NCBI GenBank assembly: GCA_030390025.1
Contig: CM059431.1
Coordinates: forward strand, 136,712,001 to 136,776,000
Direction of reading: 5' to 3'
Source of the DNA: Squalus acanthias
Taxonomy: Eukaryota
DNA length: 64,000 nt
Below the pieces are notes generated by a model. That model had not been told where the DNA came from. It searched no databases and saw only the letters and a program-made list of their open reading frames with translations. The translations under genes and the position numbers were made by a program. This document shows, in pieces, positions 1 through 64,000 of this stretch (within the stretch, counting starts at the first letter, position 1; every line of letters begins with the position of its first letter).

Positions 1-1790
1 GACATCGATCCACATAAGGATAAATTAGGGCAGATGACCAAAAGGCTGTTCAAAGAGGTAGGTTTTAAGCAGCGTCTTAAAGGAGGAAAGAGAGGTAGCG
101 AGGCGGACAGTTTTAGGCAGGGGATTCCAGAGCATAGGGACTAGGCAACAGAAGGCACGGCCACCAAAGGTTGAGCGATTATAATCAGGGATCCGCAAGA
201 GGGCTGAATTAGAGGGGCGCAGATATCTCGGGGGGCTGTGGGTCTGAAATATTACAGAGATAGGAAGGGGCGAGGCCATGGAGGGATTTGAAAACAAGGA
301 TGAGAATTTTGAAATCAAGGCGCTGCTTAACCGGAAGCCCATGTAGGTCGGCGAGCACAGGGGTTGATGGACGAACGGGACTTGGTGCGAGTTAGGATAT
401 GGGCAGCCGAGTTTTGGATGACCTCAAGTTTACGTACGGTGGAATGTGGGAGGCCAGTCAGGAGTGCGTTGGAATAGTCAAGTCTAGAGGTAGCAAAGGT
501 CTGGATGAGGTTTTCAGCAGCGGATGAGCTGAGGCAAGGGCGGAGACGGGCGATGTTACGGAGGTGGAAGTAGGCGCTCTTAGTTATCAGCTAACATGGG
601 AGCCTGAAAATGAAGTTGGGTGGTCAGCAGTTTGGTGGATTAGGGTCGAAGGAGCAGGAGGTGCGTCTCTTAGACAAGATGAGGTCATGAGGGGAGATCG
701 GAGAGAAACTGGAGAAATATGTGAGTTCAGCGCTTGGGCATGGGGAACCTTAGAGGAAGGTTGACCCAATGGGCTAGGGGAAGGAAGGGGAGTGGCAGAG
801 GGAGCTGAACGGATGGTCTCAATCTTAGAGACAAAGAAATCCATGAGCTCCTCACATTTATTATTGGAGGTGAGGGTGGAGTAGACAGGGGAGAGAGGTT
901 TAAGAAGACGGTTAGCAGCAGAGAATAGGAGCCGGGGTTTATCTTCGCATTCAGGAATTAATCTGGAATAGTGAGCAATTTTGGCAGACGAGAGCAGGGC
1001 CCGAAGTGCTTTACGTGGTCCAGCCAGATCTGGTGATGAATGGCTAAACCAGTTGTCCGCCATTACCGTTCGGGTCTGCGTCCCTTGGATTTAAGGGAGC
1101 GAAGATGAGAGCCATACCAGGGGGAACGCCAGGGTGAGAGAGGGTAATTGTTTCAGTAAGGACTAGGGCATCAAAGATAGTGTTGAGGGTGTGGTTGAGC
1201 AGATTGGTAGCTGCAGAAATGTCATGGTGAATGGAATGCCAGAGGTTGGACAGTTGGGATTTCATAAATGCAGTTGTAAGAGATTTGGGAGAGAGGTTTT
1301 TCCAGGGGTGGACACAGAAGGAACTACCTTTGGGGGGTGGGAGGGGGGGAGCGCGTGGAAGTGGGTTGGGTGTGGAGAGCGATACGAGGAAATGGTCAGA
1401 AATGGCCTTATCTGCAATTGACACGATGGGAGTAGCGAAGCCACGAGGGGGTGGCCGTGAATATGGGTTGGGGACTTTACATGGAGGGAGAGATGAAGCG
1501 AGGATAGGAGGCTAGTGAACTCAGAGGAGAGAGAGCATGATGAATTGAGATGGAGGTTGCAATCACCGAGGATGAGAAGTCGTTCGGTGCAGATGCTGAG
1601 GGAGGAGAACAATGAAGATATCTCAGTAATAACATTTTTATGGCACTTGGGTGGACGTTAGAGAACAAGAATTTTAAATGAGAGGTGAGACGGGTGGAAT
1701 AAGGTGAGATGCTCAAAGGAGGAGAAACTGCCAGAGGAATAGTGGGACAGACCAAGGTGTGATTTGGTGACGAGAGCCACACCGCCACCA
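1..1790 (-). mobile_element. L2-clade LINE remnant (APE endonuclease plus ORF2 C-terminus and 3' UTR; RT core missing)
   Basis: Minus-strand frames give endonuclease motifs (GGGVALV, LLILGDCNLHL, SPTHIHGHPL, ISDHFLV) and an L2-type C-terminus (AYFHLRNIARLRP, SRLDYSNALL, GGRAF..LWNPLP..SFKTLLKTYLF). Many frameshifts. Confidence 0.9.
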
Positions 1791-2529
1791 TATCTCTCAC
1801 TGCAACTTTATTGGCCAGTGTATTTCTATTGAATTGATCAAAGGCGGGATTGGAAGTTAAGACCGAACACATAAAGTTCAACTCAGTGAAGGGTTAACTT
1901 ATTCGCACTGCCCGATTATCGTTCTTGTCCAGCACCGGGAAAATCAGCCTCTGGTTAACTGAGCCCGCAGTGAACGGAGCACTTTCGGAGATAAAACTTG
2001 ACCCCGGATTAATTATAATAATGAAATGCAGTATAACCTCGAAATGTCAGTTTAACTCAGTCAGAGCGGATGTGAATTAGCGGGAGAATGGAACAGGGAC
2101 TTCCGTATTTGCTGAAAAATAGTTCCTTTAATGAGGCGATTATTATCAAAATGGCTGAATAGAAAATCCGTGAGACACGCTCCCTTTAGAGAGAAACAGG
2201 TTCGACGGAAAACGCTTTCAGGGCTGAAACCACCTGTCTCACAGATAGGTGGAAACGATTTACTATCCTTATATAATAATCAGCTCAAATGACCAACAGA
2301 CAGCAGGGCCCCGGGAATTTAAATACATTCGCCTGTTTTACTGCACTAACAGGGATAAGAGATGGAGAAAATGTATAAACAATTTTGTTCACTGTTATAG
2401 TGGCAACGATTTGTTAAATAGCTTCTTTTCGATTTCACCGGATAGGCCTCCCCAGGTTCTGAGGAATATTTTATTTGAAATCCATCTTGAGGACAGGCAG
2501 CAGCTTTCACACACATTTGTCAGTGCGGT

Positions 2530-3460
2530 ACTAGTGTGGGACTGTATCAGTGGGGTGTGGGACTGGGTCTGTGGGTATGGGACTGTGTCTGTGGGGTGTG
2601 GGGCTGGGTCAGTGGGGTGTGGGGCTGGGTCAGTGGGGTGTGGTGCTGGGTCAGTGGGGTGTCGGTGTGGGGCTGGGTAAGTGGGGTGTGGTGCTGGGTC
2701 AGTGGGGTGTGGGACTGGGTCAGTGGGTTTGGGGCTGGGTCAGTGGGGTGTGGGTCTGGGTCAGTGGGATGTGGGACTGGGTCAGTTTGGTGTGGGGCTG
2801 GGTCAGTGGGGTGTCGGTGTGGGTCTGGCTCAGTGGGGTGTGGTGCTGTGTCAGTGTGGTTTGGGTCTGTGTAAGTGTGGTGTGGGTCTGAGTCAGGGGG
2901 TGTAGGGCTAGGTCAGTGTGTTGTGGGCCTGGGCAAGAGGGGTGTGGGGCCGGGTCAGTATGATGTGGGTCATGGGTCAGCGGTGTGTCGGTGTGGGGCT
3001 GGTTCAGTGGGATGGGGGGCTGTGTCAGTCGGGTGTGGGGCTTGGTCAGTCGTGTGTAGGGCTTTGTCAGTGGGGTATAGGGCGAGGTGAATGTGGTGTG
3101 GGACTGGATCAGCGGGTTGTGCGTCTGGATCAGTGGGGTGTGGGGCTGTGTCAGTCGGTATTTGGTGTAGGGCTGGCTGGTTGCTGTTTCTGTGTAGGAC
3201 TGCCTGAGTGGATTGTCCGTGTAGGAGTGGGTCACTGTGGATTCAGGGTATGTTGGGCCAGTGGGGTGTATGTTTGGACTGGGTCAGTGGGGTGTCGCAG
3301 TAGGGATGTTTCAGTAGGTTTTCAGTGTGGGCCTGGCTAAGTATGGGTTTAGGTGTAGGCGAGTGTCAGTGTTTTTTCGGTGCAGTGCGAGGTCAGTGCG
3401 GTTTGATGCAGGCTTCGATCAGTGGAGTTTTGCAGTAGGTTTGTATCAGTTGTATGTTGG
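2530..3460 (+). repeat. G-rich minisatellite, about 21-bp unit GGGTCAGTGGGGTGTGGGGCT, degenerating to the right
   Basis: Tandem units read directly. Confidence 0.9.
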
Positions 3461-3464
3461 TCTA

Positions 3465-3965
3465 CGTCAGGGTCAGTGGGATATCTTTGACAGCATGGGT
3501 CAGTGGGATATCGATGTTGATCTGCGTCAGTGGGATATCGATATTGGTCAGGGTCAGTGGGATATCGTTGTTGGTCTGGGTCAGTGGGATATCGTTGTTG
3601 GTCTGGGTCAGTGGGATATCGTTGTTGGTTTGGGTCAGTGGGATATCGATATTGGTCTGGGTCAGTGGGATAGCGTTGTTGGTTTGGGTCAGTGGGATAT
3701 CGTTGTTGGTCTGGGTCAGTGGGATATCGTTGTTGGTTTGGGTCAGTGGGATATCGTTGTTGGTCTGGGTTAGTGGGATATCGTTGATGGTTTGGCTCAG
3801 TGGGATATCATTGTTGTTTTGTGTCATTTGGATATCGTTGTTGGTTTGGGTCAGTGGGATATCGATGTTGGTTTGGGTCAGTGGGATATCATTGTTGTTT
3901 TGTGTCATTTGGATATCGTTGTTGGTTTGGGTCAGTGGGATATCGTTGTTGGTTCTGGTTCAGTG
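3465..3965 (+). repeat. 27-bp minisatellite type A (GGGTCAGTGGGATATCGTTGTTGGTYT), about 18 units
   Basis: Tandem units; reverse complement of the 40.3-64 kb array unit. Confidence 0.95.
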
Positions 3966-3979
3966 GGTTTAGATGCAGA

Positions 3980-5002
3980 TCTGGGTCAGTGGGTTGTCGG
4001 AGTAGTGTTGGTTCAGTTGGTTTCCGTGTAGGTCTGGGGCAGGTGGATTTCGGAGTAGTGTTGGGTCAGTGGGATGCCGGAGTAATGTTGGGTTAATGGG
4101 ATGCCGGAGCAGTGTTGGGTTAATGGCATGCCGGAGTAGTGTTGGTTCAGTGGGATGTCGGAGTAGCGTTGGGTTAATGGGATGCCGGAGTAGTGTTGTG
4201 TTAATGGGATGCCGGAGTGGTGTTGGTTCAGTGGGATGTCAGAGTAGTGTTAGGTTAATGGGAAGCCGGAGTAGTTTTGGGTAAGTGGGATTTTCGGAGT
4301 CGTGTTAGGTCAGTGTGATGTCGGAGTCGTGTTAGGTTAATGGGATGCCGGAGTAGTGTTGGTTCAGTGGGATGCCGGTGTAGTGTTGGGTCAGTGGATG
4401 CTGGAGTTCTGTTCGGTCAGTGGGAGGCCGGATTAATGTTTCGTCAATGGGTTTCCGTGTAGGGCTGGGTCAGCGGGTGTCGGTGTAGGGCTTGGTCAGT
4501 GGGATGCCGGAATAGCGTTGGGTGAGTGGGTGTCCGTTTAGGGGTCGGACAGTGGGTGTCCGTGTAGGGCTGGGTCAGTGGGATGCCAGAGAAGTGTTGG
4601 GTCAGTGGGTGTCTGTGTAGGGCTGGTTCAGTGGGATGCCTCAGTAGTGTTGGGTCAGTGGGTGTCTGTGTAGGGCTGGTTCAGTGGGATGCCGGAGTAG
4701 TGTTGTGTCAGTGGGTGTCTGCGTGGGGCTGGGTCGATGGGAATCGGAATAATGTTGGGTCAGTGGGAGGCCAGAATAGTGTTTGTTTAGTGGGTGTCCG
4801 GGTAGGGCTGGTTCAGTGGGATGTCAGATTAGTGTTAGGTCAATGGGTGCCTGTGTAGGTCTGTGTCAGTGGGTGTCTGTGTAGGGCTGGTTCAGTTAGT
4901 GTCTGTGTAGGGCTGGGTCAGAGAGGTGCCGGAGTTGTGTTGGGTCAGTGGGTGTCTGTGTATAGCTGGGTCAGTGGGATGCCGGTGTAATGTAGGGTCA
5001 GT
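3980..5002 (+). repeat. 27-bp minisatellite type B (GGGTCAGTGGGATGCCGGAGTAGTGTT and GGGTCAGTGGGTGTCCGTGTAGGGCT variants)
   Basis: Degenerate tandem units; reverse complement of 39175..40290. Confidence 0.85.
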
Positions 5003-5019
5003 CAAAAATAATAAAAATT

Positions 5020-6160
5020 AGGCTTGTCAGCAAAAATGAAGCCCAAGGGATAAAAGGGGCAATAGCAACATGAATACAAAACTGACTGAGAGATAGAAAG
5101 CAGAGAGATATGTTGAATGGTTGTTTTTAGGACTGGAGGCCTGTCTAGACTGTCGTTCCCCAAGGTTCAGTACTAGGACCACTTTTGTTTTTGAAATACA
5201 TTAATGAGGTAAAGGGCACACTTACGAAATTTTCAGATAGCACGAAACTTGTAATTCTAATAAACAGTGAGGAAGATTGTTTTAGACTTCAAGAGAACAT
5301 AGACAGACTGGTGGAATGGGCGGTAACATGACAGATACAATTCAGCGGAAAAAAGTCTGAGGTGAAACAATTGCGTACGAAGATGAGGAGAGACCATACA
5401 GACGAAGCGGTACAATTTTAAATGGGGTGCAAGAACAGAGAGATCTGGGGGGAGTTTTCACAAACGTTGGACGTTGTCTGGACAGGTTAACAAAGCAGCT
5501 AATAAAGCATATGCGATCCTTAGCTGTGTGAATAGAGGTATGGAGTACACAAGCCAAGAAGTTATTATAAACATATATAAAACACCAGGGCGGCCCAGCT
5601 GGATAACTGTATCCAATTCTGGAAACAACACTTTAGGAAGGACGTGAAGGATTTGGAGAGGTTACAGAAGAGATTTACTAGAACGGCTCCAGGAATAAAG
5701 GATATACAGTTACGTGGTTAGCCTGTGGAAGCTGGGTTTGTTCTCCTTAGACCAGAGAAGGACAAGAAGAGACTTCACAGAGGTGTTTAAAATCATGAGG
5801 GTTTCAGATAGTGTAAATTGAAAGTAACTGCTTACAATGGCTGAAGGTTCGATAACCAAAGGGGCAGAATAAATGTGATTGGCAAAATAAATAGTATCTA
5901 CTTGAGAGAAAAACCATTTTCGCAACGAGTGGTTTGGATTTGGAATATACTGCCTGATAAGGTGTGGATACAGATTCAATAGTAGACTTCAAAAGCTTAT
6001 TGGAAAAAATGCTTGAAGGATACAAAATTGCAGGGATATCGGGAAAGAGCGGGGGGCCTGAGACTAACTGGATTGCTCTGTGAAAGAGCCGACACAGACC
6101 CGATGGGACGAATGGCCTCCTTCTGTTCTGTACTATTCTAAGACTCTATGATCCTATGAT
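5020..6160 (+). mobile_element. 5'-truncated, decayed CR1 LINE (RT C-terminal half and 3' UTR)
   Basis: VPQGSVLGPLLF motif near 5155 and KF.DSTKL. The 3' end gatgggacgaatggcctccttct is followed by a (ctatga)-type microsatellite tail. Confidence 0.85.
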
Positions 6161-6278
6161 TGAAACGAAATTTGCTTTGGTACCGTATTGCTCAAATGAC
6201 AACCCATGTGACAATATTTACTCAATTGTTACATCTAAACAGTAATCATGGTTATAAGAATGGTATCGGCTTCCTACT

Positions 6279-6660
6279 AGGAACATAAGAGCAAGAGTAG
6301 GCCATTTGCCCCATCGAGCCTGTTGCGCCATTCAATGAGATAATGGCCGATCTGTAATATGACTCCATATACCCGCCTTTGCCACATATATTATATATCT
6401 GTCAATTTAAGATTTAAAATTAACATTAACAATCCCTCCATGGCCGTTATGCACTTCCTATGGTGTGGTGTCCAGAACTGAGCACAGTACTCCAGGTGTG
6501 GCCTAACGAGGGCTTCGTATAGATGTAGCCTAACTTGTAACCCCTTGTATTCTTGTCTTCTAGATAGAAAGTCCAGCATTTCAGTAGCCTTTTTGATTCG
6601 TGTCTGTACCTCTCCATGACATTTCAACGATCTATGTACATGGACCCAGAATTCATTTTG
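6279..6660 (-). mobile_element. CR1 LINE fragment (3' end plus an ORF2 piece)
   Basis: ORF 6391..6627 contains LYEALVRPHLEYCAQFW. A CR1 3' terminus lies in reverse orientation at 6279..6390. Confidence 0.85.
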
Positions 6661-9600
6661 GATCTCCAGTGATTGTAGCTTTGGAACTCCACTGTTTCTA
6701 GCTTCATGTCTCTCTATTTTCTAGCTTTGGACCTTCAATGTTTCTAGCTTTGGATCTTCACTGTTTCTAGCTTTCGACCTTCACAGTTTCTAGCTTTGGA
6801 TCTCCACTGCTTCAGGCTTTGGATCTTCACTGTTTGTAGCTTTGGATCCCCATTGTTTCTAGCTTTGGACCTCAACTGTTTCTACCTTTGGATCTTCACT
6901 GTTTCTAGCTTTCGAGCTTCACAGCTTCTAGCTTTGGACCTGCAGTGTTTCTAGCTTTGGACTTCCAGTGTTTCCAGCTTCGGAACTCCACCGTTTCTAA
7001 CTTTGGACCTCCACTGTTTTTAGCATTGGAACTCCACTGTTTCTAGCTTCGTGTTTCCTCTATTTTCTAGCGTTGGACCTTCACTGTTTGTAGCTTTCGA
7101 CCTCCACTGTTTCTAGCTTTGGACCTCCACGTTTTGTAGCTTTCGACCTCCACGGTTTCTAGCTTTTGACCTTCACTGTTTATAAATTGGACCTCCAGTT
7201 ACGAGCTTTGGAACTCCACTGTTTCTAGCTTTGGACCTTCACTGTTTCTAGCTTTCGACCTCGACTGTTTCTAGCTTTGGACCTTCACTGTTTCTAGCTT
7301 CGGAACTTCACTGTTTCTAGCTTTGGACCTTCATGTTTCCAGCTTTTGACCTTCACTGTTTCTAGCTTTGGATCTCCACTGTTTCTAGCTTTGGACCTCA
7401 ACTGTTTCTAGCTTTCGATCTCCACTGTTTCTAGCTTTGGACCTCAACTGTTACTAGCTTTGGACCTTCACTGTTTACAGCTTTTGACCTTCACTGTTTC
7501 TAGCTTTGGATCTCCACTGTTTCTAGCTTTGGACCTTCACTGTTTCTAGCTTTGGACCTCAACTGTTTCTACCTTTGGATCTTCACTGTTTCTAGCTTTC
7601 GAGCTTCACAGCTTCTAGCTTTGGACCTCCAGTGTTTCTAGCTTTGGACTTCCAGTGTTTCCAGCTTCGGAACTCCACCGTTTCTAACTTTGGACCTCCA
7701 CTGTTTTTAGCATTGGAACTCCACTGTTTCTAGCTTCGTGTTTCCTCTATTTTCTAGCGTTGGACCTTCACTGTTTGTAGCTTTCGACCTCCACTGTTTC
7801 TAGCTTTGGAACTCCACGTTTTGTAGCTTTCGACCTCCACGGTTTCTAGCTTTTGACCTTCACTGTTTATAAATTGGACCTCCAGTTACGAGCTTTGGAA
7901 CTCCACTGTTTCTAGCTTTGGACCTTCACTGTTTCTAGCTTCGGAACTTCACTGTTTCTAGCTTTGGACCTTCACTGTTTCCAGCTTTTGACCTTCACTG
8001 TTTCTAGCTTTGGATCTCCACTGTTTCTAGCTTTTGACCTCAACTGTTTCTAGCTTTCGATCTCCACTGTTTCTAGCTTTGGACCTCAACTGTTACTAGC
8101 TTTGGACCTTCACTGTTTACAGCTTTTGACCTTCACTGTTTCTAGCTTTGGATCTCCACTGTTTCTAGCTTTGGACCTTCACTGTTTCTAGCTTTGGACC
8201 TCCACTGTTTCTAGCTTTGGACCTTCACTGTTTCAAGCTTTGGACCTCCACTGTTTCTAGTTTTGGACCTTCACTGATTCTAGCTTTGGACTTTCACTGT
8301 TTCTAGCTTTGGACCTTCACTGTTTCTAGCTTTGGATCTCTACTGTTTCTAGCTTTGGACCTTCACTGTTTCTAGCTTTGGACCTTCACTATTTCTAGCT
8401 TTGGATCTCCACTGTTTCTAGCTTTGGACCTTCACTGTTTCCAGCTTTGGATCTCCACTGTTTCTAGCTTTGGACCTCCACTGTTTCTAGCTTTGGATCT
8501 CCACTGTTTCTAGCTTTGGATTACGACTGTTTCCAGATTTGGACCGTCACTGTTTCTAGCTTTGGTTCTCCACTGTTTCTAGCTTTGGATCTTCACTGTT
8601 TCTAGCTCTGGAACTTCACTGTTTCTAGCTTTCGACCTCCACTGTTTCTAGCTTTGGACCTTCACTGTTTCCAGCTTTTGACCTTCACTGTTTCTAGCTT
8701 TGGACCTCCACTGTTTCTAGCTTTGGCCTACACTGTTTCCAGCTTTGGACCTTCACTGTTTCTAGCTTTGGATCTCCACTGTTTCTAGCTTTGGACCTCA
8801 ACTGTTTCTAGCTTTGGATCTCCACTGTTTCTAGCTTTGGACCTGCACTGTTTCCAGCTTTGGACCTTCACTGTTTCTAGCTTTGGATCTCCACTGTTTC
8901 TAGCTTTGGATCTCAACTGTTTCTAGCTTTGGATCTCCACTGTTTCCAGCTTTGGACCTACACTGTTTCAAGCTTTGGACCTTCACTGTTTCTAGCTTTG
9001 GACCTTCACTGTTTCTGGCTTTGGACATCCACCGTTTCTAGGTTTGGACCTTCACTGTTTCTAGCTTTGGACCTTCACTGTTTCTAGCTTTGGATCTCCA
9101 CTGTTTCTAGCTTTGGACCTCCACTGTTTCTAGCTTTGGACCTTCACTGTTTCTAGCTTTGGACCTTCACTGTTTCTAGCTTTGGACCTCCACTGTTTCT
9201 AGCTTTGGACCTTCACTGTTTCTAGCTTTGGACCTTCACTGTTTCTAGCTTTGGACCTTCACTGTTTCCAGCTATGGACCTCCACTGTTTGTAGTATTGG
9301 ACCTTCACTGTTTCTAACCTTGGACCTCCACCGTGTCTAGCTTTGGACCTTCAATGTTTCAGGCTTTGAAACTTCACTATTTCTAGCTTTGCACCTCCAG
9401 TGTTTCTAGTTTTGGACCTCAAGTGTTTCTAGCTTCGGAACTCCACCGTTTCTAACCTTGGAACTTCACTGTTTCTAGCTTTTACCTCCAGTGTTTCTTG
9501 TTTTGGATCGCCACTGTTTCTTGCTTTGGACCTTCACTGTTTCTAGCTTTGGACCTCCAGTGTTTCTAGCTTCGGAACTCCACCGTTTCTAACCTTGGAA

Positions 9601-9772
9601 CTTCTCTATTTCTAGCTTTGGACCTCCAGTGTTTCTAGCTTCGGAACTCCACTGTTTCTAACCTTGGAACTTCACTCTTTCTAGCTTTGGACCTCCAGTG
9701 TTTCTTGCTTTGGATCTCCACTGTTTCTAGCTTTGGATCTCCACTGTTTCTAGCTATGGACCTTCTCTGTGT
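6660..9772 (+). repeat. 23-bp minisatellite (CTAGCTTTGGACCTYCACTGTTT), about 135 units
   Basis: Tandem units, with an internal duplication of about 687 bp. Confidence 0.97.
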
Positions 9773-10064
9773 CTACAACCAAAACTTTATTCTGTTTACC
9801 ATATTTATAAATCACTGATGACAACCGCTTTAAACGCTCCTGTGACATTCGTCTTCGATTATTTTAGCGGCAACTCCAACTTATTTAAAATAAACCACTT
9901 ATTGTCGGGGGAGTTGTTAAAATCAGGGACAACACCAGATCAACAATTTAAAAGTTGTTTTGATGATTCTATCGACAGTCTACCCGAAGCGCTTGTGAAA
10001 GTTTTACTCTGAATTTGCTCAATTCACTTTTCAGTCTAAAACGTTAAATTGTGAGGTTAGATTC

Positions 10065-10470
10065 CGTACAGTTGGCTTTCACTCCCTGGGGAGTAGAAAA
10101 TTAACAGGTGATCTGTTAGAGATGATTACAGTAGGTATAGGGTAGGTAGTAGAGGGAAAATATATACCTCTGGTGGGGGAGTCCAGAATAAGGGGGGACA
10201 TTTTATAATGAGAGCTGGGCCTCTCAGGGCGAATGTCAGGAAGCACTTCTTCACAAAAAGTGTTCTGGAAATCTGGAACGCGTTCCCTCTAAAATGTGTT
10301 GAAGCTGGGGTCAATGAACCGTTCAATACCGAGATTAAAATATTTCGTGTTGGGTAAGGCTATTAAGGATGACAGTACCGAGGCGGGTAATTGGATTTCA
10401 GATACAGATCAACCATGATCTAATTGAATGGCAGAACATGTTCGCTTTGCTGAATGGTCTCCTCCTATTC
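10065..10470 (+). mobile_element. Old CR1 3' fragment
   Basis: aggaagcacttcttcacaaaaag..tggaaatctggaac and the 3' UTR ccatgatctaattgaatggcag..gctgaatggtctcctcct resemble the CR1 ends at 21200-21460. Confidence 0.75.
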
Positions 10471-10544
10471 CTATGTTACTAATCGAGCCAAAGAATCTTA
10501 AACTGGAAAGTGATTCCACTTGAATTATCCGGAATCGACCAAAA

Positions 10545-10569
10545 TCATTTTGTTTATTTTGTTTTACAG
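10545..10569 (+). promoter_or_regulatory. Splice acceptor for the coding exon
   Basis: T-rich tract ttttgtttattttgttttacAG ends 35 nt before the ATG. B3GALT genes typically have one coding exon with upstream non-coding exons. Confidence 0.75.
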
Positions 10570-10604
10570 CTGATTTAAAACATGATGATATTTTCTGGTG
10601 CAAT

Positions 10605-11531
10605 ATGGTGCTCCTAATGAAGTACTACAAATGTTTATTTGTTTGTGTGACCCTTTTGCTGATATCTATAATACTCAGATATTTAAGCATCAACAATTCT
10701 GAGTATTTGACTTACCCAAAGTTAAATGACGCCTCCTACTTAATGCGACCCGATAGCAGGTGTGACGTCAGTCCCCCATTTTTGGTCCTTCTCGTCACCA
10801 GTGCCCAGGACCAGTTCGAAGCTCGCTCGGCCATTCGCCAGAGCTGGGGCAGAGAGCGGACCATACATGACAAAAGGATAGTGACCTACTTCCTGCTCGG
10901 GTACAGCCGGGAGCATCAGGAGCATCTGCTAGAGGAAGGTTTGCTGCACAAAGACATCATACAGAAAGAGTTCAGCGACACTTATTACAACCTGACCACC
11001 AAGGTGCTGATGGGCCTGGAATGGGTGAGCCGATTTTGTCCGTCCGCCTCCTTTGTGATGAAAACCGATTCAGACATGTTTGTCAATGCTGATTATCTGA
11101 CAGAGCTCTTGTCACGAACCAGTCGCAGGCACATCTTCACCGGCTACAGGATATATTCCGGACCCATCAGGGACAAATCCAGTAAATGGTACGTGAGTGA
11201 AGAGGAATACCCTCTGGAAACATATCCGCCATTCTGCTCCGGCACTGGGTACGTGCTCTCGTCCGATGTCGCCTGCCGAGTTTGGAATGTTTCGAAAACC
11301 GTCCCCAAATTGAAACTCGAGGACGTTTTCGTCGCTCTCTGCCTGGCTAAGTTGAAGATAGCGCCGGTGGAACTCCACTCGCGGCAAACATTCTACAATT
11401 CAAAGGTCCAGTTTTCTATTTGCGCCTTTCGGAAACTCGTGACCTCTCACGGGGTGAAACCCGACGAGTTGCTGATCTATTGGAAAGCACTGGCTGATGC
11501 AGCAACTGAGGACTGCCCTGGAGATTCGTGA
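10605..11531 (+). CDS. B3GALT5: Beta-1,3-galactosyltransferase 5-like (GT31 family, type II Golgi membrane protein), 308 aa
   Basis: Intact ORF with an N-terminal transmembrane segment. Motifs PPFLVLLVTS, AIRQSWG, YYNLTTK, FVMKTDSDMFVN (DxD), YPPFCSGTGYV, LEDVFV, ELHS and the C-terminal YWKAL...EDCP match vertebrate B3GALT5 as recalled. Confidence 0.93.
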   Translation: MVLLMKYYKCLFVCVTLLLISIILRYLSINNSEYLTYPKLNDASYLMRPDSRCDVSPPFLVLLVTSAQDQFEARSAIRQSWGRERTIHDKRIVTYFLLGYSREHQEHLLEEGLLHKDIIQKEFSDTYYNLTTKVLMGLEWVSRFCPSASFVMKTDSDMFVNADYLTELLSRTSRRHIFTGYRIYSGPIRDKSSKWYVSEEEYPLETYPPFCSGTGYVLSSDVACRVWNVSKTVPKLKLEDVFVALCLAKLKIAPVELHSRQTFYNSKVQFSICAFRKLVTSHGVKPDELLIYWKALADAATEDCPGDS

Positions 11532-12009
11532 AGGAGGCCACCGTGACGAGGCTTGTCATTTAGCTCTGCAAATTGCACCATCCCTATATTGTGCAGCATC
11601 ATCACACCCATACCAGATACCAAAACTGCTGCTGGTGGTGCGCAGGCATAATACTCACTGCACCTCCAAAGTAATCTGTGTCAAATGCTCTAAGATGATT
11701 CTGGGAGATGCGACAAGGTGTTAGGTTTATCTATCCTTTATTGGAATGTGTACATCTCTATTCATTTCCTCCTTTCTCTTCACATTTATTAAGGATGCCT
11801 CCTGTATGAACAGGCTATGCTGTAATTACACGCTTCTTCCAGTGGTGGTGCTGTAGAGCCTCAGTTTGACGCCTCCCAGCTCGACGCCTGAACCACAGAG
11901 AAGCCAAATCCACATCTCCGCTTCCCAAATTGCAATTTACCTCGATTTCCTAATACAAATAATGATATAAAATCAAGATCTGTAAAGATGTATATTTTTT
12001 AGGTAATTA

Positions 12010-12245
12010 ACGATTGATCCAGAGAGAACATGAGGTGAATTTGTCTCTCGCAGCGAATTGTTATGATCTGGAATGCAGCGCTTTGAAAGGGTGGTGGAAG
12101 CAGTTTCAATAGTAACATTCAAAAGGGAATTGAATAAATAGTTGAAGGGAAAAATGTGCAGGGCTATGGGGGCGGGGGCGGGGGGGGGGTGGGGGAGCAG
12201 GGGAGTGGGACTAAACGGAGGCTCTTTCACAGAGCCGGCACAGAA
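12010..12245 (+). mobile_element. CR1 3' fragment in the probable B3GALT5 3' UTR
   Basis: cagcgaattgttatgatctggaatgc...ttcaaaagggaattg...gcagggctatgggg...agagccggcacag resembles the CR1 end at 5920-6100. Confidence 0.7.
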
Positions 12246-12351
12246 ACGAGTTTCGTGATGAACAAATCAAATTAATCAAAGAGCTTCTTGAAAATAATGT
12301 CTGTCATTTTTATCATTATCTGAAATTTCTGATCTTAAAACTGAGAATCTA

Positions 12352-12357
12352 AATAAA
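12352..12357 (+). terminator. Candidate polyadenylation signal AATAAA (alternatives at 12133 and 12514)
   Basis: AATAAA in AT-rich sequence about 820 nt after the stop codon. No transcript data. Confidence 0.35.
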
Positions 12358-12889
12358 AACAAATACTTAATTTTCGCATCAACATCATTAAATCTAATGA
12401 TGGCATTGTTTTTAATATTAACTTTATTGCCTTCCATGAAGATTTAACTTCAAAGCCTCAGCATGTCGCAAAAACCTGGGTTGCATGAATATTTTTTTAC
12501 CACAGAATAGTTGAATAAATCTTTCAAAGACACATGTACATTCTGAGTGGCTCGAATTTCTGTATCCCAGGCAGCCACGTTGCATATTTGCCCCAACTAC
12601 TTAACTCCAAAGCCGCTCTCTCTGTTCACAAACCTTTAGGCCACATCCGCAGTGCTCCCTGATCCCAGGTCTGGCCCCAGTGCTCTAACACCCTGAGATC
12701 CCCAATCATTTTCCCAGGATCCTAATACTAATGCTAAATCGTGAGATCTCAATGTACACAGAAATATATCGATCATACAACACGGAAACATTCCATTCCG
12801 CACAACCAGTCAATGTCTTTCTTTATCCTCCACACGAGCAAATAGCTCCAATCATATTGACCCGCCCTATTCAAACTCTTTTGCGAATT

Positions 12890-13980
12890 TCAAGGTAATT
12901 GTCAGAAGAACCAGAGGCGACATGTGGAAACATTTTTTTGCACAGCGAGTTGTTGCTATCTGGAATGCAAAACTTGAAAGGGTGGTGGGGGCAGATTTAA
13001 CAGTAAATTGCAAAAGGGAATTGGAAACGGCGCTGACTGCTGCTGTAAAATCTTCCGGCGAGCAACAAAGAAGTGACAGAATTTATTTATTCCGAGATTA
13101 GAGAGGATTGTAGCAAAATCAGGGTTGTTTTAAATGGAGACTGTAATTGCCATATGGAATGGGAAGAGCAGACCAGCTCCAGTCGGAAAGGTGGTGCTTT
13201 CAAGGTAGTTTCTGGAGCAGTATCTTCTGGAACCAACAAGGAGAATAATAGATTTAGGAATGAGTAATGGGCCAGTCTTCGTTAATTAACTAATAGTAGG
13301 GCACTACTATTTAACTGTGATCATAGTATGATAGAATGCAATGTGAGTTTTGAAAAGTAGAAACGTAACACTTTTACAAAGATTCTAGATTTTGGTAAGG
13401 TTAACTTTAACGGGAAGAAACAGAGACTGACGACAACAAGCTGGTCAAAATCGTTATGGGATAAGACTGCAGCTGAACAGTGGGAGATCCTGAAAACTAG
13501 TTTGGCTTCATACAGGATCAGTATATACCCCTAAAGGGCAAAATCTGTCATTACCAATTTAAACAGCCATGGTTGACATTGAGTTGAGAGGTGGCATAAA
13601 ACTACAGGAAATGGCACACAAAAGTGCAGAGAATATTTTAGATCCAGTGTACTGGAATAAACAGAAAGAAAAACAATGGAAGCCACAAAATGATAGTAAA
13701 AGGTGCAAATGGGAACACGAAAAGAAACTTGCGAGGGTTATCAACATAAAAAAAATCATTTTTACAATTACATTAGAAGAAATAAATATAGTCAAGGGTA
13801 ATGAGCTTCATTTAGAAACAGATGTGGCTAATACTGAAAATGCAAATAACAAAATCTCAGACTTGTTGAATAATTAACGTGTGTCAGTCAACACAGTAGG
13901 GGAAGGGGATAATATGCCTTAACATCCTAGGAAAACTAGTAATGAATCAAGGACCGGAAAGCACTAAAGTTAACGTAAGC
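12890..13980 (+). mobile_element. Old decayed CR1 pieces (3' fragment about 12890-13025; ORF2 endonuclease/linker remnant about 13085-13980)
   Basis: Remnants of VVLNGDCN, DHSMIEC, QWEILK, EKKLA and ISDLLN motifs with stops and frameshifts. Confidence 0.65.
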
Positions 13981-15960
13981 AAGTAATCCGTTTGCCCTCC
14001 TTTGCTGAATCCTAAACTGCTCCCAATCCTCAGGTTTGCAGCTTTTTCTGGCCAATTGATATGTCCTCTCCTTGGATCTTATGCTATCCCTAATTTCCCA
14101 TGTTAGCCACGGTTGAGTCACATTTTTTGTTTTATTTTTATGCCAAACAGGGATGAAGTCATTCTGTAGTTCATCCATGCGATCTTTAAATGTTTGACAT
14201 TGCCTTTCCACCGTCAACCCTTTAAGTAACGCTCCCCAATCCAACCTAGCCAACTCGCACCTCATGCCATCGTAGTTTCCTTCATTTAAATTCAGGCCCC
14301 TAGTCTCTGAGACAACTACTTCACTCTCCATCTTAATGAAGAATTCTATCATATTATGATCGCTCCTCCCCAAGGGGCCTCGCACAACAAGATTGCTAAT
14401 TAATCCTTGCTCATTATATAATATCCAGTCTAAGATGGCCTGATCTCTAGTTGGTTCCTCGACATATTGGTCCAGGAAACCATTGTGTATACACTCTAGG
14501 AATTCCTCCTCCACAGTATTATTACTAATTCGGTTAGCCCAATCTATATGTATATTAAAGTCACCCATGAAAGCTGCTGTGCCCTTGTTGCACGCATCTC
14601 TAATTTCCAGTTTAATGCCACCCCCAACCTCAGCATTACTGTTTAGGGGTCTGTATACAACTCCCACTAACGTTTTCTGCCCCTTGGTAATTCTCAGCTC
14701 TACCCATACAGATTCCAAATCATCAGAGCAGATATCCTTCCTTACTCTTGTGTTAATCTCCTCTTTAACCAGCTACCCCACCACCATTTCCTTTTTGTCT
14801 GTCCTTCCTGAATATTGAATACCCCTGGATGTTGAAATTCCAGCCTTGGTCACCCTGGAGCCATGTCTCCGTAATCCCAATTATATCATATCTGGTTACA
14901 TCTATTTGCGCAGCTAATTCTACCACCTTATTACGAATGCTCCTCGCATTAAGACACAAAGCCTTCAGGCTTGATTTTTAACACTCTTAGTCCTTTTAGA
15001 ATTATTATTTACTGTGGCCCTTTTTGATTTACATCCTTGATTTCTCTGCCTTCCACTTTTGCTTTTCTCCTTCCTGTCTTTTGCTTCTATGCTTGCTTGC
15101 CTTTCCTTTGTTTCCCTGCACAGGTTCCCAAACCCCTGCGATTTTAGTTTAAACCCTCCCCAACAGCACTAACAAACACTCCCCCTAGGACATCGGTCCC
15201 GGTCCTGCCCAGGTGCAAACCGTCCAGTTTGTACTGGTCCCACCTCCCCCAGAACCGGTTCCAATGTCCCAGGATATTGAATCCCTCACCCTTGCACCAT
15301 TCCTCCAGCCACGTATTCATCTGAAATATCCTTCTATTTCTACTCTGACTAGCACGTTGCACCGGTAGCAATCCTGAGATTACTACCTTTGAGGTCCTAT
15401 TTTTTAATTTACCTCCTAACTCCCTATATTCAGCTTTTAGGTCCTCATCGCGTTTTTTACCTATATCGTTGGTACCTATATGCACCACGACAACTGGCTG
15501 TTCACCCTCCCCATCCAGAATGCCCTGCAGCCGCTCCGAGACATCCTTGACCTGTGCACCAGGGAGGCAACATAGCATCCCGGAGTCTCGTTTGCGGCCG
15601 CACGTGTCCCTGATTTCCCACATAGTGCAGGAGGAGCATGCCACAGGGCTGAGCTGTGCTGCCATGAATTATCCTTTAATTAATTTAAATTAACTCAAAT
15701 CAAATTACACTACAATTAAATGATATACTCAAGGGCTCTTGTATACTAGCACTCCCTGCTACACAACAGAGACCTTAGAAACTAGAACCAGAAAAATTAG
15801 GACCTTCTAAACTTTATATACTATTAACCTTACCTGTCAAACTGCAGAGTAGTATAAATACTCACTTGGCCGTACACACCCAATCAGCTGCTTCCTCTTG
15901 TCCCCGTCACTTTTTGAATCGTGACGTGACTCTGGAACGCTGCCGCCGGTCTGAGATTGG
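13981..15960 (-). mobile_element. CR1 LINE copy 1: 5' UTR, internally deleted ORF1 (15144..15665) and ORF2 endonuclease; 3'-truncated
   Basis: ORF1 has CxxC and SGNH-esterase motifs (VVVHIGTND, DGLHL). ORF2 has CLNARSIRNK, GITETWL, GVVYRP, MGDFN and SDHNMI. No RT domain. Confidence 0.93.
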
Positions 15961-15963
15961 TAA

Positions 15964-16540
15964 ACCTCTGCAAAAATGCCCGCGAAACTGAGATTAACTA
16001 CTCACTGTGGTGCTGCACTCTCCGCTCCCGTCACTGGCCTCTGCAAAAATGCCCGCGAAACTGAGATTAACTACTCACTGTGCTGCTGCACTCTCCGCTC
16101 CCGACACCGGCCTCTTTAAAAAAAAACGCGAAAGTGAGTTTAACTACTCACTGTGCTGCTGCACTCTCCGCTCCCGTCACTGGCCTCTGCAAAAATGCCC
16201 GCGAAACTGAGATTAACTACTCACTGTGCTGCTGCACTCTCCGCTCCCGACACTGGCCTCTGCAAAAATGCCCGCGAAACTGAGTTTAACTACTCACTGT
16301 GCTGCTGCACTCTCCGCTCCCGACACCGGCCTCTTTAAAAAAACCCGCGAAAGTGAGTTTAACTACTCACTGTGCTGCTGCACTCTCCGCTCCCGACACT
16401 GGCCTCTTTAAAAAAAACCGCGAAAGTGAATTTAACTACTCACTGTGCTGCTGCTCTCTCCGCTCCCGACATTGGCCTCTGTAAAAAGCCCGCGAAAGTG
16501 AGTTAAACTAATCACTGTGCTGCTGCTCTCTCCGCTCTCC
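15964..16540 (-). repeat. 73-bp CpG-rich tandem array (about 8 units) at the 5' end of CR1 copy 1
   Basis: Unit AAAAATGCCCGCGAAACTGAGATTAACTACTCACTGTGCTGCTGCACTCTCCGCTCCCGACACTGGCCTCTGC. ORF-track starts recur every 73 bp. Confidence 0.95.
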
Positions 16541-16542
16541 TG

Positions 16543-16735
16543 AAATAAAAACAGAAATTGCTGGAAATACTCAGCAGGTCAGGCAGCATCTGTGGAGAGA
16601 GAAACAGAGTTAACGTTTCAGGTCAATGACCCTTCGTCAGAACTGGAAAAAGCTGGAGATGGAACAGGTTTTTAAGCCAGTTTAGTGGCCGGGTAGGGGG
16701 GAGGGGAGGAAACAACTAAAGGGAAGGTCTGTGAT
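16543..16735 (-). mobile_element. Penelope-like element terminal fragment
   Basis: Minus strand reads ...CTGACGAAGGGTCATTGACCTGAAACGTTAACTCTGTTTCTCTCTCCACAGATGCTGCCTGACCTGCTGAGTATTTCCAGC..., a repeat end I recognise as common in elasmobranchs. The family assignment rests mainly on the hammerhead motif. Confidence 0.65.
16605..16646 (-). ncRNA. Minimal type I hammerhead ribozyme motif
   Basis: AGUU-CUGACGA-A-GGGUC(AUU)GACCU-GAAA-CG-UU/AACU: both core boxes, a 5-bp stem II, a palindromic AACGUU stem III and a 4-bp stem I. Confidence 0.75.
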
Positions 16736-19700
16736 AATGTACATGACTGTTCTCCCTGATTGTATGTTCACAGATTGAAACCACACAATTTCCAAGACCC
16801 TGCTATGTTGGAAGATTGGCAGCTGGCCAGTCGTGATAGAATAGACGAGAAGAGGTAATTGAGGAATATGTGGAGGGAACCAGCTTTATATTAACATGCA
16901 CTAAACCTTCAGTGATCACGCTGGCGTGTTGGTGTAGGGCTAGGACAATGTGAAGTGGATGTAGGGCTTGGTCAATGGATTGTCGGAGTCGGGCTCGGCC
17001 AGTGCCGTGTCGGCCTTGAACTGAGACAGTGGGTTGTCGGCTTCGTGCTGGGTCAATTGGATGTCGGCGTGGGGTTGGGTCAATTGGGTGTCGGCGTGGA
17101 GTTGGGTCAATTGGGTGTCGGCGTGGAGTTGGGTCAATGGGATGTCGGCGTGGACCTGGGTCAATGCGGCGTGCTAGGTGGGGTGAGGTGCTCGATCAGT
17201 GAGGTGTGGGGCTGGGTCAGTGGGGTGTGGGACTGGGTCAGTGGGGTGTGGGGCTGGGTCAGTGAGGTGTGGGACTCGGTCAGTGGGGTGTGGGGCTGGC
17301 TGAGTGGGGTGTGGGGCTGTGTCAGTGGGGTGTGGGGCTGGATCAGTGGGGTGTGGGGCTGGGTCAGTGGGGTGTGGGTCTGGGTCAGTGGGGTGTGGGG
17401 CTGGGTCAGTGGGGTGTGGGACTGGGTCAGCGGGGTGTGGGGCTGGGTCAGTGGGGTGTGGGTCTGGGTCAGTGGGGTGTGGGGCTGTGTAAGTGGGGTG
17501 TGGGGCTGGGTAAGTGGGGTGTGGGGCTGGGTCAGTGGGATGAGGGGCTGGTTCAGTGGGGTGAGGGACTTGGTCAGTGGGGTGAGGGGCTGGGTCAGTG
17601 GGATGTGAGGTTGGGTCAGAGGGATGTGGTGCTCGATCAGTGAGGTGTGGGACTGGGTAAGTGGGGTGTGGGGCTGGGTCAGTGGGATGTGGGACTGGGT
17701 CAGTGGGGTGTGTGGCTGGGTCAGTGGGGTGTGGGGCTGGGTCAGTGGGGTGAGGGGCTGGGTCAGTGGTGTGAGGGGCTGGGTCAGTGGGGTTTGGGGC
17801 TGGGTCATTCGGGTGTGAGGCTGGGTCAATGGGGTGAGTGTCTGCGTCAGTGGGTTGTGGGGCTTGGTCAGTGGGTTGTGTGGCTGGGTCAGAGGGGTGT
17901 GGGGCTGGGTCAGAGTTGTGTGGTGCTGGGTCAGTGTGTTGTGGCACTCTGTCAGTTGGGTGTGGGTCAGCGGGGTGAGGGGCTGGGTCAGTTGGGTTTG
18001 GGGCTATGTCAGAGGGGTGTGGGGCTGGGTCAGTGTTGCGTGGGGCTGTGTCAGTGGGTTGTGGTGCTGGGTCAGAGGGGTGTAGGGCTGGGTCAGTTTG
18101 GTGTGGGGCTGGGTCAGTGGGGTGTGGGGCTGGGTCAGTGGGGTGAAGGGCTGGGTCAGTGTGGTGTGGGGCTGGTTCAGTGGGGTGTGGGGATGGGTCA
18201 GTGGGGTGTAGGGCAGGGACAGTTCTGTGTGGGGCTGGGTCTGTGGGGTGTGGGGCTGGGTCAGAGGTGTGGGGCTGGGTCAGAGGGGTGTGGGGCTGGG
18301 TCAGTGCGGTGTGGGGCAGGGTCAGTGTGGTGTGGGGCTGTGTCAGTGGGGTGGTGGTCAGTGGGGTGCGTGGCTGGGTCAGTGGGGTGAGGGGCTAGGT
18401 CAGATGGTTGTGGGGCTGTGCCAGTGTTGTGTGGGGCTGGGTAAGTGGGGTGTGGGGCTGGGTCAGTGGGGTCTGGGGCTGGGAAAGTGGGGTGTGGGGC
18501 TGTGTAAGAGGGGTGTGGGGCTGTGTCAGTGGGGTGTGGGGCTGGGTCAGTGGGGTGTGGGGCTGGGTCAGTGGGGTGTGGGGCTTGGTCAGTGGGCTGT
18601 GGGTCTGTGTCAGTGGGGTGGCGGGCCGTGTCAGTGGAGTGTGGGGATGGGTCAGTGGGGTTTTGGGGCTGTGTAAGTGAGGTATGGGGCTGGGTCAGTG
18701 GGGTGTGGGGCTGGGTCAGTGGGGTGAGGGGCTGGGTCAGTGGGGTGTGGGGCTGGGTCAGAGGGGTGTGGGGCTGGGTCAGTGTGGTGTAGGACTCTGT
18801 CAGTTGGGTGTGTGTCAGTGGGGTGTGGGGCTGGGGCAGTGGGGTTTGGGGCTATGTCAGAGGGGTGTGGGGCTGGGTCAGTGTGGTGTGGGGCTGTGTC
18901 ATTGGGTTGTGGTGCTGGGTCAGAGGGATGAGGGGCTGGGTCAGTGGGGTGTGGGGCTGGGTCAGTGTGGTGTGGGGATGGGTCAGTGGGGTGTGGGGCT
19001 GGGTCAGTGGGGTGAGGGGCTGGTTCAGTGGGGTGAGGGACTTGGTCAGTGGGGTGTGGGGCTGGGTCAGTGGGTTGTGAGGCTGGGTCAGAGGGGTGTG
19101 GTGCTCGATCAGTGAGGTGTGGGACTGGCTCAGTGGGGTGAGGGGCTGGGTCAGTGGTGTGAGCGGCTGGGTCAGTGGGGTGAGGGGCTGGGTCAGTGTG
19201 GTTTGGGGCTGGGTCATTCGGGTGTGAGGCTGGGTCAGTGGGGTGAGTGTCTGCGTCAGTGGGGTGTGGGGCTTGGTCAGTGGGTTGTGGGGCTGGGTCA
19301 GAGGGGTGTGGGGCCGGGTCAGAGGTGTGTGGGGCTGGGTCAGTGTGTTGTGGCACTCTGTCAGTTGGGTGTGGGTCAGTGGGGTGAGGGGCTGGGTCAG
19401 TTGGGTTTGGGGCTATGTCAGAGGGGTGTGGGGCTGGGTCAGTGTTGCGTGGGGCTGTGTCAGTGGGTTGTGGTGCTGGGTCAGAGGGGTGTAGGGCTGG
19501 GTCAGTTTGGTGTGGGGCTGGGTCAGTGGGGTGTGGGGCTGGGTCAGTGGGGTGAAGGGCTGGGTCAGTGTGGTGTGGGGCTGGTTCAGTGGGGTGTGGG
19601 GATGGGTCAGTGGGGTGTAGGGCAGGGACAGTTCTGTGTGGGGCTGTGTCAGTGGTCTGTTGGGCTGGGTCTGTGAGGTGTGGGGCTGGGTCAGTGGGGT

Positions 19701-20431
19701 GTGGGGCTGGGTCAGTGTGGTGTGGGTCTGTGTCAGTGGGCTGTGGGATGTGGGGCTGGGTCAGTGGGGTGTGGGGCTTGGTCAGAGGGGTGCGGGCTGG
19801 GTCAGTGTGGTGTGGGGCTGGGTGAGTGGGGTGTGGGGCTGGGTCACTTGGGTGCGGAGCTCGGTCAGTGTGGTGTTCTGCTGGGTCAGTGGAGTGTTGG
19901 GCTGGTTCAGTGGGGTGTGGGTGTGAGGCTGGGTCAGTGTGGTGTGAGTCTGTGTCAGTGGGGTGAGGGGCTGAGTCAGTTGCTTGTGAAGCTGGGTCAG
20001 GGGCTGCTGGGCTGGGTCAGTGGGGTGTGGGGCTGGGTCAGTGGGGTGTGGGGCTGTGTCAGTGGGGTGTGGGGCTGGGTCAGTGGAGTGTGGGGCTGGG
20101 TCAGTTGGGTGTGGGGCTGTCTCAGTGGGATGAGGGGCTGGGTCAGTGGGACGCGGGTATGGGTCAAGGAGTGTGGGGCTGATTCAGGGGGTGTGGGGCT
20201 GGGTCAGTGGGGTGTGTGGCTGGGTCAGTTGCGTGTGCGGCTGTGTCAGTGAGGTGTTGGACTAGGGCAGTGGGGATGGATCTCGGGGTGTGGGGCTGGG
20301 TGAGGGAGTGTGTTGCTGGATCAGTGGGGTGTGGATTTGGGGATAAGGGCTGTCGTTGTCGCACCGGGTTTTCGGGGTGTCGGTATATTGCTGTATGAAT
20401 TGAGTCACTGTCTGGTGCTTGGTCAGTGGGG

Positions 20432-21463
20432 TGTCTAGTGGTGTTCCGCAAGGGTCAGTGCTGGGACCCCAACTCTTTACAATCTATATTAACGATTTGG
20501 AGGAGGGGACCAAGTGCAACGTATCCAAGTTTGCTGGCGATACAAAGATAGGAGGAAAAGCTGTGAGTGAGGAGGACATAAAAAACCTGCAAAAGGACAT
20601 CGAAAGGCTAAGTGAGTGGGCGGAAATTTGGCAGATGGAATATAATGTTGGAAAGTTTGAGGTTATGCACTTCGGCAGAAAAAATCAAAGGGCAAGTTAT
20701 TATCTAAATGGAAAGAAACTGCAAAGTGCCACAGTACAAAGCGAACTGGGGGTCCTGGTGCATGAAACAGAGAAGGTTAGTATGCAGGTACAGCAGGTGA
20801 TCAGGAAGGCCAATGGAATCTTGGCTTTTATTGCAAGGGGAATGGAGTATAAAAGCAGGGAAGTCTTGCTTCAGCTATACAGGGTACTGGTGAGGCCACA
20901 CCTGGAATATTGCGTGCAGTTTTGGTTTCCATAATTAAGAAAATATATACTTGCTCTCGAGGCAGTTCAGAGAAGGTTCACTCGGTTGATTCCGGAGATG
21001 AGTGGGTTGACTTATGAGGAAAGGTTGAGTAGGTTGGGCCTCTACTCATTGGAGTTCAGAAGAATGAGAGGCGATCTTATCGAAACATATAAGATTGTGA
21101 AGGGGCTTGGTCGGGTGGAGGCGGGGAGGATGTGTCCACTGATGGGTGAGACTACGCTAGGGGGCATAATCTTAGAATAAGGGGCTGCAATATCAAAACT
21201 GAGATGAGGAGAAACTTCTTCACTCAGAGGGTAGTAAATCTATGGAATTTGCTAATTCAGAGAGCTGTGGAAGCTGCGACATTAAATAAATTTAAAACGG
21301 ACATAGACAGTTTCCTAGCTGATAAGGGAATTAAGGATTATGGGGAGCGGGCAGGGAAGTGGACGTGAGTCCAGGTTCGGATCAGCCATGATCTTATTGA
21401 ATGGTAGAGCAGGCCCAAGGGGCCATATGGCATACTCCTGCTCAGACTTCTTATGTTCTTATG
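20432..21463 (+). mobile_element. 5'-truncated CR1 (RT C-terminal half and 3' UTR), duplicate A
   Basis: SGVPQGSVLGPQLFTIYINDL, KFAGDTK and LVRPHLEYCVQFW; stop at 20932; ttcttatgttcttatg tail. Confidence 0.95.
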
Positions 21464-22712
21464 TGATATGATGCTGTGTCAGTGGGGTGTCGGTGTAGGG
21501 CTCTGTCAGTGTGGTGTGGGACTGTGTCAGTGCGCTTTTGGGCTGGGATTAGTGTGGTACGGGGCTGGGTCAGTGTGTTGCGGAGTGGGGTCAGTGTGGT
21601 GCGGGGTATTGTCAGTGGCGATTTTATTTGGGTTTGTGGCTGGGTCAGTGGGGCATGGGGCTGGGGCAGTGGGTTTTGGGTCTCGGTCTGTTGGGTGAAG
21701 TGCTGGGTCAGTGGGGTTTGGGGCTGGGTCAGTGGGGTGTGGGGATGGGTCAGTGGGGTGCGGGGCTGGGTCAGTGGAGTGCGAGGCTGGGTCCGTGGGA
21801 TGCGTGACTGGGTCCCTGGGGTGCGGGGCTTGGTCAGTGGGGTGTGGAGCTTGGTTAGCGGGGTGTGGGGCTGGGTCAGTGGGGTGTGGGGCTTGCTCAG
21901 TGGGCTGTGGGGCTGGGTCAGTGGGGTGTGGGGTTGGGTCAGTGGGGTGTGGGTCTGTGTCAGTGGGGTGCGTGGCTGGGTCAGTGGGTTGTGGGGCTGG
22001 GTCAGTGGGGTGCGGGGCTGTGTCAGTGGGGTGTGGGGCTGGGTCGGTAGGGTGTGGGGCTGGGTCAGTGGGGTGTGGGGCTGGGTCAGTGGAGTGTGGG
22101 GCTGGGTCAGTGGGGTGTGGGGCCTGGTCAGTGGGGTGTGGGGCTGGGTCTGTGGGGTGCGAGGCTGGGTCAGTGGGGTGTGGGGCTGAGTCATTGGGGT
22201 GTGGGGCTGGGTCGCTGGCGTGTGGGGCTGGGTCATTGGGGTGTGGGGCTGGTTCAATGGGGTGTCGGGCACGGTCTGTGGGGTGCGGGGTTGGGTCCGT
22301 GGGGTGCGGGGCTGGGTCAGTGGGGTGCGGAGCTGGGTCAGTGGGGTGTGGGGCTGGGTCAGTGGGGTGTGGGGCTGGGTCAGTGGAGTGCGTGGCTGGG
22401 TCACTGGGGTGCGGGGCTGGGTCTGTGGGGTGCGTGGCTGTGTCAGTGCGGTTCGGGGCTGGGTCAGTGGGGTGCGGGGCTGGGTACGTTGGGTGTGGGG
22501 CTGGGTCAGTTGCGTGTGCGGCTGTGTCAGTGAGGTGTTGGACTAGGGCAGTGGGGATGGATCTCGGGGTGTGGGGCTGGGTGAGGGAGTGTGTTGCTGG
22601 ATCAGTGGGGTGTGGATTTGGGATTAAGGGATGTCGTTGTCGCACCGGGTGTTCGGGGTGTCGGTATATTGCTGTATGAATTGAGTCACTGTCTGGTGCT
22701 TGGTCAGTGGGG

Positions 22713-23745
22713 TGTCTAGTGGTGTTCCGCAAGGGTCAGTGCTGGGACCCCAACTCTTTACAATCTATATTAACGATTTGGAGGAGGGGACCAAGTGCAA
22801 CGTATCCAAGTTTGCTGGCGATACAAAGATAGGAGGAAAAGCTGTGAGTGAGGAGGACATAAAAAACCTGCAAAAGGACATCGAAAGGCTAAGTGAGTGG
22901 GCGGAAATTTGGCAGATGGAATATAAGGTTGGAAAGTTTGAGGTTATGCACTTCGGCAGAAAAAATCAAAGGGCAAGTTATTATCTAAATGGAAAGAAAC
23001 TGCAAAGTGCCACAGTACAAAGCGAACTGGGGGTCCTGGTGCATGAAACAGAGAAGGTTAGTATGCAGTTACAGCATGTGATCAGGAAGGCCAATGGAAT
23101 CATGGCTTTTATTGCAAGGGGGATGGAGTATAAAAGCAGGGAAGTCTTGCTTCAGCTATACAGGTTACTGGTGAGGCCACACCTGGAATATTGCGTGCAG
23201 CTTTGGTTTCCATATTTAAGAAAATATATACTTGCTCTCGAGGCAGTTCAGAGAAGGTTCACTCGGTTGATTCCGGAGATGAGTGGGTTGACTTATGAGG
23301 AAAGGTTGAGTAGGTTGGGCCTCTACTCATTGGAGTTCAGAAGAATGAGAGGTGATCTTATCGAAACATATACGATTGTGAAGGGGCTTGGTCGGGTGGA
23401 GGCGGGGAGGATGTGTGCCACTGATGGGTGAGACTACGCTAGGGGGCATAATCTTAGAATAAGGGGCTGCAATATCAAAACTGAGATGAGGAGAAACTTC
23501 TTCACTCAGAGGGTAGTAAATCTATGGAATTTGCTAATTCAGAGAGCTGTGGAAGCTGCGACAGTAAATAAATTTAAAACGGACATAGACAGTTTCCTAG
23601 CTGATAAGGGAATTAAGGATTATGGGGAGCGGGCAGGGAAGTGGACGTGAGTCTAGGTTCGGATCAGCCATGATCTTATTGAATGGTGGAGCAGGCCCAA
23701 GGGGCCATATGGCCTACTCCTGCTCAGACTTCTTATGTTCTTATG
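22713..23745 (+). mobile_element. 5'-truncated CR1, duplicate B
   Basis: Near-identical to duplicate A at offset 2281, with the same flanks. Confidence 0.95.
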
Positions 23746-26559
23746 TGATATGATGCTGTGTCAGTGGGGTGTCGGTGTAGGGCTCTGTCAGTGTGGTGTG
23801 GGGCTGTGTCAGTGCGCTTTTGGGCTGGGATTAGTGTGGTACGGGGCTGGGTCAGTGTGGTGCGGAGTGGGGTCAGTGTGGTGCGGGGTATTGTCAGTGG
23901 CGATTTTATTTGGGTTTGTGGCTGGGTCAGTGGGGCATGGGGCTGGGGCAGTGGGTTTTGGGTCTCGGTCTGTTGGGTGAAGTGCTGGGTCAGTGGGGTT
24001 TGGGGCTGGGTCAGTGGGGTGTGGGGATGGGTCAGTGGGGTGCGGGGCTGGGTCAGTGGAGTGCGAGGCTGGGTCCGTGGGGTCCGTGACTGGGTCCCTG
24101 GGGTGCGGGGCTGGGTCAGTGGGGTGTGGAGCTTGGTTAGCGGGGTGTGGGGCTGGTCAGTGGGGTGTGGGGATTGCTCAGTGGGCTGTGGGGCTGGGTC
24201 AGTGGGGTGTGGGGTTGGGTCAGTGGGGTGTGGGTCTGGGTCAGTGGGGTGCGTGGCTGGGTCAGTGGGTTGTGGGGCTGGGTCAGTGGGGCGCGGGGCT
24301 GTGCCAGTGGGGTGTGGGGCTGGGTCGGTAGGGTGTGGGGCTGGGTCAGTGGGGTGTGGGGCTGGGTCAGTGGAGTGTGGGGCTGGGTCAGTGGGGTGTG
24401 GGGCCTGGTCAGTGGGGTGTGGGGCTGGGTCTGTGGGGTGCGAAGCTGGGTCATTGGGGTTTGTGGCTGGGTCAGTGGTGTGTGGGGCTGGGTCGCTGGC
24501 GTGTGGGGCTGGGTCAGTGGGGTGTGTGGCTGGTTCAATGGGTTGTCGGGCTGGGTCTGTGGGGTGCGGGGTTGGCTCCGTGGGGTGCGGGGCTGGGTCA
24601 GTGGGGTGCGGAGCTGGGTCAGTGGGGTGTGGGGCTGGGTCAGTGGGGTGTGGGGCTGGGTCAGTGGAGTGCGTGGCTGGGTCACTGGGGTGCGGGGCTG
24701 GGTCTGTGGGGTGCGTGGCTGTGTCAGTGCGGTTCGGGGCTGGGTCAGTGGGGTGCGGGGCTGGGTCTGTGGGGTGCGTGGCTGGGTCAGTGGGGTGTGG
24801 GGCTGTGTCAGTGCGCTGTGTGGCTGGGTCAGTGGGGTGTGTGACTGGGTCAGTGGGGTGTGGGGCTGGGTCCGGGGTGTGCTGGGCTGGTTCAGTGGGG
24901 TGTGGGGCTCGTTCAGTGGGGTGTGGGGCTGGGTCGGGGCTGGGTCACTGGGATGCGTGGCTGGGTCAGTGGGGTGTGGGGCTGGTTCAGAGTGGTGTGG
25001 GTCTGGGTCAATGCGGTGTGGGTCTGTGTCAGTGGGTTGTGGGGCTGGGTCAGTGGGGAGCGTGGCTGCGTCCGTGGGGTGCTGTGCTGAGTCATTGGGG
25101 TGCGTGGCTGGGTCAGTGGGGTGCGGGGCCGTGTCAGTGGGGTGTGGGGCTGGGTCAGTGGGGTGTGGGTGTGGGGCTGGGTCAGTGGGGTGAGTGGCTG
25201 GGTCTGTGGGGTGCGTGGCTGGGTCAGTGGGGTGTGGGTGTGGGGCTGGGTCAGTGGGGTGCGGGGCTGGGTCAGTGGGTTGCGTGGCTGGGTCAGTGGG
25301 GTGCGTGGCTGTGTCAGTGGGGTGAGTGGCTGGGTCCGTGGGGTGCGGGGCTGGGTCAGTGGGGTACGGGGCCGGGTCAGTGGGGTGCGTGGCTGGGTCA
25401 GTGGGGTGCGGGGCTGGTTCCGTGGGATGCAGTTATAGGTCTGGGTCAGTGGGATGTGGGGCGGGAATCATTGGAGTGTGTGGTTCGGTCAGTGGGGTTT
25501 CAGTCTGGGGCAGTCATTTGTAGGGTTGCATCAATGGTGTGTCGCCAAGGGCTGGGTCAGCGGGTTGTCAGTGCAGGTTTGCTTACATCGTGTATCTGTG
25601 TATGTCCGAGTCAGTGGGAATCGATGTAGGGCTTGTTCAGTGTGCATTACGGCTGGGGCACTGTCATTTCGGTTTGGGACTTGGTCCATGGGGAATCGTT
25701 GAGGGGCTGGGTCAGTGGGCTGTGGGGTTGGGTCACTGGTGTGTGTGGGCCTGGGTCAGCGCTGTGTGGTTCAGGATCAGTGGGGTGTGGGGCTGGATCA
25801 GTGGGGTTTGGTGCTGGGTTACTGAGGTGTGGGGTTGGGTCAGCGTAGTGTGGAGTTGGATCTGTTGGTTGGAGGGCCAGGTCTTCGGGGTGTCGTTGTA
25901 CTGCTGGGACAGTTGGGTCTCGTTATGGTGCTGGGTCAGTAGAGTGTCACTGTAAGGCTGGTTCAGTGGTGTGTCGCTATTGTGCTGGATCATTGGTGTC
26001 TCGGTGTAGATCTGTGTCAGTAGGGTATGGGCCTGGGTCTGTGGTTTTTGGGCGGGGTCAGTAGGGTGCAATGCTGGGTCAGTGAGGTGCGGGGCAATGT
26101 CAGTGGGATCCGGATGGGGTCAGTGGGATGTTGCGCGGGGTCAGTGAGGTGTGCAGCGGGCTCAGTGGTGCGTGGTCAGTGTATTTGTGGGGCGGGGTCA
26201 GAGGGGTGTAGGTGTTGGGCTGGGTCAGTGGTGTGTCGGTACGGTGTTGGGTAATTGGAGTGTGAGAGTTGGGTTGCGTTAGTGGGGTGTCTGTGTTGGT
26301 CTGGTCAGTGTGATTTCGATGTAGAGTTGAGTCTGTGGGGAGTCGGTGTGGACTGGTTGAGTTGGGTGTCGGGGATTGTCTGTATCACTGGAATTTCGGT
26401 GTAGGGCAGTTTTAATCGGGTTCAAGGTTGGAGCAGTGAGGTGTCGGTGTAGGATTTGGTCAGTGGGGTGCTGATACGGCTGGGCATCATTCTATGAAGC
26501 AATTTTCTAAAAAGCGAATTTCGGAGGCTTTGTTCTAATTCTGGAGCCTGCAACAAAAT

Positions 26560-26722
26560 GATAAACAGATTTTTAGCCTCCAGGGGAATCAAGGGATATG
26601 GAGACCGGGCGGGAAAGTGGAGTTGAGTTCGATGATCAGCCATGATCTTGTTGAATGGCGGAGCAGGCTCGAGGGGCCGTACGGCCTTCTCTTGCTCCTA
26701 TATCTTATGTTCTTATCTTATG
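26560..26722 (+). mobile_element. Short CR1 3' end
   Basis: gatcagccatgatcttgttgaatggcggagcaggctcgagggg... followed by a tcttatgttcttat tail. Confidence 0.8.
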
Positions 26723-26974
26723 TAACAAGCAAGCTCCTCCGGTAGAACTGGGAGATTCTAGTCGTGGAATGCTCTGTAATAGTGAAATTATTTAACTTGC
26801 TCGATAACATTGAACCACAAATGAGATTTGAGTATTTCAGAGGAGAGGGTTTGATCAGAGAGATGTGCCCAGTTCGACACGTGGGTAAAGAGGTAGACAT
26901 GTGCATCTCCATCTCCAGCCTCCCTTTTCTCTCGATGTTTTGTCGCCTCCCTAATCTCTGCTCATCTATTTCAC

Positions 26975-29940
26975 AGCCTCATGTTTGATTATCTCCATTC
27001 AGGTATCTGCACCTGCCGCAGCAATGAAATGACAATAACTAAAGCCCCAATCGACACATTCTGCGACTGTGACCGTGGAAAGATATCTCTCCTCATTCTT
27101 CTCGGCCTCTGCAGTATTTCATTCGTTCGAGCACATCATGCTCAAACACCTCTCCACCGTTGTCCAGCTCAGTCGGATTGCGCTCGCTTGGTCCCACTTT
27201 GAGCTAGCAAGTCGTAGACAGAGAATTTTTATCAATGGCTTCTTCTGCACTGTCATCTCCGGAGTCGCCAATGGACCTGTGTTCGCCCCATCCTATTACC
27301 CATCTCTACACGGCCCCATCCTATTACCCATCTCTGTACGGTCCCATCCTATTACCCATCTCTGTACGGCCCCATCCTATTCCCCATTTCTGTACGGCCC
27401 CATCCTATTACCCATCTATGTACGGTCCCATCCTATTACCCATCTCTGTACTGCCCATTCCTATTAACCATCTCTGTACGGCCACATCCTATTACTCATC
27501 TCTGTACGGTCCCATCCTATTACCCATCACTGTATGGCCCCATCCTATTACACATCGCTGTACAGCCCCATCCTATTACCCATCTATATACGGCCCCATC
27601 CTATTCCCCATCTATGTACGGCCCCATCCTATTACCCATCTATGTACGGTTCCTTCCTATTACCCTTCTCTGAACTGCCCCATCCTATTACCCATCTCTG
27701 TACGGCCCCCTCCTATTACCCATCTCTGTATGGCCCCATCCTATTACCCATCTCTGTACGGTCCCATCCTATTACCCATCTATGTACGGCCCCATCCTAT
27801 TCCCCCTCTCTCTACAGCCCCATCCTATTCCCCATCTCTGTACAGCCCCATCCTATTACCCATCTCTGTACGGCCCCATCCTATTACCCATCTCTATACG
27901 GCCCCATCCTATTACCCATCTCTGTACGGCCCCATCCTATTATCCATCTCTGTACAGCACCTTCCTATTACCCATCTCTGTACGGCCCAATCCTATTACC
28001 CATCTCTATAGGGCCACATCCTATTACCCATTTCTGTACGGCCCCATCCTATTACCCATCTCTGCACGGCCTCATTCTATTACCCATCTCTGTACGGTCT
28101 CATCCTATTACCCATTTCCGTACGGCCCCATCATATTACACATCTCTGCACGGCCCCATCCTATTACCCATCTCTGTACGGCCACATCCTATTACTCATC
28201 ACTGTACGGTCCCATCCCATTACCCATCACTGTATCGCCCCATCCTATTACACATCGCTGTACAGCCCCATCCTATTACCAATCTCTGTACGGCCCCATC
28301 CTATTACCAATCTCTGTAGAGCCCCATGCTATTACCCATCTCTGTAAAGCCCCATCCTATTACCAATCTCTGTACGGCCCAATCATATTACCCATCTCTG
28401 TACGGCCCCATCCTATTACCCATCTCTGTACGGTCCCATCCTATTACCCTTCTCTGAACTGCCCTATCCTATTACCCATCTCTGTATGGCCCCCTCCTAT
28501 TACCCATCTCTGTACAGCCCCATCCTATTACCCATCTCTGTACGGCCCCATCCTATTACCCATCTCTATACGGCCCAATCCTATTACCCGTCTCTGTATG
28601 GCCCAATCCTATTACCCATCTCTATACGGCCCAATCCTATTACCAATTTCTATACGGCCCCATCCTATTACCCATCTCTGTACAGCCCCATCCTATTACC
28701 CATCTCTGTACGGCCCAATCCTATTACCCATCTCTATACGGCCCCATCCTATTACCCTTCTCTGTACAGCCCCATCCTATTAGCCATCTCTGTGTAGCCC
28801 CATCCTATTACCCATCTCTGTAGGGCCCCATCCTATTACCCATCTCTGTGCAGCCCCATCCTTTACCCATCTCTGTACGGCCCAATCCTATTACCCATCT
28901 CTATACGGCCCCATCCTATTACCCATCACTGTACAGCCCCATCCTATTACCCATCTCTGTACGGCCCAATCCTATTACCCATCTCTATACGGCCCCATCC
29001 TATTACCCTTCTCTGTACAGCCCCATCCTATTAGCCATCTCTGTGCAGCCCCATCCTATTACCCATCTCTGTACGGCCCAATCCTATTACCCGTCTCTAT
29101 ACGGCCCCATCCTATTACCCATCTCTGTACGGCCCCATCCTATTACCCATCTCTGTACTGCCCCATCCTATTACCCATCTCTGTACGGTCCCATCCTATT
29201 ACCCATCTCTGTACGGCCCCATCCTATTACCCATCTCTGTACGGCCCCATCCTATTACCCGTCTCTGTACGGCCCCATCCTATTACACACCTCTGTACGG
29301 CCCCATCCTTTTACCGATCACTGTACGGCCCCATCCTATTACCCATCTCTGTACGGCCCCATCCTATTATCATTCTCTTTACGGCCCCATCCTATTACCA
29401 ATCTCTGTACGGCCCCATCCTATTACCCATCTCTGTACGGCCCCATCCTATTACCCATCTCTGTACGGCCCCTTCCTATTACCCATCTCTGTACGGCTCC
29501 ATCCTATTACCCATCTCTGTACGGCCCCATCCTATTACCCAACTCAGTGCTGCCCCATCCGTTTACCCATCTCTGTATGGCCCCATCCTATTAACAATCT
29601 CTGTACGGCCCCATCCTGTTACCCATCTTGTACAGCCCTATCCTATTACCCATCTTGTACGGCCCCATCCTATTACACATCTCTGTACGGCCCTATCCTG
29701 TTACCTATCTCTGTACGGTCCAATCCTGTTACTCATATCTGAGCGGTCCCATCCTATTCCCCATCTCTGTACGGCCCCATCCTGTTACCCTTCTCTGTGC
29801 TGCCCCTTGCCGACATTATGTGAAGCCAAGGTTCAGCTTTCACATGTACACCGACAACAATCTGCTCCAATTCTCCACCACCTCCCTCGCCCCCTCCACT
29901 GACTCTGCTTTGTCACGCTACTTCTCCGACAGCCATCCTA
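26975..29940 (+). mobile_element. L2-clade RT fragment split by an internal 28-bp array
   Basis: Left flank: CDCDRGKISLLILL, HLSTVVQLS.IALAW, TVISGVANGPVF. Right flank: LPLADIM..SFHMYTDNNLLQFSTTSL (degenerate YADD). Confidence 0.85.
27285..29797 (+). repeat. 28-bp minisatellite (GGCCCCATCCTATTACCCATCTCTGTAC), about 90 units
   Basis: Tandem units; the translation repeats every 28 aa (three units). Confidence 0.97.
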
Positions 29941-29944
29941 GATA

Positions 29945-30545
29945 AGCTTCATACGTGTCATTAACCTCGGATGCTTCACCTCTGGACCGGGTGACTTAGC
30001 CATTTTGAGGATTGTCAGTCTTTTAATTAACTCTTCTTTATCTATTGTTATCCTATCCAAAATCGTAACCACCTCCTTTCCTGCTAAACTGGAAGTATCT
30101 TCGATATTGAAGACAATTGCACAGCACTCATTTAGTACCGCAGCTACGCCCTCTGACTCCACGGCAATGTCTCCCTTTTCTCCATAATCGACGCCACCTT
30201 TCCTTTTATTACGCATTTAATATTTCCGTGTATTTAATGTCTTGTGTTGTCCCTTTTATTTTAGCCGCTAATCTATTCTCCTACTCTTTGTCCCGTCCTA
30301 TTCCCTTGTTTAGATCGCCACTGTATCTTTTATATTCATCTTGCTTCTCTACTGTATTATGAACCTCACATTTGTCATAAGTCTACATTTTCTGCCTCCT
30401 GTTAACCTCTATATCTTTAATCACCCAGTGAGCTTTAACTTTGGATGCCCTTCCTTTCCTCTCGTGTGAATATGTCGAAACTGTCATCTCCTCTTTGAAG
30501 ACCTCGCATATGCTTGTTTAGCTTCCAGGCCAGTATTCTGTTCAA
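29945..30545 (-). mobile_element. Old CR1 ORF2 linker fragment
   Basis: VAAVLNE...VF, KSPGPEVKHPRL (degenerate KSPGPDGMHPRVL). Confidence 0.7.
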
Positions 30546-31199
30546 TTCGCACACACAATCAGTCAGTAATCCATTCAAAACATTCAACCTGCCCTGTGGT
30601 AGAATATTATTACGTCGACTTTTTTTGGTCGCACTCCCGCCTTTGAGTCACGAGGGGGAGACAGGACATCGCGGGGGTAGAGAGGCCATCGCAGGGGGAG
30701 AGAGGAGATCGCAGGGCGAGAGGACACAGCAGGGGGAGAGAGGACATATGTTCTTATGTTATTATGCTCTTATTGAAGAGAAACATTAGGACTTGCCGGC
30801 CTGGTATTGAAGGAACCATTTTCCCAATCGGTAACTGCATTCAGTGAAGATAATATGAAATGGACTCAGTAAATTCTGGGGGATTTTGTGCGTATTCAGT
30901 GAGACTCTGGAGTACTTTGAATAATTTTGACGTATCCTTGTGATGGATGGGGAATAAGACCTGCAGCAGGATGGGGAAGGAGTCAGGGTAGGTAATGAGG
31001 CATTGAAGAGGTGGAAGGGAAAGGGCAGGGAGAGTAAATATAGAGCTGGAGCGTGTAGGCAGAATCAGGCACTGTGCAGGAGGAGAGGGTGGAAAAAGGG
31101 AGAGTTAAGATTGTAGCAGTTGGGGAAGGGAAAGAAGATCAGAATCCAGTATCAGAATAGTTTGGGCACCAGACATGAAGCACTGGAAGGAGCGGCACA

Positions 31200-31650
31200 A
31201 AGAAAAATCTTGCATTTATGTAGCGCCTTGCACGACCTCAGGAGGTCCCAAACCTCTTTACAGCCAATGAAGTGGAGTCACTGTTGTAATGTAGGCAACA
31301 AGGCAGCCAATTGGCGCACAGCAAGCTCCCACAAACAGCAACGTAATTAGGAAGAGATATACTGTTTTTGTTATTATGTTGATTGAGGGATAAATATCAG
31401 CCAACACACCGAGAATAACTCCCCTGCTCTTCTTTGAAATATTGCCAAGGAGTCGTTTACGTCTATCAGAGAGAGCAGACAGAGCCTCGGCTTAACATCT
31501 CATCTGAAAGACGGAAAGTCCGACATTGCAGCACTCCCTCAGCACTGCACTGGAGTGCCTCCCTACATTTTTGTGCTCAAGTCTCGAGGAGTTGGACTGT
31601 GAACCCACAACCTTCAGACTCAGAGGCGAGAAGCTACCCACTAAGCCACG
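31200..31650 (-). mobile_element. tRNA-derived SINE with an L2-type tail (SacSINE1/DeuSINE-like)
   Basis: A box TGGCTTAGTGG (31638-31648), B box GGTTCACAGTCC (31594-31605), central gtgctgcaatgtcgga..tttcagatgagatgttaa, and 3' tail ..aaggcgctacataaatgcaag. Confidence 0.8.
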
Positions 31651-33087
31651 GATTACACTTAAGAAGGAGGAAGCGGGATCACACATGGAGGATTCAGGAG
31701 ATATATTACTAAGTTTTAATCTTTATGTTAAAAGCAAATTCTAATTAGAAAATTAACGTAAGGTTCAGAGTTCTCATCTCATAATGAATTGAATCCGCTA
31801 ACCGATATTTTTTTAAAGAATGAAATGAACAGGTGAATCTACAGTAAAAGTTACCAATAAAAGTTAGCTTGTCAATGATACAAATAGCTAGCTTGTTTAC
31901 CGCCCACATTTGCCGATTAATTTTCAGTCAGTGAAACCCGGAGCCTGAGACTCCTGGGTGTGAACATGCTGATCGAGGCCCAGATTTACTTATTAACTGG
32001 AGATTCGCTCCCGGATTTTATAATCGTTGCTGTGTTGCTAATGAATGACCATCATTGGAAAATAACCGGTAACCAGTCATGTGACGGGAATTGTAGCTCT
32101 CCATGTCAATCCAGATCAGGTGAACATTGTATTAATCCTGATACCCAGTTTAATAGAACCGGGATCTTAAGGAATTACATTTACACAGAGTTAGAATCGG
32201 GTCAAAGAAACAGCTAATGATTGAAAGTAAGGTAATTCCAAAACATTAACGCGTTGACTCCGAAAGCTCACTGTGCTCTTCCCTCTGCTGTTTGGTCCCA
32301 ATAAACTAACATTGATCTTTGTCCCTTGCTATCTGTGCCCTTGTAAAGCCTGATAATAAAGAGATTTAATGGTGAGCAATATAATCCTACTGTTGACAAG
32401 GAACTGGTTCTGGCTACAGAACGCGGCTTCTCTGTGGCATTGTCTGAACCCCAGATGGAAGAGATGCGGGAAATATAGTCATTGTAACCTTACACTGAAT
32501 GAATGACTTTGGTTATAAGATCAAATTTCTCACAAGGATTCAAACTGAATGAGACCGTGTGTGATTCAGATCGAGACCTTCACCAGAGAACAGGGCGGGG
32601 AAGGATTGTACTGATCAGGCTGAAGGTGGTGTTTATGACTGTGATCGGTAACTGATATTTACCCAGGGTGTGTTCATTAACCTGCTGAGCACACAACGTT
32701 AAATTACCCAGAGTCTGTGGAACAAGAATCAGGAGTCGCAGGACAAGGTAAGGACCTGGATTAAACCGAGCACCATTATCGTGTTTTAATGTAGCAGAAC
32801 TGACCCATCGTCCTTTATTTGTACAGCAGGTCGATGATATTGAAAAGTTGAGCAATCAATAACGAATTAGGAAAGATTCTTTTTTTTTTAGTAATTGACT
32901 GCTTGCCGCCGCGTCATTTAATATAATAAAACGTACAAATCTCACACACTAACATTCCGCCATTGGAAATAGTATAGAAATGTATTTCTAGTTAATGACA
33001 TGCTTATGAACAAACAATTAGAGATCGAAACTTTTCAACATACACCATATCCTCTCAGCCGCTCCTCTCGCGTTTTATGGCCTTTTG

Positions 33088-34345
33088 CACTAGAGGTGAC
33101 CAAGCCCCTCTTGTACTAGAGGGAACCCTGCACTTACACTAGAGGTGATCATGCTCCTGCGGTACCAGTGGTACACGACACTATCACAAGAGGTGACCGT
33201 TCTCCTCTGGTATAGTGGGACCCTGCACTTACACTAGAAGTGACCATGCTCCTGCGGTATTAGTCTACAGGTACATTTAAACTGCAGGTGACAGTGCTCC
33301 AGCCGTAATAGTGGTAACCCTAAACGTACATTAGAGATGAACAAGCTCTTCCAGTACAAGCGGTCCCCTACACTTACACTAGAGGTGACTGAGCTTCTCT
33401 GGTACACGGGGAACCCTAGACTTACACGAGAGGTGAAAGTACTCCTCCGGTATTGGTGGTGCCCCAATATAATAGTAGAGATCACCATTCATATCCAGTA
33501 CGAGAGGGACCATGCACTTAAACAAGAGGTGACCGTGCTCCTCTGCTACTGGTGGTACAACTGCACTTATATAATAAGTGAACATGCTAATGTGGTACTA
33601 GTGGTACCCTAAACATACACGAGATGTGACTGTGCTCATCCTGGTATCATTGGCATCCATACAATTCGACTAGAGGTGACTGTGGTTCTCTGGTACTATT
33701 TGTACCCCTACACTTACACAAGAGGTGACCGTGATCATTGCATATTAGGGGTGCCTTAAAGATATACGTGAGATGAGCGTCCTGCTCGAGCACTAGTGAA
33801 ACCCCACACATAAATGAGAGTTGATTATGCTTCTTCAGTACTAGTGGTGCAGGCACACTTACACTGCAGGCGACATGTCTCCTCGTGTACTAGGGATACC
33901 CTAAACGGACACACAAGTGGCGACCGTGTTCTTGCATTACAAGTTAGCCCCTACACTTACACTCGAGGCGAACCTCCGCCTCCGGTACTGGTGGTATCCT
34001 GCACTCACACTTAAGGTGAAAAGACACTTCCGGTAAAAGTGGTGGCCCAGAATTATAGTAGAAGTGATCGCCCTCCTCCTGTACTAGTGGTTCCCTACAT
34101 TTACATTAGAGGTGAAGGTGTTCCTTCGTTACCAGTGTCACCCTTCAATTATGCTAGGGGTGATTGTGCTCTACTGCTACGACCGATACCCCAACACATA
34201 AACTGAAGGAGAACGTGCGCCTTCAGTACTTTGGTTACCCCACATTTACACTAAAAATGATTGTGCTCATCCGTACTAGTGCTACCACTGCACTTACACT
34301 AGAGGTGAGCATGCTCCTCTGGTACTAATACCCTACACTTACACA
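33088..34345 (+). repeat. Degenerate tandem repeat, about 48-bp unit (approx. CACTTACACTAGAGGTGACCGTGCTCCTCTGGTACTAGTGGTACCCTA), about 26 units
   Basis: TAGAGGTGA-like anchors at 33091, 33140, 33188 and 33235, continuing to about 34300. Confidence 0.85.
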
Positions 34346-34379
34346 AACCTGTGCAAACATTTTTGCGTGAATCTGCTAA

Positions 34380-36095
34380 ACAGACTGTGGACGGGAAATT
34401 GCTGATAGCGGGAGTTCGGTACAGGGGGAAACAGTTGCTTAGCACTTAAAACCAAGAGGCAACAGTAAATAAGCAAATATATAAATAATTAGTGTAATTA
34501 ATTAGACATAATTTTGTAAAATTAATATTAACTAAGTAAAGGATACCAACAGTAAAGGAACCTAACTGGATTATAGACACATCTGGTAAACATAAATAAT
34601 TGAATAATAAATAGGATTAAAGGGATAACAAACTAAAACATGTATATAACATGAGTAGATAGAGATTTAAGTGAAATGACGGGAACTCCATGACGCGCCG
34701 TACGTCCTGGATAATCACGTGTGCAGAAGGTGCCTCCAGTTGCTCTAACTCAAGCACAAGTTTCCTGAGGTTGAGGAGCAGATGGACTCATGGCAGGGCA
34801 TACGGGAGGCCGCGAATTTCCTGTTGCGCACATGCCAGGAACTGGTCAACCCGCAGCTAGATATAGTTCAGGAGGATAGTACGTGGGTGGCCATCCGGCT
34901 GGGTGGGAAGAAGCAGGCAGTGCAGAAATACTTCAGAAGTGTGGCACTCTCACACTGGTTTTCACTGCTGAATACCGTTGCAGGTGACGACACTTCGGGT
35001 GTTGGGGTCTAGAGCACATCCACGGCACCGTGGGGAAATGATTGCACGGGCGGAGGGAGGGCACAGAAACGTATAGAAAACTGTTGTCATAGGGGAACTG
35101 ATAGTCTTGGGGCTAGACAGGCGATTCTGCAACCGCCAACGTGAGTGTTGCATGATTTTTACCTCCCTGGCCCCAGGATAAATGGCATCACTGAGAGGGT
35201 GCAGAAAAGCTTTGAGGGGTCGGGTGAACAGCCATAAATCGTGGTCCATATGACAACAAATGACATAGGAAGGAAAAGCATTGAGGTCCTGCAGTCAGAG
35301 GTTCAGGAGCTCGGTTTGAAATTAAAGAGAAGCACATCAAAGATAGCAATTTCTGATTACTCCCAGTGCTACGCGTTAGGGAGTATAGGGATATTATGCA
35401 GGTTAACACACGGTTGGACAATTGTTGCAGGACGGATGTCTACAGATTTTAGCGTCATTGGGAGCAGTTCTGGGCAGGAGGGACCTATTAAAGGTAGATG
35501 GGTTTTACCTCAACAGATCTGTGATCAATGTCATCGTGGGAACATTAACTATTGCACGGGGAGTATTTAAATTAATTTAGTGGGGGATGGCTTCAGGATT
35601 AAACATTAGAGAGGAGAAACAAGGTGCACAGAGGACTGGGAAAGACAGATATCACAAGAGTAAAGAAACGTTTAAAAATATGAATGATTAGACAGGTGAG
35701 GCTGTCGAAGATGCGGTTGGAGTGCATTTGCGTAAATGAACATAGCGTGTTAAAACAAAACTGTTGTTGAATTGTAGGCACATGACGCCACATGGGACTA
35801 TGATGTAATTATAATAATAGCGACCTGACTTAAAAAGGGGAGGATTGGGAACTTAATATTACTGGCTATAATTTGGGAAAAATAGGGAAGCGGAAAGAGG
35901 AGGGGATTTGGCAGTATTGATCAAATATCCATTATAGCACCAGAGAGCGATGATGTAGATGAGGTCAAAGACATAATCTATTTGGTTATAAGTAAGGATG
36001 TATTGCACTACTGTGTGTATAGTATAAGCCACTAAATATTGGGAAAGAGAGAGATGAACACATTTACAGACAGGATGCAGAAAGATGCTGGAACT
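34380..36095 (+). mobile_element. Old decayed CR1 5' half (ORF1 zinc-finger/esterase and the start of ORF2)
   Basis: Remnants of DNHVCRRCLQ, VVIGE.IV.G.DRRFC, VVHMTTNDIGRK, LECICVN.HSV and GGGFGSI. Confidence 0.75.
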
Positions 36096-36099
36096 GCAG

Positions 36100-36238
36100 A
36101 GTAATGTTGTAAAACGTCCCAAATCGTTGCACAGGAGCATTTTAACACAAAACAAATTGACACCTATCCACATAAGGATAAATTAGAGCAGATGACCAAC
36201 AGCCTGGTCAAAGAGGTAGGTTTTAAGCAGCGTCTTAT
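36100..36238 (-). mobile_element. L2 3' tail, same family as window positions 1-80
   Basis: atccacataaggataaatta..gcagatgacca..caaagaggtaggttttaagcagcgtctta matches positions 8..79. Confidence 0.9.
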
Positions 36239-39170
36239 CAGCTATCCTCCAATCCATGGGAACTGTTCCAGTGTCTATAGAATTTTGGAAGATGACCAGC
36301 AATGCATCTACTATTTCTAGGGCCACTTCCTTAAGTATCCTAGGATGTAGATTATCAGGCCCTCGGGATTTATCGGCCTTCAATTCCATCAATTTCCCAA
36401 ACACCATTTCCCTACAAATACTGATTTCATTCAATTCCACCCTCTCATTATATCCTATGTTCCCCGACATCTCTGGCAGGTTGTTTGTGTCCTCCCTTGT
36501 GAAGACAGTACCAAAGTATGTAGTTAATTGGTCTGCCATTTCCTTGTTACCCATTATAAATTCCCCTGATTCTGACTGCAGGAGACCTACGCTTGACTTC
36601 ACCAATATTTTTTCTCTTCACATATCTATAGAAGCTTTTACAATCAGTTTTTATTTTCCCTGAAAGCTTAATCTCATGTTCTATTTCCCCCTCTTAATTA
36701 ATCCCTATGTCCTCCTTTGCTGAATCCTAAACTGCTCCCAATCCTCAGGTTTGTTGCTTTTTCTGGCCAAATTATTTGACCTCTCCTTGGATCTTATGCT
36801 ATCCATAATTTCCCTTGTTAGCCACGGTTGAGTCACCTTTTTCGTTTCATTTTTATGCCAAACAGGGATTAAGAAATTCTGCAGTGCATCCATGCGATCT
36901 TTAAATGTTTGCCATTGCCTATCCACCGTCAACCCTTTAAGTAACGTTCCACAATACATCCTAGCCAACTCGTGCCTCATACCATCGTAGTTTCCATTAT
37001 TTAAATTCAGGACACTAGTCTTTGAGTCAACTACTTCACTCTCCATTTTAATGACGAATTCTATCATATTATGATCGCTCCTCCCCAAGGGGCCTCGCAC
37101 AACAAGATTGCTAAGTAATCCTTTCTCATTACATAATACCCAGTCTAAGATGGCCTGATCTCCAGTTGTTTCCTCGACATATTGATCCAGGAAACCGTTC
37201 CGTATACAATCTAGGAATTCCTCCTCCACAGTATTGTTACTAATTTGGTTAGCCCAATCTATATGCAGATTAATGTCACCCATGATAACTGCTGTGCCCT
37301 TTTTGCACGCTTCTCTAACTTCCCGTTTAATGACATCCCCAACCTCAGCATTACTGTTTGTGGGTCTGTATACAACTCCCACTAACGTTTTCTGCCCCAT
37401 GGTATTTCTCAGCTCTGCCCATACAGATTCCACATCATCAGAGAAATATCCTTCCTTACAATTGTGTTAATCTCCACTTTAACCAGCAATGGTACCCCAT
37501 CTCCTTTTCCTTTTTTCCTGTCCTTCCTGAATATTGAATACCCCTGGATGTTGAATTCCCAGATTTGTTCATCCTGGAGCCATGTCTCAATAATCCCAGT
37601 TATATCATATCCGTTTACATCTATTTGCGCAGCTAATTCATCAACCTAATTACGAATGCTCCTTGCATTAAGACACAAAGCCTTCAGGCTTGATTTTTTA
37701 ACAGTCTTAGTCCTTTTAGAATTATTATTTACTGTGGCCCTGTTTGATTTACACCCTTGATTTCTCTGCCTTCCACTTTTGCTTTACTCTGCCTTCCACT
37801 TTTGCTTTTCTCCTTCCTGTCTCTTGTTTCTATCCTTGCTTCGCTTTACTCTGTCTCCCTGCACAGGTTCCCAACACCCTGCCATTTTAGTTTGAACCCT
37901 CCCCAACAGCACTAGCAAACACCCCCCCCCCCCCCCTCGGACATCGGTTCCGGTCCCGCTCAGGTGCAACTCGTCCAGTTTGTACTGGTCCCATCTACCC
38001 CAGAACCGGTTCCAATGTCCCAGGAATTTGAATTCCTCCCTCTTGCACCATTCCTCTAGCCACGTATTCATCTGAAATATCCTTCTATTTCTACTCTGTC
38101 TAGCACGTGCCACTGGTAGCAATCCTGAGATTACTACCTTTAAGGTCCTATTTTTTAATTTACCTCCTAACTCCCTATATTCAGCTTTTAGGACCTCATC
38201 CCGTGTTTTTCCTATATCGTTGGTACCTATATGCACCACGACAACTGGCTTTTCACCTCCCCCTCCAGAATGCCCTGCAACCGCTCCGAGACATCCTTGA
38301 CCGTTGCACCAGGGAGGCAACATACCATTCTGGAGTCTCGTTTGCAGCCGCAGAAACGGCTATCTATTCATCTTACAATAGAATCCCCTATCACTATAGC
38401 TCTCCCGCTTTTTTTCCTCCCGTCATGTGCAGCAGGATCACCCATGGTGCCAGGAATTTGGCTGCTGCTGCCTTCCCCCAATAAGCCATCCCCTTCAGCA
38501 ATGTCCAAAGTGGTATATCTGTTTGAGAGAGGGATGGCCACAGGGGACCCCTGCACTACCTGCCTGCGCCTACTACTCTGCCTGGTGGTCACCCATTCTC
38601 TTCCTACCTGTGCAGCCTTTACCTGCGTTGTGACCAACTCCCTAAACGTGTTAGCCACGATGTGTTCAGCATCGCGAATGCTCCAGTATGTATCCATTCG
38701 CAGCACCAGCACCGCAATGCGGTCTGTCAGTAGCAGCAGGTGGATACACTTCCCGCACACATGGTCGTTAGTGACACAGGAAGTGTCCTTGATTTCCCAC
38801 ATAGTGCAGGAGTAGCATGCCATGGAGCCGAGCTGTGCTGCCATTACTAACCCTTTAATTAATTCAAGTTAAATTAAATCAAATCAATACCAGAAATTAC
38901 ACAACAATTAAATGATATACTCAAGGGCCCTTGTTTACCAGCACTCCCCGCTACACAACAGAGACCCTAGAAACTATAAACCACAAAAATTAAGTTTGGA
39001 AAAAAGCGAGAAAGTGAAAAATACTCACCGACCAATCACTTAAATGCTTTCTGGTGACGTCACACTTCGATTACTTTTTACTTGTCTCTCTCCTCTCGCT
39101 GACTCAGTGCCTCTCGCAGATCCGCTGCTCAGCTCCAGTCCCAGGTCTCCTCTCCACGCTCTTTGTATCC
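36239..39170 (-). mobile_element. CR1 LINE copy 2: 5' UTR, frameshifted ORF1, ORF2 endonuclease and linker; truncated at the start of RT
   Basis: ORF1 has CxxC..CxxC, GDSIVR and HIGTND. ORF2 includes ORFs 36705..37433 and 36183..36605 (KSRGPDNLHPRILKE, VPMDWRIA). Highly similar to copy 1. Confidence 0.93.
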
Positions 39171-39174
39171 ACGG

Positions 39175-40290
39175 ATCCAACACTTCTCCGGCATCCCACT
39201 GACCCAGCCCTACACGGACACCCACTGACCCATCACTACTCCGGCATCCCACTGGCAGAGCCCTACAGGGATACCCACTGACCCAACACTACTCCGACAT
39301 CCCACTGACAGAGCCCTACACGGACACCCACTGCCCCAAAACTACACCGGCATCCAACTGACTCAGCCCTACACGGACACCCACTGACCCAGCCCTACAG
39401 GGACACCAACTGACACAACACTACTCTGGCCACCCACTGAAACAACACCACTCCGGCATCCCACTCACCTGACACTACTCCGGCATCCCACTCACCTAAC
39501 ACGACTCCGGCATCCCACTGACTGAGCACTAAACTGACAGCCACTGACACAACACTACTCCAGCATCCCACTGACCCAGCCCTACACGGACACCCACTGA
39601 CCCATCACTACTCCGGCATCCCACTGGCAGAGCCCGACAGGGACACCCACTGACCCAACACTACTCTGGCATTCCACTGACCCAGCCCTACACGGACACA
39701 AACTGACCCAACACTATTCCGGCATCCCACTGACCCAACACTACTCCGGCATCCCACTGACACAACACTACTCCGACATCCCACTGATCCAACACTACTC
39801 CGGCATCCCACTGACCGAGCCCTTCACTGACAGCCACTGACACAGCACTACTCCGACATCCCCCTGACCCAACACTACTCCGGCATCCCACTGACCTAAC
39901 ACTACTCCGGCATCCCACTGACTGAGCACTAAACTGACAGCCACTGACACAACACTACTACGGCATCCCACTGACCCAGCCCTACACGGACACCCACTGA
40001 CCCAACACTACTCCGGCATCCCACTGACCGAGCCCTTCACTGACAGCCACTGACACAACACTACTCCGACATCCCACTGACCCAACATTAATCCGTCATC
40101 CCACTGACCTAAAACTACTGCAGCATCCCAATGACATAGCACAACTCTGACATCCCAGTGAACTAGACCTACACGGACAGCCGCTCACACAACAGTACTC
40201 CGACATCACACTGACCCAGCACTACTCAGACACCCACTGACAGAGCACTACACCGACAACCCACTGACAAAGACCTACATCTAAAACCCA
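39175..40290 (-). repeat. 27-bp minisatellite type B, inverted (CCACTGACCCAACACTACTCCGGCATC)
   Basis: Reverse complement of the 3980..5002 units. Confidence 0.9.
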
Positions 40291-43200
40291 CTTACCCAGA
40301 CCAACAACGATATTCACTGAAACAAATCAACAACGATATCCCACTGACCGAAACCAAAAATGATATCGCAATGACACAAACCAAAATCGATATCCCACTG
40401 ACCCAAACCAACAACCATATCCCACTGACCAAGACCAACAACCATATCCCACTGAGCCACACCAACAACGATATCCCACTGACTCAGACCAACATCGATA
40501 TCCCACTGACCAAGACCAACAACGATATCCCACTGAGCCAAACCAACAACGATATCCCACTGACCCAAACCAAAAACGATATCCCACTGACACAGACCAA
40601 CATCGATATCCCACTGACGCAAACCAACAATGATATCGCACTGACCCAAACCAACAACGATATCACACTGACCCAGACCAACAACTATATCCCATTGACC
40701 CTGACCAACAACGATATCCCACTGACCCAGACCAACAACTATATCCCACTGACCCAAAGCAACAACGATATCCCACAGAGCCAGAAAAACAATGATATCC
40801 CACTGACCCAGACCAACAATGATATCCCACTGACGCAAACCAACAACGATAACTCACTGACCCAGACCAACAATGATATCCCACTGACCCAAACCAACAA
40901 TGATTTTCCACTGACCCAAACCAACATATCGATATCCCACTGACTATCCCACTGACCCAAAGCAACAATGATATCCCACTGACCCAAGACAGACTGACCC
41001 AAAGCAACAACGATATCCCACTCACCCAAATCAACAACGATATCCCACTGATCCAAACCAACAACGATATCCCACTGACCCAAACTAAAATCGATATCCC
41101 ACTGACCCAATTCAACAACGATATCCCACTGACCCAAACCAACAACGATATCCCACAGACCCTGACCAACATCGATATCCCACTGACGCAAACCAAAAAT
41201 GATATTGCACTGACCCAAACCAACAACGATATCCCACTGGCCCAAACCAACAACGATATCCCACTGACCCAGACTAATAGCTATATCCCACAGACCCAGA
41301 TCCACAACGATATCCCACTGACCCAGATCAAGAATTATATCGCACTGACAAAGGCCAGCAACGAAATCACACTGACCCAGAAGACCAAAGCTATCGCACT
41401 GACAAAGACCAACAACGATGACCCCCTGACCCGGACCAACAACGATATCCCACTGACACAGACCAACATCGATATCCGACTGACCCAAACCAACAATGAT
41501 ATCCCACTGACCCAAACCAGCAACGATATCCCACTGACCCAGACCAACAACGATATCCCACTGAACAAGACCAACAACGATATCCCACTGACCGAAATCA
41601 ACAAGGATATCCCACTGACCCAAACCAACAACGATATCCCACTGACCCAAACCAACATCGATATCCCACTGACGCAAACCAACAATGATATCGCACTGAC
41701 CCAAACCAACAACGATATCCCACTGACCCAAACCAACAACGATATCCCACTGACACACACCAACAACTATATCCCACTGACCCTGACCAACAACGATATC
41801 CTACTGACCCAGACCAACAAATATATCCCACTGACCCAAACCCAAAACGATATCCCACTGAGCCAGACCAACAATGATATCCCACTGACGCAAACCAACA
41901 ACGATAACTCACTGACCCAGACCAACAAATATATCCCACTGACCCAAACCCAAAACGATATCCCACTGAGCCAGACCAACAATGATATCCCACTGACCAA
42001 GACCAACAATGATATCCCACTGACGCAAACCAACAACGATAACTCACTGACCCAGACCAACAATGATATCCCACTGACCCAAACCAAAAATGAAATCCCA
42101 CTGACCCAAACCGGCAACGATATCCCACTGACCCAAACCAGCAACGATATCCCACTGACCCAGACCAACAACGATATCCCACTGACCCAAACCAACAGCG
42201 ATATGCGACTGACCCAAATCAACAATGATATCCCACTGACCCAAACCAACAACGATATCACACTGACCCAGACCAACAATGATATCCCACTGACCAAGGC
42301 CAACAACGATATCCCACTCACCCAAATCAACAACGATATCCCACTCACCCAAACCAACAACGATATCCCACTGACCCAAACTAACATCGATATCCCACTG
42401 ACCCAAATCAACAACGATATCCCACTGACCCAAACCAACAACGATATCCCACTGACACAAAACCAACAACGATATCCCACTGACCCAGACCAACATCGAT
42501 ATCCCACTGACGCAAACCAACAATGATATCGCACTGACCCAAACCAACAACGATATCCCACTGACCCAGAATAACAATGATATCCCACTGACCCAAACCA
42601 ACAACGAAATCACACTGACCCAAACCAACAACGATATTCATCTGACCCAAACCAACATCGATATCCCACTGACCCAAACCAACAACGATATCCCACTGAC
42701 CCAAACCAACAACGATATCCCACTGACCCAAACCAACAACGATATCCCACTGACCCAAACCAACATCGATATCCCACTGACACAAACAACATCGATATCC
42801 CACTGACCCAAACCAACATCGATATCCCACTCACCCAGACCAACAATGATATCCCACTGAACCAAACCAACAATGATATGCCACTGAAACCAAACCAACA
42901 ACGATATCACACTGACCCAAACCAACAACGATATCCCACTGACCCAGACCAACAACGATATCCCACTGACACAAACCAGCAACGATATCCCACTGACCCA
43001 AACTAACAACGATATCACACAGACCCAAACAAACAACGATATCCCACTGACCCAAACCAACATCGATATCACACTGACCCAAACAAACAACGATATCCCA
43101 CTGACCCAAACCAGCAACGATGTCCAACTGACTCAAACCAGCAACGATATCCCACTGACCCAGAGCAACAATGATATCCCACTGACACAAACCAACAACG

Positions 43201-46200
43201 ATATCCCAATGACCCAGACCATCAGTGATATCCCACTGACCCAAGCCAACAATGATATCCCAATGACCCAAACCAACAACGATATCCCACTGACCCAGAC
43301 CAACACCGATATCCCACTGACCGAAACCAACAACGATATCCCACTGACCCAGAGCAACAATGATATCACACTGACCCAGACCAACAACGATATCCCACTG
43401 ACTCAGACCAACAACGATATCACACTGACCCAAACCAACAACGATATACCACTGACACAGACCATCAAGGATATCCCACTGACCCAAACTAAAATCGATA
43501 TCCCACTGACCCAATTCAACAACGATATCCCACTGACCCAAACCAACAATGATATCCCACTGACCCAGACAAACAATTATATCCCACTGACCCAGACCAA
43601 CAAGGATATCCATCTGACCCAAACCAACATCGATATCCCACTGACCCAAACCAACAACGATATCCCACTGACCCAAACCAACAACGATATCCCACTGACC
43701 CAAACCAACAACGATATCCCACTGACCCAAACCAACATCGATATCCCACTGACCCAAACAACATCGATATCCCACTGACCCAAACCAACATCGATATCCC
43801 ACTCACCCAGTCCAACAATGATATCCCACTGAACCAAACCAACAATGATATGCCACTGACCCAAACCAACAACGATATCACACTGACCCAAACCAACAAC
43901 GATATACCACTGACCCAGACCAACAACGATATCCCACTGACACAAACCAGCAACGATATCCCACTGACCCAAACCAACAACGATATCACACTTACCCAAA
44001 CAAACAACGATATCCCACTGACCCAAACCAACATCGATATCACACTGACCCAAACAAACAACGATATCCCACTGACCCAAACCAGCAACGATATCCAACT
44101 GACACAAACCAACAACGATATCCCACTGACCCAGACCAACAATGATATCCCACTGACACAAACCAACAACGATATCACAATGACCCAGACCATCAGTGAT
44201 ATCCCACTGACCCAAGCCAACAATGATATCCCTCTGACCCAAACCAACAACGATATCCCACTGACCCAAACCAACAACGATATCCCACTGACCCAGACCA
44301 ACACCGATATCCCACTGACCGAAACCAACAACGATATCGCACTGACCCAGAGCAACAATGATATCACACTGACCCAGACCAACAACGACAGCCCACTGAC
44401 TCAGACCAACAACGATATCACACTGACCCAAACCAACAACGATATACCACTGACACAGACCATCAAGGATATCCCACTGACCCAAACCAACAATGATATC
44501 CCACTGACGCAAACCAACAACGATATCCCACTGAACCAAACCAACAATGATATCCCACTGACCCAGACAAACAACTATATCCCACTGACCCAGACCAACA
44601 AGGATATCCCACTGACCCAGAGCAACAACGATATCCCACTCACCCAGACCAACAAGGATATCCCACTGACCCAAACCAACATCGATATCCCACTGACACA
44701 AATCAACAACGATATCCCACTTACCCAAACCAACAACGATATCCCACTGACCCAGACCAACAACGATATCCCACTGACACAAACCAGCAACGATATCCCA
44801 CTGACCCAAACCAACAAAGATATCACACAGACCCAAACAAACAACGATATCCCACTGACCCAAACCAACATCGATATCACACTGACCCAAACAAACAACG
44901 ATATCCCACTGACCCAAACCAGCAACGATATCCAACTGACACAAACCAACAACGATATCCCACTGACACAGACCAACAATGATATCCCACTGACACAAAC
45001 CAACAACGATATCCCAATGACCCAGACCATTAGTTATATCCCACTGACCCAAGCCAACAATGATATCCCACTGACCCAAACCAACAACGATATCCCACTG
45101 ACCCAAACCAGCAACGATATCCCACTGACCCAGACCAACACCGATATCCCACTGACCGAAACCAACAACGGTATCCCACTGACCCAGAGCAACAATGATA
45201 TCACACTGACCCAGACCAACAACGATATCCCACTGACTCAGACCAACAACGATATCACACTGACCCAAACCAACAACGATATACCACTGACACAGACCAT
45301 CAAGGATATCCCACTGACCCAAACCAACAATGATATCCCACTGACGCAAACCAACAACGATATCCCACTGAACAAAACCAACAATGATATCCCACTGACC
45401 CAGAAAAACAACTATATCCCACTGACCCAGACCAACAAGGATATCCCACTGACCCAGAGCAACAACGATATCCCACTCACCCAGACCAACAAGGATATCC
45501 CACTGACCCAAACCAACATCGATATCCCACTGACACAAATCAACAACGATATCCCACTGACCCAAACCAACAACGATATCCCACTGACCCAGACCAACAA
45601 TGATATCCCACTGACCCAAACCAACAACGATATCCCACTGAGCCAGACCAACAATGATATCCCACTGACCCAAACCAACAATGATATCCCACTGACCCAG
45701 ACCAACAACGATATCCCACTGACCCAGACCAACAACGATATCCCACTGACCCAAACCAACAACGATATCCCACTGACCCAAACCAACAACGATATCCCAC
45801 TGACCCAAACCAACAACGATATCCCACTGACCCAAACCAACAACGATATCCCACTGACCCAAACCAACAATGATATCCCACTGACCCAAACCAACAACGA
45901 TATCCCACTGACCCAAACCAACAACGATATCCCACTGACCCAAACCAACAATGATATCCCACTGACCCAAACCAACAACGATATCCCACTGACCCAAACC
46001 AACAACGATATCACACTGACCCAAACGATATGACCCAAACCAACAACGATATCCCACTGACCCAAACCAACAACGATATCCCACTGACCCAGACCAACAT
46101 CGATATCCCACTGACCCAAACCAACAACGATATCCCACTGACCCAGACCAACAACGATATCCCACTGACCCAGACCAACAACGATATCCACTGACCAAAC

Positions 46201-49200
46201 CAACAACGATATCCACTGACCCAAACCAACAACGATATCCACTGACCCAAACCAACAACGATATCCCACTGACCCAAACCAACAACGATATCCCACTGAC
46301 CCAGACCAACAACGATATCCCACTGACCCAAACCAACAACGATATCCCACTGACCCAGACCAACAACGATATCCCACTGACCCAAACCAACAACGATATC
46401 CCACTGACCAAACCAACAACGATATCCCACTGACCCAAACCAACAATGATATCCCACTGACCCAACCAACAACGATATCCCACTGACCCAGACCAACAAT
46501 GATATCCCACTGACCCAAACCAACAATGATATCCCACTGACCCAAACCAACAACGATATCCCACTGACCCAAACCAACAACGATATCCCACTGACCAAGA
46601 CCAACAACGATATCCCACTGACCCAAACCAACAAGGATATCCCACTGACCCAAACCAACAACGATATCCCACTGACCCAAACCAACAACGATATCCCACT
46701 GACCCAAACCAACAATGATATCCACTGACCCAAACCAACAACGATATCCCACTGACCCAAACCAACAACGATATCCCACTGACCCAAACCAACAACGATA
46801 TCCCACTGACCCAGACCAACAACGATATCCCACTGACCCAGACCAACAAAGATATCCCACTGACCCAAACCAACAACGATATCCCACTGACCCAAACCAA
46901 CAACGATATCCCACTGACCAAGACCAACAACGATATCCCACTGACCCAAACCAACAACGATATCCCACTGACCCAGACCAACAATGATATCCCACTGACC
47001 CAAACCAACAACGATATCCCACTGACCCAAACCAACAACGATATCCCACTGACCCAAACCAACAACGATATCCCACTGACCCAGACCAACAACGATATCC
47101 CACTGACCCAAACCAACAACGATATCCCACTGACCCAAACCAACAATGATATCCCACTGACCCAAACCAACAACGATATCCCACTGACCCAGACCAACAA
47201 TGATATCCCACTGACCCAAGCCAACAACGATATCCCACTGACCCAAACCAACAACGATATCCCACTGACCCAAACCAACAACGATATCCCACTGACCCAA
47301 ACCAACATCGATATCCCACTGACCCAAACCAACAACGATATCCCACTGACCCAAACCAACAACGATATCCCACTGACCCAAACCAACAACGATATCCCAC
47401 TGACCCAGACCAACAACGATATCCCACTGACCCAAACCAACAACGATATCCACTGACCCAAACCAACAACGATATCCCACTGACCCAGACCAACAATGAT
47501 ATCCCACTGACCCAAACCAACAACGATATCCCACTGACCCAAACCAACAACGATATCCCACTGACCCAAACCAACAACGATATCCCACTGACCCAAACCA
47601 ACAACGATATCCCACTGACCCAAACCAACAACGATATCCCACTGACCCAAACCAACAACGATATCCCACTGACCCAAACCAACATCGATATCCCACTGAC
47701 CCAAACAACATCGATATCCCACTGACCCAAACCAACAACGATATCCCACTGACCCAGACCAACAACGATATCCCACTGACCCAAACCAACAACGATATCC
47801 CACTGACCCAAACCAACAACGATATCACACTGACCCAAACCAACAACGATATCCCACTGACCCAGACCAACAACGATATCCCACTGACCCAAACCAACAA
47901 CGATATCCCACTGACCCAAACCAACAACGATATCCGACTGACCCAAACCAACAACGATATCCCACTGACCCAAACCAACAACGAAATCCCACTGACCCAA
48001 AACAACAACGATATCCCACTGACCCAGACCACAACGATATCCACTGACCCAAACCAACAACGATATCCCACTGACCCAAACCAACAACGATATCCCACTG
48101 ACCCAAACCAACAACGATATCCCACTGACCCAGACCAACAACGATATCCCACTGACCCAAACCAACAACGATATCCCACTGACCCAAACCAACAACGATA
48201 TCCCACTGACCCAGACCAACAACGATATCCCACTGACCAAACCAACAACGATATCCCACTGACCCAAACCAACAACGATAATCCACTGACCCAGACCAAC
48301 AACGATATCCCACTGACCCAAACCAACAACGATATCCCACTGACCCAAACCAACAACGATATCCCACTGACCCAAACCAACAATGATATCCCACTGACCC
48401 AAACCAACAACGATATCCCACTGACCCAAACCAACAACGATATCCCACTGACCCAAACCAACAACGATATCCCACTGACCCAGACCAACAATGATATCCC
48501 ACTGACCCAAACCAACAACGATATCCCACTGACCCAAATCTACAACGATATCCCACTGACCCAAACCAACAACGATATCCCACTGACACAGACCAAAAAT
48601 GATATCACACTGATCCAAACCAACAACGATATCCCACAGAGCCAGACCAACAATGATATCACACTGACCCAAACCAACAATGATATCCCACTGACCCAGA
48701 CCAACAACGATAACTCACTGACCCAGACCAACAATGATATCCCACTGACCCAAACCAACAATGATTTTCCACTGACCCAAACCAGCAACGATATCCCACT
48801 GACCCAAACCAGCAACGATATCCCACTGACACAGACCAACAACGATATCCCACTGACCCAAACCAACAGCGATATCCGACTGACCCAAACCAACAGTGAT
48901 ATCCCACTGACCCAAACCAACAACGATATCAGACTGACCCAAAGCAACAATGATATCCCACTGACCAAGACGAACAACGATATCCCACTCACCCAAATCA
49001 ACAACGATATCCCACTGATCCAAACCAACAACGATATCCCACTGACCCAGACCAACATCGATATCCCACTGACCCAAACCAACAACGATATCCCACTGAC
49101 CCAAACCAACAACGATATCCCACTGACCCAAACCAACAACGATATCCCACTGACCCAGACCAACAACGATATCCCACTGACCCAAACCAACAACGATATC

Positions 49201-52200
49201 CCACTGACCCAGACCAACAACGATATCCCACTGACCCAGACCAACAACGATATCCCACTGACCCAGACCAACAACGATATCCCACTGACCCAAACCAACA
49301 ACGATATCCACTGACACAGACCATCAACGATATCCCACTGACCCAGACCAACAAAGATATCCCACTGACGCAAACCAACAACGATATCCCACTGAACCAA
49401 ACCAACAACGATATCCCACTGACACAGACCAACATCGATATCCGACTGACCCAAACCAACAATGATATCCCACTGACCCAAACCAGCAACGATATCCCAC
49501 TGACCCAGACCAACAATGATATCCCACTGACCCAGACCAACAACGATATCCCACTGACCCAAATCAACAAGGATATCCCACTGACCCAAACCAACAACGA
49601 TATCCCACTGACCCAAACCAACATCGATATCCCACTGACGCAAACCAACAATGATATCGCACTGACCCAAACCAACAACGATATCCCACTGACCCAAACC
49701 AACAACGATATCCCACTGACCCAGACCAACAACTATATCCCACTGACCCTGACCAACAACGATATCCTACTGACCCAGACCAACAAATATATCCCACTGA
49801 CCCAAACCCAAAACGATATCCCACTGAGCCAGACCAACAATGATATCCCACTGACCAAGACCAACAATGATATCCCACTGACGCAAACCAACAACGATAA
49901 CTCACTGACCCAGACCAACAATGATATCCCACTGACCCAAACCAAAAATGAAATCCCACTGACCCAAACCGGCAACGATATCCCACTGACCCAAACCAGC
50001 AACGATATCCCACTGACCCAGACCAACAACGATATCCCACTGACCCAAACCAACAGCGATATGCGACTGACCCAAATCAACAATGATATCCCACTGACCC
50101 AAACCAACAACGATATCACACTGACCCAGACCAACAATGATATCCCACTGACCAAGGCCAACAACGATATCCCACTCACCCAAATCAACAACGATATCCC
50201 ACTCACCCAAACCAACAACGATATCCCACTGACCCAAACTAACATCGATATCCCACTGACCCAAACCAACAACGATATCCCACTGACCCAAACCAACAAC
50301 GATATCCCACTGACACAAAACCAACAACGATATCCCACTGACCCAGACCAACATCGATATCCCACTGACGCAAACCAACAATGATATCGCACTGACCCAA
50401 ACCAACAACGATATCCCACTGACCCAGAATAACAATGATATCCCACTGACCCAAACCAACAACGAAATCACACTGACCCAAACCAACAACGATATTCATC
50501 TGACCCAAACCAACATCGATATCCCACTGACCCAAACCAACAACGATATCCCACTGACCCAAACCAACAACGATATCCCACTGACCCAAACCAACAACGA
50601 TATCCCACTGACCCAAACCAACATCGATATCCCACTGACCCAAACAACATCGATATCCCACTGACCCAAACCAACATCGATATCCCACTCACCCAGACCA
50701 ACAATGATATCCCACTGAACCAAACCAACAATGATATGCACTGAAACCAAACCAACAACGATATCACACTGACCCAAACCAACAACGATATCCCACTGAC
50801 CCAGACCAACAACGATATCCCACTGACACAAACCAGCAACGATATCCCACTGACCCAAACTAACAACGATATCACACAGACCCAAACAAACAACGATATC
50901 CCACTGACCCAAACCAACATCGATATCACACTGACCCAAACAAACAACGATATCCCACTGACCCAAACCAGCAACGATGTCCAACTGACTCAAACCAACA
51001 ACGATATCCCACTGACCCAGAGCAACAATGATATCCCACTGACACAAACCAACAACGATATCCCAATGACCCAGACCATCAGTGATATCCCACTGACCCA
51101 AGCCAACAATGATATCCCAATGACCCAAACCAACAACGATATCCCACTGACCCAGACCAACACCGATATCCCACTGACCGAAACCAACAACGATATCCCA
51201 CTGACCCAGAGCAACAATGATATCACACTGACCCAGACCAACAACGATATCCCACTGACTCAGACCAACAACGATATCACACTGACCCAAACCAACAACG
51301 ATATACCACTGACACAGACCATCAAGGATCTCCCACTGACCCAAACCAACAATGATATCCCACTGACGCAAACCAACAACGATATCCCACTGAACCAAAC
51401 CAACAATGATATCCCACTGACCCAGACAAACAATTATATCCCACTGACCCAGACCAACAAGGATATCCATCTGACCCAAACCAACATCGATATCCCACTG
51501 ACCCAAACCAACAACGATATCCCACTGACCCAAACCAACAACGATATCCCACTGACCCAAACCAACAACGATATCCCACTGACCCAAACCAACATCGATA
51601 TCCCACTGACCCAAACAACATCGATATCCCACTGACCCAAACCAACATCGATATCCCACTCACCCAGACCAACAATGATATCCCACTGAACCAAACCAAC
51701 AATGATATGCCACTGACCCAAACCAACAACGATATCACACTGACCCAAACCAACAACGATATACCACTGACCCAGACCAACAACGATATCCCACTGACAC
51801 AAACCAGCAACGATATCCCACTGACCCAAAACCAACAACGATATCACACAGACCCAAACAAACAACGATATCCCACTGACCCAAACCAACATCGATATCA
51901 CACTGACCCAAACAAACAACGATATCCCACTGACCCAAACCAGCAACGATATCCAACTGACACAAACCAACAACGATATCCCACTGACCCAGACCAACAA
52001 TGATATCCCACTGACACAAACCAACAACGATATCCCAATGACCCAGACCATCAGTGATATCCCACTGACCCAAGCCAACAATGATATCCCTCTGACCCAA
52101 ACCAACAACGATATCCCACTGACCCAAACCAACAACGATATCCCACTGACCCAGACCAACACCGATATCCCACTGACCGAAACCAACAACGATATCGCAC

Positions 52201-55200
52201 TGACCCAGAGCAACAATGATATCACACTGACCCAGACCAACAACGACAGCCCACTGACTCAGACCAACAACGATATCACACTGACCCAAAACAACAACGA
52301 TATACCACTGACACAGACCATCAAGGATATCCCACTGACCCAAACCAACAATGATATCCCACTGACGCAAACCAACAACGATATCCCACTGAACCAAACC
52401 AACAATGATATCCCACTGACCCAGACAAACAACTATATCCCACTGACCCAGACCAACAAGGATATCCCACTGACCCAGAGCAACAACGATATCCCACTCA
52501 CCCAGACCAACAAGGATATCCCACTGACCCAAACCAACATCGATATCCCACTGACACAAATCAACAACGATATCCCACTTACCCAAACCAACAACGATAT
52601 CCCACTGACCCAGACCAACAACGATATCCCACTGACACAAACCAGCAACGATATCCCACTGACCCAAACCAACAAAGATATCACACAGACCCAAACAAAC
52701 AACGATATCCCACTGACCCAAACCAACATCGATATCACACTGACCCAAACAAACAACGATATCCCACTGACCCAAACCAGCAACGATATCCAACTGACAC
52801 AAACCAACAACGATATCCCACTGACACAGACCAACAATGATATCCCACTGACACAAACCAACAACGATATCCCAATGACCCAGACCATTAGTTATATCCC
52901 ACTGACCCAAGCCAACAATGATATCCCACTGACCCAAACCAACAACGATATCCCACTGACCCAAACCAACAACGATATCCCACTGACCCAGACCAACACC
53001 GATATCCCACTGACCGAAACCAACAACGGTATCCCACTGACCCAGACCAACAATGATATCCCACTGACCCAGACCAACAACGATATCCCACTGACCCAGA
53101 CCAACAACGATATCCCACTGACCCAAACCAACAACGATATCCCACTGACCCAGACCAACAAGGATATCCCACTGACCCAAACCAACAATGATATCCCACT
53201 GACCCAAACCAACAACGATATCCCACTGACCCAAACCAACAACGATATCCCACTGACCCAGAACAACAACGATATCCCACTGACCCAGACCAACAATGAT
53301 ATCCCACTGACCCAAACCAACAACGATATCCCACTGACCCAAACCAACAACGATATCCCACTGACCCAGACCAACAACGATATCCCACTGACCCAGACCA
53401 ACAACGATATCCCACTGACCCAAACCAACATCGATATCCCACTGACCAGACCAACAACGATATCCCACTGACCCAGACCAACAAGGATATCCCACTGACC
53501 CAAACCAACAACGATATCCCACTGACCCAAACCAACATCGATATCCCACTGACACAAACCAACAACGATATCCCACTGACCCAAACCAACAACGATATCC
53601 CACTGACCCAGACCAACAATGATATCCCACTGACCCAAACCAACAACGATATCCCACTGACCAGACCAACAACGATATCCCACTGACCCAAACCAACAAC
53701 GATATCCCACTGACCCAAACCAACAACGATATCCCACTGACCCAGACCAACAACGATATCCCACTGACCCAGACCAACAACGATATCCCACTGACCCAAA
53801 CCAACATCGATATCCCACTGACACAAACCAACAACGATATCCCACTGACCCAAACCAACAACGATATCCCACTGACCCAGACCAACAATGATATCACACT
53901 GACCCAAACCAACAACGATATCCCACTGAGCCAGACCAACAATGATATCACACTGACCCAAACCAACAATGATATCCCACTGACCCAGACCAACAACGAT
54001 ATCCCACTGACCCAGACCAACAATGATATCCCACTGACCCAAACCAACAACGATATCCCACTGACCAGACCCACAACGATATCCCACTGACCCAGACGAA
54101 CAACGATATCCCACTGACCCAGACCCACAAGGATATCCCACAGACCCAGACCAACAAGAATATCCCACTGACCCAGACTAATAGCTATATCCCACAGACC
54201 CAGATCCACAACGATATCCCACTGACCCAGATCAAGAATTATATCGCACTGACACAGGCCAGCAACGATATCCCACTGACCCAGAAGACCAAAGATATCG
54301 CACTGACAAAGGCCAACAACGATATCCCACTGACCCTGACCAACAACGATATCCCACTGACCCAGACCAACAACGATATCGCACTGACCCAGACCAACAA
54401 TGATATCCCACTGACCCAAACCAGCAACGATATCCCACTGACCCAGACCAACAACGATATCCCACTGACCCAAACCAACATCGATATCCGACTGACCCAA
54501 ACCAACAATGATATCCCACTGACCCAAACCAACAACGACATCACACTGACCCAGACCAACAATGATATCCCACTGAACAAGACCAACAACGATATCCCAC
54601 TGACCCTGACCAACAACGATATCCTACTGACCCAGACCAACAACTATATCCCACTGACCCAAACCAACAACGGTATCCCACTGAGCCGGAACAACAATGA
54701 TATTCCACTGACCAAGACCAACAATTATATCCCACTGACGCAAACCAACAACGATAACTCACTGACCCAGACCAACAATGATATCCCACTGACCAAACCA
54801 ACAATGATATCCCACTGACCCAAACCAACAACGATATCACACAGACCCAAACAAACAACGATATCCCACTGACCCAAACCAACATCGATATCACATTGAC
54901 CCAAACAAACAACGATATCCCACTGACCCAAACCAGCAACGATATTCAACTGACACAAACCAACAACGATATCCCACTGACCCAGACCAACAATGATATC
55001 CCACTGACACAAACCAACAACGATATCCCAATGACCCAGACCAACAATGATATGCCACTGACCCTAGCCAACAATGATATCCCACTGACGCAAACCAACA
55101 ACGATATCCCACTGACCCAAACCAACGACGATATCCCACTGACCCAGACCAACACCGATATCCCACTGACCGAAACCAACATCGGTATCCCACTGACCCA

Positions 55201-58200
55201 GAGCAACAATGATATCACACTGACCCAGACCAACAACGATATCCTACTGACTCAGACCAACAACGATATCCCACTGACCCAAACCAACAACGATATACCA
55301 CTGACCCAGACCATCTAGGATATCCCACTGACCCAAACCAACAATGATATCCCACTGACCCAAACCAACAACGATATCCCACTGACCCAAACCAACAACG
55401 ATATCCCACTGACCCAGACCAACACCGATATCCCACTGACCGAAACCAACAACGGTATCCCACTGACCCAGAGCAACAATGATATCACACTGACCCAGAC
55501 CAACAACGATATCCCACTGACTCAGACCAACAACGATATCACACTGACCCAAACCAACAACGATATACCACTGACACAGACCATCAAGGATATCCCACTG
55601 ACCCAAACCAACAATGATATCCCACTGACGCAAACCAACAACGATATCCCACTGAACAAACCAACAATGATATCCCACTGACCCAGAAAAACAACTATAT
55701 CCCACTGACCCAGACCAACAAGGATATCCCACTGACGTAAACCAACAACGATATCCCATTGAACCAAACCAACAACGATATACCACTGACCCAGACCATC
55801 TGGGATATCCCACTGACCCAGACAAACAACTATATCCCACTGACCCAGACCAACAGTGATATCCCACTGAAACAGAGCAACAACGATATCCCACTCACCC
55901 AGACCAACAAGGATATCCCACTGACCCAAACCAACAAGGATATCCCACTGACCCAAACCAACATCGATATCCCACTGACACAAATCAACAACGATATCCC
56001 ACTGACCCAAACCAACAACGATATCCCACTGACCCAGTCCAACAATGATATCACACTGACCCAAACCAACAACGATATCCCACAGAGCCAGACCAACAAT
56101 GATATCACACTGACCCAAACCAACAACGATATCCCACTGAACCAAACCAACAATGATATCCCACTGACCCAGACCAACAACGATATCCCACTGACCCAGA
56201 CCAACAAGGATATCCCACTGACCCAGAGCAACAACGATATCCCACTGACCCAGACCAACAACGATATCCCACTGACCCAAACCAACATCGATATCCCACT
56301 GACACAAATCAACAACGATATCCCACTGACCCAAACCAACAACGATATCCCACTGACCCAGACCAACAATGATATCACACTGACCCAAACCAACAACGAT
56401 ATCCCACAGAGCCAGACCAACAATGATATCACACTGACCCAAACCAACAATGATATCCCACTGACCCAGACCAACAACGATATCCCACTGACCCAGACCA
56501 ACAATGATATCACACTGACCCAAACCAACAACGATATCCCACTGACCAGACCCACAACGATATCCCACTGACCCAGACCAACAACGATATCCCACTGACC
56601 CAGACCAACAAGGATATCCCACTGACCCAGACCAACAACGATATCCCACTGACCCAGACCAACAACGATATCCCACTGACCCAAACCAACAACGATATCC
56701 CACTGACCCAGACCAACAATGATATCCCACTGACCCAGACCAACAACGATATCCCACTGACCCAGACCAACAATGATATCCCACTGACCCAGACCAACAA
56801 CGATATCCCACTGACCCAGACCAACAACGATATCCCACTGACCCAGACCAACAACGATATCCCACTGACCCAGACCAACAATGATATCCCACTGACCCAA
56901 ACCAACAACGATATCCCACTGACCCAGACCAACAACGATATCCCACTGACCCAAACCAACATCGATATCCCACTGACCCAAACCAACAATGATATCCCAC
57001 TGACCCAAACCAACAACGATATCCCACTGACCCAGACCAACAATGATATCCCACTGACCCAAGACCAACAACGATATCCCACTGACCCAGACCAACAACG
57101 ATATCCACTGACCCAGACCAACAACGATATCCCACTGACCCAAACCAACAACGATATCCCACTGACCCGAACAACAATGATATCCACTGACCAAGACCAA
57201 CAATGATATCCCACTGACCCAAACCAACAACGATATCCCACTGACCCAGACCAACAATGATATCCCACTGACCCAAACCAACAATGATATCCCACTGACC
57301 CAAACCAACAACGATATCACACAGACCCAAACAAACAACGATATCCCACTGACCCAAACCAACATCGATATCACACTGACCCAAACAAACAACGATATCC
57401 CACTGACCCAAACCAGCAACGATATCCCACTGACACAAACCAACAACGATATCCCACTGACCCAGACCAACAATGATATCCCACTGACACAAACCAACAA
57501 CGATATCCCACTGACCCAGACCAACAATGATATCCACTGACCCAAGCCAACAATGATATCCCACTGACCCAAACCAACAACGATATCCCACTGACCCAAA
57601 CCAACAACGATATCCCACTGACCCAGACCAACAACGATATCCCACTGACCCAAACCAACAACGATATCCCACTGACCCAGACCAACAATGATATCCACTG
57701 ACCCAGACCAACAACGATATCCCACTGACCCAGACCAACAACGATATCCCACTGACCCAAACCAACAACGATATCCCACTGACCCAGACCAACAACGATA
57801 TCCCACTGACCCAAACCAACAATGATATCCCACTGACCCAAACCAACAACGATATCCCACTGACCCAAACCAACAACGATATCCCACTGACCCAGACCAA
57901 CAACGATATCCCACTGACCCAGACCAACAACGATATCCCACTGACCCAAACCAACAATGATATCCCACTGACCCAAACCAACAACGATATCCCACTGACC
58001 CAGACCAACAACGATATCCCACTGACCCAAACCAACAACGATATCCCACTGACCCAGACCAACAAGGATATCCCACTGACCCAAACCAACAATGATATCC
58101 CACTGACGCAAACCAACAACGATATCCCACTGAACAAAACCAACAATGATATCCCACTGACCCAGAAAAACAACTATATCCCACTGACCCAGACCAACAA

Positions 58201-61200
58201 GGATATCCCACTGACGTAAACCAACAACGATATCCCATTGAACCAAACCAACAACGATATACCACTGACCCAGACCATCTGGGATATCCCACTGACCCAG
58301 ACAAACAACTATATCCCACTGACCCAGACCAACAGTGATATCCCACTGAAACAGAGCAACAACGATATCCCACTCACCCAGACCAACAAGGATATCCCAC
58401 TGACCCAAACCAACAAGGATATCCCACTGACCCAAACCAACATCGATATCCCACTGACACAAATCAACAACGATATCCCACTGACCCAAACCAACAACGA
58501 TATCCCACTGACCCAGACCAAAAATGATATCACACTGACCCAAACCAACAACGATATCCCACAGAGCCAGACCAACAATGATATCACACTGACCCAAACC
58601 AACAACGATATCCCACTGAACAAAACCAACAATGATATCCCACTGACCCAGAAAAACAACTATATCCCACTGACCCAGACCAACAAGGATATCCCACTGA
58701 CCCAGAGCAACAACAATATCCCACTCACCCAGACCAACAAGGATATCCCACTGACCCAAACCAACATCGATATCCCACTGACACAAATCTACAACGATAT
58801 CCCACTGACCCAAACCAACAACGATATCCCACTGACACAGACCAAAAATGATATCACACTGATCCAAACCAACAACGATATCCCACAGAGCCAGACCAAC
58901 AATGATATCACACTGACCCAAACCAACAATGATATCCACTGACCCAGACCAACAATGCTATCACACTGACCCAAACCAACAACGATATCCCACTGACCAG
59001 ACCCACAACGATATCCCACTGACCCAGACGAACAACGATATCCCACTGACCCAGACCCACAAGGATATCCCACAGACCCAGACCAACAAGAATATCCCAC
59101 TGACCCAGACTAATAGCTATATCCCACAGACCCAGATCCACAACGATATCCCACTGACCCAGATCAAGAATTATATCGCACTGACACAGGCCAGCAACGA
59201 TATCCCACTGACCCAGAAGACCAAAGATATCGCACTGACAAAGACCAACAACGATATCCCCCTGACCCTGACCAACAACGATATCCCACTGACCCAGACC
59301 AACAACGATATCGCACTGACCCAGACCAACAATGATATCCCACTGACCCAAACCAGCAACGATATCCCACTGACCCAGACCAACAACGATATCCCACTGA
59401 CCCAAACCAACATCGATATCCGACTGACCCAAACCAACAATGATATCCCACTGACCCAAACCAACAACGACATCACACTGACCCAGACCAACAATGATAT
59501 CCCACTGAACAAGACCAACAACGATATCCCACTGACCCTGACCAACAACGATATCCTACTGACCCAGACCAACAACGATATCCCACTGACCCAGACCAAC
59601 AACGATATCCCACTGACCCAGACCAACAATGATATCACACTGACCCAGACCAACAATGATATCCCACTGACCCAGACCAACAACGATATCCCACTGACCC
59701 AGACCAACAATGATATCCCACTGACCAAACCAACAACGATATCACACTGACCCAAACCAACAACGATATCCACTGACCCAAACCAACAACGATATCCCAC
59801 TGACCCAAACCAACAACGATATCCCACTGACCCAAACCAACAACGATATCCCACTGACCCAAACCAACAACGATATCACACTGACCCAACCAACAACGAT
59901 ATCCCACTGACCCAAGACCAACAATGATATCCCACTGACCCAAACCAACAATGATATCCCACTGACCCAGACCAACAATGATATCCACTGACCCAGACCA
60001 ACAATGATATCCCACTGACCAAACCAACAACGATATCCACTGACCCAAACAACAACGATATCCCACTGACCCAAACCAACAACGATATCCCACTGACCCA
60101 GACCAACACCGATATCCCACTGACCGAAACCAACATCGGTATCCCACTGACCCAGAGCAACAATGATATCACACTGACCCAGACCAACAACGATATCCCA
60201 CTGACTCAGACCAACAACGATATCCCACTGACCCAAACCAACAACGATATACCACTGACCCAGACCATCTAGGATATCCCACTGACCCAAACCAACAATG
60301 ATATCCCACTGACGTAAACCAACAACGATATCCCATTGAACCAAACCAACAACGATATACCACTGACCCAGACCATCTGGGATATCCCACTGACCCAGAC
60401 AAACAACTATATCCCACTGACCCAGACCAACAGTGATATCCCACTGATACAGAGCAACAACGATATCCCACTCACCCAGACCAACAAGGATATCCCACTG
60501 ACCCAAACCAACAAGGATATCCCACTGACCCAAACCAACATCGATATCCCACTGACACAAATCAACAACGATATCCCACTGACCCAAACCAACAACGATA
60601 TCCCACTGACCCAGTCCAACAATGATATCACACTGACCCAAACCAACAACGATATCCCACAGAGCCAGACCAACAATGATATCACACTGACCCAAACCAA
60701 CAATGATATCCCACTGACCCAGACCAACAACGATATCCCACTGACCCAGACCAACAATGATATCACACTGACCCAAACCAACAACGATATCCCACTGACC
60801 AGACCCACAACGATATCCCACTGACCCAGACCAACAATGATATCCCACTGACCCAAACCAACATCGATATCCCACTGACCCAAACCAAAAATGATACCGC
60901 ACTGACCCAGACCAACAACGATATCCGACTGACCCAAACCAGCAACGATATCCCACTGACCCAAACCAACAACGATATCCACTGACCGAAACCAACAACG
61001 ATATCCCACTGACCTAAAACAACAACGATATCCCACTGACCCAGACCAACAATGATATCCGACTGACCCAAACCAACAACGATATCACACTGACCCAAAC
61101 CAATAATGATATCCCACTGACCCAGACCAACAATGACAGCCCAATGACACAGACCAACAAGGATATCCCACTGACCCAAACCAACATCGATACCCCCTGA

Positions 61201-64000
61201 CCCAAACCAACAACGATATCCCACTGACCCAAAACAACAATGATATCCCACTGACACAGACCAACAACGATATCCTACTGACCCAAACCAACAACGATAT
61301 TCCACTGACCCAAACCAACAATGATATCCCACTGACCCAGAGCAACAACGATATCCCACTGACCCAGACCAACAATGATATCCCACTGACCGAAACCAAC
61401 AACGATATCCCACTGACCCAGACCAACAATGATATCCCACTGACCCAAACCAACAACGATATTCCACTGACCCAAACCAACATCGATATCCCACTGAACC
61501 AAACCAACAACGATATTCCACTGACCCAGACCAACAAGGATATCCCACTGACCAAACCAACAACGATATCCCACTGACCCAAACCAACATCGATATCCCA
61601 CTGACACAAATCAACAACGATATCCCACTGACCCAAACCAACAACGATATCCCACTGACCCAGACCAACAATGATATCACACTGACCCAAACCAGCAACG
61701 ATATCCCACAGAGCCAGACCAACAATGATATCACACTGACCCAAACCAACAATGATATCCCACTGACCCAGACCAACAACGATATCCCACTGACCCAGAC
61801 CAACAATGATATCACACTGACCCAAACCAACAACGATATCCCACTGACCAGACCCACAACGATATCCCACTGACCCAGACCAACAATGATATCCCACTGA
61901 CCGAAACCAACAACGATATCCCACTGACCCATACCAACAATGATATCCCACTGACGCAAACCAACAACGATATCCCACTGAACCAAACCAACAATGATAT
62001 CCCACTGACCCAGACAAACAACTATATCCCACTGACCCAGACCAACAAGGATATCCCACTGACCCAGAGCAACAACGATATCCCACTCACCCAGACCAAC
62101 AACGATATCCCACTGACCCAAACCAACAACGATATCCACTGACCCAAACCAACAACGATATCCCACTGACCCAAACCAACAACGATATCCCACTGACCCA
62201 GACCAACATCGATATCCCACTGACCCAAACCAACAATGATATCCACTGAGCCAAGACCAACAACGATATCCCACTGACCCAAACCAACAACGATATCCCA
62301 CTGACCCAGACCAACAACGATATCCCACTGACCCAGACCAACAATGATATCCCACTGACCCAAACCAACAATGATATCCCACTGACCCAGACCAACAACG
62401 ATATCCCACTGACCCAGAACAACAATGATATCCCACTGACCAAACCAACAACGATATCCCACTGACCCAAACCAACAACGATATCCCACTGACCCAAACC
62501 AACAATGATATCCCACTGACCCAATCAACAACGATATCCCACTGACCCAAACCAACAACGATATCCCACTGACCCAAACCACAACGATATCCCACTGACC
62601 CAGACCAACAACGATATCCCACTGACCCAAACCAACAACGATATCCCACTGACCCAGACCAACAATGATATCCCACTGACCCAAACCAACAACGATATTC
62701 CACTGACCCAAACCAACATCGATATCCCACTGAACCAAACCAACAACGATATTCCACTGACCCAGACCAACAAGGATATCCCACTGACCCAAACCAACAA
62801 CGATATCCCACTGACCCAAACCAACATCGATATCCCACTGACACAAATCAACAACGATATCCCACTGACCCAAACCAACAACGATATCCCACTGACCCAG
62901 ACCAACAATGATATCACACTGACCCAAACCAGCAACGATATCCCACAGAGCCAGACCAACAATGATATCACACTGACCCAAACCAACAATGATATCCCAC
63001 TGACCCAGACCAACAACGATATCCCACTGACCCAGACCAACAATGATATCACACTGACCCAAACCAACAACGATATCCCACTGACCAGACCCACAACGAT
63101 ATCCCACTGACCCAGACCAACAATGATATCCCACTGACCGAAACCAACAACGATATCCCACTGAACCAAACCAACAATGATATCCCACTGACCCATACAA
63201 ACAACTATATCCCACTGACTCAGACCAACAAGGATATCCCACTGACCCAGAGCAACAACGATATCCCACTCACCCAGACCAACAAGGATATCCCACTGAC
63301 CCAAACCAACATCGATATCCCACTGACACAAATCAACAACGATATCCCACTGACCCAAACCAACAACGATATCCCACTGACCCAGACCAACAATGATATC
63401 ACACTGACCCAAACCAACAACGATATCCCACAGAGCCAGACCAACAATGATATCACACTGACCCAAACCAACAATGATATCCCACTGACCCAGACCAACA
63501 ACGATATCCCACTGACCGAGACCAACAATGCTATCACACTGACCCAAACCAACAACGATATCCCACTGACCAGACCCACAAAGATATCCCACTGACCCAG
63601 ACCAACAGTGATATCCCACTGACCCAAACCAACAACGATATCCCACTGACCCATACCAACAATGATATCCCACTGACCCAGACCAACAAGGATATCCCAC
63701 TGACCCAAACCAACAACGATATCCCACTGACACAAACCAACAACGATATCCCACTGACCCAAACCAACAACGATATCCACTGACCCAGACCAACAACGAT
63801 ATCCCACTGACCCAAACCAACATCGATATCCCACTGACCCAAACCAACAACGATATCCCACTGACCCAAACCAGCAACGATATCCCACTGACCCAAACCA
63901 ACAACGATATCCCACTGACCCAGACCAACAACTGATATCCCACTGACCCAAACCAACAACGATATCCCACTGACCCAGACCAACAATGATATCCCACTGA
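40291..64000 (-). repeat. 27-bp satellite type A (CCACTGACCCARACCAACAAYGATATC), about 880 units, running off the window end
   Basis: Tandem units with a GATATC palindrome and kb-scale higher-order duplications. Confidence 0.98.

Follow-up and report, generated by a model that had tools for sequence, protein, structure and literature searches.

The stretch of DNA analyzed here (64,000 nucleotides, hereafter the window) is, as a whole, repeat-rich and shark-like, and the best matches of its L2-type C-terminal frame are two Heterodontus proteins. It contains a 28-bp minisatellite of 90 units, flanked on both sides by sequences that profile comparisons assign to the reverse transcriptase (RT) of an L2-type element. 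The parts of the locus are as follows:

26942..27284, + strand: left flank, a predicted decayed L2-type ORF2 fragment, with RT up to a GVPQG-like motif (profile matches)
27275..27289, + strand: left end homology, in which the 10 nt that close the flank resemble the tail of the unit and are followed by the first GCCCC
27285..29801, + strand: 28-bp minisatellite of 90 units (TRF, decomposition), assigned to codons G-P to M-L of the RT motif
29802..29806, + strand: terminal GCCCC, which begins an incomplete 91st unit and doubles as the L-P codons at which the RT resumes
29802..29937, + strand: right flank, where the predicted RT resumes, up to the YADD motif (core profile positions 167-209)

TRF placed the array at 27285-29806 (period 28, 90.2 copies, 88% matches), and decomposition yielded 90 units, 87 of 28 nt and three of 27 nt, which together occupy 2,517 bp and are followed by the closing GCCCC, in agreement with the roughly 90-fold array given in the preliminary description. 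The units differ from the array consensus by a mean of 1.9 mismatches (6.8%), and from one another by 12.5%. A search of the window for the unit, allowing up to three mismatches, returned 76 matches, all within the array, with none expected from 100 shuffles. The head-to-tail arrangement, the unit size, and the copy number (90 x 28 bp, against an upper range of about 100 copies) are those of a minisatellite. The array is bounded by GCCCC at 27285 and 29802, with a looser end match over approximately 16 nt. With one 5-mer standing at both of its ends (n units plus a partial unit, bounded by a direct repeat in the 5-10 bp range), it bears the signature of the Haber-Louis model.

Blocks of units have been duplicated within the array. 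Shared variants peak at a lag of 9 units (units 49-54 resemble units 58-63) and at a lag of 25 units (units 8-10 resemble units 33-35), and these peaks were equalled by none and by one of 500 shuffles, respectively, counts that amount to modest evidence only, since 59 lags were tested. Divergence is highest in the last ten units, with 3.1 mismatches each, compared to 1.2-2.4 in the other blocks of ten, and 18 of the 90 units have CA or TG in place of the CG at their end. Block duplication by unequal exchange, poorer homogenization at an end, and decay of methylated CpG would leave such patterns.

Other arrays and LINE-derived sequences are present in the window, together with one intact open reading frame:

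1-1800, - strand: L2-type element with endonuclease, linker, and 3′ end (the latter near position 1), RT core deleted near 590-620
6657-9775 (flank 6430-6660): 23-bp array, 136 copies, with a CR1-type ORF2 fragment on the - strand
10605-11531, + strand: intact single-exon open reading frame of 308 amino acids, beta-1,3-galactosyltransferase-like (Pfam Galactosyl_T, E 2.4e-51)
15965-16537: young 73-bp array, 7.9 copies, 91% matches, adjoining (by eye) a CR1-like element on the - strand at its 5′ end
20438-21465 and 22719-23745: two near-identical, 5′-truncated CR1-type 3′ fragments, approximately 2.28 kb apart
33088-34350: old 48-bp array, 62% matches
39169-64000: 27-bp array, at least 880 copies, running off the end of the window

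The galactosyltransferase-like gene sits among the arrays. The 23-bp array continues in register into its CR1-type ORF2 fragment (score 92, compared to a shuffle maximum of 42); the proposal that CR1 sequence lies on both sides of it was rejected, as the other side scores 24, within the range of the shuffles. The two CR1-type fragments have the same array flanks, indicating a local tandem duplication, and both start at GVPQGSV codons directly behind a 21-bp array. The short words that this 21-bp array has in common with the GVPQGSV motif possibly mark a microhomology join at the 5′ end. All 27-bp arrays and 21-bp arrays share a GGGTCAGTG core, and the same two 27-bp unit types recur at 3470-5002, in inverted orientation and in a short form. 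Derivation of the 21- and 27-bp GGGTCAGTG arrays from the CR1 GVPQGSV codons was not supported, as 45-500 of 500 shuffles scored as well with the two CR1 copies tried.

Comparisons of the flanks and of the unit relied on protein and DNA reference sets. The window's own L2 C-terminal frame retrieved three matches among 91 candidates in a search for shark L2 RT proteins, none of which contained an RT core, and a fish-type protein set was therefore used. It consisted of the best 120 of 831 relatives of the L2-type C-terminus, mostly from fish where named, and 106 of these fish-type LINE proteins, all with a PQGS motif, formed the RT core profile. The DNA reference was drawn from the best 80 of 517 metagenome loci, of which 21 without an ungapped motif block were dropped; the 59 that remained were reduced to 55 distinct loci for the DNA profile by removing near-identical ones. 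In viral contigs, the L2-type C-terminal query found a single weak locus, which was left unused, and the unit pattern found no match.

Both flanks are assigned, from their profile matches, to one decayed L2-type ORF2 fragment. The left flank matches a 57-sequence full-ORF2 profile at the consecutive positions 517-573 (i-E 3.7e-6) and 573-637 (i-E 6.9e-5), and the RT core profile at positions 38-156 with 53.9 bits. It carries a frameshift and has lost sequence in frame at two places, and a single nucleotide is missing at the array junction. The peptide SGVANGPVF, with which this flank had been said to end, is encoded at 27258-27284. The right flank, read preliminarily as LPLADIM..SFHMYTDNNL, is likewise present, and reads PLADIM, a stop, a 1-nt deletion, and FSFHMYTDNNL at the YADD motif. 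By itself it is weak (i-E 0.96 with the full-ORF2 profile; one of 200 shuffles as good with the DNA profile). As a colinear continuation of the left flank, it adds 14.3 bits, a gain reached by none of 150 shuffles and none of 150 random stretches of the window. The fragment breaks off near 29930-29937, with no 3′ tail following the right flank. It spans profile positions 517 to approximately 690 of 937 (about 170 codons) and is thus an internal fragment; neither an endonuclease domain nor an L2 3′ tail was found in the array-bearing copy. Pfam matched none of three flank translations, and phmmer with the 82-aa left-flank frame returned no match at E<=0.001 among 1.84 billion proteins, indicating that the flanks are too decayed to be found by general searches without a family-specific profile. 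At the DNA level, the 60 nt adjoining the left junction alone scored no better than shuffles (86 of 200 reached its score).

The assignment to the L2 type follows the sequence and spacing of the RT motif in the flanks, which are of this type rather than of the CR1 type (91 nt, compared to 93 nt in the fetched proteins). In the CR1-type RT that the window itself contains, the spacer is three residues shorter than in the L2 type, and the motif differs. The fetched reference proteins are taken by us to be L2 proteins from their motifs; none of their source names says L2, and Pfam found only RVT_1 and an endonuclease in the fetched protein P0021. One could suppose that the array arose in a still-mobilized L2 subfamily and spread with its flanks by retrotransposition. 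Dispersal of minisatellites borne by transposable elements (TEs) has been described (PMC6947457, in the parts used here), as have internal repeats of LTR12 and L1PA (PMC3389668, in the parts used here). However, a fragment of about 170 codons that is broken on both sides, lacks a 3′ tail, and carries a stop and three frameshifts makes this origin highly improbable.

Collapsing the array revealed how the two flanks are related. Frameshift-aware alignment to the RT core profile gave 60.4, 71.2-72.9, 70.3, and 58.6 bits for constructs with zero, one, two, and three units, respectively, and the one-unit construct covered profile positions 38-209 continuously and in order. At the protein level, one unit exceeds two by just 2.6 bits, but the count between fixed motifs is clear. 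Of 105 fetched proteins, 104 place the P of PQGS and the Y of YADD 31 residues (93 nt) apart, and in the window this distance amounts to 63, 91, and 119 nt with zero, one, and two units. The shortfall of 2 nt is accounted for by the loss of two single bases, at the left junction (profile position 157) and in the right flank (profile position 173), so that the join is colinear, but not ungapped. When aligned to the DNA profile of 55 loci, only one-unit constructs extended across both flanks; plain tblastn of the fetched proteins against the collapsed sequence gave weak pieces only. One unit thus best restores the RT spacing, and the flanks and unit form one RT fragment in register. The collapse to a single unit, advanced earlier as a check against a shark consensus, does yield a continuous RT alignment (72.9 bits, with the profile of 106 fish LINE cores in place of such a consensus), whereas the expectation of an ungapped RT across the junction is contradicted by the two 1-nt deletions.

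The unit also carries a signal of its own. One of its frames reads GPILLPISV, as originally described. In a scan of every rotation, strand, and offset over the 59 loci (8,232 placements), the consensus, unit 1, and unit 90 each scored best at the G-P to M-L codons. Their scores were matched by 20, 2, and 14 of 500 shuffles, respectively, in three tests that are not independent. The unit is, from this placement, homologous to a defined TE segment, the GP-to-ML codons, and is judged to be L2-type RT coding DNA. Its likeness to LINEs is modest, as 12 of 200 shuffles of its inner 23 nt scored as well with the DNA profile. In the collapsed alignment to the RT core profile, the real unit aligned better than shuffled spacers of the same length by approximately 8 bits (72.9 bits, compared to a mean of 64.5; n=8). 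The identity of the unit to distant LINE loci is moderate (median 14-15 of 28, best 19 of 28), as would be expected if an unrelated satellite had landed in an L2 fragment by chance, its likeness to the motif being coincidental. That explanation is barely credible, given that the unit alone finds the correct register among the 8,232 placements and exceeds the shuffled spacers, and that an exact deletion of one unit's worth of RT would be needed as well.

The ends of the array point to the site of the initial duplication. After a 1-nt shift, the left flank agrees with the unit tail at seven of its final 10 positions (binomial p ~0.017 over three shifts), a level reached in one of the 59 LINE loci at their own equivalent place. 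The unit tail fits the codons before G-P and those before L-P about equally (means of 4.9 and 4.0 of 11), and the order of the means is reversed for the tail of unit 90 (3.8 before G-P and 4.7 before L-P, of 11), whose end resembles the downstream RT codons. Both tail fits and the 7/10 flank match suggest a crossover within an imperfect repeat of approximately 16 bp with GCCCC at its end. Alternatively, the end homology could stem from array sequence that later spread into the left flank. The preliminary description placed the amplification between two GCCCC words; both words do bound the array, but the homology at its ends may extend over approximately 16 bp rather than 5.

In distant LINEs, the paired GCCCC words were both exact in none of the 59 loci, with 4/5 matches in three, and the 16-nt self-match of the site is not outstanding (rank 432 of 3,645). 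Absent from distant LINEs, the microhomology would be a property of the array's own family or copy. The idea of a hotspot, in which LINE RT DNA is generally self-similar at 28 bp in this place, was unsupported in the 59 loci and in the 55 distinct ones. If paired microhomologies were present in every shark L2 copy, several 28-bp arrays could have been born independently. This is rather improbable, as the hotspot signal is absent in the 55 distinct distant LINE loci, and as the exact 31-mers and recognizable units found in another organism (organism A, see below) point to the descent of one unit.

The unit is not confined to this locus. Four of eight sequencing runs (X1, X2, X5, and X8) were compared with 29718-33050 at 80% likeness, with X3, X4, X6, and X7 (shares 0.09) set aside. 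Of the word content of 26720-30650, 9-12% is present in seven of the eight runs, and half is reached in none. Summed contig depths over the last three units are 1,390, 19,846, and 791 in X1, X2, and X5, respectively, and those over the L2 right flank are 48, 2,150, and 59. Contigs of X1 and X5 that closely match window DNA have a depth of 2-3 (2.3 in X1; 2.4-3.2 in X5), and the 90 local units, counted over three places, would be expected to give a depth of approximately 50-70 before contig overlap. These values suggest that many more than 90 units exist elsewhere, with the caveat that contig depth is no copy number. Contigs of X5 are identical to the window, indicating the same or a very close species. 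X2, from organism A, contains recognizable units in array-type joints, and exact 31-mers in common with the array stretch. One X2 contig (86%) covers 29832-29993 and so crosses the point where the L2 fragment breaks off on the right, and an X1 contig (96%) lies at 29815-29966; from these contigs, the fragment and the unit are either shared beyond this assembly or multi-copy. A multi-copy contig aligns to the right flank at 29833-29937 (85%). The contigs are short, and among the pieces listed none runs from flank to array. X8 (organism C, raw reads, approximately 6% read) contained no unit, but is uninformative, as merely 28 of its reads matched at all. Within the compared stretch, 31174-31630 is SINE-like and of very high copy number, with a summed contig depth of up to 3.2 million in X2. 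The sequence at about 31750-33050 is of low copy number.

The abundance of the unit bears on whether the array was born at this locus, which may instead be a copied cassette or hold a patched-in array. A satellite born from the same L2 motif elsewhere could have been copied here later, with the local 28 bp replaced through gene conversion or homology-directed repair. Guided by homology, the junctions would fall in register equally well, and the depths in X1, X2, and X5 are also predicted, although spread from the array's own cassette explains them equally. Such a repair event would have been anchored on imperfect homology of at most approximately 16 bp per side, and would have removed exactly one unit's worth of L2, with otherwise only single-base loss or duplication. 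It is therefore unlikely, though less so than the other alternatives considered above. The birth of a satellite from an L2 RT motif, as originally proposed, agrees with the L2-type unit, flanks, and spacing; its localization to this very site is less secure, given a unit depth far above that of 90 units, and the presence of the unit in organism A. It is conceivable, but doubtful, that a satellite family which came to occupy tens of kilobases elsewhere, and is common to shark-like species, was born at this locus, where both of its parental flanks would be preserved intact; LINE ORF2 coding DNA would in that case be a main repeated source of large satellites in this lineage.

The reading that we consider probable is a microhomology-mediated duplication, from one copy to two, in an already decayed L2 copy, followed by expansion and then by spread, with the locus being either original or a copied cassette. 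In the first step, a pair of short, similar stretches of the RT motif, spaced by 28 bp, would have mispaired during replication or repair, doubling the 28 bp; these stretches would be the GCCCC words at G-P and L-P, possibly as part of the longer imperfect 16-bp repeat. The doublet would then have grown to 90 units by slippage and by unequal exchange, of which the block duplications are the visible trace, with the interior kept homogeneous and the terminal units more diverged. In a third step, the unit would have spread as a larger satellite family, and the locus would be either its place of origin or a segmental copy with both flanks retained. The array is most likely neutral, non-coding repeat DNA, and no function is proposed.

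Several known systems resemble the array in part. TE-derived minisatellites in the human genome comprise 7,276 loci (Ahmed and Liang 2012, PMC3389668); 601 of them derive from L1, and 300 lie between direct repeats of 5-20 bp. Supplementary table 3 of that paper, in the portion considered, gives 36, 37, and 202 occurrences for L2a, L2b, and L2c. As in those loci, a tandem repeat appears to have grown in place from part of a TE; unlike the human L2 cases, which have 2-3 units in the six rows examined, it has reached 90 units. Under the Haber-Louis model (Haber and Louis 1998; Jurka and Gentles 2006, as cited in the relevant parts of PMC6947457 and PMC13167724), the signature of which also appears in the sections of PMC3389668 considered, and under microhomology-mediated tandem duplication, a segment flanked by short repeats is doubled and expanded, leaving n units and one extra repeat. 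The array follows this pattern, but, in contrast to the model's starting point, no single-copy ancestor is seen here, and the microhomology is deduced from the ends of the array. Satellites related to LINE ORF2 include chicken HinfI (CR1), Phodopus PROsat, and seal Pvc20 (L1), which are tabulated in PMC9659126. Like these, the array is tandem DNA with LINE ORF2 sequence. In the entries of that table, the LINE piece is part of the monomer, or similar to a region of it, whereas here the whole 28-bp monomer would be RT coding DNA, with both parental flanks attached in register. Small shark chromosomes contain more simple tandem repeats (PMC10620051, the examined passages of which are silent on LINE-derived units). 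A literature search returned no title that deals with a shark satellite derived from the RT motif of an L2 element, a weak absence, since subscription papers were thinly covered and the term L2 is unsearchable. Transposon-derived minisatellites, including L2-derived ones, are already in print in the sources considered, and the array is a clear but ordinary further example.

The first step of satellite formation is seldom visible, as the flanks are usually lost or scrambled. At this locus, both flanks and the register survive, and the starting duplication can therefore be placed within a few bases. If the locus is indeed the preserved birthplace, it would provide a dated series within one genome, from a single motif to a 90-mer and to a larger array. 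If larger 28-bp arrays descend from the cassette, they would offer a test, in a slowly evolving vertebrate, of the transition from minisatellite to satellite and of the microhomology model.
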